Virus record (IMG/VR): IMGVR_UViG_3300037313_001751
Coordinates: 1-64,000 of that record
Length of the DNA: 64,000 nt
DNA from: a virus
Taxonomy: Duplodnaviria > Heunggongvirae > Uroviricota > Caudoviricetes
Strand: one strand, 5' to 3'
Below the pieces are notes generated by a model. That model saw only the letters and a program-made list of their open reading frames with translations. It did not search any database and was not told where the DNA came from. The translations under genes were made by a program, and so were the position numbers. Positions 1 to 64,000 of this stretch are shown here, piece after piece. How positions within the stretch are numbered: position 1 is the first letter of the stretch; each line of letters starts with the position of its first letter.

Positions 1-156
1 AATGTGAACGCTAATTTTTCGATGTATTATACAAATCGCGGAGAGCGCCATTCACTTTGGTGCTTTGAAAATAGGGCTGACGCCGACCTTTTCAAGCGCG
101 AGTTTGGAGGGATCTACTCGCAACATGTTAAGCAAGGCAAGCGTGAAGCTGCTTAG
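1..156 (+). CDS. 3' end of an unknown ORF truncated by the window edge (open frame from position 1 to TAG at 154-156)
   Basis: 51 sense codons with no stop from the first base, ending KREAA*; no recognisable motif. Confidence 0.25.
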   Translation, partial: NVNANFSMYYTNRGERHSLWCFENRADADLFKREFGGIYSQHVKQGKREAA

Positions 157-173
157 CAGTTAAAAGAGGCGCA

Positions 174-258
174 GGGAGGGGGCGAGGTTCGAACTCGCGC
201 TTGAGGACCCACTATCTCGTTAGCAACGAGACCCCCTTCACCGCTTGGGCACCTCTCC
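174..258 (-). tRNA. tRNA-Ser (anticodon GCU), type II with long variable arm
   Basis: Minus-strand cloverleaf: acceptor GGAGAGG/CCCCTCC (one mismatch), D-region TG-CCCAAGCGGTGAAGGG, anticodon stem TCTCG/CGAGA with loop TTGCTAA, T arm GCGAG-TTCGAAC-CTCGC; no encoded CCA. Confidence 0.65.
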
Positions 259-267
259 TTGGGCCTT

Positions 268-531
268 CTACCTTGTTGTTAATACAATTGCATAGCTGAA
301 AAATGCGAGAGAGAAGCATCCTAGAATAAGAAGCAGCAAAAAATTAATGATGAGGCTAGCAATCATAAACGAGCGCTGCCGCCTAAATTGATCCTTTTCC
401 GTTTCAACTATCTTATCGGCAACTAGATGATTTGATGACTCGACAACATTCGCAATTTTCTCACTTGAATCGTGGATCGCTGTTGTGATTTCTTTTACGC
501 CCTGCGGTTGAACCACTTCTGGATCCAGCAT
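268..531 (-). CDS. small hydrophobic protein, C-terminal transmembrane segment
   Basis: 87-aa ORF between two tRNAs; C-terminus MIASLIINFLLLLILGCFSLAFF is TM-like. Confidence 0.35.
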   Translation of the reverse strand: MLDPEVVQPQGVKEITTAIHDSSEKIANVVESSNHLVADKIVETEKDQFRRQRSFMIASLIINFLLLLILGCFSLAFFSYAIVLTTR

Positions 532-550
532 GTCCGGTCCTCAAATTAAA

Positions 551-625
551 TGGAGAAGGGGGTCGGACTTGCACCGACATAGAACAGCTTTGCAGGCTGG
601 CGCATATCTACTCTGCCACCCCTTC
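551..625 (-). tRNA. tRNA-Cys (anticodon GCA)
   Basis: Acceptor GAAGGGG/CCCCTTC perfect 7 bp, anticodon loop CTGCAAA, T arm GTCGG-TGCAAGT-CCGAC, 3' CCA encoded; ORF-track entries 530..808 and 541..798 overlap it and are spurious. Confidence 0.65.
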
Positions 626-653
626 GGATTTTTATTTAGTAGGAGCAATCTAG

Positions 654-724
654 TAGCCGGTACTGGAGTTGAACCAATATTAGCGAGGTCAAAGCTCGCC
701 GTCCTACCGTTGGACGAACCGGCC
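654..724 (-). tRNA. tRNA-Gln (anticodon UUG)
   Basis: Acceptor GGCCGGT/ACCGGCT, D arm GTCC-AACGGTA-GGAC, anticodon stem GCGAG/CTCGC with loop CTTTGAC, T loop TTCAACT; 71 nt, no CCA. Confidence 0.7.
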
Positions 725-879
725 TTAATTGTGTGGTTGTTCTTGCACCTCTGGCGCATCAGTCTTGTAAGATTACCATTTGTAAATTGCATCATCATGA
801 GCGACTAACCAATATCGGCCGCCTAGCAATAAACATAAGAGACATCCATACTGAAAAGAAGTTTACTTCTTACATGCAG

Positions 880-1155
880 TTAGTGCCCTTTTCTCTCCTT
901 GTTTAGCGCACCGATCAACTCCCACAAGCCATTAACTTCTTCTGTAAGTCTGGCTATTTGCTGCTCTAGTAGAGGTATTTTAGCAACTTCATCTCTGAGC
1001 TTTTGGTTGTCGCCAGCTAGCACCTGCGCATGCTTTTGCGCCTTTTTTGCACGTGCATAGGGGTTGGTTGCCCAATTAACCTTCGGTTTTCGGGGTTCAG
1101 GTCTTGGACCCTTAACAACGGGGGCCTTGGTAAAGATGTTGCTCGCCATCCTCAT
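880..1155 (-). CDS. hypothetical basic coiled-coil protein
   Basis: 91-aa ORF; N-terminus lysine/arginine-rich, C-terminus heptad-like (LEQQIARLTEEVNGLWELIGAL). Confidence 0.4.
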   Translation of the reverse strand: MRMASNIFTKAPVVKGPRPEPRKPKVNWATNPYARAKKAQKHAQVLAGDNQKLRDEVAKIPLLEQQIARLTEEVNGLWELIGALNKERKGH

Positions 1156-1333
1156 ATGTTAGCAGTTCCTGTAGTTTCAGCACAAACGTCAAATGCAGGC
1201 AGGCAACCCACTTATCCTGGTAATAACAAACCTAAATATCTTTCCTTTAAACTTTTCTTGTAGCAAACTCACGCGGCAGCCAAACGTTTAACCAGCGTGC
1301 GTGGTGCACACAAAGGTTATGTAGGAGTTTGCA

Positions 1334-1708
1334 ATGCCAGAGCGGAAGAATATTAACGACGCAACCAGAGAGGATATCGCCGAGTTGCCGTTTATGAGCG
1401 ACACGCGGGCTGAAATGATCGTCCACTACAGAGAGGTTAACGGGCCCTATAAGCAGCAAAGAGACTTAGAAAAAGTTACTGGCATAAACGAGAGACTTGC
1501 GGCACGGGTAGCCGAGTATTTCGACATTTCTGAACCATCCGCTGACGAAAGCGAAGATCGTCCCAACAACAGGAGAGCACGTAGCTCAGATGAGGAGATC
1601 GATAAGGCGATTAAAGAGGATGAGGACGGCGAGGATGATGGCGACGAAGACGATGGCGGCAATCGCAGCGGTCGGGGTGGCCGGAAACGTGCCGCCGCTT
1701 CCAGGTAG
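1334..1708 (+). CDS. ComEA-like helix-hairpin-helix DNA-binding protein with acidic, RG-rich tail
   Basis: NINDATREDIAELPFMSDTRAEMIVHYREVNGPY...LEKVTGINERL matches the competence ComEA HhH pattern (VNINTA..EL..LPGIG..KA..II.YREENGPF...L..V.GIG); followed by a poly-D/E and RSGRGGRKR tail; terminator directly downstream. Confidence 0.55.
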   Translation: MPERKNINDATREDIAELPFMSDTRAEMIVHYREVNGPYKQQRDLEKVTGINERLAARVAEYFDISEPSADESEDRPNNRRARSSDEEIDKAIKEDEDGEDDGDEDDGGNRSGRGGRKRAAASR

Positions 1709-1718
1709 CTGAGGCAAA

Positions 1719-1750
1719 AATGGGAGGAGAAATCCTCCCATTTTTATTTT
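1719..1750 (+). terminator. rho-independent terminator
   Basis: GGGAGGAGAAATCCTCCC hairpin followed by TTTTTATTTTT. Confidence 0.6.
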
Positions 1751-1844
1751 TGGATCATACGGCAAATGACATGGTTGTCGAGCCAGGCAGGACACTAGCC
1801 CTGACGGGGCTGTGCAGCATGCCATTACGGGCTGTGTGAACAGC

Positions 1845-2312
1845 TCAGTTGCCTTTTTGCCTCTGGTTAAGCTCTACCTTGTCTTCTATCTTTTTCACAT
1901 ATCTTAATGTTAAGAACGTCACGACTGTTAAAAATGCTGCGACTGCGTAGTTACCAAATCCTGAAGCAACGCCGATCGCGCATGTAATCCAGATGCTGGC
2001 TGCAGTGGCGGTTCCTTTAACTGTCATCTTGTCTTTAAGTATTGCACCACCACCAATGAATCCGATACCAGCAATGATGCCTTGAACAACTCCTTGCATC
2101 ACACGGCTATATTCGGCTGTGCCTTCGGCAAATTCGGCACGTATTGCTATAACAAAGCCGCAAGATGCTACTGCAACTAACGGAAAAGTTCGTAGACCAG
2201 CGCTACGTTCAGATATTGCGCGATTCAGTCCAATTGGTAGAGCAAGAAAATAGGCAACAGCTAATTTCAGTATTTCGATCTTTAGTGCATCAAAATCAAA
2301 ATGCATTTCCAA
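1845..2312 (-). CDS. mgtC: MgtC/SapB family membrane protein
   Basis: 155 aa, multi-TM; GLNRAISERSAGLRTFPLVAVASCGFV...IVQGIIAGIGFIGGGAIL is the conserved MgtC N-terminal core. Confidence 0.65.
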   Translation of the reverse strand: MEMHFDFDALKIEILKLAVAYFLALPIGLNRAISERSAGLRTFPLVAVASCGFVIAIRAEFAEGTAEYSRVMQGVVQGIIAGIGFIGGGAILKDKMTVKGTATAASIWITCAIGVASGFGNYAVAAFLTVVTFLTLRYVKKIEDKVELNQRQKGN

Positions 2313-2330
2313 AACCTTAACCTACTCCGA

Positions 2331-2930
2331 TCACTTCCCAAGACTGTTTAACAAATGGTCTCTATTGTGCTGCTCAACCATTGCCCCGATTGCACAACCA
2401 TGCGCAAACGCTTTGTGGAAGGATTGTAGATGACCTGCGACTGTCTGCACATCGAGCTCATTAATACTGGAAGCAAACGCAGGGTAGTCGTTTGCCAGGC
2501 TTTGGAGCATAATTCTGACGTTACGCACCTCAACACTACCAAACGGTTCATCGAACAGAATGCGATAATACAACGCTGTAGGCGCCGGTCGATTGTTTGG
2601 CTTTAGTGTGATTATAGCAATGTCACGCAAGTAAGTTGACACTTCCTTACGCCAATGACTTATGTCAGGATTTGACGGCATTGCAAGGATTTTCAATAAA
2701 TGTGTGTTAAGCGGACGTTCAATACTAGTTATAACGCTTTCGGCCTTCTTGCGCGAAAACAACATCTCCAGCAGTGCGCCTTGTGCAAATTCCTTCAGCC
2801 GCATGCCGCAGTTCCCTAGACCCAGAAGTATAACGGGCCCTTCGGTAGGATCAACGTTAGCTTGGTAGCGAGGTCCCGGATTGAACGGGAAACTCCAGGG
2901 TATGAACCTAGCGAGATACCATTTCTCCAC
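2331..2930 (-). CDS. hypothetical protein
   Basis: 199-aa ORF co-directional with neighbours; no recognised motif. Confidence 0.45.
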   Translation of the reverse strand: MEKWYLARFIPWSFPFNPGPRYQANVDPTEGPVILLGLGNCGMRLKEFAQGALLEMLFSRKKAESVITSIERPLNTHLLKILAMPSNPDISHWRKEVSTYLRDIAIITLKPNNRPAPTALYYRILFDEPFGSVEVRNVRIMLQSLANDYPAFASSINELDVQTVAGHLQSFHKAFAHGCAIGAMVEQHNRDHLLNSLGK

Positions 2931-3102
2931 CGCGCACTCTATTTAGTCTTATATAAGTTTCTCCCATTTCACCCCATCCATTTGCTTGCAGTGCATTGAA
3001 GCATATGTCATTGCCTTCAATCGATGCCGCCTCCATATCACGTGAGTTCATGCACCATGGCCACACACTTTTACCACAGTACCTACAAGATTGGTGTGTC
3101 AT
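2908..3102 (-). CDS. small Cys-rich hypothetical protein
   Basis: 64 aa, CRYCGKSVWPWC; tandem with next small ORF. Confidence 0.25.
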   Translation of the reverse strand: MTHQSCRYCGKSVWPWCMNSRDMEAASIEGNDICFNALQANGWGEMGETYIRLNRVRGGEMVSR

Positions 3103-3103
3103 T

Positions 3104-3286
3104 TCACTCCTTAATTGCTACCAAAGATATAAGATGTTCACGCATCAGTTCCGACAAACTCTCCCAAGTCGGGCAGTGGTGTCCATCCGATGAACGCACA
3201 ACAGATTCATACTTTTCACGGGCAGCTTGCTCTCTGAACTGACGGTTACCGGCGTTTGTTATTCGAGATTGAATATGTTTGCACAT
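3104..3286 (-). CDS. small hypothetical protein
   Basis: 60-aa ORF in the same orientation as its neighbours. Confidence 0.25.
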   Translation of the reverse strand: MCKHIQSRITNAGNRQFREQAAREKYESVVRSSDGHHCPTWESLSELMREHLISLVAIKE

Positions 3287-3339
3287 CGGACTATAGCCTT
3301 CCCTACTAACAGTTGGATGCTATCTCTATTGGACTGCGC

Positions 3340-3603
3340 TCAGTGAATGGTTGGCCTTTCGATAGTCTCAATGCGACTAAGAAAGGCAATGTTTTTTGAT
3401 GCCATATCGCGTGCATTTTTGATTTCATCCACCTTTTCTTGTAGCTCGGTCACGTGCCTACAGATCGCGAGGGAAGTAACGCACGCTCCAATACCAATAC
3501 CCGATAAAAGTGAAAAGATTGGCTCGTCGAAAAATATGCACAAGCCACCATTGACAACACTCAGTATTAAGACCGCTATCGAAGCTAGTTTTAACTTTCG
3601 CAT
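3340..3603 (-). CDS. small membrane protein (two TM segments plus coiled-coil tail)
   Basis: LASIAVLILSVVNGGLCIFF and GIGIGACVTSLAI hydrophobic stretches; chosen over the fully overlapping plus-strand ORF, which does not look like a protein. Confidence 0.35.
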   Translation of the reverse strand: MRKLKLASIAVLILSVVNGGLCIFFDEPIFSLLSGIGIGACVTSLAICRHVTELQEKVDEIKNARDMASKNIAFLSRIETIERPTIH

Positions 3604-3609
3604 TTGACC

Positions 3610-4161
3610 CTACAACAAAATGGATTGGCGAGCATTTATCGAGGATTCAACAGCGTCAAGTCCCATTCGGATACCGCTTTCGTTTTCGAGCAACCATTCT
3701 GCATCGCGATGTTTCTCAATTCCGTTAAGCAAATTCACTAACTGGCCAATCATCTGTTGATCCCAGCGTATAAGCTGCTGAAGCGTTGCGGCCTCTTGTC
3801 TATAACGCTGTGTCATCCGGTCGGTGCTAGGGACTGGAAGGGCGCGTATCTTGCCCTCTAGTTGTGAGATCTTCCGCGATATCCGCTCTAGCGTGCGCGC
3901 ATTTTCAAGGGCTCTTTGGTCATAGGGATTGTCTTTTGTAGGTGGTGGCAGGTTCATGCGACGATATTCAGAGCCGACAGTCTCGAAATATCCTTTTGCA
4001 AGGCCGAGAAGATAGCTAGCTCTTGCCCTCACCTTCAGGTCATCTTGTCGTAACTGGTTTTCGACCTTATAAAAGTTATACCCCCAACCGTAAAAAGCCG
4101 TGATAGCTAATTGCTCAATGTAACTCGCATCGTAGAATCTAGAATATGACTCCTCGATCAT
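3610..4161 (-). CDS. hypothetical protein
   Basis: 183-aa ORF; compact operon with the downstream SPFH-like gene (12-bp gap). Confidence 0.5.
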   Translation of the reverse strand: MIEESYSRFYDASYIEQLAITAFYGWGYNFYKVENQLRQDDLKVRARASYLLGLAKGYFETVGSEYRRMNLPPPTKDNPYDQRALENARTLERISRKISQLEGKIRALPVPSTDRMTQRYRQEAATLQQLIRWDQQMIGQLVNLLNGIEKHRDAEWLLENESGIRMGLDAVESSINARQSILL

Positions 4162-4172
4162 CGTTGTCTCCG

Positions 4173-4997
4173 TTATATGCCGGTCTTGCCGTCGACTGGC
4201 ATTAGTGTATTACCACCAATATTGAAGGGCAAACCAGCCGCAGCATTTGGCGCTGATATTAAGCCTTTGTCAGCCATCATAAACGCAAGGTAAAACTGCG
4301 CTGCCTCCTTTGGCGTCAAGCCAAGTGCCTGTAGTGAAATTAGGCCGCGCATCCTGTCATCTTTTGGTACGACAAGGATTTTCAAGTCGTGTAGATGGAT
4401 TCCGTATTCTCTGAGGAACTCAGCTAGGTGGTTCTGAACGCCTTCGCGCAAGTCTGATATTCTCGAATTAATCTCCTCTAGTTTTGTTGTTTGAATTACC
4501 TGATTGATCGACTGTTCAATCGCTGGTCCAGCATAAGCGGCTACTTCTGACGTGTTGATTACCAGGCCGTCAAACGGCATATGTTGGACAAGTTGATTGG
4601 CATCCTCAGCGGTGTTGATCTGGATGTAATAGTCTGCTGTGTATCTAACCTCAGCCATTTCTGCCGTCGTTGCTGTGCCGACGTTTTGACACATAAGCTT
4701 GGACCGATTTACGAATACCACCTCGTAGACCCAAGGAGAATCGCCACCCCATGCAAATGCCCGCACGAAATTACCAACAACGGGTTTATCTTCTGTGATC
4801 AGCGTATACTGCCCCATTTCGTACGTCTGTAGTAGCACGCCGCGTTCACGGAATATAGCGAATTGGTTCGGCTCTACGGTAAGCAACGATCCTGATACAA
4901 CCGCATTGTCGGAGCGCTTTAGCGCAAGATTGGCCTTCCCTAACAGATCCTGGCCATCCTTGCCTGTGCAGGTTATTATTTGCCGTGAACTGGCCAT
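4173..4997 (-). CDS. SPFH/band-7 (stomatin/prohibitin-like) domain protein, tentative
   Basis: 274 aa; beta-rich N-region followed by a long helical region typical of SPFH proteins; assignment by overall pattern only. Confidence 0.45.
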   Translation of the reverse strand: MASSRQIITCTGKDGQDLLGKANLALKRSDNAVVSGSLLTVEPNQFAIFRERGVLLQTYEMGQYTLITEDKPVVGNFVRAFAWGGDSPWVYEVVFVNRSKLMCQNVGTATTAEMAEVRYTADYYIQINTAEDANQLVQHMPFDGLVINTSEVAAYAGPAIEQSINQVIQTTKLEEINSRISDLREGVQNHLAEFLREYGIHLHDLKILVVPKDDRMRGLISLQALGLTPKEAAQFYLAFMMADKGLISAPNAAAGLPFNIGGNTLMPVDGKTGI

Positions 4998-5070
4998 TTT
5001 GGTTTCCTCCTCGTATTATGCCAATGTAAAGCATCTCGCATAGCTGTCACGCTAAAATTTTATATCTGTG

Positions 5071-5727
5071 CTAACAATCGTAGCCTTCGATATTGCGTAA
5101 GCCAATTTCAGGGGCAGAAAGATAGGTATCAATATTAAGGACCTGGTAAAACATAGCCTCGTTATTCAATAGGAAGATGCGTATTTTCTCGTAGTCACCA
5201 AGCCACAAACCTCCGTCCTTCGTTCTGGCAAACTTTTTGTTAGCGCTATATGCAAGAAGTAGAGGTATCAAATCATCCCTAATTTGATTTATATTCCGGA
5301 GATTGACGCCGGTGCGCTCAATCCACATCGCAAGCGCTTGTAGACTAACGGTGACTATTGGCTGTGACACGGTCCCAGATTTTGGCGCGATCCGCACTTG
5401 CCATACGCCGACCGCATAATCGATGTCTTGGTTATCACGCCCCTTGTTTGGCACTGGCGCAATAAAATATTCGAGAAACAGGTATTTTTTGCGCTTCATT
5501 TCAACAGTTTGCTCAATGCTACAGCCATCATTTCTATAAGAACGCCATTCTTTTGCCAACTCAGCAAAACGCTCAGGCCGTAATGCATTAGACTTAGGGC
5601 TTATGGCGCGCTGCGTTTTTTGAATGACTAACGTCAGGCGTGAAACAGTCTGCTGTGTATGTTCGGTAAGATCAAACCAGAATTGCCTTGCTTGACCTAA
5701 ATATTCTCTCGGTATACTATTTGACAT
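5071..5727 (-). CDS. hypothetical protein
   Basis: 218-aa ORF. Confidence 0.5.
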   Translation of the reverse strand: MSNSIPREYLGQARQFWFDLTEHTQQTVSRLTLVIQKTQRAISPKSNALRPERFAELAKEWRSYRNDGCSIEQTVEMKRKKYLFLEYFIAPVPNKGRDNQDIDYAVGVWQVRIAPKSGTVSQPIVTVSLQALAMWIERTGVNLRNINQIRDDLIPLLLAYSANKKFARTKDGGLWLGDYEKIRIFLLNNEAMFYQVLNIDTYLSAPEIGLRNIEGYDC

Positions 5728-5867
5728 GCCAGCAATTTAACGGCTGCCCATGTGGTAAACAAGACGCTCTTCACTATTGACATCTTGAAATGGTGTCGAT
5801 GCGTCGCTTTAATCTGATGCCAGATTGCAAATAGGCTGCAGCGGCTCGTTCGTTCAGCGGCAGTTTT

Positions 5868-6245
5868 TTAACTGTCCACTTTCTGAAAAAAGCTGACAGT
5901 GTCGAGGATCCGTCGGCTGTTTGCCAAGGCTGTATAACTGCGTTCTAGCCGCTCCTCCAGCGCACATACCGCCTCACAACGTGCACGGGCGCTCCGACGC
6001 GCAGCATTGATAAGTTCTTCGCGGTAACGGTTCGCGGCTATCTTTATCTTGCTTGCTGGTTGGCTTGAAGATGAATAGACCATGTTTACACCTCGCCATA
6101 CCTCAAAGCTATCGTAGTGCTCCTTACAGCAATAATACCACACAAACGCGCCAACTTCCTGGGCGTTTCCGTCGTCGTGCGCGGAAAACCATTCACCTGC
6201 CCTAATATTACGACCGATCTTCAAATAGAAGCGGTAATTCTCCAT
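5868..6245 (-). CDS. hypothetical protein
   Basis: 125-aa ORF. Confidence 0.45.
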   Translation of the reverse strand: MENYRFYLKIGRNIRAGEWFSAHDDGNAQEVGAFVWYYCCKEHYDSFEVWRGVNMVYSSSSQPASKIKIAANRYREELINAARRSARARCEAVCALEERLERSYTALANSRRILDTVSFFQKVDS

Positions 6246-6355
6246 TGCTGTCTCCTGACTTCTATTTGATTGAAAAGAACACCACTTTCACATCAATGCA
6301 AGGGAAATGTGCCAGGATGTAACTATCGGTTACAATAGTTAATCTAATGTAGATA

Positions 6356-6444
6356 TTCCTGGCCGAGGATTCGAACCTCGCCTCCATTCAAATGGAGCCT
6401 TCCGATTAACAATCGGAGACCTTCACCAAGCCGGCCGGCCAGGA
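6356..6444 (-). tRNA. atypical long (type II-like) tRNA, identity ambiguous
   Basis: Perfect acceptor TCCTGGC/GCCAGGA, T arm CGAGG-TTCGAAT-CCTCG, D-loop TGGTGAAGG (Ser/Leu-like), then two consecutive anticodon-like hairpins: TCCGA-TTGTTAA-TCGGA (anticodon would be GUU) and CTCCA-TTTGAAT-TGGAG (would be UGA) within a 20-nt extra arm. Confidence 0.5.
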
Positions 6445-7170
6445 TCAACGGTATGCATTAAGCCTATATTCCACTGGCCTAACCATGGTATATTCGACAG
6501 CCAACATCACAGCAGCAAAGCAAATGCCGTAACCTATAATGCCAACTAAGTCGAAGTTTTGAAAACGAAGGCTGAGTTCGTAACCAACACCGTCTGATCG
6601 GCCAAGCAATTCGGCAACAAGAACAATTTTCCAGGTCAGCGAAATTCCAGTTCTAAACGCACTCACTATATAAGGTAACAATTGTGGAAGAATGCACACC
6701 CGAAGCCGTTGAACGACCGTTAAGCGGAATAGCCGAGCAACGTCTTCAAGTTCTCTATCAAACGCCTTAACCCCTTCACGGAATGTAGTGTAGTACGCTG
6801 GCACCTTCGTTATTGTAACAGCGCAAATCAACGCTACATCGGTCAATCCCAACCACACATATGCGAAGATCATCACAATAACCATAGGAAGGTTCATGAA
6901 GATTATTATCCAAGGATCGATAAAGGCGTCGAACCTTTCTGATTTGCCGGCGATAATGCCAGAAAGGATGCCAAGTGCGAACGAGGCAATAAACGAACAG
7001 GCAACGCGTCTTCCAGTAATAAGGATGGCAGATATCATTCTGCCATCCACTACCTCTTTTGACACAAACGTTAGGACTTGTAGCGGTCCTGGTATGTAAT
7101 GCAGTTTAGCAAAGAGGATCCAGGCACCCAGCCACAAGCAAAATGAGGCTATCCGAAGTGCTTTTACCAA
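6445..7170 (-). CDS. ABC transporter permease, NitT/TauT (SsuC/TauC-like) family
   Basis: 241 aa, about 6 TM segments; EAA-type loop ELEDVARLFRLTVVQRLRVCILPQLLP; C-terminus LVAELLGRSDGVGYEL typical of this permease family. Confidence 0.75.
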   Translation of the reverse strand: MVKALRIASFCLWLGAWILFAKLHYIPGPLQVLTFVSKEVVDGRMISAILITGRRVACSFIASFALGILSGIIAGKSERFDAFIDPWIIIFMNLPMVIVMIFAYVWLGLTDVALICAVTITKVPAYYTTFREGVKAFDRELEDVARLFRLTVVQRLRVCILPQLLPYIVSAFRTGISLTWKIVLVAELLGRSDGVGYELSLRFQNFDLVGIIGYGICFAAVMLAVEYTMVRPVEYRLNAYR

Positions 7171-8114
7171 AACACCCCGTCTATAACGGGACCACTTGTG
7201 CCGTTCAACCTTTGAACTATTTCACTAAGTATTCTTGCATCATTCTCGTTTTCGTCTTTGCGGCTGGTTTTAATGCCGTCTAAAAACCGCCGTTTAAGGA
7301 GAGAGAATTCTGTTTGTGTGACTTTGCTGACCAACGGCTTCACCTCATTCCATACTTTATCTTCCTTCAATTTGGCGCAAGCTGCTGCAACACATTCAGA
7401 GAACGCGCTAACGGTTCCTTTATTCTGTTCAGCCCATGGTTCGTGAAAAACAAAGCCGGTGAGGGCAAAGCCGTTCGACAACCCGACATGACGAGCTGCC
7501 GTCCTAACGTCCAAGAGATTCCGATACCCTAGTGCTTCAAGCTCTGGACAAAAATTCCAATAGGTAAGGACGGCGTTGAGTTTTCCATTTTCGAGCAACG
7601 CGGACAATATTGGTGGTGACGCATACGAAACAGTGGCCTCTTTCGCTATGTCAAAACCTGATTTAAGTAATGAGGCCCGAACAATTAACCATGATTTGTC
7701 TATCTCATTTCCAGCCACACCTAGCGTCTTTCCTTTCAAGCCATACGCGTGATCGATCGGCGCACTGGCAAAGATGCTTCCAGATGCACTAGAAAATGGC
7801 AAGAATTTAAGCGGGACTCCATATGCTCTTTGAGTTGCGGCAAAAAACCAATCAGATAGTATTATGTCAACAGAATTGGCTAAAAGCGCAGTGCGGCACG
7901 CTTCAATACTGGCCAATTTCGTTATAGAAAATGTGATTCCGTGCTCCTTATCCAAATCATGTCGTTGCGCAACATCGAGGACCCATTGTAATGAGCCATA
8001 CTCCAGCATACCGATCCTCAATGGAGTTGTTTGTGCATGGACTGAACTGGCTGACATTGAAACCCCTGCTATCATCAGTGCCCGTCTAGATATCATCCTG
8101 TGCTCCCTAAGCAC
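7164..8114 (-). CDS. ABC transporter periplasmic substrate-binding protein (NMT1/SsuA/TauA-like) with signal peptide
   Basis: N-terminal MISRRALMIAGVSMSASSVHAQ signal; immediately upstream of, and overlapping, the permease; alternating alpha/beta SBP-like sequence. Confidence 0.7.
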   Translation of the reverse strand: MLREHRMISRRALMIAGVSMSASSVHAQTTPLRIGMLEYGSLQWVLDVAQRHDLDKEHGITFSITKLASIEACRTALLANSVDIILSDWFFAATQRAYGVPLKFLPFSSASGSIFASAPIDHAYGLKGKTLGVAGNEIDKSWLIVRASLLKSGFDIAKEATVSYASPPILSALLENGKLNAVLTYWNFCPELEALGYRNLLDVRTAARHVGLSNGFALTGFVFHEPWAEQNKGTVSAFSECVAAACAKLKEDKVWNEVKPLVSKVTQTEFSLLKRRFLDGIKTSRKDENENDARILSEIVQRLNGTSGPVIDGVFW

Positions 8115-8207
8115 GAGAATAGTATAGAACAGATCTCCGCAATTTAAAGCAGAAAGTGGAGGACCTGCTTGGGAGGAAATCTGGTTCCTTACTGATCCAG
8201 AAAGCCA

Positions 8208-9005
8208 ATGCGCTATAGTTGCCAGCTACACATTGACATCCAATTTGCACGGCAGTACATCAGCTGTTGTTACCCTGTCAAGGACAGCATGATGGCATCC
8301 AATTTCAAAACCCAGCGCGACGATGACACAGACAGCTTCACTTCCCGGCTTGGCACTGCTTATCACATTGTGAGGGGCAGCAGAACAGCCGACCCACTTT
8401 ATATTGAGCTGCACAACCAGCAGCATATACTAGGATCGATTGACGCTATCATTGCGCGCGTGCTTCCACAACACAAGGGCGACACACTTGTTGGCGTTCG
8501 CGAACTTGCTGCTGAGTTGAAGGACACACGTGCCTCGTTGGAGGCGCGCCGGATTGAGCTCAGCGACGCAAACAAGACTATTGTCGCGGCCCAAAAAGAA
8601 CTTAAGGAGTTAAGAAATAAATTGGTTTCGACAGCTGACCAATCACAAACGCTTTTAGAAAAAGACGAGATTATTGTGAAACGCGGAGAAGAAATAGCAG
8701 ATCTTAACCACCAAAATGCGCAACTAACAGAGGAGAAAAATGCCATAAAAGCGGATTGTGATAAGCAGCTCGCCGAAGTAAAAAAGGAGCTCGAACAACT
8801 AAAAAAGGAGAAAAGCGAGCAGGCAGCGCAGCACACGCAACAAATAACTGGCATTAGTCAGCAACTCACGCAAGCGCAACAAGCATATGACAAACTCGGT
8901 GGAGAGATAAGAGCGCTGGTAACCGAAATCAATGCGAAGATCGATACGAAGCCTGCCCCTGACAGTATCGCTGACACAGGGTTCGCTTCACAATCAGTAA
9001 AGTAG
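8208..9005 (+). CDS. coiled-coil protein (Q/K/E-rich)
   Basis: 265 aa; long heptad region ELKELRNKLVS...EQLKKEKSEQAAQ; terminator downstream. Confidence 0.5.
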   Translation: MRYSCQLHIDIQFARQYISCCYPVKDSMMASNFKTQRDDDTDSFTSRLGTAYHIVRGSRTADPLYIELHNQQHILGSIDAIIARVLPQHKGDTLVGVRELAAELKDTRASLEARRIELSDANKTIVAAQKELKELRNKLVSTADQSQTLLEKDEIIVKRGEEIADLNHQNAQLTEEKNAIKADCDKQLAEVKKELEQLKKEKSEQAAQHTQQITGISQQLTQAQQAYDKLGGEIRALVTEINAKIDTKPAPDSIADTGFASQSVK

Positions 9006-9035
9006 GCCACCGCTTATGTAGGTTTCGTCAACTGA

Positions 9036-9072
9036 GCAAGAAGAGCATTGGCTCCTTGAAAAAGGAGCTTCT
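9036..9072 (+). terminator. rho-independent terminator
   Basis: GCTCCTT-GAAAA-AGGAGC hairpin followed by TTCTTTTTT. Confidence 0.55.
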
Positions 9073-9175
9073 TTTTTGAAGAAACCGATTTAACCTAGCA
9101 GAGTCTACGCAGCGAGCACGCATACTTAATATTGGGAGGCAATACACGAAAAATTTATCGTGCTAATTAGACAGT

Positions 9176-9691
9176 ATGAATGACTTTTTTGGAACAGGAA
9201 CTCGCGTTGCAATAGCCGTAACGGGTGCTATATCGGTAATAGCAGCAGTGGCCGGAGGGGCGATTACATTTTTTGTAACAAATGCGTCGCTTGCAAGCCA
9301 AGTTGCAGCAAATACCGCACGAATCAACACGATGCAAACTACGCTTGACGCTGTAGCTCAGTCAGCCAGTGGGTTGACAGCGCGCGTTGCAACCCTTGAA
9401 GGGAAGGTGACAAATGGTGATAGCAGATCATCTATCAATACGGAACGTATTGCTGCATTAAGGGCCGATGTAGTTAGGTTGATGGCAGATCTAAGAGAGG
9501 TGGAAACCCAATTCTGTGCATCAGATACAATTCGAAATCTGATGCATGCCAACGATCTGCGAATTTATTCATTGTTGTGGCAGAAAGTCTACAAATTTCC
9601 TTACCCAACCGACAATGCTTATTATCCTATGGTATGCAATCGTAACACGCAATCCAGTCTTGTAAGTAGCGAAATGAATGGCGAAAAATAG
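9176..9691 (+). CDS. membrane-anchored coiled-coil protein
   Basis: N-terminal TM (VAIAVTGAISVIAAVAGGAITFFV), then a helical repeat region. Confidence 0.45.
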   Translation: MNDFFGTGTRVAIAVTGAISVIAAVAGGAITFFVTNASLASQVAANTARINTMQTTLDAVAQSASGLTARVATLEGKVTNGDSRSSINTERIAALRADVVRLMADLREVETQFCASDTIRNLMHANDLRIYSLLWQKVYKFPYPTDNAYYPMVCNRNTQSSLVSSEMNGEK

Positions 9692-9738
9692 GTCTGCTGG
9701 AATACCTTTGTGTTCCATCCGCAGTTTCGATTGCTAAG

Positions 9739-10140
9739 CTACTCTGGGTTATCTTGATCACGCGACATTACATACCGCCGCACCTTGCGCGGATTGCTAT
9801 CGGCCACCACTTGAGTCTTAAGCTGTTCGATTTCAGCATCGGTAAGCGTTTCAGCCGCTACGATATAATTCCTGGCGTCATTAGTGGCGCGTATCAACTC
9901 ATCCAGCTTGACGTGGATAGCTGCGGTGTCTCTCGCTTGGCTATTTTGGAGCAGAAAGACCATCAAAAACGTCACTACTGTAGTTGCCGAATTGCAAACG
10001 AGTTGATAGGTATCAGACCAACCATAGTGTGGTCCTAAAGCCAACCAAACCACCATAGAAAGAGTGGCAAGAACAAATGTATGCGCTTTGCCAGCTTGCT
10101 TTGCAGCCCATTGAGCGAATTTGGAGAACCATTTATTCAT
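9739..10140 (-). CDS. small integral membrane protein, possibly low-affinity iron permease-like family
   Basis: 133 aa; core YQLVCNSATTVVTFLMVFLLQNSQARDTAAIHVKLDELI recalls the PF04120-type small permease signature, recalled from memory only. Confidence 0.45.
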   Translation of the reverse strand: MNKWFSKFAQWAAKQAGKAHTFVLATLSMVVWLALGPHYGWSDTYQLVCNSATTVVTFLMVFLLQNSQARDTAAIHVKLDELIRATNDARNYIVAAETLTDAEIEQLKTQVVADSNPRKVRRYVMSRDQDNPE

Positions 10141-10571
10141 TATCTGGTCCTCACGATCTTTTTAAATTTGTCTACCTCATCGTTATGGATGAGAACTGGT
10201 GCATATCGGTGGCCCATCTGGAAGGCAACATATAGCCGATGTCGGCCATTGCCGATCGATACAGGATGGTTTACGCGAGTTGGACTATCGTTGATCGACA
10301 CTTCAGCAGGATCCATATATCCACCGGACTTCCAATGTTCGGCAGCTCGTGGTATGCGCTTTCCAATCGCATTTTCGCCGCCTGTTGGATCATTTAAATC
10401 TAGCCGTGAATACCGATCTGTCAGCCTGAACATATCCTCGATATTAGCGTTGAGGATGGTGTATTCCGGATTTTTCTGATACCATTTGTTAGAAACACTT
10501 TTGTCTAGGTGTTGTCCAACAGCCCATCGAACATGATCGTCATCACGTTCATATATTTCAGCAAACCGCAT
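10140..10571 (-). CDS. ParB/sulfiredoxin-like nuclease-domain protein, tentative
   Basis: 143 aa; SIGNGRHRLYVAFQMG resembles the ParB N-terminal GxxRxxA motif. Confidence 0.4.
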   Translation of the reverse strand: MRFAEIYERDDDHVRWAVGQHLDKSVSNKWYQKNPEYTILNANIEDMFRLTDRYSRLDLNDPTGGENAIGKRIPRAAEHWKSGGYMDPAEVSINDSPTRVNHPVSIGNGRHRLYVAFQMGHRYAPVLIHNDEVDKFKKIVRTR

Positions 10572-10650
10572 CGCGCCTCCCGCAATTTATTCTTATATTT
10601 ACTGCAGGCGTTGGACGGTGTGCGCCTCGACGCAAAACTTACTAAATGTA

Positions 10651-10723
10651 TGACCTTGGCGGGACTTGAACCCAGCATTTTCCGCTTGAAAGGCGGCTCT
10701 CCGGACCTTTAGAGGACAAGGTC
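10651..10723 (-). tRNA. tRNA-Glu (anticodon UUC), probable
   Basis: Acceptor GACCTTG/CAAGGTC perfect, D arm CTCT-...-AGAG, anticodon loop CTTTCAA, T loop TTCAAGT. Confidence 0.6.
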
Positions 10724-10908
10724 ACAAATGTTAATCAGTAATCCACATCAACAATTGCCATGCGACTTGAATTCCTTTTTCAATTAGATCTAGATCTACA
10801 TGACGAACAAAGATTGCAACAACAAGAACGCCGACCAGAATTTGGACAACGGGATCTTTTACCGCACGGATAACAATCTCGCTAAGCACTACTACTCTCC
10901 TCGTTTGC

Positions 10909-11133
10909 TTACACTTTACGTTTGTGTTGACGGGACACGGTCAATTTGACAAAAATTGCCGCGACACCTACTATTTCAACACAACTTGCAAGAAACTGCA
11001 CTAACCAAGGATTATAGCCAATACTCATTGCGACTAAGCCAGCGATAGTAGGTATACAAAGGATGAGAATTAGGAGCTGCATATTGCGATCTTTGAACGC
11101 TGCGCGCAGCCCTGCATTCATCGCTGCCTCCAA
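10909..11133 (-). CDS. small membrane protein
   Basis: 74 aa with two hydrophobic helices. Confidence 0.3.
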   Translation of the reverse strand: MEAAMNAGLRAAFKDRNMQLLILILCIPTIAGLVAMSIGYNPWLVQFLASCVEIVGVAAIFVKLTVSRQHKRKV

Positions 11134-11136
11134 GAA

Positions 11137-11346
11137 CTACAGACGAAATGGATTGGTTAGAATTGTTATTGAGTGGCCACGTCTGCCACATTCCTTGCAC
11201 CGCAAAGGCAAATGTATCAACGGCGTATCTCCATGACCAGACTTTACCAGTGCTTCTAGATCAAGCTTAACATTATGGTCACAATATCTACAAGTCGCTA
11301 TTACGACATGGAGGTTGAGATATTGCCGCGGCGTTGGTAATTCCAT
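11137..11346 (-). CDS. small zinc-ribbon protein (CxxC...CxxC)
   Basis: C-terminal 70 aa of the 150-aa track ORF starting at MELPTP: CRYCDHNV...CKECGRRGH; the upstream part of that ORF conflicts with a better signal-peptide ORF. Confidence 0.35.
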   Translation of the reverse strand: MELPTPRQYLNLHVVIATCRYCDHNVKLDLEALVKSGHGDTPLIHLPLRCKECGRRGHSITILTNPFRL

Positions 11347-11350
11347 CACA

Positions 11351-11614
11351 CTACCTGCAACACCATCCATGACCGCAATAAAACCGACTGCCATACTCAC
11401 AACGCCAACGGTGTGGATACTCGCTGTAGCGATGTGGCGGCGGACGATAATACCCCGGAGGGGGTGGCGGAGGGTAGCCGGGATAGTAGTGGGGCCCATA
11501 GTAGGGTTGAGGTGGGGCATTATAGTAATCAGCGCTCGCGCCGTTCCAGGTAATGCCCGAAGCAAGTGCAGCAATAGCCAATGAACCAAAAACTCGTAAT
11601 AGCATTTTTACCAA
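11351..11614 (-). CDS. secreted Pro/Tyr-rich small protein
   Basis: Signal peptide MVKMLLRVFGSLAIAALASG, then YYNAPPQPYYGPHYYPGYPPPPPPGYY and C-terminal Cys cluster. Confidence 0.4.
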   Translation of the reverse strand: MVKMLLRVFGSLAIAALASGITWNGASADYYNAPPQPYYGPHYYPGYPPPPPPGYYRPPPHRYSEYPHRWRCEYGSRFYCGHGWCCR

Positions 11615-11747
11615 TCTCCTGTTACTAAACGCGATAACGCCAGTGAGCCAGATAAGTTACAGAAATATTTTGGCGCTTAAGGGGGTAACCAGACACCAAA
11701 ATGATGTGACCCAACTAGGTTTTCCAATCACCGTAATTTAATAAATG

Positions 11748-12314
11748 TTATAGTTTCACAAATTCCTGCCTAACCAGTTCGAAGGTTTTATACGTTTTGC
11801 CATCTTGCGTCCGGATAAAGACATCGGGATTCTCCTCAAGAAACAGTTTTAAAATTGTCATAGCTCTTACCACAGGTATCTCACTAGTGGATTCAACTGG
11901 GCGTGCCGAAACATCTGCTTGTTCATGCTCGCTTTCACTCACGTTGGCTGCCGTCATCGGGAATATCAGCAGTTCGTTATGTTCGCCACCACGTGTTGGT
12001 TCGCTAGTGAATGGGCTAAATGGCGTTTGTGGTGCGCCCTCGATACGTGACGCAGCAACCTGCAAATAGACCATAGTACGCGAGCCTTTAGTTTGTGCCG
12101 TAAACGCCGGACCCTCTGATTCTGTTCCTATATTCGGATCCTCGTCCTTACGCCGGAAAACAAGCCCTTCATGCCAAGAGCCATACAACGTCACATGATT
12201 ACCGACGATGTCGATTGACTTGAATACCTCCTGTACTTCACGTTGATTAAACGAGAATTTAATGGTAAACCTGTTGTTCGACCGGTAGCTGCTAACGCGC
12301 ATAACATCCTCCAT
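11748..12314 (-). CDS. hypothetical protein
   Basis: 188-aa ORF. Confidence 0.5.
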   Translation of the reverse strand: MEDVMRVSSYRSNNRFTIKFSFNQREVQEVFKSIDIVGNHVTLYGSWHEGLVFRRKDEDPNIGTESEGPAFTAQTKGSRTMVYLQVAASRIEGAPQTPFSPFTSEPTRGGEHNELLIFPMTAANVSESEHEQADVSARPVESTSEIPVVRAMTILKLFLEENPDVFIRTQDGKTYKTFELVRQEFVKL

Positions 12315-12518
12315 GTAGTTGCAAACTACATGGCAATATAGTTACGTCAAGTGCTGTAGCTATGCTGCTTGGAAGTTTCCACACCTTCCTCCGAGCCTTA
12401 AAAGGGCCCTTGTGCCCCAGGGATACCGATTGTCATGAACACAGTCCCTAAGCGACATAGCTTTGCGCCTTTATTGAAGCGCCGATCCTGTGGTTCGCAC
12501 TGACCGCCATGAATAGGC

Positions 12519-12869
12519 TCATTGTGTTGCTGGCGGCGATAGTTCGACATACGGGTCACACCTTCCATCTGTCACTGTGCCCGAAAACAAATTGCCAAAC
12601 AATGGCCGTGAAATATGACCTTTGAACGTGACGGTAGGGTTGTCACCCACGCTAGCTCCCTGTAGGTAACCATCAGCATCAACTGTTCCATTAATGCGGT
12701 AGCTATAAACGTAAAGGTTGAACCGGCCGTTGTAGACAACAGCAGTTATTGCTGAAGTACGGTTGCACTTGTCCTCCTTTGCAATTCCTGAATACCTACC
12801 ATCATAGTGCTCAGGCGGCAGCGTACCGCACGCTCCTAACGCAAGCACCAGCAACAAAGTATATCGCAT
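12519..12869 (-). CDS. lipoprotein
   Basis: MRYTLLLVLALGAC: signal peptide with lipobox (LGAC). Confidence 0.55.
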   Translation of the reverse strand: MRYTLLLVLALGACGTLPPEHYDGRYSGIAKEDKCNRTSAITAVVYNGRFNLYVYSYRINGTVDADGYLQGASVGDNPTVTFKGHISRPLFGNLFSGTVTDGRCDPYVELSPPATQ

Positions 12870-12950
12870 GTTTCATCCTAACGTGTGCATTAGTGCCCCT
12901 ATAACAGGTCTACAGCTTTAAAAACAACTTTTGCACTGCTATGATTAGCA

Positions 12951-13160
12951 ATGGACACAGATAGCGATAACGATGATTTACGAGCCAAACTGCATCCCTC
13001 GTTTGAACGGGTTGGACGACGGCGTCTAACTGAGGAGGAGTTGATTGATGTATACCAAAAGGCATACAATGATGCGTCCGACATTATCCATAAGGATGCT
13101 GCTGGCGCTAGGTTGGCCCAGTTGAAAAGCCTGTTTGCACGGCGTCCCAAACCTTTCTAG
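12951..13160 (+). CDS. small hypothetical protein
   Basis: 69-aa ORF, acidic N-terminus. Confidence 0.3.
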   Translation: MDTDSDNDDLRAKLHPSFERVGRRRLTEEELIDVYQKAYNDASDIIHKDAAGARLAQLKSLFARRPKPF

Positions 13161-13243
13161 GGATGAACTTCGGTGGAACGCCATATCCCTGTTTAAATAA
13201 CACAGATTTTCAAAATCACCAGATTGTCGTTCCTCCACATATG

Positions 13244-13319
13244 TGGTGCCCCCGACGAGATTCGAACTCCCAGCCTTAGGTTTAGAACACTTGCGCTCTA
13301 CCAATTGAGCTACGGAGGC
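13244..13319 (-). tRNA. tRNA, probably Arg (anticodon UCU); weak anticodon stem
   Basis: Acceptor GCCTCCG/CGGGGGC, D arm GCTC-AATTGGTA-GAGC, T loop TTCGAAT, encoded CCA; anticodon loop GTTCTAA but stem CAAGT/ACCTA pairs poorly. Confidence 0.55.
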
Positions 13320-13382
13320 TTATCATTGTCTTGACTACAGCTATGCCATACATATACTTAGTTGGTGACTAAGGAGGGTAAA

Positions 13383-13712
13383 GTGATCGATTTTAAACAA
13401 CCTGGGCGCACGCTTAGCACATCGAAAGCGATGTATCGCCGGACACATCCAGATCACAACATCGTATTTGGTGCTGTCTTGGCAAGTAAACAAGCAGGAC
13501 AAATCTGGCATGGCGATATAGACCTTGACGAGTCGTCCGACGCAGAAAGCCTGAAGTCTCTTGCAAGACGTCTTAACCAAGAGATTTATGTATTCAGAGC
13601 AATGGATGCGCGCTCAAGGCGCACTGATGAGATTAGCTGGGACCGTTTTGTCGTCGTTGTTCGGCCACGTGGTGACATTATTCCAAATGTCAGTGAGAAT
13701 TATTGTCAATAA
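13383..13712 (+). CDS. hypothetical protein
   Basis: ORF-track start is TTG at 13362; GTG at 13383 preceded by AAGGAGG at 13372-13378 is the likelier start. Confidence 0.45.
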   Translation: MIDFKQPGRTLSTSKAMYRRTHPDHNIVFGAVLASKQAGQIWHGDIDLDESSDAESLKSLARRLNQEIYVFRAMDARSRRTDEISWDRFVVVVRPRGDIIPNVSENYCQ

Positions 13713-14319
13713 TAAACGCGAGAATGCTTGCTGCCTTTTGCATATCCGCAAAGTAGTTTAAAGGATCACGGGCGTCGGTGCCTTCTGGCCAAAACACAAA
13801 AAGCGCCCCCAGGAAATTGTCGTCTCGCATGATTGGGCAGACGTCGAAGGCGCCAACACCCATACTATGCAAACGCTCGCGGCTAGAAGATTCTTGCTGA
13901 TCATCAACTAGCTGATAGCTACACTTGCCTTCCAACAACTGCGGCAAATAGGTTGACCAGTTGGTTATCGGAAGATTCTTCACGAGTGGTCCTGGACCAT
14001 TCTTAAAGGATCGGACGGACCGTGCCGCGATCACTGTCCAGGTAAAGTGCGGCAAAGTGTTTGCCACAGTTTCGTGTGAGGAGATGTTTGAGACACGAGC
14101 TACAACTGCGCCGTCAATATTTTTTAATGTGTTATCCAGTATCGATTCGATCAAATGCGATTTTTCTGCGTCGTCCCGGGAGAACAAATTGCCGTATAAA
14201 GAATAGGCTGGCTTATGTAATAAGCCGTGAATCGTGACGCTAATTGAAAACACAACAACCACTACGGGCAAGATTGTCCATGCAAGGACACGCTTGAGGA
14301 ATCTTGTCCTAAAGTCCAT
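13690..14319 (-). CDS. membrane-anchored hypothetical protein
   Basis: 209 aa; N-terminal TM WTILPVVVVVFSISVTI. Confidence 0.5.
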   Translation of the reverse strand: MDFRTRFLKRVLAWTILPVVVVVFSISVTIHGLLHKPAYSLYGNLFSRDDAEKSHLIESILDNTLKNIDGAVVARVSNISSHETVANTLPHFTWTVIAARSVRSFKNGPGPLVKNLPITNWSTYLPQLLEGKCSYQLVDDQQESSSRERLHSMGVGAFDVCPIMRDDNFLGALFVFWPEGTDARDPLNYFADMQKAASILAFIIDNNSH

Positions 14320-14584
14320 CTCATATCCAACTGACTGAAATAATAGTAGTAATTATCCATGCTTATTTCAATTTGGGGTGACTGGAGGTAATCGAAACCT
14401 CGCTAACACGGCCACATCGTGTCGTGCAAATCCACTACACTACAGTCACCATAACTTGGCTAAAGCAAATCCATGGTATGTTTTTGACAGGCAACCGCAC
14501 GGACTGCTGTTGGGGCTGCTGCATACATGCAAGCATCGCAAACGTTGTAGTTTTTCTACGCCGCATTGAGCGACTGGACCGCCT

Positions 14585-14953
14585 TCAGGCCAGCCCATCG
14601 TCGATCCGCTTAAGGGCTGCGTCTGTCAGCTCTTGTTTGATGTCGATTTGGTCGCCCGTATCTCGTATTTTGCGCAGGGTGTCGTCGATCTCCCCTAATA
14701 CACGGCCGAGTGTCTTCCCGGTCTGATCTGGTGCCGGGATGCGCATAGCAATGAGTTCCCACCGTTGCACGAACATTGGGACAAAATGGCCGCGAGGTTG
14801 CTGTTCAGTGCCCATGATGTGATCACCAACATCATATGCAGTATGGCCAAATCGTTGAGTTTGAAACGTGTAACGCTCCTGGTGGCTCACCGGCACATTA
14901 GCAAGCCATACTTCCCCCTCTTGTGCTTCGGGGTGCGGTAATCCATAAGGCAT
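14585..14953 (-). CDS. hypothetical protein
   Basis: 122-aa ORF. Confidence 0.45.
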   Translation of the reverse strand: MPYGLPHPEAQEGEVWLANVPVSHQERYTFQTQRFGHTAYDVGDHIMGTEQQPRGHFVPMFVQRWELIAMRIPAPDQTGKTLGRVLGEIDDTLRKIRDTGDQIDIKQELTDAALKRIDDGLA

Positions 14954-15229
14954 TGGACTGTCCTTTTATCATGCATCGCGAGCGTAGCATTGCGCTGTGG
15001 AAGGTCAACCTGACTAACCGTCAACATAGCCATAGGGAAAGTGCAACGTGTTGCTAGCCGTTGCTATCCAGCATACACCGTGCTATCGGCACGGTCCGAG
15101 CGGGAGCAGTTGGTCAAGTACGTTAATTTATCGATTACGTAAAAAGGACGCACCTGCGTTAAACAAAGTGTTGTCAGAACCATTTGCTAGCATCTAGGCC
15201 CGGTACCCATCCGCACATTTATTGCGTAA

Positions 15230-15595
15230 TTAGGAATACCAAGCGAAACGGCAACCAGGTGGACAAATAGACTCTGCCTGCGCACACGATTGGACGAATT
15301 GCTCAACTATTCGCCGCCTTTGTTCAATTTCAAGATCAGCAACGTTGTCGGGATAGATCCAACTGTATAATTCAGGCAGGGCGACAGCCTCGTCGTTTAT
15401 CAGAACAGTGTTCTGGTCCACGATGATATGCACACCGGTTATACCTGTGTCCTTTTCAAATTGGGCGTGCGATTCCCAGCCAGCCTCTGGTAACACTGCG
15501 TAGCTGTTGTCTTGCGTGAGCACAACGCGTTTCCTCATATCAAATCTCCTATTTCCTATGCAACAAAGCATAGCAAGACTTAACAGGCAAAACAA
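15230..15595 (-). CDS. hypothetical protein
   Basis: 121-aa ORF. Confidence 0.45.
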   Translation of the reverse strand: MFCLLSLAMLCCIGNRRFDMRKRVVLTQDNSYAVLPEAGWESHAQFEKDTGITGVHIIVDQNTVLINDEAVALPELYSWIYPDNVADLEIEQRRRIVEQFVQSCAQAESICPPGCRFAWYS

Positions 15596-15736
15596 GGATC
15601 GACTGGTGGACAGTTATCGGATGCTGGACTGCGCCGTTGCCAGCACAACGAACTGGATTGATTTTGCGAAGTCTTGGCGCCAGGCCATATCCGAATGTCG
15701 GAGTTTAAGCTATCATCTGAGGATGACAATGTAAAA

Positions 15737-15808
15737 TGGGCGGCGAAAGAATCGAACTTTCACCCCGGGTTTATGAGACCCACGCACTTACCAATGTGCT
15801 AGCCGCCC
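15737..15808 (-). tRNA. tRNA-Met/Ile2 (anticodon CAU)
   Basis: Acceptor GGGCGGC/GCCGCCC perfect, D arm GCAC-ATTGGTAA-GTGC, anticodon stem TGGGT/ACCCG with loop CTCATAA, T arm GAAAG-TTCGATT-CTTTC. Confidence 0.7.
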
Positions 15809-15832
15809 GCCTAACCTTGTATCCTTTTCCTC

Positions 15833-16027
15833 CTAGAATGCTATCATCGACCTTATAGTGTAGCTATATAAAACGGTCAACAAAAGCGCTATTATCAATC
15901 CTGCCATTATGCCAAACAGAAATTCGACACCTGACAGAAGCCTTTTATATCGCCTATATGCGAACCACCCAATAACGCAAGCTACGACAGCAAACAGTAC
16001 CTCAATGAGGAAGAAAGGGCCTAACAT
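15833..16027 (-). CDS. small membrane protein
   Basis: 64 aa, two hydrophobic helices. Confidence 0.3.
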   Translation of the reverse strand: MLGPFFLIEVLFAVVACVIGWFAYRRYKRLLSGVEFLFGIMAGLIIALLLTVLYSYTIRSMIAF

Positions 16028-16084
16028 CCGAACACCTTATGTTGCTTACGCATTATACGATGTTCAAATAGCTAAGCAAACGTC

Positions 16085-16327
16085 TTACCTAACAAATGGG
16101 CCTTTCTGTTGCTCCTTGGTGGCTTTTGCATCACCAGCTTGCGTACTAGTGTTACCTGGCAATACTGTAGTTCCGGTATCGCCAGGGACATGGCTTAGGC
16201 CTTTGTGCATGCCATCAGCTGACTCAAATTGTTCAGGTGGTACATTGCGGGGGTCTGTAGTGCTGACCTGAGCAAAGCCAACCAAAGGCACAAAATAAAG
16301 AGATATAACCAATAACCGGCCAAACAT
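16085..16327 (-). CDS. small secreted protein
   Basis: Signal peptide MFGRLLVISLYFVPLVGFAQ. Confidence 0.4.
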   Translation of the reverse strand: MFGRLLVISLYFVPLVGFAQVSTTDPRNVPPEQFESADGMHKGLSHVPGDTGTTVLPGNTSTQAGDAKATKEQQKGPFVR

Positions 16328-16372
16328 TAAAATACCTTTCTAAAATGGAGCGGCTCGAGGGATGCGAACTGC

Positions 16373-16600
16373 TTAAGCCCACCTGCGTCGCAACTCGTCC
16401 AGTTCAACACGATAGGACAAAGTCACCAAAGTGGCTGCTTCGTCTGCCGTATCAACTACGGTCTCGCTTACCGATAAAATGGCTCCTTGGCGTGCTTCAA
16501 TACTTTCCATTAATTTATTAATCTGCTCTTCCTTCATAGCACGCAGATCGCCAATTGATCCAATGTGTGGAAATGCTATTACTTTAACTCTAATTGCCAT
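16373..16600 (-). CDS. hypothetical protein
   Basis: 75-aa ORF. Confidence 0.4.
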   Translation of the reverse strand: MAIRVKVIAFPHIGSIGDLRAMKEEQINKLMESIEARQGAILSVSETVVDTADEAATLVTLSYRVELDELRRRWA

Positions 16601-16653
16601 TTAAAGTCCTTAAAAACATGGTCCATAACCGACGGCTTGGCTCCAGGAAACGA

Positions 16654-16729
16654 TGGCACCGGTGGGGAGCATCGACCTCCCAACCTGCGGGTTTGGAATC
16701 CGCTGCTCTACCAATTGAGCTACACCGGC
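16654..16729 (-). tRNA. tRNA-Trp (anticodon CCA)
   Basis: Acceptor GCCGGTG/CACCGGT, D arm GCTC-AATTGGTA-GAGC, anticodon loop TTCCAAA, encoded CCA; ORF-track entry 16610..16804 overlaps it and is spurious. Confidence 0.65.
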
Positions 16730-16809
16730 ATAATGTTTGGTTCTGGAGGTTAGCCGCGCGCTAACTCTTCGCTTAATGCCACCCATCGGTCGTAGGGTGT
16801 CCATTTGTT

Positions 16810-16887
16810 TGGTGCCCCCAGTGGGAGTTCAACCCACCTTTCTGCCTTGAGGGGGCAGCGTTCTCAGCGACCATAAACTATGGGGGC
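16810..16887 (-). tRNA. tRNA-like element with non-canonical loops (anticodon loop CCCUCAA: C33, nominal anticodon CUC)
   Basis: Perfect acceptor GCCCCCA/TGGGGGC with discriminator A and encoded CCA; D arm GTTT-(11 nt)-GAAC; anticodon stem CTGCC/GGCAG; T arm GTGGG-TTGAACT-CCCAC lacking the canonical C56. Confidence 0.4.
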
Positions 16888-16896
16888 AATTGCAGT

Positions 16897-17226
16897 TCAG
16901 TCTGGCCACCGTGTTTGGTTTATTGTTGCTATTCTAGATCGGGTTGCATCACGCCGGAGGCAGCCGCAGGACCGCGTATAACCCTGCCGCAAGTGATGTG
17001 AGCTAACCACCGTCGTCTGCCCGCAAGCGCATTCACAAGTCCAAGTCGTATAGCCACGCTTTGAACCTGCTCGCTCAGTTACCGATAAACGTCCAAATTG
17101 AATGCCACATAGGTTCAGCGGTCGCACAACTGAGGCCAGCCCTAATACCACCCCCAGTAATGACGGTGGTATGGAGGAGGAGCATATGGAGGTGGCACTA
17201 CAATGCATCCTGTGAGCAAGCCACAT
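16897..17226 (-). CDS. Cys-rich hypothetical protein (possible zinc binding)
   Basis: TCECACGQ...CGCLRR cysteine cluster. Confidence 0.4.
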   Translation of the reverse strand: MWLAHRMHCSATSICSSSIPPSLLGVVLGLASVVRPLNLCGIQFGRLSVTERAGSKRGYTTWTCECACGQTTVVSSHHLRQGYTRSCGCLRRDATRSRIATINQTRWPD

Positions 17227-17452
17227 ATGAGTGCCATCACCATAGCTTTAAACATTGACTGTTCCTTGTTGCCACGTTGATTCTTTAACTATCCTCGCTG
17301 CGGTATATAACAGTGCAGGCCGCATGTCACCTATCAGCATATCGCCTTCTGGTGGGTTCAAAATTTCATCGGCCAGCTGTATAAGGCAGTTTTCTATTTC
17401 TTCTTTTGTGATTGGATGTGTAGCGATATTACGCATAAAAACTCCGGTGAAC

Positions 17453-17965
17453 TTATAACTTTAATAACCTTTTTGCCAATAGGCTCCTTTCACGTGCTAA
17501 TTGCTTCCACGATGCAGGATGCTTGCCGTCGTCAATTCCATTTATCTGGTTGATGGCCTTTTCGAAAACATAAAGCGCTAGGTCACGCCACGTTTTGCTC
17601 CTACGCAATAGCGGACGCAACGCATCAAGCTTAAGGTTTTCGCGTTCTTGCTGGCTAAGACCAAGTGGCAACCATTTTGCTGGAATTGAACGGTCGCCAG
17701 CTTCAAATAAATGCACTGCCTTCTTGCTGAGAATCATCTCACCGAAACGGTACTGGTAGTCGGCCTTTTTGGCATTTTGCTGCCGCTTCTTTTCAGCATC
17801 CAGGGCCTTCTTTGTTTCCTCATCGCGTTTTAGGTTCTTGTCCAGAACAGCAATATTCAACAAGGTGTCTGCGTGTGGTAGGATGCCGCCATATGTTTTA
17901 GTGGGGTTTTGATATGAAAGCTTTCTAAATTTCGGCATAACCGTCCTCGTGTTAGAAGAGCACAT
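17453..17965 (-). CDS. hypothetical protein
   Basis: 170-aa ORF, basic. Confidence 0.45.
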   Translation of the reverse strand: MCSSNTRTVMPKFRKLSYQNPTKTYGGILPHADTLLNIAVLDKNLKRDEETKKALDAEKKRQQNAKKADYQYRFGEMILSKKAVHLFEAGDRSIPAKWLPLGLSQQERENLKLDALRPLLRRSKTWRDLALYVFEKAINQINGIDDGKHPASWKQLARERSLLAKRLLKL

Positions 17966-17976
17966 CGGAGATTTTT

Positions 17977-18435
17977 CTATACTGGATCCTCATTGTAATA
18001 TGCATCTATGCACGATTTGTCACTTAATCTGACATATTCGCCCGCTAATTTTAAGCACATACATTGACTTGGTTGCATTATTGCTTGAAGGTGCCTAACC
18101 TTGCGGTTTGTCAATGCGTGTGTCACGTCTACAGGGGCCACGGGGATATTTTGTTCATAGCAAAACTGACGCAATGCCATTGCAACAGCAGTTTCTACAG
18201 ATCGATTAGTAGAATGATGTCGGGCAGTATGGGTTTGGCTGGTGTAAACGTATTGACGCACACCAACCAAGTATAGGCCATTATCTTCTACAAAATAACC
18301 TCTCGGGTTTATTGGCTTTACAATCAACTCTAATCGAGACGTTGACTTAGACGCCATAGCGCAAACCATACCACCATCATATCGTTGAGTCACCTGAACC
18401 TCCGTTAAATATGCGCGGTTATTTAGGATCTGCAA
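17977..18435 (-). CDS. hypothetical protein
   Basis: 152-aa ORF. Confidence 0.45.
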   Translation of the reverse strand: MQILNNRAYLTEVQVTQRYDGGMVCAMASKSTSRLELIVKPINPRGYFVEDNGLYLVGVRQYVYTSQTHTARHHSTNRSVETAVAMALRQFCYEQNIPVAPVDVTHALTNRKVRHLQAIMQPSQCMCLKLAGEYVRLSDKSCIDAYYNEDPV

Positions 18436-18493
18436 ATCCTAAAAACTCAGCTTGGATCATTTTTCTGAGCTGTCCCGCAAAGTTATTTAAAGG

Positions 18494-19432
18494 TTGGATC
18501 ATTTTATCATGGCCTATATTGGAACCGAATATAACCGAGAGAATGCTCTCTCCGCGTTGAAAAAAGCGTCTGAATGGCATAGGCAGCAAAAACAAAAGAG
18601 GATAGATGCGTACAATAAGAAGCCGAACAGGTGCGCGCGTCAAGCATGCAGTGCAAGCCTGCCTTATGAAGGTAGGCACAAACAGTATTGCTCGCGACAG
18701 TGCAGTTGTTCAACTTTAAGCGGGCGGATCGCCAGGACCGACTCGCAGAAGGCTAAAGCTTTGTTAACCCGCAAAAGGCAACAGCTCGCTCGCCATGAAT
18801 ATATTGCAAGGAGTAACTGCCTTAGGCACTGCGCAGACAAAAGCTATTCGTTCACCATGGTTAAAGCGTGCGAATGCATTAAATGCGACAATGTCTTTTT
18901 TGTTAGGAACTGGCAAGAACGCCGAAAGCTGTTGTGTAATCAATGTTTTTCAAAGCTTGATAGAATTCCGTACAGTGGTATTAAGGTACCATTCGTAAAC
19001 CCTTATGATGGCGAATTGGTTACTTTCGATAGCTCATGGGAGCTAGCTGTTGCCAAAGCACTAATCGAGCGAAATATTAGGTGGACTAAACCGGAGCCGA
19101 TCAGTTGGGTCGATTCACTAGGCAAAGTGCGACGTTACGTAGCTGATTTCTATCTTCCTAATTATGACGTATTCTTGGATCCAAAGAATGATTGGGTAAT
19201 CAACCATCAAAAAGAGAAACTTGATACAGTCTCGCGACAAGTTACGCTAGTCTATGGCAGTGTCAAAAAAATACTGCAACATGTCGACAATATGGTCCGG
19301 GTGAGGAATTCTGCCGTCCTGACTTCAAGGTCCCAAACCTTGCACTCTACTTCTGAGTTACAACCGGGAAATTTGTGCGAAAATGGTCGGAGTGGGCAAG
19401 AATTGCACTTACCATCCCTCCCGGCTCGATAG
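18494..19432 (+). CDS. zinc-ribbon N-terminus plus restriction-endonuclease-like (PD-(D/E)xK, DUF559/Vsr-like) C-terminal domain protein
   Basis: N-terminal CARQACSAS...CSRQCSCS; C-terminal RYVADFYLPNYDVFLDPKND fits the D...(D/E)xK core of Vsr-like nucleases. Confidence 0.45.
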   Translation: MDHFIMAYIGTEYNRENALSALKKASEWHRQQKQKRIDAYNKKPNRCARQACSASLPYEGRHKQYCSRQCSCSTLSGRIARTDSQKAKALLTRKRQQLARHEYIARSNCLRHCADKSYSFTMVKACECIKCDNVFFVRNWQERRKLLCNQCFSKLDRIPYSGIKVPFVNPYDGELVTFDSSWELAVAKALIERNIRWTKPEPISWVDSLGKVRRYVADFYLPNYDVFLDPKNDWVINHQKEKLDTVSRQVTLVYGSVKKILQHVDNMVRVRNSAVLTSRSQTLHSTSELQPGNLCENGRSGQELHLPSLPAR

Positions 19433-20403
19433 CTGGGCGCTCGGCTTTTGAGCTACACTCCGACAGTTACCGAAAAGTATTCCCTTCCGACTCCAACACA
19501 GTAGCAGCTAACATGCAGAACATCAAATAGAATCATTAATTTAAGGATTAAACAAAGCTGCGTCCTAGGACCTCAGTGATCCTAGGACGCATATGCTTCA
19601 TCCATCATGGATGAGGCTTTGGCAACAAAGCAATTCAAGGTCCGTAGACGCAGGACTGCATGCTGCCTAGTTAAAGCAATTACTGAATCCACATGGATCC
19701 AGTAACTCACTTCCATATTCAATTATCAAAGACCAAATCTTCCTCTTTCTACAAAGTGTATCCTGTCTCTTCATCACATCCATATATTTTCGTCGATTTA
19801 CGTGTCAATAATTTTTTTGGTTTTATTTTGTGTGGCCTGCACTGCTTTAACAAATAGTTCAAACAAATCTACGTCGCCGAGTATAACAATAGCAGCGGCG
19901 CGCTTGCTACGGTTATTACTAGAGCAATGCGCAAGCAGAACCTCTTTTGCTCTGTCCCTTGCGGTATCCGGCATGCCCTATCTCCTGGATCGACACGTTA
20001 TCTACTTCCTGCTTTACCTGTTTCCAACCATCCTTTCATCAAAGCAACAAAAAACCTGGGTCCTTGCGGGCCCAGGTTGCTTCTCTGTTACATATGGAGA
20101 CTGATTACAACATCAGTTTCCTAGAAGCAACCCAAGCCGCTTTATTGGCTGGATGGTATGATTCGGTATGCCAGCAACCAACTGGCCCTGTCCCAGTTTG
20201 GCGCAGTCTCCGCTCGCCCTCATAGGACGAGAAAGCCTTAGCGGCTATAAACCGCCAGCCTCCGTGACCTATAGGTTGCAACCGGGACAACATTATTAAC
20301 ACTCCTGAAGTTCTATGGGCTGTAGCGTTGCGCGGCTATTTATAAGCGAGCGGATTCGCTGTCAACAGTTTTAATGTGAAATATTTGCGCACGAAAGCGT
20401 ATA

Positions 20404-21951
20404 TCAAACTTTATCCTTTGGCCGTCCGAGGAACTTGTACATATAAGACTTACCATTTGGTTTCAATGCGAAAGGAAAGCCCTCAACGCTATGGATAAGC
20501 CGACGCATTTCTTTGCCCCACTCGTCATGGTCAAAACGCCGTTTTCCGTAGTGATCGTTTTCCCATTCCCTATACTGAATATATAGCGCCGAACTATGGA
20601 TGAAGTTATCGTTGCCAAATCCGTTTGGCAGTAGATAAGCCCATTCTTCACAAGGGTTCATCACGCGAATGTCTTCTTGCGCTAATTTCATCTGGCTCTC
20701 GAAGCGAACCAATGGATCTTCACCCCGTTCATCCACACTCTGCCACAGTGCGTGAAAATCTACTGAGTTGGTAAACGCAAAGTTGGTTTGCTTTTTGAAC
20801 CGGATTCCTATGAAACGCCTTGCTCCAGTCTCGTCACGAATCAACTGGTCGACTTCTCTGTTACTAGCACCGATAAAAACCGCATTTTGTTTCACCAATA
20901 TGACGTTATTGGTGCGCATCACGCGTCGAACCAACGTATCGGATGTAATCAGGTTTTTGACGTAGTCAACATCGGCCCTTGAGGCGAACCCCATCTCGTC
21001 CAAAATCAATACACAATTGTCCCAAATATCAATGTTCCTGTCATCTGTTATCTGGTTAAAATCTGTGCTAGCGGTCAACTCGCAAAGCGGCGATACCAGC
21101 CTCTTCATCCATTCAGATTTCCCAGTACCTTGGACTCCGAGGATGATCGGCATAAGGTGGTTGGTAACAGGTAAATTTTGGATCTTTCGCTTAACCTGCC
21201 AGATGAATTTCTTTATGATGCCGACAATAAAATCAACATCCATCAACGTTGTATCAAATGTATTGTTGACCATATCCTGCCACAACTGATCGACTTCTTC
21301 GATAGGAATTCGTGAATGGCCATACAAAATACCAGCGAATATTTCGGCTCGCCTGTTTAGTTGCTCAGTCTTAAGCCAGTCTTGAATAACGTCATCAATC
21401 TCACCTGCAGTAAAACGCAGGTCCAACTCCCTTGCCTTTATCCGCAGCGTCCGTGCTAAGTCTTCTGTAGTAATATGGCGCTCCTTGCACGCCAAGATAT
21501 CCTGATATAGGCGTTGCTCCTGCTTTATCGCCGCTATGTCTTCGCTTGTAGCGTTTGCGAGGCGGGCGTTGACTTTTGCTAACTCAGCTTCGACATCATA
21601 CCCTTCGTGGTAGACCTTTGTGTGCTGAGTGATGCTTTTCTTATAATTAACTTTGATGTTGAACTTGTCGCAATAAAGCCGCAAAAATATTGCTGGTGTT
21701 TTTGGATCTCCTCCTAATTCATCTCTCACCTTTCTTATTTCGATTGCCCTATTCCACTCGCGTTTGGTTATGAGTCGCTCTCTCAGGAAAAAATCACGGA
21801 TGCGTGTGTGGTTACCTTCGAGGTTTAACAAATCGATATAGTCATACGGATCAATATCAAGATTGCGCGCTTTCCTTGAACCAAGATCCGCTAGTATCTC
21901 CTCATGCAAATCGTCTGTATGTGGTGCTGGTAGGGGTATTACATTGTTCAT
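20404..21951 (-). CDS. phage/plasmid primase-associated P-loop ATPase (D5 / VirE / P4 primase C-terminal type)
   Basis: Walker A ILGVQGTGKS; Walker B VLILDEMGF; then RRVMRTNNVILVKQNAVFIGASN...ETGARRFIGIRF typical of VirE/P4-primase helicase modules. Confidence 0.7.
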   Translation of the reverse strand: MNNVIPLPAPHTDDLHEEILADLGSRKARNLDIDPYDYIDLLNLEGNHTRIRDFFLRERLITKREWNRAIEIRKVRDELGGDPKTPAIFLRLYCDKFNIKVNYKKSITQHTKVYHEGYDVEAELAKVNARLANATSEDIAAIKQEQRLYQDILACKERHITTEDLARTLRIKARELDLRFTAGEIDDVIQDWLKTEQLNRRAEIFAGILYGHSRIPIEEVDQLWQDMVNNTFDTTLMDVDFIVGIIKKFIWQVKRKIQNLPVTNHLMPIILGVQGTGKSEWMKRLVSPLCELTASTDFNQITDDRNIDIWDNCVLILDEMGFASRADVDYVKNLITSDTLVRRVMRTNNVILVKQNAVFIGASNREVDQLIRDETGARRFIGIRFKKQTNFAFTNSVDFHALWQSVDERGEDPLVRFESQMKLAQEDIRVMNPCEEWAYLLPNGFGNDNFIHSSALYIQYREWENDHYGKRRFDHDEWGKEMRRLIHSVEGFPFALKPNGKSYMYKFLGRPKDKV

Positions 21952-22020
21952 ATTTTTACCCTTATGCTTATATCACAGTCTATAAAACTGGGCGCTATCC
22001 CGCCAATATTAACGACCAGG

Positions 22021-22290
22021 TTATTTTGTGGTTGTCAGTGCGTTTCGTAACGCGTGGGCTAACGCGTAGGATTTAGGATCCTGCGCACCTTTCCCAGACA
22101 ATACCTCGAATATTTTCATCGCTCGTTGTCGATCAAAAGGTGTGTTCTGTGGAATCGATTCTAAATAATAACCCCTAATTAAGAAGCACTGGCTGCATAT
22201 AGCATCTAACCGTGCTTGGGGATCGACTTCGACCGGAACAAGGGTTGGACGTTGTTTCGCGTTATCAACTATTAGCTTTATCATACGCAC
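22021..22290 (-). CDS. hypothetical protein
   Basis: 89-aa ORF. Confidence 0.4.
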   Translation of the reverse strand: MRMIKLIVDNAKQRPTLVPVEVDPQARLDAICSQCFLIRGYYLESIPQNTPFDRQRAMKIFEVLSGKGAQDPKSYALAHALRNALTTTK

Positions 22291-22302
22291 CCCTATAGAC
22301 AG

Positions 22303-22716
22303 CTAATGATCTGGCTCGGCGTGGTCGAGCAAATCACCGGTATCTGAGTTGTCTTGTTTCCTACGCCTGCTTAGTTTTGTGATGCCGTGTTTCTCCATTG
22401 CATCTTCTTGGATCTGCTTCCAATACTTGCAGATGCGCGGGATGCCCTGTGAATTGCAGCGTCGCCAAACGGCCACTTGTTTCGGTGTGAGGAAGTTTGC
22501 CCTTAGGTAAAAGTTCGCCATGTCGGTGCCCATCTCAGCATCGATAGGTGTGAATCCCCGACCATTGATCCGTTGAACCTCCTTTGCTCTGCGCTCGGAG
22601 TAGGTTTGCCGTTTGTTCAATAGCACGAGTGCACGGCCAATAGCGTGCATACCCACATCGTCCTCACGCATGAGAAGAGCCTGGATATACTCCTTGGTGA
22701 ACTTGCTCTCGTCCAT
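22303..22716 (-). CDS. hypothetical protein
   Basis: 137-aa ORF. Confidence 0.45.
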   Translation of the reverse strand: MDESKFTKEYIQALLMREDDVGMHAIGRALVLLNKRQTYSERRAKEVQRINGRGFTPIDAEMGTDMANFYLRANFLTPKQVAVWRRCNSQGIPRICKYWKQIQEDAMEKHGITKLSRRRKQDNSDTGDLLDHAEPDH

Positions 22717-22825
22717 AGCACAAAACTAAAACATCTAGCAGCAACTCGTCAACCATTAGCAACAACAAGCTAGGCACGAGAAATGTCCACCTGTAAATAA
22801 ATAGCCAAAACTCTGGAGGACGACC

Positions 22826-23644
22826 ATGCCTTATTCTGCTGACATCCGTGCTTATATAAAGTTGCTTGAGGCTGATTATGATCGACCTTACACAGGTAGT
22901 CCAAATGTTGATTACACTGAAGTTGGGAATGAAAAAGGTGAGGTTACCAAAGTAGTCGCCAACCTTACAGCTTTTATGTCCGGCAAATACACACGGCTTG
23001 CGAAAAACATTCAGCGGATGCAGGAGATTGCACAGGAAACATTAGCATTAGAAGCGGAAATTAAGCAAGACGGACGCGAAGCAATCGCTGACTTATTCGC
23101 TGCCGAGGACGCTGCTTATACCCGCGTTGTCGAAACAGTAAGCTTCACCCTTCAGATAACAAAGGACCCGAAAGCAGCAACCACTGTCCAATACCAAAAA
23201 GTGCTGAATGAGCTTGAATCGCATCTAACCCCGGAGTTGTTGCAAGTCCTTGAGGCGATTAAAGCAAAATTTTCAAAGGTCAATCCTCCCAAGCCGCCCG
23301 CACTTACGCACGCACCACGGGAAGAAAGTATATCTTCAGTCAGCGAGGCGCCATTATCTGCTCCATTGACAGCGTTCTTCCAGAAATTCTTTAGGCGTAT
23401 ACAATTATGGGGGCAAAATTACGACGCGAAGCTCGGAAAGCTTAAGGCAAGCTTGGGTGTTCATGAAGCCAGGTCCAACGTTATGGAGTCAATTTCGCCG
23501 GATGCAGTCGCGCTTAAGGTTTGGAAGGCGTTATCACAAGCGAACAGTGACATTGTGCTTGCAGAGAAAGGGCCAGTTGGCGCCAGCTTTACAGTGCACG
23601 CGGATGGCACCTCATTTGAGGTAGCCATCCGACATGTTGCTTAA
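22826..23644 (+). CDS. hypothetical protein
   Basis: 272-aa ORF. Confidence 0.5.
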   Translation: MPYSADIRAYIKLLEADYDRPYTGSPNVDYTEVGNEKGEVTKVVANLTAFMSGKYTRLAKNIQRMQEIAQETLALEAEIKQDGREAIADLFAAEDAAYTRVVETVSFTLQITKDPKAATTVQYQKVLNELESHLTPELLQVLEAIKAKFSKVNPPKPPALTHAPREESISSVSEAPLSAPLTAFFQKFFRRIQLWGQNYDAKLGKLKASLGVHEARSNVMESISPDAVALKVWKALSQANSDIVLAEKGPVGASFTVHADGTSFEVAIRHVA

Positions 23645-24975
23645 CGGATTTTTATAACCGCTACGTCAAACTTGTCCTCGCCGTCCTCTGCGTCTTTGGC
23701 TTTTCTCTGTGCATATATGGCCCAGGCCGGCTTGTTAGCGTCGGATTTTGAAGCTACCATAACCCGAGGATTGCCTATTTGCATAATACCATGCACAGTA
23801 AGATTATCGGTAGCTGCGACATAGAGTGGTCGCTCTTCACTCAACGAATCACCGGGTAAAAGGACCTTATCCTCTAGTTGGCTGCTGAACGGATAAACTT
23901 TTAACGGTAGCTGGTCGTCCGTGATAGCGGCATCGTCAAGCAATTTCCGAATGGTATCGGGAAGATCTGATCGCGCAATGCTCTGATCTGGCCATAAATC
24001 ACAACCCCGGAAAATCCCGTTATCGTGGTCGAGCTTGTCAGTTTGCTCCTCCTCCAACCTTCGCTGTGCATCCTTCTCGTCGTTTAACCTCTTTTGCTCG
24101 GCTTGGTATTCCCTCCGAGCCTTTTCTGCCTCTGGGGAGAGGTTTAGTTCTTTACTACCGGGCTCCCGCCGTCTCTTGTCTGAATCTCTGGCAGCTGGGA
24201 TATTAAGATGGTCGGCGGAACCATCGCCTGCCAACACGGCAGCAAAATCCTCTGGCGTAAAGTTATAGCGTTTCTTTGGCTTAGCCGTTTGAGGGTTCGA
24301 CTCAATATCTCCAGCTCCTGACTTGTGCGCGATGACACTGTCAATCTCGACTTTACCATCTGCTCTTTGTTTGCCTCGCACGTCGGTAACCACTACGTCA
24401 TCAGATTTGGGCTTTTTGCCGCGCCGGGCGTTAGCATCGCCGAATGAGTCGTCGCCGGAAACACTGCCTTTCTTCTGCATATCCTTCATTTGGTCACGAA
24501 GGGCCTTATCTTGTTCCTTCATTTCTGGAGAACGTTTATCCCACGGATCATTTTCGGTTAAGCCGTGTATTTCCTCTAGCGTGGCACCAGTTACCTCGCG
24601 GCCAGCGGCTTCTGCAGCGGCTGCTGCTTGGTCCCACTCAGCAGCCTGCTTGGCTTGTTGGTCTTTCCAAAGCATATCCATTTGGCGGTCGCGGCCGTTT
24701 ATCGGCTTTACAACGACAATATGCCACTTTTCAACGAACTCGTCGCCTTGCCCGCTGTCGTCGTGATAAACCAGCATTACGGGGCGTTTATAGCCCTTAA
24801 GCTCTGGTCGAAAGAAATGATCGGTTATAGCAGAGAAGGTAACTTCGTTGGCATACTGCGTGGGTTGTTCATTTAGCAGTGTATCGACCCATCCGTCGAA
24901 CTCGACTACACTATCTGCAGCGGCGACAATAGTGGCCACTCTGTTGTCCAAAGTCTCGCGATATCCGTAAAGCAT
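23641..24975 (-). CDS. hypothetical protein with long charged, disordered central region
   Basis: 444 aa; K/D/E-rich middle; 4-bp ATGA-type overlap with the upstream convergent ORF end. Confidence 0.5.
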   Translation of the reverse strand: MLYGYRETLDNRVATIVAAADSVVEFDGWVDTLLNEQPTQYANEVTFSAITDHFFRPELKGYKRPVMLVYHDDSGQGDEFVEKWHIVVVKPINGRDRQMDMLWKDQQAKQAAEWDQAAAAAEAAGREVTGATLEEIHGLTENDPWDKRSPEMKEQDKALRDQMKDMQKKGSVSGDDSFGDANARRGKKPKSDDVVVTDVRGKQRADGKVEIDSVIAHKSGAGDIESNPQTAKPKKRYNFTPEDFAAVLAGDGSADHLNIPAARDSDKRRREPGSKELNLSPEAEKARREYQAEQKRLNDEKDAQRRLEEEQTDKLDHDNGIFRGCDLWPDQSIARSDLPDTIRKLLDDAAITDDQLPLKVYPFSSQLEDKVLLPGDSLSEERPLYVAATDNLTVHGIMQIGNPRVMVASKSDANKPAWAIYAQRKAKDAEDGEDKFDVAVIKIR

Positions 24976-25030
24976 TCAAACTCTCCTATGTTTGCCCATT
25001 GTAACATCAGCATAGACAACGTCAACCACA

Positions 25031-25432
25031 TTAACGCGGAAGGAGGAGCTTATAGGCGTTTTGCCCGGACTGCATATTGCGCACGTTGACATAATACGTA
25101 AGCATTGGGTCCAGCGTCAACGCACCTGGATCTAAATCAGTCATCTGGACATCCCAAATTATGATCGACTTCGGCACGAGTGTAAGCTTAATCGGATTCA
25201 TAGCCGGATTGTTTTCGAACAGAATTTTATCCAATGGGCGTCGACTCAACCAGGCGTGCACCGAGAACTGTTGTGTTGGTGGCTCAAGTTGAGTTAACGC
25301 GAGCGTAATATTGGAGTGCTTGCGCGGCAAAATCTGAAAGCTAAAAACATGGTTCACTCCACCAGGAATCGCATAGCGATCATCTTTCGACCGATCGGGC
25401 CGATTAAATAAGACAAAATTGTCGGAATGCAC
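25031..25432 (-). CDS. hypothetical protein
   Basis: 133-aa ORF. Confidence 0.45.
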   Translation of the reverse strand: MHSDNFVLFNRPDRSKDDRYAIPGGVNHVFSFQILPRKHSNITLALTQLEPPTQQFSVHAWLSRRPLDKILFENNPAMNPIKLTLVPKSIIIWDVQMTDLDPGALTLDPMLTYYVNVRNMQSGQNAYKLLLPR

Positions 25433-25558
25433 TAACTACACCTCAGCATCTGCTTGCACTGTAATCCAGTTAAGCATCGCTAGCGGAGTCCCAAAAGACT
25501 AAGAATAATCAAAACTATAACAATCAACCCTACGATATAAATGATACTATTCATATGA

Positions 25559-26056
25559 TTATCCTATATGATCTGTGTTCAACCACTCCTGCCTGATATT
25601 TTTCCATTCTCCATTTTCTGACGCATGAGTGATCTTTGACAGATCATGTGTCGTCTTTATTCCAGAACGGTGGTATGAGTCAAGGAATGGCGACCATTTT
25701 GCCCAGTTTAGCGATGATCGGAACACTAATTGGTGACAAAAGACCTTAGTTCCCTCTACACGGATTATTTCACGTATACCACTGTCCCGCGTACCCTTCA
25801 GTTTGATGAGACTTCCAGGACCAAGGGACAGTTTTGTTATCAATTGCAGTTGTTGTTTGATCGCTTCCTCAGCAGCCTTGCGCTGTTTATATGCCTTGTG
25901 TCGCTTCAACGCAATTTCGTCCCTAAGCGACAAGTACGCCCAGTTAAGAACCTCTGTAGCGACCTTTATTCGCCTTTTTGGATCGCTAACAGTGGCAAGA
26001 TATTCTTCAAAATGACGAATAAGAACTTCTTCGTTGTGTGCGAACGTAGACGTCAT
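25559..26056 (-). CDS. hypothetical protein
   Basis: 165-aa ORF. Confidence 0.45.
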   Translation of the reverse strand: MTSTFAHNEEVLIRHFEEYLATVSDPKRRIKVATEVLNWAYLSLRDEIALKRHKAYKQRKAAEEAIKQQLQLITKLSLGPGSLIKLKGTRDSGIREIIRVEGTKVFCHQLVFRSSLNWAKWSPFLDSYHRSGIKTTHDLSKITHASENGEWKNIRQEWLNTDHIG

Positions 26057-26112
26057 GTAAGGCCTTTGGTCAAATAAAAGGAACTGCGATCATCCCTTGT
26101 ATTTACCAATTG

Positions 26113-26862
26113 TTAATCATGCCAGCCTGGTGGTGGCGTACACCCAGCGCCAAACGCTTGTGGCAATTCGGAAACAGTCGGATGTTGCCCTCCAATTTTT
26201 ATACCCCGTGCTGTGAGCCCTTTCCTGTCGTCGTAATAGACCAACAGTTCAGCAAGCTTATTGCCCCGCTTAAAGGCTACGTCATGTGTTGCAAATGCAG
26301 TTTTTTCTCCAAAACCAGTCCCCAGCGTGTTGACGCTTTGCGTCAGTGTAGTCGCGCTAGCAGTGGCAGATCTCGTTATAGAGTTCGTTGACCATAGAGG
26401 CGAATCGCAAATAGTCTGGGCCTGACCCATCATCGGATATAATTGTGTCGACGGTTGCAGGGATTGGTATGACATGATGGTTGTCTCAGCAAACACCATC
26501 AAGCCGAGCACGCCGGTGTTTTTTACACCGGCCGGTGATGCAAAGCTTGCATAGCTATGCTTTTTGTCTTGGAATGTGAATTTTGCCACTGCGGTGTTGT
26601 CCAGGGTCCAGCCAGGAATCCTAAGAGACCCCATGCTGCCAACAATATAGCCCTTACTTTCCCTTGTTGCTGGGGTGCCATCTAATGGACTTAGTCCATC
26701 AACACTTGGCACCACCAATACGCGGAAATAAGCGCTATTTGTAAATGTTAGTTCAAAGTTAGACTTGCGCCGACCTTCAACAAACGTGTTACCGTGGTGT
26801 TGGTATTCTTGGATCTTCCTGCCATTAACAAGAACATTGAACTCGAAATAGAGATGCTTCAT
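26113..26862 (-). CDS. hypothetical protein
   Basis: 249-aa ORF. Confidence 0.5.
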   Translation of the reverse strand: MKHLYFEFNVLVNGRKIQEYQHHGNTFVEGRRKSNFELTFTNSAYFRVLVVPSVDGLSPLDGTPATRESKGYIVGSMGSLRIPGWTLDNTAVAKFTFQDKKHSYASFASPAGVKNTGVLGLMVFAETTIMSYQSLQPSTQLYPMMGQAQTICDSPLWSTNSITRSATASATTLTQSVNTLGTGFGEKTAFATHDVAFKRGNKLAELLVYYDDRKGLTARGIKIGGQHPTVSELPQAFGAGCTPPPGWHD

Positions 26863-26922
26863 CTTTTCTCCTTAAGGACTTCTGCTCATCAATCGGATGA
26901 GTCTTCTGCCTTACCAATACTA

Positions 26923-27216
26923 CTAAGATGGCTCAGAAATAGCCTTTAGCGGGTGTCCATAGTGACTAGCGACAGTTATCGTATCGTCAACCTTCTGTTC
27001 AGCTATTTCTTTCGTAAATACTCCTGCGATACCCCGTCCCTTTTCGTGCACCTCTAACGTCAACGCGCGCGCTTCTGATAGTGATTTATTGAATACATCA
27101 ACTAATACGTCAACTACAAAAGGCATTGGCGTAAAGTCATCATTAAGCAAGACAACCTTATACAGTTGTGGCCGCTTAAGAGTAACGTCTACTACGCTTT
27201 CAACATCGGTGCTCAT
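26923..27216 (-). CDS. clpS: ATP-dependent Clp protease adaptor ClpS
   Basis: 97 aa; YKVVLLNDDFTPMPFVVDVLVDVF...ARALTLEVHEKGRGIAGVFTKEIAEQK is the canonical ClpS core. Confidence 0.8.
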   Translation of the reverse strand: MSTDVESVVDVTLKRPQLYKVVLLNDDFTPMPFVVDVLVDVFNKSLSEARALTLEVHEKGRGIAGVFTKEIAEQKVDDTITVASHYGHPLKAISEPS

Positions 27217-27281
27217 TAGTTTGCCTATAATCCTAGGTGGTCAAACATGGAAAGGGTGGAGTTATACTCCACCCTTAATTA

Positions 27282-27719
27282 TCAATCGATGTTAACAGTG
27301 CGTGCTTTTAGCTCCTCAGGAATCTCATATTGAATGTAAACGCAGAGTAAGCCATCCTTATATTCTGCGTTCTTCACGTAAGTATTCTGCATAAGCCTAA
27401 ATTCTCGTCTGAAATCTCGTTCGGCTATTCCTTGGTGTAGGAAAACTCTATCATCATTCCTATTAAGTTTTGATCCGGAAACTGAAATTACTGGACCTTC
27501 AACTTGTATATTGAGTTCGTCTTTAGTGTAACCTGCTACTGCAAGCGTTAGCTTGTATGTGTCCTGTGACAGTTTTTCAATGTTGTATGGCGGAAACCCG
27601 GTAGTATCAAATGGTAGATTGAAAAAATTATCACTGCCAATAAAGTGCTTCTGAAGCCGAGACAGTGCTTCGGGCATTGTCAATGTCGCTAGTTGCATTA
27701 TCTTCCTCCATTTAAGCAA
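27282..27719 (-). CDS. small heat-shock protein (Hsp20 / IbpA-type alpha-crystallin domain)
   Basis: 145 aa; YNIEKLSQDTYKLTLAVAGYTKDELNIQVEGPVISVSG...GIAERDFRREFRL alpha-crystallin pattern. Confidence 0.8.
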   Translation of the reverse strand: MLKWRKIMQLATLTMPEALSRLQKHFIGSDNFFNLPFDTTGFPPYNIEKLSQDTYKLTLAVAGYTKDELNIQVEGPVISVSGSKLNRNDDRVFLHQGIAERDFRREFRLMQNTYVKNAEYKDGLLCVYIQYEIPEELKARTVNID

Positions 27720-27794
27720 GGATTAGGACCTTATATAAGCGTCCAGGTAGCCACCCTTGTGGCCGCGCATATTTATACCAGCGCAAGATTTGCA

Positions 27795-28535
27795 TTATGT
27801 GTTAGTATAATACAGGTAATCCGACATAGCCTGCTCATACTCAACGACACATGCCCGTGTATTACTGCTTATGTGCATGGCCTCAACCATTTCCTCAATG
27901 TTCAACCTGATTTCGGCAAATCTGTTTTCGTAGCCCGTATTGCCTATCATTCTAAATTCGAAATATGGATTTGCCGGAGCAGTATGGAAGCTTATCGCCC
28001 GGTACTTAGAATCAGGACTCATTTGCAGTCGCATTTGCAGGACCTTTGCCGCTTGTTTCCACGACGTTATGTGTTGTCGCTTAGTATGGCGTGTCCATTT
28101 TTTAAAATCACTATCATAGCTCTTGCAAAAGATATTTCTTTGGCGCTTGTATTGGGCGAGAAACTCGTTACACGGCGTGAAGACTATGAGCTTTACTGGA
28201 TCCACGTTTTTATTGCGCTGTATATCGATGAAGCTAAGGTTCACATGTAAGCCAGTTGTTCTGTTAGTGCGATGTCTCCTCTCTCCAATCCAACTTAGGA
28301 CTTCAGCTAGCCGCTGTAATCCATGCTTGTATGGAAGGCATGGTGTTACCAATTCGTGGCCAAAACAAAGGCGCGCCGGTTTGATCGAGCTATCAAACGC
28401 CATACGCCACCTTTCGTTCAACTTGCCGCCAAATGGCACGTTGAATGTTTTCTCTAGGTCTTCAATGATGTCTCTAGCTGTTGTGGCCGCAAAAAATTCA
28501 AACTCGAATCCAATCTGCGTTTTGTATGATTTCAT
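27795..28535 (-). CDS. hypothetical protein, possibly amidoligase (GS-like, PF12224-type) family
   Basis: 246 aa; N-terminal QIGFEFEFF resembles the amidoligase_2 opening motif; otherwise unassigned. Confidence 0.45.
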   Translation of the reverse strand: MKSYKTQIGFEFEFFAATTARDIIEDLEKTFNVPFGGKLNERWRMAFDSSIKPARLCFGHELVTPCLPYKHGLQRLAEVLSWIGERRHRTNRTTGLHVNLSFIDIQRNKNVDPVKLIVFTPCNEFLAQYKRQRNIFCKSYDSDFKKWTRHTKRQHITSWKQAAKVLQMRLQMSPDSKYRAISFHTAPANPYFEFRMIGNTGYENRFAEIRLNIEEMVEAMHISSNTRACVVEYEQAMSDYLYYTNT

Positions 28536-28595
28536 ATAACACTCCAGCTCAATGCAGGAGTAAAGTAACCACTAGGCGCTTGTCATTATTCACTC

Positions 28596-28622
28596 AAAAA
28601 AATGGGAGGTTTCCCTCCCATA
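28596..28622 (-). terminator. rho-independent terminator downstream of the S21-like gene
   Basis: Minus strand: GGGAGGGAAACCTCCC hairpin followed by TTTTTTT. Confidence 0.6.
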
Positions 28623-28859
28623 TTACCATTCCTCGGAAGCTGCAGCAGCTTTGCGCACGCGCCGTTCACCCTCCTTCTTACGCTTCCGTGCAATTTGACC
28701 TTTGCTTTCGTAATATTCTTTGCGGCGCATGTCCCTGATTATCCCTTCCTGGACCATACGTCTTTTTAAGGTTTTAATTGCCGCATCGAATGCTTTGTTC
28801 CGTGCATCGATTTTCTCGGACGGATCTACATGGTAGATCTGTTTGATATCGACTGTCAT
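28623..28859 (-). CDS. rpsU: ribosomal protein S21-like
   Basis: From internal Met MTVDIKQIY...FDAAIKTLKRRMVQEGIIRDMRRKEYYESKGQIARKRKKEGERR aligns with bacterial S21 (FD.A...FKR....G.L.E.RRRE.YEKP...RKR.K); ORF-track start 28907 is probably too far upstream. Confidence 0.7.
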   Translation of the reverse strand: MTVDIKQIYHVDPSEKIDARNKAFDAAIKTLKRRMVQEGIIRDMRRKEYYESKGQIARKRKKEGERRVRKAAAASEEW

Positions 28860-28924
28860 ACCTCTTTTATGCAGGTCGCGGCCGCAACCTGGGAAATGTT
28901 TGCGCATCCTAAAATAATCTTACC

Positions 28925-29440
28925 TTATACAGTGGTTGGTTTTAATGGTGCGACTATAGTTATCATATCGCGGCCATTCAATGTGATCGGTTTCTCTATT
29001 TTGTGTTCCCTAAGGTTTCCAAGAAAGTTTTCAAGCACAATACGTCCTCTATCGGCATAGTTCAGTTCACGACCTTTAAATTTTACAATGACTTTGACCT
29101 TATCACCATCAGTTAAGAAACCTTGTGCCTTTTTTGCTTTTAGTTCTACATCCCGTGTATCGGTAACCGGTCGCAGCTGGATTTCCTTGACATCCACCTG
29201 TGCTGCCCGTGACTTCTTTGCTATTTCCTTTTCACGTTTCTCTAGATCATAGCGAAACTTACCGTAGTTTAGTATTTTAGCAATTGGTGGAGACGCGTCT
29301 CTGATTATCACAAGGTCAAGATTTTGTTGTCTTGCTTGGTATAGTGCGTCACGCGTTGCGACAATCCTATTCTCGTCATCATCAACAAGTCTAACTTCCC
29401 GTGCTGTAATATATTCGTTAACCGAATGGTCTATTGTCAC
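28925..29440 (-). CDS. infC: translation initiation factor IF-3
   Basis: EVRLVDDDENRIVATRDALYQARQQNLDLVIIRDASPPIAKILNYGKFRY...VKEIQLRP...KVKVIVKFKGRE matches IF-3 N and C domains throughout. Confidence 0.9.
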   Translation of the reverse strand: MTIDHSVNEYITAREVRLVDDDENRIVATRDALYQARQQNLDLVIIRDASPPIAKILNYGKFRYDLEKREKEIAKKSRAAQVDVKEIQLRPVTDTRDVELKAKKAQGFLTDGDKVKVIVKFKGRELNYADRGRIVLENFLGNLREHKIEKPITLNGRDMITIVAPLKPTTV

Positions 29441-29455
29441 AAATCAACTCCAAAT

Positions 29456-30700
29456 TCAACCTGTCTTTAATAGTTCCTTATATTCCTTAATAAGGATGGG
29501 GTTCTCTAAGCCATTTATCACATCTTTGCTAATGCGAACTTTTACAACGCCTTCGTCGCGTAGTTCGGCTAAAGTGAATTGAATTGGTAATAAACGCTTC
29601 TCAAGCACACCGCGCAAACCCCGCGCACCGGTCTTACGCTCGATTGCTCGTTTGGCGACTTGGCGCAGCGCGTCGGCATCAAATTCGAGCTCGATTTTTT
29701 CTAATTGGAAAAGTTTTGCAAATTGCTTAATTAGTGCGTTCTTCGGCTCCTGGAGGACTTGGACTAGCTGGTCTTCGGTCAATTCATCAAGATGAACTAT
29801 AATCGGCAGGCGCCCAACTAATTCAGGAATAAGGCCGTATTTGACCAAATCTTCCGGTTCGACTTGAGGAAGATAATTGTTTTGCTTCTCCTCACTTACT
29901 GCCTCAAGCCGTGAGCCATATCCAATCTTATTTTTATTCTTATTGAGTCTCTCACCGATTATTTCATTTAAGCCAACAAATGCGCCTCCAACGATAAAAA
30001 GGATATTCTTCGTGTTAACAATGATGGTTTCAGCCTGTGGATGTTTGCGGTTGCCTTGCATTGGCACACGGACCTCAGTGCCTTCGATGATTTTGAGGAG
30101 CGCCTGCTGAACGCCTTCTCCAGACACGTCCCGAGTGATTGACACGTTATCGCCTCGTTTGGCTTTCTTCTCTATTTCATCGATAAAAATAATCCCTCGC
30201 TCAGCTTTCGACACATCGCCATCGGCAACTTGCACCAACCTGGTAATGATTGTTTCGACGTCATCGCCAACATAGCCGGCTTCGGTAAGAGAGGTTGCGT
30301 CAGCAATAGTGAATGGAACATCTAATAGTTTTGCTATACTTTGTGCAATCAGCGTTTTTCCAGATCCCGAAGGGCCGAGTAATACCAGATTAGACTTTTC
30401 TAGCTCCACATCGTCAATAATAGGAAATTCGAGCCGCTTGTAATGGTTGTTAATTGCAACACTCATCACCATCTTGGCTTCTTCCTGGCCAATAACATAG
30501 TCGTCCAGGAATTTCATAATTTGCTTGCAAGTTGGAACCTTGTTTTTCTTCTGTGTTACGGCACCTTCTTTAAGAATCTCTGAGCACACCTTAATGCAAT
30601 CGTCGCAAATATATACGTCAGGGCCAGCGATCAATTTTTTGACCTGCGTTTGCTGCTTAGCGCAGAACGAACAGCTCAGAGTCTTTTTTGATTCGGTCAT
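29456..30700 (-). CDS. clpX: ATP-dependent Clp protease ATPase subunit ClpX
   Basis: N-terminal zinc-binding CSFCAKQ...CDDC; Walker [11 protein letters not shown]; Walker [10 protein letters not shown]; GYVGDDVE pore loop; sensor and C-terminal ClpX regions. Confidence 0.9.
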
Positions 30701-30708
30701 TAGATATC

Positions 30709-31332
30709 CTATGACATTGGATAGTAAGTAGAACCACTAGCATCCGCCACAAAATTTACCGTGATTTTGGACTCAGCGGCTGCAATATCATCCGCAAGCG
30801 GTCCAGCATTTACTGCAATCAAACTCTCCCCATAATGATAATTCGGATCTGAGAAGGCGGTCGGGTCGATAACTGGATAATTGTCTACATTTACGTTTGC
30901 CACCAATGCGCGTGCGATCCACCGCTTTATGGCATCATCATTATAAAGCATTTCTCCTGGATTCAGTTCGTCATATGCATATAGATAGTCTGGGCGGTCA
31001 TATACAACTGTAAAATCCATTGTAGTTGCTTGCGCTGAGGCTGTCGCTCCTGTTGCAGAGACATTCTTTATTGCGAAAGGCGTCACCGTGCTTGCCAGTT
31101 GGCTAACAATTGAGTTCCACCGGATGTTGCCACGGGCTCTCGCTGCTGCGTTCGCTGCGTTGGTCGGCCATCCGCTTGACATATCATATGTGCCGCCTGA
31201 ACCTGGAGTTATATAGCTATTAGCCGGCAGATTGTCTATAAAGCCATCACCTGGTGCACTTGCTGTAACGCCAGCTATGCTGACAGTGTAAAACAAAAGA
31301 TCTTGCGACATACAGCCACCTTTCAAACACAA
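30709..31332 (-). CDS. hypothetical protein
   Basis: 207-aa ORF, Ala/Asn-rich. Confidence 0.5.
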   Translation of the reverse strand: MCLKGGCMSQDLLFYTVSIAGVTASAPGDGFIDNLPANSYITPGSGGTYDMSSGWPTNAANAAARARGNIRWNSIVSQLASTVTPFAIKNVSATGATASAQATTMDFTVVYDRPDYLYAYDELNPGEMLYNDDAIKRWIARALVANVNVDNYPVIDPTAFSDPNYHYGESLIAVNAGPLADDIAAAESKITVNFVADASGSTYYPMS

Positions 31333-31425
31333 ATATTATCAATATATTTAGTTAGCAAAGAGTTAGATTGCCAAATTTCTCCCAACGTCATAATTAACGA
31401 GTATCAGTTTTGAAATAGGAATAAG

Positions 31426-33345
31426 ATGACTACGCTCACAAAAGACGACCTTACAGACAATATTCATCAATTGGCCTATCGTGACCATGCACGGCTCAAG
31501 ACCGAAATGTACTTGGGATCACGCAGCCTGCATACCCAATCGATCCTTTGCTTGCCAGATTCTGACAGCTTGTTTATCAATATCAACGAGTCCTTTAACG
31601 CTACTGGAATGCAATTAGAGGAGATTAGTTGGGTTCAGGCCTTGGCTACTTACGTGCGTGAGATCATTGATAATGGTCTTGATGAATTTGCACACGGTTA
31701 TGGATCACGACTCGACGTTACCTACAACGCTGCAACTTGCGAAATTACCGTGAAGGATGACGGGCGAGGCATACCGATTGATCATGCAGTCGCAGCTTTA
31801 ACCCAACCTATGACTGGCCGTAATTTTGGAGAAAGAAAGGAGATTGTTGGCACAAATGGATATGGCGCATCAGCTGTTTCGAACACATCGGAATATTTCG
31901 ATTTCACAGTGTGTCAAACTGGCAAGAAACTAGAATGTTCGATTCGAGAAGGCGAGCCGAAAATAGGCGGCAAACTCGAGATCTCTGAACCTCAAGTGAC
32001 TAGCTATAGAGGCAGCCACACCGGCACGATGATTTCCTTCAAGCCCAGCAAACATGTATTTAGACATTTGACATTGCCGGACAGGTTTTTGAAAACCCGG
32101 ATGTTTGAGATTGCAGTGTGCAACCCACATTACAAAATTTATTACAATGGAGAATTGTTAAAAATTAAATCACGGATAGAAAGCTCTCTCTTTCCTAACC
32201 GAAAAACGATCCGCATAGAAGTAGTTAATTCGCCGATGAAATTTAAGAGCATCTTTTTCCTCGTGCCTAAATTTGTCGAATCAGGCGATCACTATCATAC
32301 GCTTGTTAACAACATATTCGCCCATAATGGCGGCATCCACATTGACACATTTAAGCGTGTTTTTCCAGGGTCTTTACTACGAGCATTAGAGAGGGAGTCC
32401 AAAAGGCGCAAACTGGTGCCAAACCGTTCTGATATCAGCGAAGGATTGCTTGTCTACAACATAACCACTATGCAACAGCCTGATTTTGATAGCCAGTCGA
32501 AATCACGGCTCATCAATGAGGACGCTGGCGACATCATACGTCGGTTTTTCGAAAATGACGATTTCATCAAATCCTTTATAAAGGAGAATGCCGAATGGAT
32601 TGACGAGATCTATCAACGCTGCGCAGACCGGACGCAAAGGCGTGATGCAAGTGAGCTATCGAAATTAAGCAAGAAGGTTCTTCGCAACAAAGTGCCTGGA
32701 TTGATGGATGCCACAGCTTCCCGCCGAAATGATTGCATCCTTTTCCTTGCAGAAGGTGATTCGGCCATTGGCGGCATGGCAAGTGTGCGGAATCCCGAAA
32801 TTCATGGCGGCCTTGCGTTGCGCGGCAAAATCATGAATGTAAATGGTGAAAACCCGAAGAAAGTTTTGGATAATAAATGCCTCACCGAGATTATGAATTC
32901 GATTGGCCTTGTGATTGGCCAGGAGGCTAAGCGTCATAATTTAAGATATGGCAAGGTGTACCTTGCAACCGATATGGACCATGACGGCTTCAATATTGCT
33001 GCGTTGTTGATAAACTTTTTCTACACATATTGGCCTGAATTGTTTAACCCTGAACAACCACCATTTGTCTACGTATTTCAAACGCCGTTCGTTATCGCAG
33101 AAAAAGGCCGGCACAGAAAATACTGGTACGCGCATGATTACAACGGTTTCGATCCTAAGGATTATGTTGGCTGGTCAATCACTCGGGCAAAAGGCTTGGG
33201 AACCCTCAGCGAATTAGATTGGGAACATTCGATGCATAATCCGATTTTGATGCCGATAGTTGAAGACGGTAATTTGCATGATTCTTTGGATCTGATCTTT
33301 TCGCCAAAGAAGGCCGATGCAAGGAAACAGTGGATTGGACTCTAA
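31426..33345 (+). CDS. type II DNA topoisomerase, ATPase + Toprim subunit (T4 gp39/gp60-like, GyrB/ParE-related)
   Basis: GHKL ATPase motifs (EIIDNGLDE, VKDDGRGIP, GTNGYGAS); Toprim ILFLAEGDSA...; DMDHDGFNI acidic motif. Confidence 0.85.
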   Translation: MTTLTKDDLTDNIHQLAYRDHARLKTEMYLGSRSLHTQSILCLPDSDSLFININESFNATGMQLEEISWVQALATYVREIIDNGLDEFAHGYGSRLDVTYNAATCEITVKDDGRGIPIDHAVAALTQPMTGRNFGERKEIVGTNGYGASAVSNTSEYFDFTVCQTGKKLECSIREGEPKIGGKLEISEPQVTSYRGSHTGTMISFKPSKHVFRHLTLPDRFLKTRMFEIAVCNPHYKIYYNGELLKIKSRIESSLFPNRKTIRIEVVNSPMKFKSIFFLVPKFVESGDHYHTLVNNIFAHNGGIHIDTFKRVFPGSLLRALERESKRRKLVPNRSDISEGLLVYNITTMQQPDFDSQSKSRLINEDAGDIIRRFFENDDFIKSFIKENAEWIDEIYQRCADRTQRRDASELSKLSKKVLRNKVPGLMDATASRRNDCILFLAEGDSAIGGMASVRNPEIHGGLALRGKIMNVNGENPKKVLDNKCLTEIMNSIGLVIGQEAKRHNLRYGKVYLATDMDHDGFNIAALLINFFYTYWPELFNPEQPPFVYVFQTPFVIAEKGRHRKYWYAHDYNGFDPKDYVGWSITRAKGLGTLSELDWEHSMHNPILMPIVEDGNLHDSLDLIFSPKKADARKQWIGL

Positions 33346-34711
33346 CACAATGACTTGGACAAGTATGCAACCGAGCGATTATATCCTAACAACCTCACAT
33401 GGATTTTCCGTCTACGCGTGTGAATCGCGTGCCATTCCGAAAGTAACTGATGGACTAAAAGATTCGCAGCGCAAAATGCTATGGATAATGAGGAACAAGT
33501 CCGACAAACTTAAAACAATATCTTTAGCAGGAGAGTGCATCAGTAGTAACCTATACCTTCATGGCGACCAGTCGGCATCTGACACAATTTCGATGATGGC
33601 AGCACCGTTTTGCAATAATGTTCCCTTGTTCGACGGTATCGGATCATTCGGGACGAGGACTGCGCCCACCGGCTGGGGCGCAGCACGTTATACATACGTT
33701 AAGCGCGGCAAAGCTGCTCAGCACCTCGTATACCCGGACCTTGACATTATTCCGTTAAAGGAAAATTATGATGGCTCAGCAATGGAGCCGATACATTTCT
33801 TGCCGATCATCCCGTTGGTGCTTCTAAACGGAATATCGGGGATAGCCGTTGGCTATTCAACGGACATCTTATCCCGGTCACTACAAGACCTAATTGATGC
33901 CTGCATAAGCGTCCTTGACAACAAAGTTCCAGCAAGCCTACGCCCTGCCTATACCTACCTCAATTGCTCTGTTGCTCCAATTGGCCTAAACGTATGGGAA
34001 TTTTCGGGCAAAGTAGCGATAATTGATACGTCAACAATCCGTGTTTATGAACTGCCTCCTGAACTAACACTTGAAAAATTCAAAGAGCGGCTGAATGAAT
34101 TCGAGGATAAAGGTCACATCAATAGCTATACCGACCGCTCAACTAAAGCAATCGATATAACAATCAAATTTCCTCGTGGTTCAATTAGGGATTGGACGGA
34201 TGAACAAGCTGTTGATTTCCTCAAACTAAAGCAGAAAAAAACTGAGCGAATAGTTGTTATTGATTGGAGTAATGATAGGATTCGACAATATCCATCAGCT
34301 GAACAACTTGTTGCTGATTTTGTCAACTGGCGGCTTAAATGGTACACGACACGATACGAAAGTAAGCTTAAAAGCGCTTCTTATGAACTCCAGTTTTGGC
34401 GGGGAATCAAGCTCTGCTTTGAGAAGGATATGCCGTCCCGTTTGCTGGCGCGCATTAACAAAAAAGAAGTTGAAGCTGACGTGTTCGACTTGACGAAATC
34501 ATTGGCCCTGGATGAAAAGCAGGTTGAACGGATTGCTGCGTTACCAACGTATCGCTGGTCACGAGAGGGTTTGGAGTTGGCCGAAGTAACTATTGATGAA
34601 CTCCAGCGCAACACTGCTGAATACAACTTGATTTTGTCTGACGAAAAGGCCATTAGGTCCATCTACAAGAAGGAACTAATGGCCCTTAAAAAGGTAAAGC
34701 TAGCTACCTAG
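33317..34711 (+). CDS. type II DNA topoisomerase, DNA breakage-reunion subunit (T4 gp52-like, GyrA-N-related)
   Basis: ESRAIPKVTDGLKDSQRKMLWIM (GyrA RALPDVRDGLKPVHRR pattern); active-site region GAARYTYVK; overlaps upstream subunit by 29 nt. Confidence 0.85.
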   Translation: MQGNSGLDSNTMTWTSMQPSDYILTTSHGFSVYACESRAIPKVTDGLKDSQRKMLWIMRNKSDKLKTISLAGECISSNLYLHGDQSASDTISMMAAPFCNNVPLFDGIGSFGTRTAPTGWGAARYTYVKRGKAAQHLVYPDLDIIPLKENYDGSAMEPIHFLPIIPLVLLNGISGIAVGYSTDILSRSLQDLIDACISVLDNKVPASLRPAYTYLNCSVAPIGLNVWEFSGKVAIIDTSTIRVYELPPELTLEKFKERLNEFEDKGHINSYTDRSTKAIDITIKFPRGSIRDWTDEQAVDFLKLKQKKTERIVVIDWSNDRIRQYPSAEQLVADFVNWRLKWYTTRYESKLKSASYELQFWRGIKLCFEKDMPSRLLARINKKEVEADVFDLTKSLALDEKQVERIAALPTYRWSREGLELAEVTIDELQRNTAEYNLILSDEKAIRSIYKKELMALKKVKLAT

Positions 34712-36410
34712 TTGCAAACACGCAGAATGATGCGCCATTCTGATGATGCGGTTCGTCCAAAAATACATCGGTACTGAACCCCTCATCAGATAGGATGTTG
34801 AGGATATCTTCCTTCCTCAACCATTTGCTGCCCTCTGCAGAGCCGCCGCAAAATCCAGCCCATTCCAGGGCATGCAGGTACTGTTGACCATACATGGCAA
34901 CTGTTCTACCATGTCTTGTAGTTACTTGTTCAGGCGAAAAATTAAACTTATTCCGTTGCTCGTGCTGCTCCATTACAGCGGGATCGAAATAGTGGGTCCA
35001 CAACCCTATAGCGCGCGCAACCCTACACATATTTTGCAGGACAGACACGGGATCCGTCATATGGTACAACACCCCAGACGCTAGCAGGAAATCATAATGG
35101 CTGGTGGGGTTTTCGAGATATTTGGTGAAGTCGCCGAGCAAAAATGTTGCCCCGTCGAGTTTTAGATGATTCTTTACGACCAAACAGCGTTGCCAGGCTC
35201 TCACATTTGACTCGATGCCAAGCACGCGTGCGCCACGTTGTGTCATCATATATGTGTGCCCAGCCTCAAGTGGGCCTAGTTCTAACACATGTTTGCCAAC
35301 AAAGCCACCAAGCCGCTTCTCGAAACCAATAATCCTTTGGTCATTGAAAAGTTCAGCATAGCCGGTATCAGCTAGTCCTGGAACCTTAGAACTCCACTCG
35401 CCTTCAAAGACACGAACTGCATTTTGTGGCGCTGGCTTCCAATCAACATATCTGGGAATTGCCGGTGCTTTTTCAATTTGTGGCTTCGGTAATGTCACTG
35501 GCTCGTCGAGAACATGTTGTTCAATATCGAGGAGAGTCGGCTCACCGGCGAGAAGCCAGTCTATTTGTGCCTTCTGCTCTAACAGCGTGCGTTTTAAAAG
35601 ACGCATTCGCCTTCTATTGAACTGGTCGTCCGAATAAGCTTGTGCAATGCGCTTTCCTCCTCGCCTAAGCCACACGTAGAATTCACAACCAGTTGCATCA
35701 GTGGACCGATCAACCCTCAGGTCGATTTTTCCGAGGCGCGATAGCTCTAACACTATAAGTTCGAACGATGCCGGTGTGAAATGCCATGCATGTAAGTCGT
35801 GATATTGATCGTCATTTGCATAAAGGGCGAGTTTTTCTGCTGCTTCGCCAAAAGTATGGATGAAATTAAGTGATTGTGTTGGCCATTGACCCCACGTAAT
35901 GCTGCCTCCGCTTGCTACAGCGTATCCATAATGCTGGAAAGCTGCACTTGGGTTGTGGCGCGACGACCCCTCAGCCCTAAGCACATCGCCAGTAGTGGTA
36001 ATAGGTTGGAATGCATCGAAGATATAGCGTTTATCGGGAACAGCAAGGATTACGGTGCCATCTTCTTTTAGCAACTGACCAGCACTGTTAAAAAACCCGA
36101 TCAAATCGGTTACATGTTCAATGACATGACTGGCGATAAAAGCATCAAACTGTCCATGCAGCTCTACCGGCACTACGTCGCATATCGCACCCTGTTGCCA
36201 AACGTAATCAACATCCTCGATGTTCGAAACATCAACATTCGCGTGGCCGGCATATTTTTCGATGAGTCCATTCCGATCTGTGTGATCAACAACCTTCGTA
36301 TTCCAGCCGTCGCGTTTTGGAGCGATCGGACTTGTGCTTGGGCCGATTTCGAGGAGCAGCGCCGCGTCGCGATGTAAACGTGACAGCAATGTATCTGCGC
36401 GTGATGACAT
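34704..36410 (-). CDS. tandem class I SAM-dependent methyltransferase-domain protein
   Basis: 568 aa; two Rossmann MTase-like regions (…AFIASHVIEHVTD…DGTVILAVPD and …VLELGPLEAGHTYMM…DFLLASGVLYHMTDPVS). Confidence 0.65.
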   Translation of the reverse strand: MSSRADTLLSRLHRDAALLLEIGPSTSPIAPKRDGWNTKVVDHTDRNGLIEKYAGHANVDVSNIEDVDYVWQQGAICDVVPVELHGQFDAFIASHVIEHVTDLIGFFNSAGQLLKEDGTVILAVPDKRYIFDAFQPITTTGDVLRAEGSSRHNPSAAFQHYGYAVASGGSITWGQWPTQSLNFIHTFGEAAEKLALYANDDQYHDLHAWHFTPASFELIVLELSRLGKIDLRVDRSTDATGCEFYVWLRRGGKRIAQAYSDDQFNRRRMRLLKRTLLEQKAQIDWLLAGEPTLLDIEQHVLDEPVTLPKPQIEKAPAIPRYVDWKPAPQNAVRVFEGEWSSKVPGLADTGYAELFNDQRIIGFEKRLGGFVGKHVLELGPLEAGHTYMMTQRGARVLGIESNVRAWQRCLVVKNHLKLDGATFLLGDFTKYLENPTSHYDFLLASGVLYHMTDPVSVLQNMCRVARAIGLWTHYFDPAVMEQHEQRNKFNFSPEQVTTRHGRTVAMYGQQYLHALEWAGFCGGSAEGSKWLRKEDILNILSDEGFSTDVFLDEPHHQNGASFCVFATR

Positions 36411-36413
36411 CCC

Positions 36414-39400
36414 TTACAATCCCTCCCAGGGCTTCGTGCGGCGTGTTGGCGTTGCTAGTTTGAACGTATGATCGACGTAGTCGAAATTTGGATTATAGAA
36501 TGGATCCATATCTAACTGGCGACCCCATTTTTGCCGCATATACGCCTGGGACCTACGATAGCGATGTATCTTATCGGGGTCTTCATCCGATCCTCGGCTC
36601 GCTGACTCGTAGTGGAACAATTCAGCAAAGGGCGTCCATACAACTTTTAGTCCGTGTTCTCGCACACGCAAACAAAAATCGACATCGTTATATGACACGG
36701 GTAAATTGTCAGCATCAAGCCCTCCCAGTTCAAGGTACAGTTCTTTTGTTACAGCAAGACATGCGCCGGTCACAGCACTAACCTCGCGTGTCAGTGCATA
36801 CTGCCCTACGTAACCACCGCTATTTTCATCATCATAGTGTCCAAAATGTCCTGCAACACCATCGGTGCCGACTCCAACAACAACGCCAGCATGTTGAATC
36901 CGACCATCGCCGTATAGCAGTTTTGCGCCGACAACACCCACATCTGGCCTAGATACGATCGACACCATCTCGCGCAACCAGTTTCGATCTTTGACCTTTG
37001 TGTCATTGTTAAGCAAGACTAAAATATCGCCACTGCTTTCCTTAGCTCCGAAATTGTTGATCGCCGAATAATTGAAAGGTCCGGGGTAAGAGACCACCCG
37101 GATATTGGACGTCTTAGAATATTGCTCAAGTAGGAATAGCGCACTCTCCTCCTTGCTGCCATTGTCGACAATAACCACCTCAAAATTATCATAATCAGTA
37201 TCTAGGACACCACCAATACACTGCGACAGCAAGCTAGCCCTGTCCCGTGTCGGTATAATAATTGAAACTTTTGGCGTTGGCACTGGCAGTGGCCAAATAA
37301 CACGGCTCCATTCAGCAGCCAACTTCGCCGGCGCAACTTTTGCACCTTTGATATGTTTACTGTGTAGGTAGTCGGCAATTGCTCGCCGCGCAGCGGCAAC
37401 ACACTGGTCCAGTTGCGACTGAGAAAACGAGCCCTTTTCGGGGTCGAGACGCCAGTGATACAGCACGGCTGGAATATGATAAATTTTGTCCGTTTTCGCG
37501 GCACACCTCAGCGTGAGATCATAATCCTGGCTGCCGTCAACAATGCCTTCCCTGAAGCCGCCGACTGATTCGACCAACGACCGCCTATAAACACCTAGGT
37601 GGCTGAACATATTGTGGCCGAACATAAGGTCAATGTTGAAATCTGGCTTGAAATACGGCTGGAGGCGTCTCTTGTCCGGCCCCATCCGATCTTCGTCGCT
37701 GTAGATCATATCGAGGCTTTTGTTATCATTAAGCGCCACTACAACTTCATACATTGCGGTCTCTGCTAAGAAATCATCATGGTCCATCAGCAGGATGAAC
37801 TCACCCTTTGCTAATTTTATCGCAGAGTTACTCGCAGCGGCTATATGGCCGTTTGTGGAACGCCATGTAACTTTGATCCGCTTATTTTTCGATGCCTCCC
37901 TCCGAATAGCTCTCCGTGTCTCTTTGTTGGTTGATGCGTCGTCAGCGATGCACAATTCCCAGTTGTCATATAGCTGTGCTTCGATACTTGCGATCGCGTC
38001 CCTGAGATAGCTTGGCTTTGTATTGTATGTTGGCATAACCACGGAAATTAGTGGCTTGTATTGCAGTTTGGCGATGTGGCTCCTTATTAGCTCGCGATCT
38101 CGTGAAGTCAGCGTATCGTTGTGCCGCACCCAATTATCGTAATCTGTCGGCTCAAAACCACCCCGTGCCGGCTCTTTCCTTCTGTCGCCTATTAGTGACG
38201 TCAGCCGGCGTCGCACATTCACTGGAACATATGATCCTAACACTCGCACCGGCGCAGTAGCCCGCCACATTGTTGAGTTCTTCAACATGTCGCGTTCAGC
38301 CTGCACACTGCTAAGCTGCGCCTGCATAGCGTGCAGGTGGTTCCGCAATGCGTTGATCTCTTCGACATCGGTCACAACTTGAACCGGTGACTGCGCCTGG
38401 GGCGCGGCAAGTCTCAGAGCCTCAGACAGCGCAGCAGACAGCCTCGCTTTCTCAGCGTTTGCGACGGATGCGATGGAGGTCAGACGACCAATTTCATTTC
38501 GCAAAGTGTCTGTCTCATCGACATGTTTGTTTGTAGCAGCCTCTAGTTGCTGAATACGGCCGACGCTTTTCTGAAAGCTTATTCGCTGTTCGTCTAGCTG
38601 GTTCGATAAGAGCGCAATCTGCGTTTCCATTTGTTCTGATTGTGCTTGCGCAGTCGTCATTTTTGCAGTAAGCGCGTCGATTTCTTGCAGTCGTGTAGCA
38701 TCGGCGACATTGTGATCAGCTACTACCTTAGCTAATTCTGCGTGTTTATCACTTAACTCTTGCTGCTTTTGATTGAGCTGCACTTGTAGGCCTGCTAACT
38801 GACTACGCAGGGACGAAAGGTTTAACCGCTGGCGAATTAATTCGACAAACCCATGCAGCAAATCGCGGGTTACCGGCCCCTTTTGCAACAGGAAAGCGTG
38901 TGGCGCTATAAACGATGCATCAAACGTTGTTACGGGTGCAAACCCAACGTCTGCAAATTTGTTAAGCCACCAAATTGTTGGCTTAACATTTATGTGGGTC
39001 GGTTCTATGATGTCGATTGGTGAAGATGAAAACAGCACGCGTGGTGCCGCATCGGCCATATTGTAAATTGCCTGTAGCGCCTCTTCTTCGCTCATATGTT
39101 CAAGCACCTCGATGCAGACGATCAAATCGAAGATGCCATTAAATCGATCTGTTAAACTCCCTTGTTCCACAAACGGCCGTACATCTGGCCTTACCTGGGA
39201 CACAGCAAAATTGGAAATATCCCTTCCATACGCTTCAATACCCCGATCCCATAATGCCTCCACCAAAAACCCATGTGCACAGCCAGCGTCAAATACTGTT
39301 TTCGGTGCGAGACTGCGCACAATCTCATCGGCTATGCCGCCAAAAAACAACCCCCATTCGGGCTCTTCGCGAGCATAGGGTTTTTGCCCGCAATGCGTCC

Positions 39401-39455
39401 GATAATAATCAGCGTTATAAGTCTCGTCCACGTCGTATCCAGTTTGTTCGTCCAT
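36414..39455 (-). CDS. multidomain glycosyltransferase: N-terminal SAM-MTase + coiled-coil + two family-2 glycosyltransferase (GT-A) domains
   Basis: 1013 aa; MTase motif I VFDAGCAHGFLVEAL; GT2 #1 ISVVMPTYNTKPSYLRDAIASIEAQLYDNWELCIADDAS; GT2 #2 VSIIIPTRDRASLLSQCIGGVLDTDYDNFEVVIVDNGS; DxD-type acidic motifs present. Confidence 0.8.
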   Translation of the reverse strand: MDEQTGYDVDETYNADYYRTHCGQKPYAREEPEWGLFFGGIADEIVRSLAPKTVFDAGCAHGFLVEALWDRGIEAYGRDISNFAVSQVRPDVRPFVEQGSLTDRFNGIFDLIVCIEVLEHMSEEEALQAIYNMADAAPRVLFSSSPIDIIEPTHINVKPTIWWLNKFADVGFAPVTTFDASFIAPHAFLLQKGPVTRDLLHGFVELIRQRLNLSSLRSQLAGLQVQLNQKQQELSDKHAELAKVVADHNVADATRLQEIDALTAKMTTAQAQSEQMETQIALLSNQLDEQRISFQKSVGRIQQLEAATNKHVDETDTLRNEIGRLTSIASVANAEKARLSAALSEALRLAAPQAQSPVQVVTDVEEINALRNHLHAMQAQLSSVQAERDMLKNSTMWRATAPVRVLGSYVPVNVRRRLTSLIGDRRKEPARGGFEPTDYDNWVRHNDTLTSRDRELIRSHIAKLQYKPLISVVMPTYNTKPSYLRDAIASIEAQLYDNWELCIADDASTNKETRRAIRREASKNKRIKVTWRSTNGHIAAASNSAIKLAKGEFILLMDHDDFLAETAMYEVVVALNDNKSLDMIYSDEDRMGPDKRRLQPYFKPDFNIDLMFGHNMFSHLGVYRRSLVESVGGFREGIVDGSQDYDLTLRCAAKTDKIYHIPAVLYHWRLDPEKGSFSQSQLDQCVAAARRAIADYLHSKHIKGAKVAPAKLAAEWSRVIWPLPVPTPKVSIIIPTRDRASLLSQCIGGVLDTDYDNFEVVIVDNGSKEESALFLLEQYSKTSNIRVVSYPGPFNYSAINNFGAKESSGDILVLLNNDTKVKDRNWLREMVSIVSRPDVGVVGAKLLYGDGRIQHAGVVVGVGTDGVAGHFGHYDDENSGGYVGQYALTREVSAVTGACLAVTKELYLELGGLDADNLPVSYNDVDFCLRVREHGLKVVWTPFAELFHYESASRGSDEDPDKIHRYRRSQAYMRQKWGRQLDMDPFYNPNFDYVDHTFKLATPTRRTKPWEGL

Positions 39456-39514
39456 GCGACAACTTTCAATTAATCTCCGCGCAATGTGTAGTTAAATTTC
39501 GTCGACGCGTCAAG

Positions 39515-39548
39515 GCAGGCCAATAAAAAAGGTCCTTGGCGGACCTTT
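39515..39548. terminator. bidirectional hairpin terminator
   Basis: AAAAAAGGTCC-TTGGC-GGACCTTTTT flanked by A-run and T-run between two minus-strand genes. Confidence 0.55.
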
Positions 39549-39562
39549 TTGCATCACCCCGT

Positions 39563-40690
39563 TCAATAAAATAAGTCTATTTCAAATCCCTCCAGTGTCG
39601 TAATGTGATTTGATATACGAAAACAATCCAAACAGCGCAAATCTGCCTTTAAAATTCGAAGCGCAGAATAGCTGTGACTTGGAGCCCTTGACTCAATTAT
39701 CGGCGCCTCTAAATAACTTCGTACCAGCACATCATTGGTGTAGGTAGTTTTTATTTGGAAGCTGTGGCACATACCAAAAGTGCCATCCTGCAGTTTGACA
39801 ACGATGATGCAGTCATCACGAAGCGCAGCTATATCATCATATTCGATAGGGTCCAGACATGGGACGCTTTGCGATTGCAAGTTGCCAGCGCCCGTAAATC
39901 CAACAACTGCCGGAAAGCACAGGCAGTCAAGCCCTTGTTTTGCGATATAGGAGTTGAGTTCTTCGAGCGCTCCTGCTTTAGTTTTTTCCTCACTTTTGGT
40001 TATTTCGCTGACCTTTAACGCTGCAATCAGCTGTAACGACTTAGGGATGTGACTTCCATCCTCAAAGACAGCAAGCACAGCTCGCTTCGTGCGGCATACC
40101 TCTGCCGTGTGTGTTTGTGATGCCTTTGTGATGGGGTAATATGTCCCTAGATAAACGCCAGACAAGCCATCAACTGTCACGACGTGGTTGCCGACTTTTA
40201 ATTTGCGCAAACTGACGCGTTTGTTCATCCTGCCTGTATTACGCACGGCATTTTGATACTGCACACCAGATGTTGGGATCAAAATGTTATGGCTAGCGAA
40301 TGCTGCCCAAACACATTCTTCTAAGATTTCTCCTTGCACAATTGAACAGCTTTGCGTCAGTTGGCTCGCATTCAATGTCGTTACAGCTACCGTAAACCCT
40401 CGTGGGTCTTCAACTATCCACTCAACTGACCCATTATTTGTGTGACTGCCTTCACCGGTCAGCCGGAAGCCGACAAGCGGCTCGTTCGTTATCGTCCTAG
40501 CCGGTAGTGGCTCTGAGCGACTAAGTGGCCATCTAGCCCAACTATCGATTGCAGCTTTATAGCGGCATGTTTTGCTATCATCACCATCAGGTGTCATCAT
40601 AGCCCTCATTCCAGAGCGGCTTATTGGCTTGAATCTAACGTAAAACGTCTGAGGTAAATTAAGATGAGTTTGCTCTAATTTTGGCAGCAT
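39563..40690 (-). CDS. hypothetical protein
   Basis: 375-aa ORF. Confidence 0.5.
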   Translation of the reverse strand: MLPKLEQTHLNLPQTFYVRFKPISRSGMRAMMTPDGDDSKTCRYKAAIDSWARWPLSRSEPLPARTITNEPLVGFRLTGEGSHTNNGSVEWIVEDPRGFTVAVTTLNASQLTQSCSIVQGEILEECVWAAFASHNILIPTSGVQYQNAVRNTGRMNKRVSLRKLKVGNHVVTVDGLSGVYLGTYYPITKASQTHTAEVCRTKRAVLAVFEDGSHIPKSLQLIAALKVSEITKSEEKTKAGALEELNSYIAKQGLDCLCFPAVVGFTGAGNLQSQSVPCLDPIEYDDIAALRDDCIIVVKLQDGTFGMCHSFQIKTTYTNDVLVRSYLEAPIIESRAPSHSYSALRILKADLRCLDCFRISNHITTLEGFEIDLFY

Positions 40691-40692
40691 GT

Positions 40693-40923
40693 TTATGCAC
40701 TCAACCGTAAGAGAATTGCATACCGCTTTTCGAGTTCTTGTAGCCGAAGCCTGTAGGGTTTTGCTGCAAGCGCTATTGCTTCTGTAATGGCAAGGTTCAT
40801 CTCAGCTTTGCACGTTTGCATTTCCCTCCACATCTCCACCAATGCTGGTTGGTTATCAGCTACCTGTAACTCATTTACGTTTAAATCGGAAAGTCGGCTC
40901 CTAACTTCGAACAAGACTGACAT
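40693..40923 (-). CDS. small hypothetical helical protein
   Basis: 76-aa ORF directly upstream of, and co-oriented with, the 375-aa ORF. Confidence 0.4.
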   Translation of the reverse strand: MSVLFEVRSRLSDLNVNELQVADNQPALVEMWREMQTCKAEMNLAITEAIALAAKPYRLRLQELEKRYAILLRLSA

Positions 40924-41040
40924 GCGTTGATTCCAAACCTATATAAATTTTTACCGCGTCGGCTCTAGTTGAACAAAGCGGATTTGATTTCCACACTACA
41001 GCACGCTAAGATTTGCTTGTAACAAAAGGGATTTACAGCG

Positions 41041-41655
41041 GTGAGGGCGATAACTGCTGCGCTTGTATTGTCAGTGCTGGCACCATCTGCGGTCGCTACC
41101 AATAGCAGTCACCAGCACCAGCACCGACACCACAATGGTATTGTTCACAAAGCACCGAAGACTCCTGGCACCAACATAAATGACTTGGTACGTGCCATAT
41201 CTAAGAGCCGCGAATTTCCACTAGATCCAACGCTGAGGAAACTGCCTATAAAGCAGCGGCGAAATGCAACATGTCTCGCCCTCGCTATATATCACGAGGC
41301 GAGGTCTTCGTCTGAGCCAGATAAAAAAGGCGTAGCACATGTAGTGGTAAATAGGCTCAAATCGGGTGGTTTCGGGCGCACAGTGTGTGACGTTGTCAAT
41401 GAGCGGTTGCCGCATGTCACTATCCCGCAATTCTCCTGGCTGTTAGAGCACCAGAAAGCGTTGCTTCCAACTGAGGATGACGCGTGGCTTGAAGCACAAC
41501 AGATCGCGCTATCAGTGCTAAACTCCCATTCGGAAGATCCGTCAAAGGGGTCAACATATTTTTGGGCCCTCAACATGACAAAACACCAATCGTGGATGCG
41601 CACGGGGAAAGCATACTACCACATAGGCAGCCACGTGTTTATGGTTGGGCGCTAA
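41041..41655 (+). CDS. secreted cell-wall hydrolase, SleB family (Hydrolase_2); candidate endolysin
   Basis: Signal peptide MRAITAALVLSVLAPSAVA; LALAIYHEARSSSEPDKKGVAHVVVNRLKSGGFGRTVCDVVNE...QFSW matches the SleB-domain core (IYAEARGE...G..AV..VV.NR........C.VV.Q..QFS). Confidence 0.7.
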   Translation: MRAITAALVLSVLAPSAVATNSSHQHQHRHHNGIVHKAPKTPGTNINDLVRAISKSREFPLDPTLRKLPIKQRRNATCLALAIYHEARSSSEPDKKGVAHVVVNRLKSGGFGRTVCDVVNERLPHVTIPQFSWLLEHQKALLPTEDDAWLEAQQIALSVLNSHSEDPSKGSTYFWALNMTKHQSWMRTGKAYYHIGSHVFMVGR

Positions 41656-42095
41656 ATCTCAACGACAGCGCTGTTTCCGCTGTGTTCTCGCACCTCTACT
41701 GACTGTACAAAACAACGTCCAGCTGACTGCTGCTGAATGAGCTGGTTGGTGTAGTTGTAGATCAGTTCTGCAAACTTCTCGCAACCGGTCCCTGCAACAA
41801 TCCGTAAATCAATTAAACCTCGTTCGCTCAGCTCCTTAAAAACCTCCAATTCTGGGTCGTCCTCTGCCACACAGCATGTGTGGTCAAACATATCTTTTAG
41901 CCATTCCTTAATCTCCTTAAGTCCACCAAAGTCGACGACCCAATTTCGCTCGTCAAGGTATGTCGCTCCAAAAACGAATTTTACACTCAAGGCATAGCCA
42001 TGGATTAGTCTACAATGGCTAGTGGCACGCCACTGCCGGAATGAGCATGACAGTCCTTCATTATGATCATATGTTTTCGTCGATAGATACTTCAT
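41652..42095 (-). CDS. queD: 6-pyruvoyl-tetrahydropterin synthase / QueD-like
   Basis: 147 aa; CRLIHGY...VVDFGGLKEIKEWLKDMFDH fits the PTPS/QueD zinc-site and DF..LK pattern. Confidence 0.6.
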   Translation of the reverse strand: MKYLSTKTYDHNEGLSCSFRQWRATSHCRLIHGYALSVKFVFGATYLDERNWVVDFGGLKEIKEWLKDMFDHTCCVAEDDPELEVFKELSERGLIDLRIVAGTGCEKFAELIYNYTNQLIQQQSAGRCFVQSVEVREHSGNSAVVEI

Positions 42096-42128
42096 TACTA
42101 CTCGCTAAAATAATTTAATGTCAGTTAA

Positions 42129-42833
42129 TTAGCCGGTAACGGCGTTTAAGAATTTGATTCCTAGTGCATCACAATATGGTTTACAGAACGTTTCCCGATC
42201 TTCGACCAAAAGAGTACATCGAAGTTTGACGCACTCAACAGCTTTCCATGCTCTAATTGCGCGATTAATCGAAATCACCAACCCGATATCGAGCATATCT
42301 CTTTTTACTAGCTTTTGAATGTCAGGTGTTATTTTTGATTCGTGGTCTAAATCCTGCAGCAACGTAGGCAGTTGAACCCATGCCTGCCATAAAACTGGCT
42401 CAACGATTTTTACACCATCAAACCAGTCGGGTGACAACGGGTCGCTGCATTCTGTTAGGTCATCCCATATTCTATTTGCATCGTTCGGCGCGCGAAATGT
42501 CACAATCCAAAATTTATGCGACTTATAGTTGTCTCTAATCCACCGTCTCCAAAACCAACTTTGTTCACCATTCAAAAGCGTGCCGTCGAGATCCCATGCT
42601 ATACTGAGGTGCCGGTCGAGTATTTGGTGTCGGACACGTTTGTTTGTAAGGAGCCGGTAAGGTTTGCCGAGAACCGTGTCTATTATATTTGATCCGGATA
42701 ACCGTGATTTGTTTGCAATGGTAGCGTCGTCAGCAAAACTCGCCTCAGTTACTATTGGTGGCGGGACCTTGAACTCATCTGTGCTTAGCAGGCGTTCTAT
42801 ATCGTTCCTTAGCGTGTCACGGTTCTTGGTCAA
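42129..42833 (-). CDS. HAD-superfamily hydrolase-like protein
   Basis: DLDGTL motif I (IAWDLDGTLLNGE); possible motif II T in VTFRAP. Confidence 0.45.
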   Translation of the reverse strand: MTKNRDTLRNDIERLLSTDEFKVPPPIVTEASFADDATIANKSRLSGSNIIDTVLGKPYRLLTNKRVRHQILDRHLSIAWDLDGTLLNGEQSWFWRRWIRDNYKSHKFWIVTFRAPNDANRIWDDLTECSDPLSPDWFDGVKIVEPVLWQAWVQLPTLLQDLDHESKITPDIQKLVKRDMLDIGLVISINRAIRAWKAVECVKLRCTLLVEDRETFCKPYCDALGIKFLNAVTG

Positions 42834-42918
42834 GGTATATCCAGACGTTTTTGTGAACCATTGCTACGTGCGATTTTAACACAAGCGCGTGCAGCATAGT
42901 TGCAACACGTAAGTTTTT

Positions 42919-43218
42919 TTAGCCCCACGTCAGCTTGAACAACAGCGCATCGCGCTTGTCGGCGAATTCGAAGGTAAGTGTCCATGTCCTGCTGACTTGG
43001 CGCTGGCTAACGCGAAAGCTACCACAGAGTGCAGCGTTGTCCAGCCAATCGAGATATTTTTCTCGCCAGACCAGCATTTCTTCGAATGAGCCAACGGTCG
43101 ATACGCTGACGGCGGAGCCGTTCGCTTGAAAGTTTGCTTCGACGCGCGGTAACAGTTCTACATCGACGGGATCAGTTAGTGAATATAAAGACTTGAGCGA
43201 TAGCGTCATGTTTGTCAC
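42919..43218 (-). CDS. hypothetical protein
   Basis: 99-aa ORF. Confidence 0.4.
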   Translation of the reverse strand: MTNMTLSLKSLYSLTDPVDVELLPRVEANFQANGSAVSVSTVGSFEEMLVWREKYLDWLDNAALCGSFRVSQRQVSRTWTLTFEFADKRDALLFKLTWG

Positions 43219-43370
43219 CTATTAAATTGCTCTATTCTACTCCTGTAGTAGCCTTTGTAGCTCGCGAACTACATATCTGTTGCTACAACAAGCTTAGTGT
43301 TGCTGCAACGCACTTTCAAGTTGAGTGCAAGCGGGCCCTACAAGCGTGCATGTAAGCCCTGAAAACTCAG

Positions 43371-44537
43371 CTACGAATCTATAGCTGCAACGCGCCGCAC
43401 CCTGTTAACCAAGGTTTGCTTTTTGCCACGATATTCACTGTGGTTCTTTACTGTACAACATATATCGAAAGATTCACCGGTCAAACCGTCTGCGGCAAAA
43501 TCTTCGTTGAATGCAAACCAAACCAGCACGTTTCCGTTCCGATCCTCAAATATGTGCCGCGTGCTACGTTCGCCTCTTATCGCCGCTTTGAGTGTGACAT
43601 TTATGGTAAGCTTGTCTCCGACAGCACTAACGTAATTGCTGACCGACGCTATCGCAGGCGGCTTAACGAACTTACTCCAAAATACACCAACGATGCTAGC
43701 AGCAATGGCTAGGTGGCGTGGTTCCAGGGCATCACTTTGTGCGATCGTGCGGCTGTTATGCTGCCAATCGTTTAACTGCGCGCCATCATCACCAAAAGCT
43801 TCTGCCCATTCGATGGCCTTATCAGCGATGCATATGCCGTCAGCTGACGGCGCAGTATGGTTCAGCATTAGCTTATCGGCACGCGCCACAGTTGACGTCC
43901 AACCATGCTGTTTGGCAGCTGACGCGCTTACCCAGCCATGTTTTGTTACGGCGTCGGCACATAGCGCCATGAACATGCGAGTGCTGATCCAGCGATAATC
44001 TGTATGTGCTCCGGAGCCACCAAATCCTATGCCTCTGGAATAATCACCGATAATGGCGAGCATTTCTGCTATCTTGGCCAATTTGACAGCGCCATCATGC
44101 CCAGTAAAATCCTTTAGGCAGGACGAACCAACCTGTTTATAACTTCCGGTCTCAGCGTTGGCTAAAACGAACGTGTCCCGGCGATAGCGCCGCTCATTAC
44201 AATGTTCGCACGTATGGCGAGTGCTGGTTCGGAACCTGTCAGGCAGTGTCATACCTGGAACAACACGGACAACATTGCCGGCTTCTTGGCTGTGGTCGAT
44301 GCGTGCTACAAACTGCCAGCCATTAAGTTTGACTTCAGGATGTGCCACAAACACCTCGTAAATCTTCATCTTTTGAAGATTACTGTGTCCTTCGCCATCC
44401 AAGAAATGGTAGCCAATTACTGTGCAGAACACCTTCTCGCCGACTAACTTAGCAGCTTTTTTACCGAGCTTTTCGATCTTCTCGCGGAACCATGGCAGCA
44501 TGGGTTCTGGTATATCGTATGTCTGACCCTCAGCCAT
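43371..44537 (-). CDS. hypothetical protein
   Basis: 388-aa ORF; CEHCNERRY possible zinc site. Confidence 0.5.
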   Translation of the reverse strand: MAEGQTYDIPEPMLPWFREKIEKLGKKAAKLVGEKVFCTVIGYHFLDGEGHSNLQKMKIYEVFVAHPEVKLNGWQFVARIDHSQEAGNVVRVVPGMTLPDRFRTSTRHTCEHCNERRYRRDTFVLANAETGSYKQVGSSCLKDFTGHDGAVKLAKIAEMLAIIGDYSRGIGFGGSGAHTDYRWISTRMFMALCADAVTKHGWVSASAAKQHGWTSTVARADKLMLNHTAPSADGICIADKAIEWAEAFGDDGAQLNDWQHNSRTIAQSDALEPRHLAIAASIVGVFWSKFVKPPAIASVSNYVSAVGDKLTINVTLKAAIRGERSTRHIFEDRNGNVLVWFAFNEDFAADGLTGESFDICCTVKNHSEYRGKKQTLVNRVRRVAAIDS

Positions 44538-44716
44538 TGCAACAACTCCTTCTGTGTTAAGACCAACCTAACACAGAAGGCGTAATAGTCAACCAATTCG
44601 TAGCTGCTTAGTTACCTATGGTTTAACACACCTTTTGGTTGCAACCTGTGCCTTCCTCTAGCACTAATACAACCGATAGGTTACGTGGTTGCAAACCATA
44701 GAGAGGCTGAAGTTGG

Positions 44717-45841
44717 TTAGTGTACATCGTCAGCGGCAATGGCTTCGTTAAAGCGCAGTCTCACCGTGGTGCCACGGCCTTCACGTGTTTCGAGATATAG
44801 CCATCCACCGCTCTGCACCATAAAACCATTCACCATTGGAAGACCTAGCCCGGTTCCCCTGCCGTCTTTCGTCGTAAAAAATGGATCCAATGCGTGATCT
44901 GCTGTAAACCGATCCATCCCGCGACCGTTATCGGTTACTGTCAACTCAACAAACATTGAGTCTTCGCGAATGCCGTCCACCAACTGTGTTCGAACGACTA
45001 TCACACCCTTCCCCTCAATTGCATCAGATGAATTTTTTACGAGGTTTAGCAACGCCAATTCTAACTGTGCAGTATCAACCTCGATCATTAATGGAGAGTT
45101 TGACAGCGCAAACCGAATGTTGACGCCCTTTTTTACTGTTTGGCTTATCATACGGTCGAATCCCTTAATAACTTGATTAAGATCCACGATTGCTGTTTTT
45201 GGCGCTTGTTTGCGGGCTAGTGATAGCATTTGGGTTGCAAGTACGCTCGCCTGTTCGAAACCCCAGACTACACGCTCAAGGTTCCTCCTTTGCTTTTGGC
45301 TTACTGCCTCTTTCTCTGCGGCGTAAGCGGCATGCGACACAACTTGAATAATATTGTTAAACTCGTGGCCGATGCTTGCCGCTAATGTTCCCAGAGCCTT
45401 AAGGCGCTCTGTGTGGATTCTATCTTGCTCAGTCATTTTTCGTTGACTCACATCGACAACGTTAGCGAAGAAGTAGGTAATTTGGCCTGCATCGTCACAC
45501 ACAGGCGCAACCGTTACAAGGCACCAAACAGGAGTCCCATTTGCGGTGTAGAGAAGCAGTTCTTCTGCACAACATGCTGAACGGCCAAGCGCGTCTTCCA
45601 AGCGATCAAGATTGCATCTGTTTGTCTCGACTCCTGCCAGGAGTGACAACGGCTTGCCATTGATATCGGCCTGAGCATAGTGGAATAGGTGGCAAAATTC
45701 ATCACTACTATGTACTATCGGCTTAGATGGGTGGTTTGGATCAATCAGCGCAAAATTGAGGCCATTCAGTTGCTTTATTATACGAGGGAAATCAACATTT
45801 GTGCTGCAAACTGACTGCCGCAGTATGCTGGTTGTATGCAT
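44717..45841 (-). CDS. cytoplasmic sensor histidine kinase (PAS + HisKA + HATPase_c)
   Basis: H-box LAASIGHEFNNIIQVV; N-box LLNLVKNSSDAI; G1 VTDNGRGMD; G2 GRGTGLGLPMV; N-terminal PAS-like region; no TM segment. Confidence 0.85.
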   Translation of the reverse strand: MHTTSILRQSVCSTNVDFPRIIKQLNGLNFALIDPNHPSKPIVHSSDEFCHLFHYAQADINGKPLSLLAGVETNRCNLDRLEDALGRSACCAEELLLYTANGTPVWCLVTVAPVCDDAGQITYFFANVVDVSQRKMTEQDRIHTERLKALGTLAASIGHEFNNIIQVVSHAAYAAEKEAVSQKQRRNLERVVWGFEQASVLATQMLSLARKQAPKTAIVDLNQVIKGFDRMISQTVKKGVNIRFALSNSPLMIEVDTAQLELALLNLVKNSSDAIEGKGVIVVRTQLVDGIREDSMFVELTVTDNGRGMDRFTADHALDPFFTTKDGRGTGLGLPMVNGFMVQSGGWLYLETREGRGTTVRLRFNEAIAADDVH

Positions 45842-45967
45842 AACACATTCCCGCCAATGAACTGACTTCGAGAGTGCTATGGCTCAGTGTTAAACACAAA
45901 ACTGTGTGGGCGCAAGTTATTTCTGCCATTCTTGTGCCAGCCATAGCCGCTTTTGCTGCTGTCCCAA

Positions 45968-46504
45968 TCAATTTGACAATTTCGACAGCACAAGGTCCGC
46001 CATAAGGCTCCGGTCAAGAATGAGATAACGGTTGGTTCTCACAACAAACCGTGCTTGTGGCACCCGACCACAGCTGGCACAAAGAGGCTGAACAATTATT
46101 GATCCGTTCACTTTTATCTCTTTCACAACAGCAACCACCAATTCCGCTACGGAATTGGTCCCTGGATTAAGGACCTTTGAAAACGTTATCACTGATCCAA
46201 CCTGGATATTCTTCCCAAGGATATCCTTCACAACTGGAGGCTTATCGGTTATTACGAGCCTTGTCTCACCTCTATAGTCGGGTAGATATTCGAGATATTT
46301 TCCTTTGAGCCAAAACTGACGGTAGCCGCATATTTTAAGCCTGAATACATGGTTGCTTAAGGTAACGTGTTTGACTTCCACAACCTGTGCTATCGAGCCC
46401 CGCTTCTTACCATTGCAAATGCGCACATATTGGTTGCCCTCTACGACACGCTTTTTGACTGCTTGCACATCCTGATAGAAACGTAGAATCATTTCCGGCC
46501 TCAA
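45968..46504 (-). CDS. hypothetical protein
   Basis: 178-aa ORF between the kinase and receiver genes. Confidence 0.45.
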   Translation of the reverse strand: MRPEMILRFYQDVQAVKKRVVEGNQYVRICNGKKRGSIAQVVEVKHVTLSNHVFRLKICGYRQFWLKGKYLEYLPDYRGETRLVITDKPPVVKDILGKNIQVGSVITFSKVLNPGTNSVAELVVAVVKEIKVNGSIIVQPLCASCGRVPQARFVVRTNRYLILDRSLMADLVLSKLSN

Positions 46505-46630
46505 CCTGTAATTCCTGTTGCTGCTCTAGCGAGCATAAAACATGTTAACTCAGCACACACGATGTTTTTACACTTGCCGACAATTATTTGTGTGTTGAGA
46601 ATTTGAATGCCTGAATACGATCAAAAAATG

Positions 46631-46668
46631 CCAATAAAAAACTGCCTTTAAATTCCTTTAAAGGCAGT
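46631..46668 (-). terminator. rho-independent terminator downstream of the receiver gene
   Basis: Minus strand: CTGCCTTTAAAGGAATTTAAAGGCAG hairpin followed by TTTTTTATT. Confidence 0.55.
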
Positions 46669-46689
46669 CAAATAGCGCTTGTGGAAAGC

Positions 46690-47076
46690 CTATCCTTTTC
46701 TGCTTTCGATTACCTCCCGGATTTTGGTATTAAGTTTTTTCGGCATATAGGGTTTGGTTATTATGTCTACCGCCACATAGTCGCTTTCGAGTTTTAGGAT
46801 CTCCTCGGAATATCCCGTCGTCAATAGGATTGGCACTGACGGCCGCACTTTGGCCAGGTGTTTCGCAACCTCAAAGCCTGATACGTTGTCGGGCATCTTT
46901 ACATCGGAGAAAACAATGTCCAGCCTCTGATCCAGATTATCAATGATCGTTACCGCTTCGACCCCGTTATTTGCAGAGACGACCTCATAGCCAAACTCCT
47001 CTAAAAGCTCCTTTGACATTTGATGTAATGGCTCATCGTCCTCAACAAGAAGCACAATATATGGTGGTTGGTCCAC
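46690..47076 (-). CDS. single-domain response regulator (CheY-like receiver)
   Basis: 128 aa; acidic pocket LLVEDDE; phospho-acceptor region DIVFSDVKMP; T at LLTTGYS; no output domain. Confidence 0.85.
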   Translation of the reverse strand: MDQPPYIVLLVEDDEPLHQMSKELLEEFGYEVVSANNGVEAVTIIDNLDQRLDIVFSDVKMPDNVSGFEVAKHLAKVRPSVPILLTTGYSEEILKLESDYVAVDIITKPYMPKKLNTKIREVIESRKG

Positions 47077-47158
47077 TGGCTATCTCCTAGTCTACCACAC
47101 ATAAAAGTTACAGCATTGAGTCATTTTTTCAAGAGCCTAATTACCTGCGGTGGTTTGT

Positions 47159-47470
47159 TTATGCTGAGACCAGCTCTGTGCAGGTTGAAATTTCTGGCCT
47201 GCCCTTTATAAGGAAGCCTCCATGTTCATAAACCCAGTTAAGTGCCCGCTCGTTGGCTATGTCCACTGACTCAGGCACATCGAATGCATTAACAACGGTA
47301 ACGTATGACTTTGGCCAGTCATAAACGTGGTAATACCTGAAACCAGGCAAAGATTCCACAATCGGCAAGAAGTTCTTCACCGAGTCAACTAATTGCTGTT
47401 GGCAGCCGTGCCTCACCTTGTATCGACGGATCCCAATAAACATACCTGCTTTCCTTGTTAGTCGCACCAA
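47159..47470 (-). CDS. hypothetical protein
   Basis: 103-aa ORF. Confidence 0.45.
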   Translation of the reverse strand: MVRLTRKAGMFIGIRRYKVRHGCQQQLVDSVKNFLPIVESLPGFRYYHVYDWPKSYVTVVNAFDVPESVDIANERALNWVYEHGGFLIKGRPEISTCTELVSA

Positions 47471-47543
47471 ACAGAGTTAGATGCGGACATCCTGTTTAAC
47501 GCGTGATGCTCGGCTAAGTTGTTCACACACAAATAAACAAAAT

Positions 47544-47568
47544 GGATCCTGTGTGCCCCACAGGATCC
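47544..47568 (-). terminator. stem-loop terminator
   Basis: GGATCCTGTG-TGCCCC-ACAGGATCC, 10-bp perfect stem; T-rich tract follows on the minus strand. Confidence 0.5.
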
Positions 47569-47756
47569 ATGTTTAGTAAAGCAACCTCAAGGCTGAACGC
47601 CTTTGTCGATGCAGCGCAAATCAGTTGACGCTGGTTTGCGCTCCCACGGACCTGACCCTTTGGCTGCCAGCACTCGACACGTTTGGCTACCGTAGGCTGC
47701 GTGCGAAGACTATAGGCTTGCCACGTAGTTAAGTCAATGCTTCTTTATTATAGCGG

Positions 47757-48677
47757 TTAAACACCAGTCTGGGTGTTTGTAATGGTAGCTACGTCCCTTG
47801 TTGCTGGAGCTCGAAGGTTTGACGCAAGTGCATCTTGGCGCTCGTTGACAAATCGGTTGGTAATTGAAGCTGCATAAGTATTGCCTTGAATGCTCGCAGT
47901 CCTCGCGTCATAAATTGTATTAACGAAGTCGCTTCCAGACATTGACGAGATATTTTTGCCTTGTAACGCTGCTGCCATTCCATTAGCGGCGCCGGCTGGC
48001 CCTGCGTGGACAGCCCAGCTATAAAATGCCTGCTGCACACCCAAAGGCTGTGCATTTATATCCACCCCTGTTGTTGCAAGAAGCTTTGCAACTGCTGGAT
48101 CATAATGGGTGGCTTGGATGAAATCGTCCTGATCTTGTGCAAACTGTGGATTGTTAGCAGCCTCATTTTTCCATGCAGCAACAAAGGTTGGATCACCTGT
48201 CGCAGCGGCTTGCGCGCCGCCTGCGTTGACTAAGTTTGCGTAAGCAGCTGGATCTGTTTTCTGCAATTGATTGAGGAAATTATTCATTGTGCCAGGTCCT
48301 GTGGCTATTTGGTACGCCCCGTATGATGGGCCGCCTTTATCACCAGGATTATTGCCAAACGCACCATAGTCACCAGTGCTTTCATATTTTTTTGAAAGTC
48401 CGCCAATTGACGGATCGACTGCTCGATTTGGCGCCGCTATGTTTGCACCAAGGCCAGTCGCATGCTGGCTTCCAGCCGCAGTATAACCACCACCAGGTCC
48501 AGCATTGCCAGCGCCACCGGGACTGCCATAAGCCGGCACTGTCCCGCCTCTACTCCGATCTTGGCCTATCGGCGTGCCATCAGGCGCTTTACCTTTCGAC
48601 GTGTCAGGTGCTGGAGACAGTTCTGCGGCAGAACCAGCAGCACCACCTGAGGATCCGCCACCACAATTGCACGCCAT
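47757..48677 (-). CDS. glycine-rich virion-associated protein with putative lytic transglycosylase (SLT-like) motifs
   Basis: 306 aa; N-terminal G/S/A-rich low-complexity region; KKYESTGDYGAF...GGPSYGAYQIATG (ES catalytic and G-x-x-Q motifs) and FYSWAVHAGPAG (AYN-G-like); directly upstream of the PAAR gene. Confidence 0.45.
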   Translation of the reverse strand: MACNCGGGSSGGAAGSAAELSPAPDTSKGKAPDGTPIGQDRSRGGTVPAYGSPGGAGNAGPGGGYTAAGSQHATGLGANIAAPNRAVDPSIGGLSKKYESTGDYGAFGNNPGDKGGPSYGAYQIATGPGTMNNFLNQLQKTDPAAYANLVNAGGAQAAATGDPTFVAAWKNEAANNPQFAQDQDDFIQATHYDPAVAKLLATTGVDINAQPLGVQQAFYSWAVHAGPAGAANGMAAALQGKNISSMSGSDFVNTIYDARTASIQGNTYAASITNRFVNERQDALASNLRAPATRDVATITNTQTGV

Positions 48678-48691
48678 ATGTCGTCTCCGAT

Positions 48692-48982
48692 CTACTCAAA
48701 AAATACATCTTGGCTTCCAGTTGCAACCCGACTTCCACAGGTTATCGGGTCATTCATTCGGCCCACCTGCTTGCCGTTTGCAAATACCGTTTGTGATCCC
48801 GAAGCGAGCATGCCGTCATGGCAGCCTTTTTTATTGCAACAATGCACGGCCCACTTATCCCCTTGTCGATGCGCTCCACGATTATTAAAGAACACGTCGG
48901 GGCTGCCTTGCACCGCTTGTCGGCTCGGAAAACAATCGTGCCCGCTGCAGGTGTCATTGATCCTTGCGACGCCTGGCATCAA
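48692..48982 (-). CDS. PAAR-repeat protein (spike tip; T4 gp5.4 / T6SS PAAR-like)
   Basis: 96 aa; ARINDTCSGHDCFP...GSPDVFFNNRGAHRQGDKWAVHCC...GCHDG...SGSQTVFANGKQVGRMNDPITCGS...GSQDVFF, three PAAR-type repeats. Confidence 0.8.
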   Translation of the reverse strand: MMPGVARINDTCSGHDCFPSRQAVQGSPDVFFNNRGAHRQGDKWAVHCCNKKGCHDGMLASGSQTVFANGKQVGRMNDPITCGSRVATGSQDVFFE

Positions 48983-49860
48983 CTAACCGCCGCCAACACG
49001 CCGACAGCAGCGCCGGTTCCCACTGCGCCCATTATTGCTTTGAAGCATGGATCTTTTGGCAATATGCTGAGGAGTTGTGCAAGACCAAGTCGCGCCGCAT
49101 CGATAAGACTTTTTATCAACTTCATAATTTCGGCCTCAATCATGGCTATTAATGATTGAATCAGTCCCATCACATAAGCTATCGCATTTTGTATTTCAGC
49201 CAGGGCGTCGTTAATGACGCTCATTACTTTTGCAATCGCCGCGTTGATTTTGGCCATAATAGCGCTGCCTTTGTCAAGTAAGCTTCCAAGGAAGTCCTTC
49301 AAGCCCAAACATGGATCAAGCAGACTGCCAATTGCAGTTGCAAGCCCAAGAGCAGTTTGCACCATTCCTACTATGGACGGCAGATTTGAAATTAATCTAT
49401 CTGAATGATCTTGAAAGTCATCCATTGTCGTAGCGGCTTGATCTAGGTTGGCGGTCATTTCAGGCATTGCGCTCTGCCATAGTGCAACATCGGCCTGCTG
49501 CTGCAATGTTGGCTGGTAGCCTGGCTGTCCTGGAATTGACGACGTTGATCCAGTGCCGGTTTGGGTCAACGATGGCACTGGCGTGCCGACAATAACAATT
49601 GTTGCATAGCGCTCACTTAAACGGGTGTTAACCTCAGCTAAGCCGGTCTGGGCTTGGCTGATATCACAGGACCGAGGATTGGCCAGCACAGCAGAATAGG
49701 GATTAGCAGTTGGCAATGTCATAATTGCTTCACGATACTGTGCTACAACGTCAGCTGGGTAGTCACCACCCATCATAGTCATTAACCTAATCGTAGATGG
49801 GTCAAAATTTGGATTGTAGGTTGGATTGGCAAGGGCTTCGGTGTTAGGCGTTGTCACCAT
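48979..49860 (-). CDS. hypothetical structural-module protein
   Basis: 293 aa; 4-bp overlap with the PAAR gene; A/L/I-rich helical C-terminus. Confidence 0.5.
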   Translation of the reverse strand: MVTTPNTEALANPTYNPNFDPSTIRLMTMMGGDYPADVVAQYREAIMTLPTANPYSAVLANPRSCDISQAQTGLAEVNTRLSERYATIVIVGTPVPSLTQTGTGSTSSIPGQPGYQPTLQQQADVALWQSAMPEMTANLDQAATTMDDFQDHSDRLISNLPSIVGMVQTALGLATAIGSLLDPCLGLKDFLGSLLDKGSAIMAKINAAIAKVMSVINDALAEIQNAIAYVMGLIQSLIAMIEAEIMKLIKSLIDAARLGLAQLLSILPKDPCFKAIMGAVGTGAAVGVLAAVS

Positions 49861-50152
49861 TGTCTTCTATCCTTGGTTGGCCCTTAAGCGGCCTATGCGC
49901 TTCGTCCTCAGCCGAATTTAACCAAATGCTATATTGATAGCCAGGTCGGTCGGGCTCATCACCCTGGCCGCTCTTAATGATTATGTGTTTGTCTGAGGTA
50001 AGTCGGAGGTTTCCAGTCGTATGCAGTGCGAAATCATCTGGCAAAATGATCCGCTTATTTTCAATGTCGATTACCACACCATTAGCGAAGGTAATAATTT
50101 CAGGCTGGTTTGCCTCCTTGGTAAAAAAGCGTTTAGTTAGAAACCTATACAT
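49844..50152 (-). CDS. hypothetical protein
   Basis: 102-aa ORF, overlapping start/stop with its neighbour. Confidence 0.45.
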   Translation of the reverse strand: MYRFLTKRFFTKEANQPEIITFANGVVIDIENKRIILPDDFALHTTGNLRLTSDKHIIIKSGQGDEPDRPGYQYSIWLNSAEDEAHRPLKGQPRIEDNGDNA

Positions 50153-50476
50153 TTATGTCCTTGCTAAGACAGCGTTTTCATATTGTTGGCGGGCGTTGTC
50201 GCTTGCCTCAGCAAGAGATAAAATATGCTCTGATTTAATCGTAATCATGGCGTCCGGACCTAAGCTAAGCATCCATGGTGTAAACATGACGCGTGTCATG
50301 CCTTGTTCATTTACCCGTGGATTGCCGACACTGAGGCAAAGCGGCTGTTTCACTCTCACGACCTTCGTCTTCTTGCTATGGTCGTCCTGAACACACCGTG
50401 CGAGGAGCTCCTCTCCACTAATAAGCTTTACCGCAACAACCTTGTCTTCATAGCTGATTTCTTTTTCTACAAGCAT
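50153..50476 (-). CDS. hypothetical protein
   Basis: 107-aa ORF, adjoining its neighbours. Confidence 0.45.
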   Translation of the reverse strand: MLVEKEISYEDKVVAVKLISGEELLARCVQDDHSKKTKVVRVKQPLCLSVGNPRVNEQGMTRVMFTPWMLSLGPDAMITIKSEHILSLAEASDNARQQYENAVLART

Positions 50477-50947
50477 TTATAATTGAACCCTCTTTCCTTC
50501 TCGTATTTGGTATTTAACCATCAGAACACAATCGTTTTTGATTTTCGTATAGTCATACACTTCGCCAATGGAATAGTTTAATAGCCATTTGTCATCGACC
50601 AAAACGACCATCATTTGATCGGCAATACTATTGTTGTGCAGATAGGCAAGCTTCATGCGACTTGGATCCCATCCGGCTAGAATAAGCGTTTGCTCCATCA
50701 GATATGCTATGACAATCGAATCGAAATTTCCTTCTGAAATTAGCTGCCATGCGGTTGGCCATGATTCTGGGGCGTCCCAGTCCAATGCATAGGTTGTGAG
50801 GGGTGCATTTGCCCAAAATTTACAGATTTCGGTAAGTTGTTCCGATTCAGACAGGTCACCAAGTGTCTGGCGAAATTTCCGCCATTCGAGAATTCTCTGT
50901 GTGGAGGGCAAAAAGAACATATTCATTCGGCGCCTCGACTTTTGCAT
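50477..50947 (-). CDS. hypothetical protein
   Basis: 156-aa ORF. Confidence 0.5.
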   Translation of the reverse strand: MQKSRRRMNMFFLPSTQRILEWRKFRQTLGDLSESEQLTEICKFWANAPLTTYALDWDAPESWPTAWQLISEGNFDSIVIAYLMEQTLILAGWDPSRMKLAYLHNNSIADQMMVVLVDDKWLLNYSIGEVYDYTKIKNDCVLMVKYQIREGKRVQL

Positions 50948-50959
50948 ATTCTGCGCGTT

Positions 50960-51454
50960 TTAGTTGAAGGTTACCACAGCACTGGATATCGATAACGCCG
51001 GTAAAGGCGTTCCGGTGGTGATAGGAGGCAGCGCTCCTGATATTGTTACTGTTTGAACGCTTGCCTGCGCAACGCCAATGTTTGCTGTAAGCCGCCGCAA
51101 CGAAATTGCGGCGTCGGCAGTTTGGCTCGATAGATTCTTAAGACCAATGTGCGCCGTTACACGCCGCAAACTTGCTGAAAATGTCACTGCTGAAGACGAA
51201 ATTGACTGCCATGTACGTTTTGAGAACGTTAGAAGCAGCTCGCTGCCTGACGTGTTCTGGGCAGTTAATTGTGGATTGGCGTCCGTGCCGATGCTGACAT
51301 CGAATGTAATACTACTGGCAGGAAATTGGTCGTTAATGACGGTGTTAGGCCCAAATGCTATGTACAACGTCGAAGCAGCAAGTGGATTGCCATCGGCATC
51401 AGAGACACCATAATCGACAATAGCAAGGTTGTCGCCATTGAAAAAATGAAACAC
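50960..51454 (-). CDS. hypothetical protein (beta-rich; possibly structural)
   Basis: 164-aa ORF. Confidence 0.5.
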   Translation of the reverse strand: MFHFFNGDNLAIVDYGVSDADGNPLAASTLYIAFGPNTVINDQFPASSITFDVSIGTDANPQLTAQNTSGSELLLTFSKRTWQSISSSAVTFSASLRRVTAHIGLKNLSSQTADAAISLRRLTANIGVAQASVQTVTISGALPPITTGTPLPALSISSAVVTFN

Positions 51455-51822
51455 CGGGATTAAATCTGAGTGAGCAGGCAGAGCAATATTCGCAAACGAA
51501 GCAGGTTTGGCAACGGAATCAAGTTCAGTAAGGATTCGAATATTTTTGTCGAAACGATTACGTGGTGGCGGTGTAGTATAGGGTGCAGTTGTTACCCTCG
51601 GCCCCCCAATAAAAACTTCACCTGTATCCGACGCAAACCCGATCTCGCCTTCAGCTAGTTGGTTCGGAAGGTCGCTACGTGCGCCACGTCGCGCGAACAG
51701 CCGTGATATTTGAGTAACAGACAGATCACACCTTCTTTCGGTAAATCAACAAGCAATGGATGTTTGTTATTTATGGGAAAACAGTGCCAGTTGGTTGACT
51801 TCTGCTATGGCGACTGTAAGAT

Positions 51823-52314
51823 GTGAGCAAGGAGCGTGATATGGCTATTAGCAAACCTACGGTTAACACCAAAGTAAGGGTTACGGTGAATAACACTCAC
51901 CAACGGTCTTATTCGGTTGTATGGTGTCCGGAAACTTTCGTTGTTGAGGGAACAGTGTATTATCCAAACCCGTGGGATAATAAAGAGTCGATCCGGCTTT
52001 TATGCGCAAACCATAGCATCAAGCATCCGGTTATTCCATTGTCGTTGATTGCACGGATTGAAGAACTTGGCAAAGACGACAAGCCAATACCGATTGAAGT
52101 AGTTAAAGAAGAAGCGCCGCCTCCAAAGCCGAAAGTTAGCGAGTTGGTCTTCTCAATTGAGAGCAGCAAAAAAGGCAGCTTCTATAAAGTTGTTAAGCGC
52201 GGCAGCTACTGGACTTGCTCATGCATTGCAGGATTGCATGGCAAGGAATGCAAACACGTCAAACAAGCGCAGGCTCAAGAAGCCGACGCTGAGAAAGGAA
52301 CTGTTCAAGCCTAG
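51823..52314 (+). CDS. SWIM zinc-finger protein
   Basis: C-terminal YWTCSCIAGLHGKECKHV (CxCx(n)CxH). Confidence 0.5.
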   Translation: MSKERDMAISKPTVNTKVRVTVNNTHQRSYSVVWCPETFVVEGTVYYPNPWDNKESIRLLCANHSIKHPVIPLSLIARIEELGKDDKPIPIEVVKEEAPPPKPKVSELVFSIESSKKGSFYKVVKRGSYWTCSCIAGLHGKECKHVKQAQAQEADAEKGTVQA

Positions 52315-52954
52315 CTATCCAGCGTTCCTTGCAGCCTTCTAATTCATCAGCTTCAAAAATGAATTCCTTGTATTCAAGTGTTCGGCTAACCATGAATATT
52401 ACGCCCGTTTGGATGGCGGTCTCGAACAGTTCGTTGTGCGCCATCGCGTAAGCTGCCAACTGTAAGGAATAATCCTCAATCATCTCACGCGTTTTCATCT
52501 TATTTGTCGTTTTATAATCCATAATTGCTGGCTTGCCCTTGTAGACCCCTATTAAATCAGCAGTGCCGGCATAGAGATTCGGGTAATAGAGTGGCGCCTC
52601 CATCCCCCATATTTCGTCAACATTCACGAGGCCTCTGTTTATGATTTGATCAGACATAGCGGTCGCTAATTGACGAATTAAATTTGTGCCAGGCGGCCTT
52701 GGAAGGTTTTGAATATGTGATTCGAGATGAGTGTGCATCAGCGTGCCAAGAGATGCTGCTTCGTTCCGGATACGAGTGGCCTCTGCTAAGCCGACACGCT
52801 TTTGCCATTCTAAGAGATTTGTTTTATCAGCGGTGGCTGACAGGATTGTTGTTACACTCGATACACGATTGCCATCCGGTTGGATGTATTCTCTTCCTGC
52901 TTCACTGGTTGCGCGAGTGAGTGGTACGTAACTATAGCAATTTGTTAATTTCAT
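52259..52954 (-). CDS. PD-(D/E)xK nuclease-family protein (Cas4/RecB/phage exonuclease-like)
   Basis: 231 aa; GTADLIGVY...AIMDYKTT gives the D...(D/E)xK triad; overlaps the 3' end of the SWIM gene convergently. Confidence 0.55.
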   Translation of the reverse strand: MKLTNCYSYVPLTRATSEAGREYIQPDGNRVSSVTTILSATADKTNLLEWQKRVGLAEATRIRNEAASLGTLMHTHLESHIQNLPRPPGTNLIRQLATAMSDQIINRGLVNVDEIWGMEAPLYYPNLYAGTADLIGVYKGKPAIMDYKTTNKMKTREMIEDYSLQLAAYAMAHNELFETAIQTGVIFMVSRTLEYKEFIFEADELEGCKERWIARLEQFLSQRRLLEPALV

Positions 52955-53207
52955 TATCTAAATCTTCAATCAATAAATCGGCTACACTACTAAGGTCAAG
53001 CTTAAATTGCAATTTGTTATTTTCTTGGTTATGTTCGTTCAATATTTCGGGTTGTTTTTCCACACCCATAAGTTTCCTCAGGCGTTCGTCAAAATCCATT
53101 CGACATGTCCAGATCTTTCGTTGCTTGCCTTGTTGCCGCCTGGTCAATTTTTTGCAAGCCACGCTCATCCTGTCCCTTAGCAACTGATGAATCAGTGGTG
53201 TTGTCAA
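52932..53207 (-). CDS. small hypothetical protein (start uncertain; likely internal Met near 53099)
   Basis: 91-aa track ORF overlaps the upstream gene by 118 nt in another frame; MDFDER start at 53099 would give an 11-nt overlap. Confidence 0.3.
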   Translation of the reverse strand: MTTPLIHQLLRDRMSVACKKLTRRQQGKQRKIWTCRMDFDERLRKLMGVEKQPEILNEHNQENNKLQFKLDLSSVADLLIEDLDNEINKLL

Positions 53208-53553
53208 TTGTGATCGTCATCTGGCCATTATTTGATGGATCAGGTTCGACAGTTAAGTTTGCTACGCCGTCCATAGCTTGTGTGATGAGGTCGTCAGTAA
53301 TATCAATGCTTTCGAAGTTGGGATCAGCTTGGACCTGCTGCCTAATTTGGTCGAATGTTATAGACGTAATGCCTTGGCTCGCAAGCGGCGTGACGATGTT
53401 GAGGATAGCCTCACGCATATTGGTGATGACATCGTCTCCGCCGCCATCACCGTCTGTCTCATCATCCATTAACGCTACCAGTTGATCAAACTCAATAACT
53501 TTATCCCTCGCCTTTGCCTTATGCTTCTTTGAGCCCGGCTGTGCCTGCGGCAA
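53089..53553 (-). CDS. hypothetical acidic protein
   Basis: 154-aa ORF. Confidence 0.5.
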   Translation of the reverse strand: MPQAQPGSKKHKAKARDKVIEFDQLVALMDDETDGDGGGDDVITNMREAILNIVTPLASQGITSITFDQIRQQVQADPNFESIDITDDLITQAMDGVANLTVEPDPSNNGQMTITIDNTTDSSVAKGQDERGLQKIDQAATRQATKDLDMSNGF

Positions 53554-53597
53554 AGACCCTGAAATCAGATGCTTAGGTTTGTGCTGTTCCGCGTTCC

Positions 53598-55439
53598 TTA
53601 TCCGCGCATTGTCGTCGTTAGGATCTTTTTTTTTGAGTCGGACACTGCTTTTGTTTGGCTTTCGCCGACCGGCGCCGCAGCTGGCGCATCGCCGCCACCA
53701 GCCCCACCTGGGTCGGTAGCTGCATCATGCGATGCTGCTGCATCAAAGCCATTGCATGCGTGGTGTGGATCACTGCCTGCGTAGCCTCCTGCGAGATAGG
53801 CACGGGGCAGACCAGCATAATATGCGCCAACGCCTAAGAGGTAGCTAGGGTGGTGGCTACGATGCTTATGATGCAGCTTCTTCTCGCCGAGGCGGATTAA
53901 TTCCTCCTTAGCGATTGTCTTCTTTGCATTGGTTCCACGCGCCTTCTTTGGCTTGCCCACATTTTTGATATCTTTGTCGACATGCTCGCCCTTATTGCCG
54001 CGACGAGCTTCATAGACTTCTGGCCCTTTAACGACGTTAGGAATGTCCTCACCAACATTCTCATCGGTCTTATCGGTCGCAGCCTTTACAAGTTGTGCAA
54101 CGGTCTGGATATTACCTTGTGACGTGTCTCCGGCGATCTTTTTGAGCGCAGTCTGATCTGTTGAATCCATGCCCGCTAGAACATTCTGCACTGGCTGGTT
54201 TGCTACGCTTGGATCTGTTGCCATTTTGCCAGCTATTTTACTAATGGCTGTGTTGGTTTCATTTTCATCATCAGGTGACGTAGGGGAAGTTGGTGCTACT
54301 GGTCCATCCTCGCGCATGCTCTTCGCTAGCTGAACCGAATATGTCCCCGGATCACAACCATATAGCTGCGCAAAAGATTCTAACACAGAAGGGCCGTCAT
54401 CTTCGAGAAGATCGCTGGTGAAATTCTCCACAACCTGAGCGGCTTTACCCTTGCCGAACAGTTGAATGTTTGTTTCAATCACTGACGCGATGCCACGAGC
54501 TAATTTTTCAGACCGGGGTACCACACGATCTGCTTCGATCATCTCGCGAAGTTTGTCAGCTCCAAGTTTCTTCTCGCCAATGTAACCAGCCATCCAAATT
54601 GGGTTTTGCACCGCTTTCGATGTGACATTTTGTGTGAAACGCAGGAATTTATCGCCTGTCATTGTTTTGGCAGCTTCGCTTAACAGCCAATCGGTCAGGT
54701 CTTCCAGCTTCACTGTTTTTAGAAGCTTTTCACCAGCTTCTGCTAGGTTGATTGCTTCGTCTACGTCTTTCTCTTTGCGCGCATCGCGCTTATATTGCGA
54801 CGCTTTGCGGCGTGTTTTCACGTCGTCGTCTGCGTCATCATCGTTTCGGTAGGATTTACCCTCTTTGCGTATTGAAGATCTGCTTTCTGACTTTACCGCG
54901 CGGCCGAGCGGTTCACCGGGAGTGCCAGCAGCCGCGTCCGCGCCAGCAAATTCATCAGCAGGCGACGCTTGCTCAGCACCAGTGTCCGCTACAGCCATAT
55001 CATTGCCCACGTTCGGACCAGCTGGAGCATTCATATCATTCTGCGGCGCAATTTTGCCCTCGACTTGCAAAATCGCTGTGTTAATTGAATCTTTGGCGGC
55101 ACGCACTGTCTCAAGCGCATTCTGAATGTTGGTATTCGCAGCATGCTCAAATGTTGCAGCAGCTTCTGGTCCGAATGCGCCCTTCATAGCGTCGGCCAAG
55201 GGCATGATTTCTTCAGCACCTAATTCTGCAAGATGCTCAGCGATTTTTTGCAGCCGGTCACAAACGTCTTTTGCTGCCAGAATTAGCTTGGCTTGCTCCA
55301 AATCGTTTTCAAGCAGTTTTGACAAACTGGTAGGGTCAAGTTGCTCTCGCAACGTCTTCGCTTTTGCGAGCAAAGCCTTCTTTTCGTGAAACTCTTTCTT
55401 AAGTGCGCGAAGCTTTTCGACTTTCTCTTTGATATTCAT
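53598..55439 (-). CDS. large hypothetical protein (Ala/Lys/Glu-rich; structural or scaffold-like)
   Basis: 613-aa ORF, N-terminal coiled-coil region. Confidence 0.55.
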   Translation of the reverse strand: MNIKEKVEKLRALKKEFHEKKALLAKAKTLREQLDPTSLSKLLENDLEQAKLILAAKDVCDRLQKIAEHLAELGAEEIMPLADAMKGAFGPEAAATFEHAANTNIQNALETVRAAKDSINTAILQVEGKIAPQNDMNAPAGPNVGNDMAVADTGAEQASPADEFAGADAAAGTPGEPLGRAVKSESRSSIRKEGKSYRNDDDADDDVKTRRKASQYKRDARKEKDVDEAINLAEAGEKLLKTVKLEDLTDWLLSEAAKTMTGDKFLRFTQNVTSKAVQNPIWMAGYIGEKKLGADKLREMIEADRVVPRSEKLARGIASVIETNIQLFGKGKAAQVVENFTSDLLEDDGPSVLESFAQLYGCDPGTYSVQLAKSMREDGPVAPTSPTSPDDENETNTAISKIAGKMATDPSVANQPVQNVLAGMDSTDQTALKKIAGDTSQGNIQTVAQLVKAATDKTDENVGEDIPNVVKGPEVYEARRGNKGEHVDKDIKNVGKPKKARGTNAKKTIAKEELIRLGEKKLHHKHRSHHPSYLLGVGAYYAGLPRAYLAGGYAGSDPHHACNGFDAAASHDAATDPGGAGGGDAPAAAPVGESQTKAVSDSKKKILTTTMRG

Positions 55440-55799
55440 TTAGGCTTGCTCCCTAACGCGTGAATCGGCACCGGCTTGTTGGCGCATATTTGGTTTTCGT
55501 TGAGTGTTTCGCGCTGCGCCTTTGCGTAAAGGAGCTATTTCACCAAGGAAAATAGTCACCGCTTCTTGAATCAAACAAGCTTTGGCATACTCGCGATCAT
55601 TATTGTAAGAATTGTGGTCCGCCTCTCGTATAATGGCTTGCTTAGCGATCCCATATGTTTCGTACAGACTTACTAGTTCGGCACGGCTTTTCGCATTTGC
55701 AAAATCGATAGTCATTCCATAAAGGTTTTCTAAGAGACGCAAGATGCGCGACAATTTATACTCCGCACTTATGTCTAGTTCATCAATAATCATAGTCAA
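55440..55799 (-). CDS. hypothetical protein
   Basis: 119-aa ORF immediately downstream of the 613-aa gene (stop adjoins its start). Confidence 0.5.
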   Translation of the reverse strand: MTMIIDELDISAEYKLSRILRLLENLYGMTIDFANAKSRAELVSLYETYGIAKQAIIREADHNSYNNDREYAKACLIQEAVTIFLGEIAPLRKGAARNTQRKPNMRQQAGADSRVREQA

Positions 55800-55867
55800 C
55801 CTTCCAAAATACGGAAAGAGGGTAAATTCAGCTTTTCATATTTATATTTTTCATACAGAAAAATGCA

Positions 55868-56410
55868 CTAGTGACTATTTGGCATATTCAACTCAAGTAC
55901 ACGCAATTCATCATCTTCGTATTTGTTGCCGAACTTAACCGCTTTTGGTTCAAGACCGTATAATTTGAACCCCAATTCCTCGTACCACCTGCTTGCCTGA
56001 GTGTTGCTAGCGGTAACCGACAGCAGTATGCGCTCCATACATGGTATCTGCGCAGCATAGCTGAGCAATGCTTGCATCATCTTATTGCCAATACCCATTC
56101 CGCGTGCGCTTGGCATCGTATACATACCCCACAGAGTTGCCTTATGCGAAAGCTTGACGGCAGCGGACACATCAAGTGCCACTACGCCAAAAAGGTTTTT
56201 AAAAATAAAAGCGCCAAAAATGGCGCTTAGATTTGGTGGTTCGAAAATACGAGCTGCAAAATCATCTAGTGGCAGCAAGCTTTCAATATCATAGCAGCCA
56301 TTGAAAGCAACTGGGTAGTTCTTTAAACCGTCAAGCCTCACCCGCCGATATTCCGCAGCATCGGACTTAGTTAATCGCCTTACTACCACATCGTGTCTAT
56401 CACCGCACAT
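55868..56410 (-). CDS. GNAT-family N-acetyltransferase
   Basis: Motif A ARGMGIGNKMMQALLSYAA; motif B NTQASRWYEELGF. Confidence 0.7.
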   Translation of the reverse strand: MCGDRHDVVVRRLTKSDAAEYRRVRLDGLKNYPVAFNGCYDIESLLPLDDFAARIFEPPNLSAIFGAFIFKNLFGVVALDVSAAVKLSHKATLWGMYTMPSARGMGIGNKMMQALLSYAAQIPCMERILLSVTASNTQASRWYEELGFKLYGLEPKAVKFGNKYEDDELRVLELNMPNSH

Positions 56411-56413
56411 TGA

Positions 56414-57085
56414 TCATCTTATACTATCCAATATGTTCCTAATCTGATCGAGGGCGACCAAGGCGTTTGCCTTTGCCACCTGGAATCGGTCAGCGAAGAC
56501 ATTTCCAGCCTGAGCTTCCTTCAAAGCGACACAGCGCTCATAGCGATACTTAAAGCGTGCAGCGTCCATACGGTTTCGGGTGAATGTCTCCTCAAGCTCC
56601 AAAATATGCCGGATTTTTGAGTCTCCAAAAGGTATGCCTTTGTTAAGATACCGCACAATTGCATGTGCAGCTTCGAGCATTGAAAGGTTATTGCACAGTT
56701 CCTCATTTGTTTGTGAATTCACTACGTCGTATACTTTTTGCGCCTTTCCATCTGTTGGCGAGTTGATTATCCGCACACGGACTTCACAAAGGCCAATCCG
56801 CATTCCATTGTCTAGTTCCTGTGTTGCTAAAGCTTCGCGTAAGCGTGAGTCGTTGTGTGACTCTTCAAACAATTTTGTAGCTGTGCCTGTAGATGCGTTA
56901 TTAAACCGTTGTAGGATTTCGGCCATCGCATCAACCTCAGTCTTGCCGGATTGGGCCGATTGCTTGGGTGATTGCCGGCCAATCAAGATTTCACGTTGCG
57001 AACTTCTTTGTGGTCTGGAATCGCCATCCTCCACAATTTGTCGGAGTTTTTTCATTGCCGCAATGTCTTGTGCAGACGGATTCAT
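56414..57085 (-). CDS. hypothetical protein
   Basis: 223-aa ORF. Confidence 0.5.
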   Translation of the reverse strand: MNPSAQDIAAMKKLRQIVEDGDSRPQRSSQREILIGRQSPKQSAQSGKTEVDAMAEILQRFNNASTGTATKLFEESHNDSRLREALATQELDNGMRIGLCEVRVRIINSPTDGKAQKVYDVVNSQTNEELCNNLSMLEAAHAIVRYLNKGIPFGDSKIRHILELEETFTRNRMDAARFKYRYERCVALKEAQAGNVFADRFQVAKANALVALDQIRNILDSIR

Positions 57086-57312
57086 TCATCACTCCAATTG
57101 TCATCATTGATCACATAGCGCGTTAATTCATCTACTTTTATTCGGTTCAACAAACCTCTGCTAACCATCTTCCGTGCTAATTCAACATCACTTTCGTCTA
57201 GATGGTCCATCGTGATACCCCTGCCACCTGAATTCTTGATATCGTCTATAATTTGCAACTCAGCGTTGCTAACTGGCATTTTTATGCCACCTTTAAATTC
57301 TTCAAATCGCAT
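57082..57312 (-). CDS. small hypothetical protein
   Basis: 76 aa; 4-bp overlap with the upstream gene. Confidence 0.4.
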   Translation of the reverse strand: MRFEEFKGGIKMPVSNAELQIIDDIKNSGGRGITMDHLDESDVELARKMVSRGLLNRIKVDELTRYVINDDNWSDE

Positions 57313-57314
57313 CT

Positions 57315-58586
57315 TTATGTCTTCAATGTACGCTTTTCGCCGAGGTAATCCCTGCCCATAGCTTGTAATTGCGTAGCAAGGTCCTGTAGCTTATGCACGA
57401 GAATCTTATACTCGCTCATTTTGATATCAGGCAACTGTAATTGCACGTTGTTCAGGTGGTCGTCAATCGATGCCATGGCCGGGCTTGGTGTAGCGCCACC
57501 AACAACATCCACATTTACTGGTGCATCTGCGTCCGGGGCGATCGGATCGACATCACCCGACAGGCTATCAACTGGCGCGCTATCCACGGGCACGGCAAGA
57601 TCAACACTTGGATCTGGCGCCGCTATATCAGGCGCTATGTCTACATCGGCGCCGTCTGCAGAAGGTGGCTCCACGCCTACAGGATCGACCGGCGGGTCCA
57701 TCGGTGTTGGCGGCAGCCCGGCCAACTCCCGCAGTCGAAACAACGGGATAACATCGGCAAAACCAACGACACCCTCATTGAGATTATGGTCTAATGTAGG
57801 AGCTTTATTTTCTGCCAATTTATCGATCGCCTCATCCCACTCACGCTTCTTGTGCTTAGCACCACGGCCACGCTCATCTTTCTGATCCATCTTACGCTTT
57901 GGATCAATAACACCTGCCTTTGACTGCATACGTTGCAAATCTTTATTATGGGGGTTACGCGGCGTCATCATGGCAAGCTTTTCCTTAGCCTGGTTAGCGC
58001 GTTTCTGCCAGTTCGTCGTCTCGGCCACTCTCGCTTCTCCTGGTACTTTTGAGTCACGAACGTATCGTTGCTTGCGCATCAATCCCGATATAGTTCTACC
58101 GACCTTATACGCGTGATCGCGATCTTCACATTTTATATGAAAATGACCACGACCGTTAGTTAAGAATTCAATTTTATTTTGATCTAGCCATTCGATCAAT
58201 TGGTCAGACAACGCTGGCTGTTCCATTATGGCAATATAGTTGAACCCTTCCATCGCCAACATGCGGTCTTCTGGATTGTCACTTTCGGCAATTGGCATTA
58301 AATTTTCAAGCGGCTGTTCAGCCTGTTCAGCAACTTCATTCTGTGAATCTAACCCTCTGTACATTCTGTGTAAACGATCGGTGTTCATTGCTGCCTCTTT
58401 TATGCTAACGCCATAGCCCCGTAGGATTTGATTTGCTTGTGCTACAGCAGATGTTGAATTAGATACTGTAAGGCAATTGATCAGATTGATTAAGTCAGAG
58501 CCAGATATGGTGTTTTGCAACTGAGTTGCTGTTTGATTATCAATCCCATGCTGCACAAGTAGTTGAGACAGACTTTGATCTACCAT
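57315..58586 (-). CDS. hypothetical protein with Pro/Asp/Val-rich C-terminal repeats
   Basis: 423-aa ORF; PVDPVGVEPPSADGADVDIAPDIAAPDPSVDLAVPVDSAPVDS repeat-like tract. Confidence 0.5.
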   Translation of the reverse strand: MVDQSLSQLLVQHGIDNQTATQLQNTISGSDLINLINCLTVSNSTSAVAQANQILRGYGVSIKEAAMNTDRLHRMYRGLDSQNEVAEQAEQPLENLMPIAESDNPEDRMLAMEGFNYIAIMEQPALSDQLIEWLDQNKIEFLTNGRGHFHIKCEDRDHAYKVGRTISGLMRKQRYVRDSKVPGEARVAETTNWQKRANQAKEKLAMMTPRNPHNKDLQRMQSKAGVIDPKRKMDQKDERGRGAKHKKREWDEAIDKLAENKAPTLDHNLNEGVVGFADVIPLFRLRELAGLPPTPMDPPVDPVGVEPPSADGADVDIAPDIAAPDPSVDLAVPVDSAPVDSLSGDVDPIAPDADAPVNVDVVGGATPSPAMASIDDHLNNVQLQLPDIKMSEYKILVHKLQDLATQLQAMGRDYLGEKRTLKT

Positions 58587-58783
58587 TTCAATTCTTTCTT
58601 AATTGAAAATGCCTTACTGTAGGATGGAAGATGATTTGTTGGTTTGTTTGATTTGCGCCTGATCATCCTCTCATTCGTTCGTTGAATGAGTGCCCGTGCA
58701 ATTGCGCCGGTCAGTTCTTGTTCTTCTAAATCAGTCTGATCTGAATCAAGAATCTCAATTAAAAACATATCATAATCCAACAC
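58580..58783 (-). CDS. small hypothetical protein
   Basis: 67-aa ORF overlapping the next gene start by 7 nt. Confidence 0.35.
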   Translation of the reverse strand: MLDYDMFLIEILDSDQTDLEEQELTGAIARALIQRTNERMIRRKSNKPTNHLPSYSKAFSIKKELKW

Positions 58784-58826
58784 AATACAGTGATATTTAT
58801 AGCATTGGTCATTCTGTCACAAAAAA

Positions 58827-58848
58827 GGCCCTGGGAACAGCCAGGGCC
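58827..58848. terminator. hairpin terminator (bidirectional context)
   Basis: GGCCCTGG-GAACAG-CCAGGGCC flanked by AAAAAA upstream and TTTCTGTTTGTT downstream. Confidence 0.55.
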
Positions 58849-58868
58849 TTTCTGTTTGTTCTAAAATA

Positions 58869-59810
58869 TTAGAACGGACCGCTCGACACAACAACAAACG
58901 TGTTGGTGGCTGCGTCGGAACTGCTGCCAGTGTTAACCCATGCCGGTGACATGTAGTTGAGGTTAGAGTTCAACGTGTCTGTCAGGTCGGGGTTAGTGTT
59001 ATATGGCGTCGGGCCGCCCATAATTGCCGGGCGAGGATTACCAAGGGGATTGTTGGAGTTGGTCCAGCCAACTTGCTTGGTATCCCACGCGCCGTTGTGC
59101 TCAATTGTAAATGACATCGCCCAGACAGTGCCAGATGCTGGCGCAAATGTAGGGGTAGGCGTGTTGTTATACGCGCTATATGCCATTGACGTGACCTGAC
59201 TCATAACAACCGGCTGTGCACGCAGGCTGATCGTTTCGACAAGCTTGTCCAGCATCAACTGACTGTTCGAAACGGTATCAGTGTAGACGCCAGGAGGATT
59301 GCCACGCGGGATAATCATCTGGCCAAGACCAGTGGGCGTAATGTCGATTGTGGTATACACTGTATAATAGTTCAGCCCAGCGCCAATATGATTCCCAGGC
59401 GCGGAGAAGCCGTGCTGCCGAAGTGCTGGGATCTGACCAGCATTCTGCCCAGAGTTTGCTGTGCCGGCGGTAAGCATCTGACCCATTGCCGGTCCAAAGC
59501 GACGGCGAGAACCGTCAGCGTCTTCGCCAGCATCTTCTTCTTCACGCTCAGCCTCTTCGACCGCCCAACCCATCGCACGCTTCTGGTCGTCGCTCGGATT
59601 GCCGAAACGATTCTCCTTGCCAACCATGCTCATATCCGGCTCAAACTCCGGATGATCGAGGACAACTGTGGGATAGTCGCCATAACCCATCTTAGAGACG
59701 TTGGTATTACCCCGATCCCAGTCGCGAAGGGCATCCATTTCTTCAGACGCAGATTCAGGCTTTTTTGTGCCGTCCTTGGTCTCGTCGTCGTTCTTATCTT
59801 CGTCACTCAT
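58869..59810 (-). CDS. hypothetical protein (acidic N-terminus, beta-rich C-terminus)
   Basis: 313-aa ORF. Confidence 0.5.
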   Translation of the reverse strand: MSDEDKNDDETKDGTKKPESASEEMDALRDWDRGNTNVSKMGYGDYPTVVLDHPEFEPDMSMVGKENRFGNPSDDQKRAMGWAVEEAEREEEDAGEDADGSRRRFGPAMGQMLTAGTANSGQNAGQIPALRQHGFSAPGNHIGAGLNYYTVYTTIDITPTGLGQMIIPRGNPPGVYTDTVSNSQLMLDKLVETISLRAQPVVMSQVTSMAYSAYNNTPTPTFAPASGTVWAMSFTIEHNGAWDTKQVGWTNSNNPLGNPRPAIMGGPTPYNTNPDLTDTLNSNLNYMSPAWVNTGSSSDAATNTFVVVSSGPF

Positions 59811-60033
59811 AATCTTTACTCCATAACGGAAGTTTTTGGTTAAACTTATTTATACAGGCTGCCAATTTTACGCCCATTGCCGATTGTTTGCTCTTTTTCG
59901 GCTGCAGTGTGACCTACTTCCTTTACGCGCCGGGCCAGCCTCTTCCTAAACAATGGCTGCGCGACTGACGCAACGCCGCCAGCACCTGTGCTACCACAAC
60001 TTGCGTTTTCAGCGACAACTTCGAAATAGCGCA

Positions 60034-61425
60034 TCACACTGACTTCAAAAATGCAAAGCCCACTTGTGCAAGCGGCTCTTTTAGATTAGCTGGAACCTTC
60101 GAATAGCTTCTCATCGACTGTAAATTTTGCCGTAGTTTTTGTATAGCCTCAGCTGACATGCCATTGCTGTCTAAATGAGAGACCATTTTATTCAAAAGAC
60201 TAGCATTTACGGCGCTGCCACTAGTGGTTCCAACTCCCCCTTTTGGCGTGCGCTGATTTTGATAGTATTGTGCAACATTGTCGTCGAAGCTACTTGCGCT
60301 ACCAGGGTTATAACCGCCTGAGGTATTTCCGCCACCAGGCGACGGCCCAACAGGTGGCACGCTAGCTGCTGCGGCAACACCAGTCTGCGTCTGGACCTTA
60401 CTTGAGACCATATCTTTGTCATGAGCATACGCAGCCGCCGACGAAAAGATGTTTGCAAGATCCTTTCCTCTAATCGCTGTATTTGCCGCACTAGGAATTT
60501 GGAGTTCGACCAATTTTTTCGATCGAGGCTTAGTAGATTCGGTCTGGTTGCCTGCAATCTTCGAATCATGAGCCCTAATATTGGCAGTATGTTGATCACG
60601 TTCTTTGGAAAACTCTTGTGACCGGGAGTGGTGATAATTGGCTCGCGCTTGCGGCTTCGCTTTAGCATCAGGATGAGTATAAGAATTTGCTTTTGCAATA
60701 TTCTGGTCGCGCAGCTTTGCGTGATGCGACGCCAAGTCTGCTGCCGTTTGGCGGGCACTGAGGGCGCCCCTTCGGTCCCAATTCGGCTCTCCTGGTTGCG
60801 GTGGTGCTGTATTGTTTGCGGCGGCAGCACGGTTATCAGCTGCGGCCTGGATGTGTGGAGGAACTGGCGGCATCACATTCTTGCCAAGGGGTGCGCCTGG
60901 CGCCCTATTGGCAGCGGGCGCCGCGCTAGCCTTAGCCGGTGCAGGATTTGTTGTTATTGTATGAGGCATACCGGAAGCATATTGCTGAGGATTAGCAACT
61001 GATGGAGGTACTACCGCAGGTGTAGGCGTGGGTGTAGGTGTAGGTGTAGGTGCGCCGGTCTTTGCAGGCATTGCAACGGTTGGCTCTTGCCGTTGGCCCG
61101 AAGTCTTCGCACCAGAAGCTGCATGCTGCCCTAAAATTTCTTGCGCCTGTTTAGGCTCAAAGCCGATCATCTGCAAATACTGCTGCACATCGTCAGCAGT
61201 GCCTTTTCGGTTTGTTTTTCCGACCCAAACGGAGAATCCGTCCTGCATCTGTTTCGCAAGGGTGTCACGTTGAACACGACCTTGGGCACGTTTGTTACCG
61301 ATCGCGCCTAGAGCCTTATTAGCAAGCCTATTAAGTATTGGGCCTTCGGTAACTGGCTCGCCTGAACTGCCAGCATCCTCAAGCAGAGTAATAAAACTTC
61401 TCATATCGTTACTGACTGCTGACAT
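60034..61425 (-). CDS. Pro/Ala-rich hypothetical protein with (TP)n linker
   Basis: 463-aa ORF; TPTPTPTPTP encoded by a GTAGGT tandem repeat at about 61017-61053. Confidence 0.5.
   Translation of the reverse strand: MSAVSNDMRSFITLLEDAGSSGEPVTEGPILNRLANKALGAIGNKRAQGRVQRDTLAKQMQDGFSVWVGKTNRKGTADDVQQYLQMIGFEPKQAQEILGQHAASGAKTSGQRQEPTVAMPAKTGAPTPTPTPTPTPAVVPPSVANPQQYASGMPHTITTNPAPAKASAAPAANRAPGAPLGKNVMPPVPPHIQAAADNRAAAANNTAPPQPGEPNWDRRGALSARQTAADLASHHAKLRDQNIAKANSYTHPDAKAKPQARANYHHSRSQEFSKERDQHTANIRAHDSKIAGNQTESTKPRSKKLVELQIPSAANTAIRGKDLANIFSSAAAYAHDKDMVSSKVQTQTGVAAAASVPPVGPSPGGGNTSGGYNPGSASSFDDNVAQYYQNQRTPKGGVGTTSGSAVNASLLNKMVSHLDSNGMSAEAIQKLRQNLQSMRSYSKVPANLKEPLAQVGFAFLKSV
61017..61053. repeat. 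hexanucleotide tandem repeat (GTAGGT/GTGGGT, about 6 units) encoding a (Thr-Pro)n linker
   Basis: gtgtaggcgtgggtgtaggtgtaggtgtaggtg visible in the sequence. Confidence 0.6.
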
Positions 61426-61690
61426 TTCGTTTCCTCTGTTCTTCTAATTTTCGATATTCACGAATCTTTCTGCTGAATTTTTGCGGATCCCTGTTTTTTA
61501 TAGCAGCTAAGAGGCGCTTCGTAAGCTCTTCGCTCTCTTCTAGGTCAAAACTTTCAGCAACCAATTGCAGGAAATTAATCGCACTAACAATTACATTATT
61601 GGCCCTTGCCTCAATGATTTGGTGCTTATCGCGCTGCGGAATAAACCGATCCAGTTCCTCGATAATGCTTTTCGAATTGCGATTAATCAA
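61409..61690 (-). CDS. hypothetical protein
   Basis: 93-aa ORF. Confidence 0.4.
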   Translation of the reverse strand: MINRNSKSIIEELDRFIPQRDKHQIIEARANNVIVSAINFLQLVAESFDLEESEELTKRLLAAIKNRDPQKFSRKIREYRKLEEQRKRNVSSQ

Positions 61691-62015
61691 CGTCGGCCTG
61701 CCTGTATTTTTCCGTTACGCGGGCCAGCATTTCGGCAGCTAAATTCAGCCCCTCTTCAATTCCTAACGCATAATTCTGATTCTCGTTCAGCTCACGATAG
61801 CTTTTAAGCCTGAATATCATGTTATCGAGATCCTCTAGGAGGTACATGATTTGGTCAGCTTGACTTTCAACCACTGGTGTGAGGTCACCGGACAAAACTT
61901 CATCCTCCGTTGAGGTTATATTTTCGGCTATTCTTATATAGCTTTGCATTTCGTCCAAATGCTTTGCCATAGAAAGATCTCCTTTAAGTATCAATTTATT
62001 TATTGCGTATAGCAA
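61683..62015 (-). CDS. hypothetical protein
   Basis: 110-aa ORF. Confidence 0.4.
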   Translation of the reverse strand: MLYAINKLILKGDLSMAKHLDEMQSYIRIAENITSTEDEVLSGDLTPVVESQADQIMYLLEDLDNMIFRLKSYRELNENQNYALGIEEGLNLAAEMLARVTEKYRQADVD

Positions 62016-62019
62016 TCTG

Positions 62020-62523
62020 CTACCGATTTGACATCTCGCCTGCCAATTGTAGCACAGAGGTCCTTACCTTAGCTGGTTCGCCTTCAGCCTGTGGCGACGC
62101 TTCCTGTCGTGTCGTCGGCTTTAGTTGTTGTAGCGGCCTGGCAAGCATAGCAGGTGGATGTTTGACGGCAGGACTACCATCCTTATTGCTTATGCGCATG
62201 TTTGTAGTGTCATAGGCGAGTGTAATTTTGTGACCGACACCAGCCGACGAACGTGTTTTTAGCAGTTGTAATTCGTATTCGCCAACTTCACGCAACGCTG
62301 GTGAAGAGAATATCGCCATAACATTGTCCGCGGTATTAAATTTTGAAATGCCACCAGCAATATGGCTTGCATCAAAATGACTTTCTTGTATAGCGGAATT
62401 ATGCGTCAAAATGCCATTGGCATAGAAGAGATTGTTGCCAGTGACCTCCAAGTCCAACGTCGACACTTCACCGACCTCTTCAATGCTAACAATTTCGTCC
62501 TCTAATTCAAAAAGCTGACGCAT
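62020..62523 (-). CDS. DnaB-family helicase C-terminal fragment preceded by a 42-aa split-intein C-segment (IntC)
   Basis: MRQLFELEDEIVSIEEVGEVSTLDLEVTGNNLFYANGILTHN|S: intein blocks F/G ending HN+Ser, of DnaE-IntC size; followed by extein AIQESHFDASHIAGGISKFNTADNVMAIF (helicase C-terminal region); GGGAG RBS 8 nt upstream. Confidence 0.7.
   Translation of the reverse strand: MRQLFELEDEIVSIEEVGEVSTLDLEVTGNNLFYANGILTHNSAIQESHFDASHIAGGISKFNTADNVMAIFSSPALREVGEYELQLLKTRSSAGVGHKITLAYDTTNMRISNKDGSPAVKHPPAMLARPLQQLKPTTRQEASPQAEGEPAKVRTSVLQLAGEMSNR
62398..62523 (-). other. split intein C-terminal segment (IntC, 42 aa)
   Basis: Compare Npu DnaE IntC MIKIATRKYLGKQNVYDIGVERDHNFALKNGFIASN|C with ...STLDLEVTGNNLFYANGILTHN|S. 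Confidence 0.65.
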
Positions 62524-62934
62524 TTTTCAATTACTCCCATGTTATTTGCTTTCCAGTCCTCTTTCCAAATTTCGAGGGCTGGTAATCCTTGTGTCTGATA
62601 CACTATATGCGTTTTGAATCGATTGCATTCAACTGGTGAATGGTTACAGTATTATCATAGGAATAAGGCCTATCGTCCGGTGCAACTAAGTTTGAATTAG
62701 CTTGAAATGCGTTGCCATAAAACTCAATGGGTGGCGTACTCTGCCTTCACAAACAATGGCGAGCTAACCGCGCCAAATTGAGGCCAACATACCGGCGACA
62801 TAGAAAGAGGAAACTTATGTTCGACATACTGGACTACTAGCTCCATAAACCGCGTGAATTATCAACTGTCACCAGCGGAAAGGCATGCTGAAGCCGTTCA
62901 AAATTTGTTTGCAGATCGCTAGTTGAGTGGCTGT

Positions 62935-64000
62935 CTACGATTTTGTATTTATTTGCGCAAACAGGACATCTCCGACCTTTAGACCTGAGTTGATCGACTT
63001 CACACCGTTAACTGTTGGAAAGAGATGATGCTTCGAGCATTCAATGGCTTTACCAGACTTAGTGACTATCCTATAGGTTTTTTGCACCGATGGACTGGTT
63101 TTAGCTACTACCTGAACTGGCCCCTCGTTAGAGTCCAGCCAATCGCCAATGTTGACGTCTTTGATCTTAATTGGATTGCCGTTGGCTGTGACAGAGGTGT
63201 TTTCTGAAAGACATCTATTAAGCTGGCTCGCAGTAGCACATAGGATATTCAGTTCTGCTGCTAGCGCCCGCAGTTCTTCAGATGTGAACTTGTCCTTGAC
63301 AAATAGATCGCTCAGTGATACCGAGGTATTGTTTGGATACACAAGGTCCAAATAATCGACAAGCAGACCATCGACTTTTACGCCTGACTGAATTTCGTAT
63401 TCCCTGATATAAGCGCGAATATCAGCGGCAGTTGTTCCGGCACCGCGCATCGCTTTGATCTGAAGCTTGCCCCAGCTTGCACTCCTGCGCACAATAACGT
63501 TCCATTTGAGCATCGAATCTTCTGTGTTTTTTACAATCTCCTCAGTACCTAATTTGGTAATCATCGCGTCATAGCGCAGCCCAATTAAGTCTTCAGATAA
63601 TTCCAGTGTAATGTAGACGATATTCAACCCTTGTTCGACCCAGTTCAACGCAAGGTTTTGCAGGAAAAGGCTTTTGCCGGTATTGTGGCTAGAAATACCA
63701 TTTGTATAATAACGTTGGTTTTCATGACCTATAGACAGATCATAACAATCTTCAAGGCGCCGTTGTTTTTTGATATCATCCACTACGTCAAGGCCCTTAG
63801 CAGTAATGAGGATGTCACCAACTAATAGTTCCCTGACATAGCGCCAACTGCCGTTCTTGACCTGGAAAAGATGATCGTAACTAGCTCGTATTTTAATCCC
63901 ACTCTTCATTCTGACATCATAGACAATTTTGTCTGCTTTCCGCACCCACCACGTTGCTGGCACCCATCCATCCGGGCTATCAACGTAGTACTTAACGCCC
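62935..64000 (-). CDS. DnaB-family (T4 gp41 / DnaB-like) replicative helicase, N-terminal part: truncated by the window edge, contains a cis mini-intein in the P-loop and ends in a 92-aa split-intein N-segment
   Basis: Frame stays open beyond position 64000; extein GISSHN|TGKSLFLQNLALNWV...ITLELS...LLVDYLDLV...ATASQLNR carries DnaB motifs H1 (interrupted), H1a, H2, H3; C-terminal CLSENTSV...HHLFPTVNG...GDVLF is an N-intein; the track start at 63963 is a GTG inside the open frame. Confidence 0.75.
   Translation of the reverse strand, partial: GVKYYVDSPDGWVPATWWVRKADKIVYDVRMKSGIKIRASYDHLFQVKNGSWRYVRELLVGDILITAKGLDVVDDIKKQRRLEDCYDLSIGHENQRYYTNGISSHNTGKSLFLQNLALNWVEQGLNIVYITLELSEDLIGLRYDAMITKLGTEEIVKNTEDSMLKWNVIVRRSASWGKLQIKAMRGAGTTAADIRAYIREYEIQSGVKVDGLLVDYLDLVYPNNTSVSLSDLFVKDKFTSEELRALAAELNILCATASQLNRCLSENTSVTANGNPIKIKDVNIGDWLDSNEGPVQVVAKTSPSVQKTYRIVTKSGKAIECSKHHLFPTVNGVKSINSGLKVGDVLFAQINTKS
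62938..63213 (-). other. split intein N-terminal segment (IntN, 92 aa) fused after helicase motif SQLNR
   Basis: CLSENTSVTANGNPIKIKDVNIGDWL (block A) ... ECSKHHLFPTVNGVKSINSGLKVGDVLF (block B, TxxH); in-frame TAG at 62935-62937 ends it. Confidence 0.65.
63682..64000 (-). other. contiguous mini-intein inserted in the helicase Walker A loop (N-terminal part lies beyond the window)
   Basis: IRASYDHLFQVKNGSWRYVRELLVGDIL (block B) ... CYDLSIGHENQRYYTNGISSHN|T (blocks F/G); extein resumes TGKS, the P-loop GKS/T. Confidence 0.6.

Follow-up and report, generated by a model that had tools for sequence, protein, structure and literature searches.

VidaL, an intein from a viral metagenome (6vgv/6vgw), is naturally split after strand beta2, at the position called S1, and has an N-fragment of 16 aa (PMC13014065). 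The DnaB-family helicase of Mycobacterium smegmatis contains DnaBi1, an endonuclease-free intein in the Walker A loop, which is accompanied by a second intein in motif H4 (PMC4760082, PMC6195587). DnaBi1 belongs to class 3 and is inserted at GK/S, the classical DnaB site b, where the +1 residue is the Mg-coordinating Ser of the P-loop (PMC6195587). In Actinobacteria and Cyanobacteria, some DnaB genes carry one intein in the P-loop (site b) and another in motif H4 (site a) (PMC4760082); such a double-intein DnaB has been studied in M. smegmatis (PMC6195587). A different arrangement is given in the gp41 passages of Dassa et al. 2009 (PMC2677866), where gp41-1 to gp41-9 are 'fractured gene' split inteins of cyanophage-like helicases. 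Those passages place no endonuclease gene between the halves of the gp41-7 locus and, for gp41 loci, mention no contiguous P-loop intein besides; a further in-frame intein does occur at a DnaE locus in the same source. Finally, the large terminase subunits of Ackermannviridae, for example Dickeya phage LIMEstone1, hold contiguous inteins at a Walker A site (RQSGK/C...SHN/T). At the LIMEstone1 locus (L004, NC_019925.1 107703-109415), the intein has the boundaries RQSGK/CVKGDS...FLSHN/TT, and the end of a gene annotated as a homing endonuclease (F-LimIX) overlaps the terminase start by 11 nt.

Here we describe a helicase gene at the end of a 64,000-nt stretch of viral DNA (the window) which combines features of these systems. 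What interrupts its Walker A motif at GGPG/TGKS is very probably a contiguous, in-frame, class-1 intein of 188 aa without an endonuclease, hosted by the DnaB/gp41-like helicase of an uncultured jumbo phage. The intein is sequence and structural kin of VidaL; whereas VidaL is split, it is contiguous and carries about 46 extra residues, including a three-helix module, exactly at the VidaL split position. Like DnaBi1, it is endonuclease-free, sits in the Walker A loop of a DnaB-family helicase and is accompanied by a second intein in motif H4, but it is of class 1 with Cys1, its site is G/TGKS, and it is structurally less similar to 6bs8 than to VidaL. The gp41 inteins, as presented in the passages cited above, are akin to the second intein only, whose spacer likewise lacks an endonuclease gene. 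The Ackermannviridae terminase inteins, which fall into the same clade, are the best cultured-phage matches (~30% identity across 98% of the intein), but they occupy another host protein and have another insert after the N-terminal strands, in which the three-helix module is not recognisable. The intein at the window edge adds a member, from a new host lineage, to the known P-loop (VidaL-like) clade.

The minus-strand frame from 63999 enters at the window edge, meets its first stop at 62935-62937 and translates as GVKYYVDSPDGW...IRASYDHLFQVKNGSWRYVRELLVGDIL...CYDLSIGHENQRYYTNGISSHN/TGKSLFLQNL. A longer reading of the same frame gives ...GVKYYVDSPDGWVPATWWVRKADKIVYDVRMKSGIKIRASYDHLFQVKNGSWRYVRELLVGDILITAKGLDVVDDIKKQRRLEDCYDLSIGHENQRYYTNGISSHN/TGKSLFLQNLALNWVEQGLNIVYITLELSE...ATASQLNR/CLSENTSV...INTKS before the stop. 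The earlier note on this DNA had recognized intein blocks B, F and G, a terminal His-Asn and a +1 Thr, and all of them are present in the frame: block B is SYDH with His125, block F contains YDL with Asp169, and block G is SSHN. [quoted passage not shown] The +1 Thr codon is ACC at 63681-63679. From this Thr, within TGKSLFLQNL as the remaining part of Walker A, the middle extein extends to ...ATASQLNR in motif H4, and the 167-aa ORF (62523-62020) beyond the spacer begins MRQLFELEDEIVSIEEVGEVSTLDLEVTGNNLFYANGILTHN/SAIQESHFDASHIAGG. The helicase gene thus bears two intein signatures, the first of which is cut by the window edge (Table 1). A family HMM run across the window detected no further intein, and the strand opposite the intein holds only a 64-aa ORF without support.

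Table 1. Parts of the helicase gene and its two inteins, in window coordinates
Feature	Position	Strand	Remarks
First intein, residues 1-82	window-equivalent 64001-64245 = L001:5523-5767		outside window
First intein, C-terminal 106 residues (83-188 of 188)	63682..64000	-	blocks B, F, G
Helicase ATPase-domain middle extein, 156 aa	63214..63681	-	DnaB/gp41-like
Second intein N-half, 92 aa, CLSENT...NTKS	62938..63213	-	gp41-1 family, naturally split
Spacer, 411 bp	62524..62934	-	between halves of second intein
Second intein C-half, 42 aa, MRQLFELEDE...NLFYANGILTHN	62398..62523	-	TIGR01443 E 6.8e-6
Helicase C-extein, 125 aa, SAIQESHFDASHIAGGISKFNTADN..., and stop codon	62020..62397	-	

A search of public assemblies for the exact 167-aa product supplied the missing part of the gene and returned three contigs from three samples. 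One of them, L001 (7793 nt), is 100% identical to window positions 61975-64000 (2026 nt) and extends beyond it by 5767 nt; identity is 99.97% for L002 and 100% for L003. On L001, the single public contig from which the first 82 residues of the intein and the N-extein are known, the helicase ORF runs 812 nt past the window edge to an ATG. It encodes one 625-aa product, in which the N-extein (1-189) is followed by the intein (190-377), the middle extein (378-533) and the N-half of the second intein (IntN2, 534-625). The N-extein ends ...EVTIFVGGPG (recorded end ...GLNRGEVTIFVGGPG), and the intein starts CVAYNTKVRARRIKPI... and ends ...GISSHN. A primase gene lies upstream and overlaps the helicase ORF by 23 nt; directly upstream of the primase, a 514-aa ORF (L001:2329-3873) has no Pfam or PHROG match. 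The contig bears out what had been proposed from the window, namely that the frame continues beyond 64000, that the intein N-terminus and the helicase N-domain lie off-window, and that the GTG at 63963 is internal. The earlier note had further held that an intein should have a block A upstream and that splicing should rebuild a P-loop. Both tests were passed, because a block A with Cys1 (CVAYNTKV) is found on L001 and joining GGPG to TGKS restores the Walker A motif GxxxxGKS. An intein HMM search of the extended ORF, also suggested there, gave a Pfam Intein_splicing match at E 4.5e-10.

When both inteins are removed in silico, Pfam DnaB_C matches the resulting 470-aa helicase in one stretch (profile 3-252 of 255, 68.7 bits), compared with 45.3 bits and truncated coverage for the unspliced ORF. 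The assigned position inside the helicase Walker A loop was right. The best NCBIfam model for the spliced helicase is phage_DnaB, and tblastn against phage genomes gave single-piece matches in jumbo phages, with 53% identity to Sinorhizobium phage Phosso, 49% to Agrobacterium phage Atu_ph07 and 48% to Pseudomonas phage PA5oct. In the Phosso helicase, FFAGGPGTGKSLFLQNLALNW and ATASQLNRASIQE are intact, neither junction carries an insert, and the residues at the junctions are identical to ours; its second-junction stretch is also recorded as ...ATASQLNRASIQEQSFDASHMAGG..., insert-free. The primase-helicase gene order is shared with Phosso as well. A scan of IMG/VR found no close relatives of the spliced helicase. 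The insertion site G/TGKS is three residues upstream of site b (GK/S), and we do not assign the element to the DnaB site-b allele, whose insertion point is before the P-loop Ser/Thr.

The three phages just named, which hold the nearest cultured relatives of this helicase, are all jumbo phages (287-490 kb), and the window probably comes from an uncultured jumbo phage. It is phage-like in content, and its GC is even (0.44-0.49). Genes for the large and medium subunits of topoisomerase II are adjacent on the plus strand (31426-34711), and a virion protein is encoded at 53598-55439. A 1013-aa minus-strand ORF (36414-39455) has PHROG matches to a methyltransferase (residues 53-146) and to glycosyltransferases in two regions (about 470-680 and 728-845); such a modification enzyme is unusually large for a phage.

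The intein itself was examined by sequence and by fold. On the intein alone, Pfam Intein_splicing scores 32.8 bits and covers residues 83-149 only. The closest solved sequence is VidaL 6vgv (phmmer E 5.6e-10), with residues 74-187 aligned to VidaL 28-141. An exhaustive search of representatives with the 106 in-window residues retrieved 537 relatives at E<=1e-3, nearly all of which end ...SHN followed by Ser, Thr or Cys, and the in-window part reaches 130 bits against the family HMM. A word-indexed protein search with the 188-aa intein gave no match, though that collection includes the 625-aa parent protein. In an alignment of 54 relatives, G93, His125, Asp169, His187 and Asn188 are invariant. 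Thr is also the commonest +1 residue among the 145 relatives with a complete C-terminus (Thr 77, Ser 49, Cys 16). AlphaFold2 with this alignment as input predicted the HINT horseshoe fold with a pLDDT of 96 and a pTM of 0.87 (pLDDT 31 for single-sequence AlphaFold). The intein matches neither LAGLIDADG nor HNH nor any other endonuclease family, and the gap between blocks B and F is about 40 residues; as the endonuclease domain is absent, it is a mini-intein by definition. The earlier description of a contiguous mini-intein thus stands as to continuity and the missing endonuclease, but not as to minimal size, since the element has 188 aa with an insert of about 45-50 aa near its N-terminus. The GC content of the intein (0.44) matches that of the exteins (0.45-0.48), and neither GC nor GC3 shows a foreign signature relative to the exteins; nothing in the composition thus points to recent acquisition.

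The clade was then viewed by its insertion sites. In 86 of the 145 representatives with a complete C-terminus, the intein is followed by [STC]x(0-2)GK[ST], in hosts resembling helicases, UvsX/RecA-like recombinases, AAA ATPases and PhoH-like proteins; the remainder are mostly in terminase-large-subunit-like hosts, cut after GK. As judged from these junctions, it is a clade that targets P-loops. VidaL is nearest to inteins in UvsX/RecA-type P-loops (SGKSY) and not to the helicase subgroup, and from these relatives we infer the likely type of its native host protein.

Compared with VidaL and the minimal relatives of 134-141 aa (e.g. P0010, P0018, P0023, P0030), the intein has about 46 (45-50) extra residues, placed after strand beta2 and ahead of the first canonical helix. 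This linker plus module corresponds to intein residues 14-68, at S1 and beyond the window edge. The AlphaFold2 model built with an alignment gives an unstructured linker (14-30) and three helices (31-40, 46-53 and 57-66) with a pLDDT of 83-97. A similar module with the motif EYLxQFYtxEElxxYxxGDxxKLxxLWxxxQP is present in the contiguous helicase inteins P0005 and P0016 and, shortened, in P0009 and P0022. It is also found at the extreme N-terminus of proteins that continue into the intein remainder and a TGKS-helicase (P0003, P0004, P0006, P0008, P0011, P0013, P0014 and others). An HMM of ten such modules, with ours left out, scores 14.8-16.7 bits on our insert at the expected place, and 4.7 bits at best on a background of ~100 kb in six-frame translation. 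This supports, rather than proves, that our insert is divergently homologous to the modules of the relatives. The module has no Pfam match, and a small part of the intein literature made no mention of a conserved three-helix module at S1. In other clade members, longer S1 inserts give consistent sub-threshold HTH_3/HTH_31 matches (E 1e-3 to 4e-3), and one member has a NUMOD3 remnant at its S1 insert.

About half of the closest relatives begin just before or at the three-helix module, and the genomic context of two split relatives from metagenomic phages (L006:2270-5464 and L008:2170-5311) revealed a helicase fractured at S1 of the P-loop intein. The first ORF at these loci encodes the helicase N-domain, G/C and an N-fragment of 16-21 aa, ending in a stop codon (CVTYDTPVKVIRLPKI and CVTADTKVKIIKLLDLPDVAQ). 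The middle ORF, of 371-400 aa, sits exactly at the linker before the module, and the third ORF, which overlaps it by 23-26 nt, encodes the module, the intein remainder and the helicase. The layout corresponds to the 'fractured gene' organization in PMC2677866, here located at the atypical S1 site. No Pfam, PHROG or PDB sequence match was obtained for the middle ORFs. Their C-terminal motif RYDLAxF...EYHGxGH might be read as resembling the Vsr-like endonuclease described in those passages, and the ORF is a candidate for a new free-standing homing endonuclease. We also considered an origin of the module from these intervening ORFs and dropped it, as the module HMM finds no match in them.

Taken together, the fractured loci, the HTH-like inserts and the NUMOD3 remnant suggest that S1 is a second mobile-element hotspot in this clade, with the contiguous module-bearing intein as the endonuclease-free allelic state. 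A more specific version, which we put forward tentatively and consider possible rather than likely, is that this intein is an endonuclease-free allele, either precursor or revertant, of S1-fractured VidaL-type split inteins, in which the module is a functional add-on. It is based on the module opening the C-fragment within the same helicase family, on the position of the L006/L008 ORFs at the linker, and on the sub-threshold HTH matches and the NUMOD3 remnant. The module could be a helix-turn-helix in reduced form, with a former role in DNA recognition or a present one in docking of the short N-fragment.

The same fractured relatives raise the question of whether the intein here could itself be atypically split like VidaL, with its N-terminal ~16 aa and the helicase N-domain in a separate gene and the break hidden by the window edge. 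Such an arrangement would fit the closest relatives, roughly half of which have their start just before or at the module, as well as L006 and L008, fractured here by an intervening ORF. On L001, however, one continuous ORF leads from the start of the helicase across Cys1 and the module into the window, with no stop and no intervening gene. In place of the two-gene organization of VidaL, also present in L006 and L008, L001 has a single ORF, and a split is refuted for this genome unless L001 is a chimeric assembly, which makes it very improbable. We give almost no credence to a further alternative, a non-intein HINT domain (bacterial intein-like or pretoxin HINT) that is fused to an ATPase and never spliced out. 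There is a weak Pfam PT-HINT match (E 0.022), and some records label terminase members of the clade 'pretoxin HINT domain protein'; against this, the insert interrupts a Walker A motif that is intact in intein-free homologues, ends in His-Asn followed by Thr, and has true inteins as its best matches by both sequence and structure.

A decaying, splicing-dead remnant, with the helicase non-functional or bypassed by another one, is also unlikely, if somewhat less remote. Position 177 (codon 63715-63717) is Gln, where 116 of the 145 relatives have His, so that the block F stretch NHRYY reads NQRYY; this could slow the C-terminal splicing step, and it is not a known lethal change. The other 29 relatives likewise lack His at this position. 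The absence of an endonuclease means that the intein is no longer self-mobile, and the window contains a second helicase/primase-like ORF (20404-21951), with the consequence that essentiality of the helicase, and hence selection for splicing, is assumed. On the other hand, the residues known to be essential (Cys1, His125, Asp169, His187, Asn188 and Thr+1) are all intact, no stop interrupts the 625-aa frame, conservation of the exteins relative to Phosso is good down to identical junction residues, and the sequence recurs at 99.97-100% identity in three independent samples. A contiguous, presumably splicing-competent intein is the reading that we carry forward.

The second intein matches the gp41-1 structure 6qaz at E 1.5e-20. 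It is split at the canonical site, in motif H4 (SQLNR/S), and two adjacent ORFs encode its halves. The first of these terminates, together with the N-half, at the stop 62935-62937; that of the C-half starts with the ATG at 62523, about 10 nt after a GGGAG. Within the spacer (62524-62934), neither an ORF of at least 41 aa on either strand nor a promoter-like or terminator-like site was found. The earlier note had called two inteins of different architecture in one helicase gene unusual, which was overstated: DnaB genes with two inteins are on record (PMC4760082, PMC6195587), and such combinations recur in related phage helicases. Among 18 clusters (50% identity) with the same junction, the first intein is contiguous in 9 and apparently split in 9. 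In these and in neighbouring helicase clusters, counted with their slightly different P-loop junctions, the second intein may be absent, contiguous (P0003) or split (P0008, P0012, P0019, P0020). The helicase gene here is one of several intein combinations found in nature.

Splicing activity and its path are proposed from the conserved residues and established intein chemistry. With the ATP-binding loop interrupted, the precursor should be inactive, and loss of Walker A would leave it ATPase-dead, by analogy with Pho RadA and Msm DnaBi1 (discussed in PMC6195587). The reaction would start with an N-S acyl shift at Cys1, after which the thioester would be attacked by the +1 Thr in a transesterification. 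Asn188 would then cyclise with the help of His187 and release the intein, and an O-N shift would form a normal peptide bond and recreate GGPGTGKS. The same polypeptide ends in the gp41-1-type IntN2, which would trans-splice with the 167-aa product of the next ORF. With one contiguous and one split intein in the gene, a functional helicase would need one cis- and one trans-splicing event.

The contiguous VidaL-clade intein and the gp41-1-type split intein in one native protein would form a co-evolved and presumably orthogonal pair, and a contiguous relative of VidaL may serve as a template for engineering split inteins with ultra-short N-fragments. For the phage, self-splicing elements occupy both the ATP-binding loop and a DNA-binding motif of a replication enzyme whose essentiality is assumed. 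Since the helicase would exist only after cis- and trans-splicing, the two events are a potential point of post-translational control, as has been argued for mycobacterial DnaB inteins (PMC6195587). For the family, minimal, module-bearing and split forms occur side by side in the clade, including loci fractured by an intervening ORF, which is the series predicted by the 'fractured gene' model in the passages of PMC2677866 considered here, now at the atypical S1 site.
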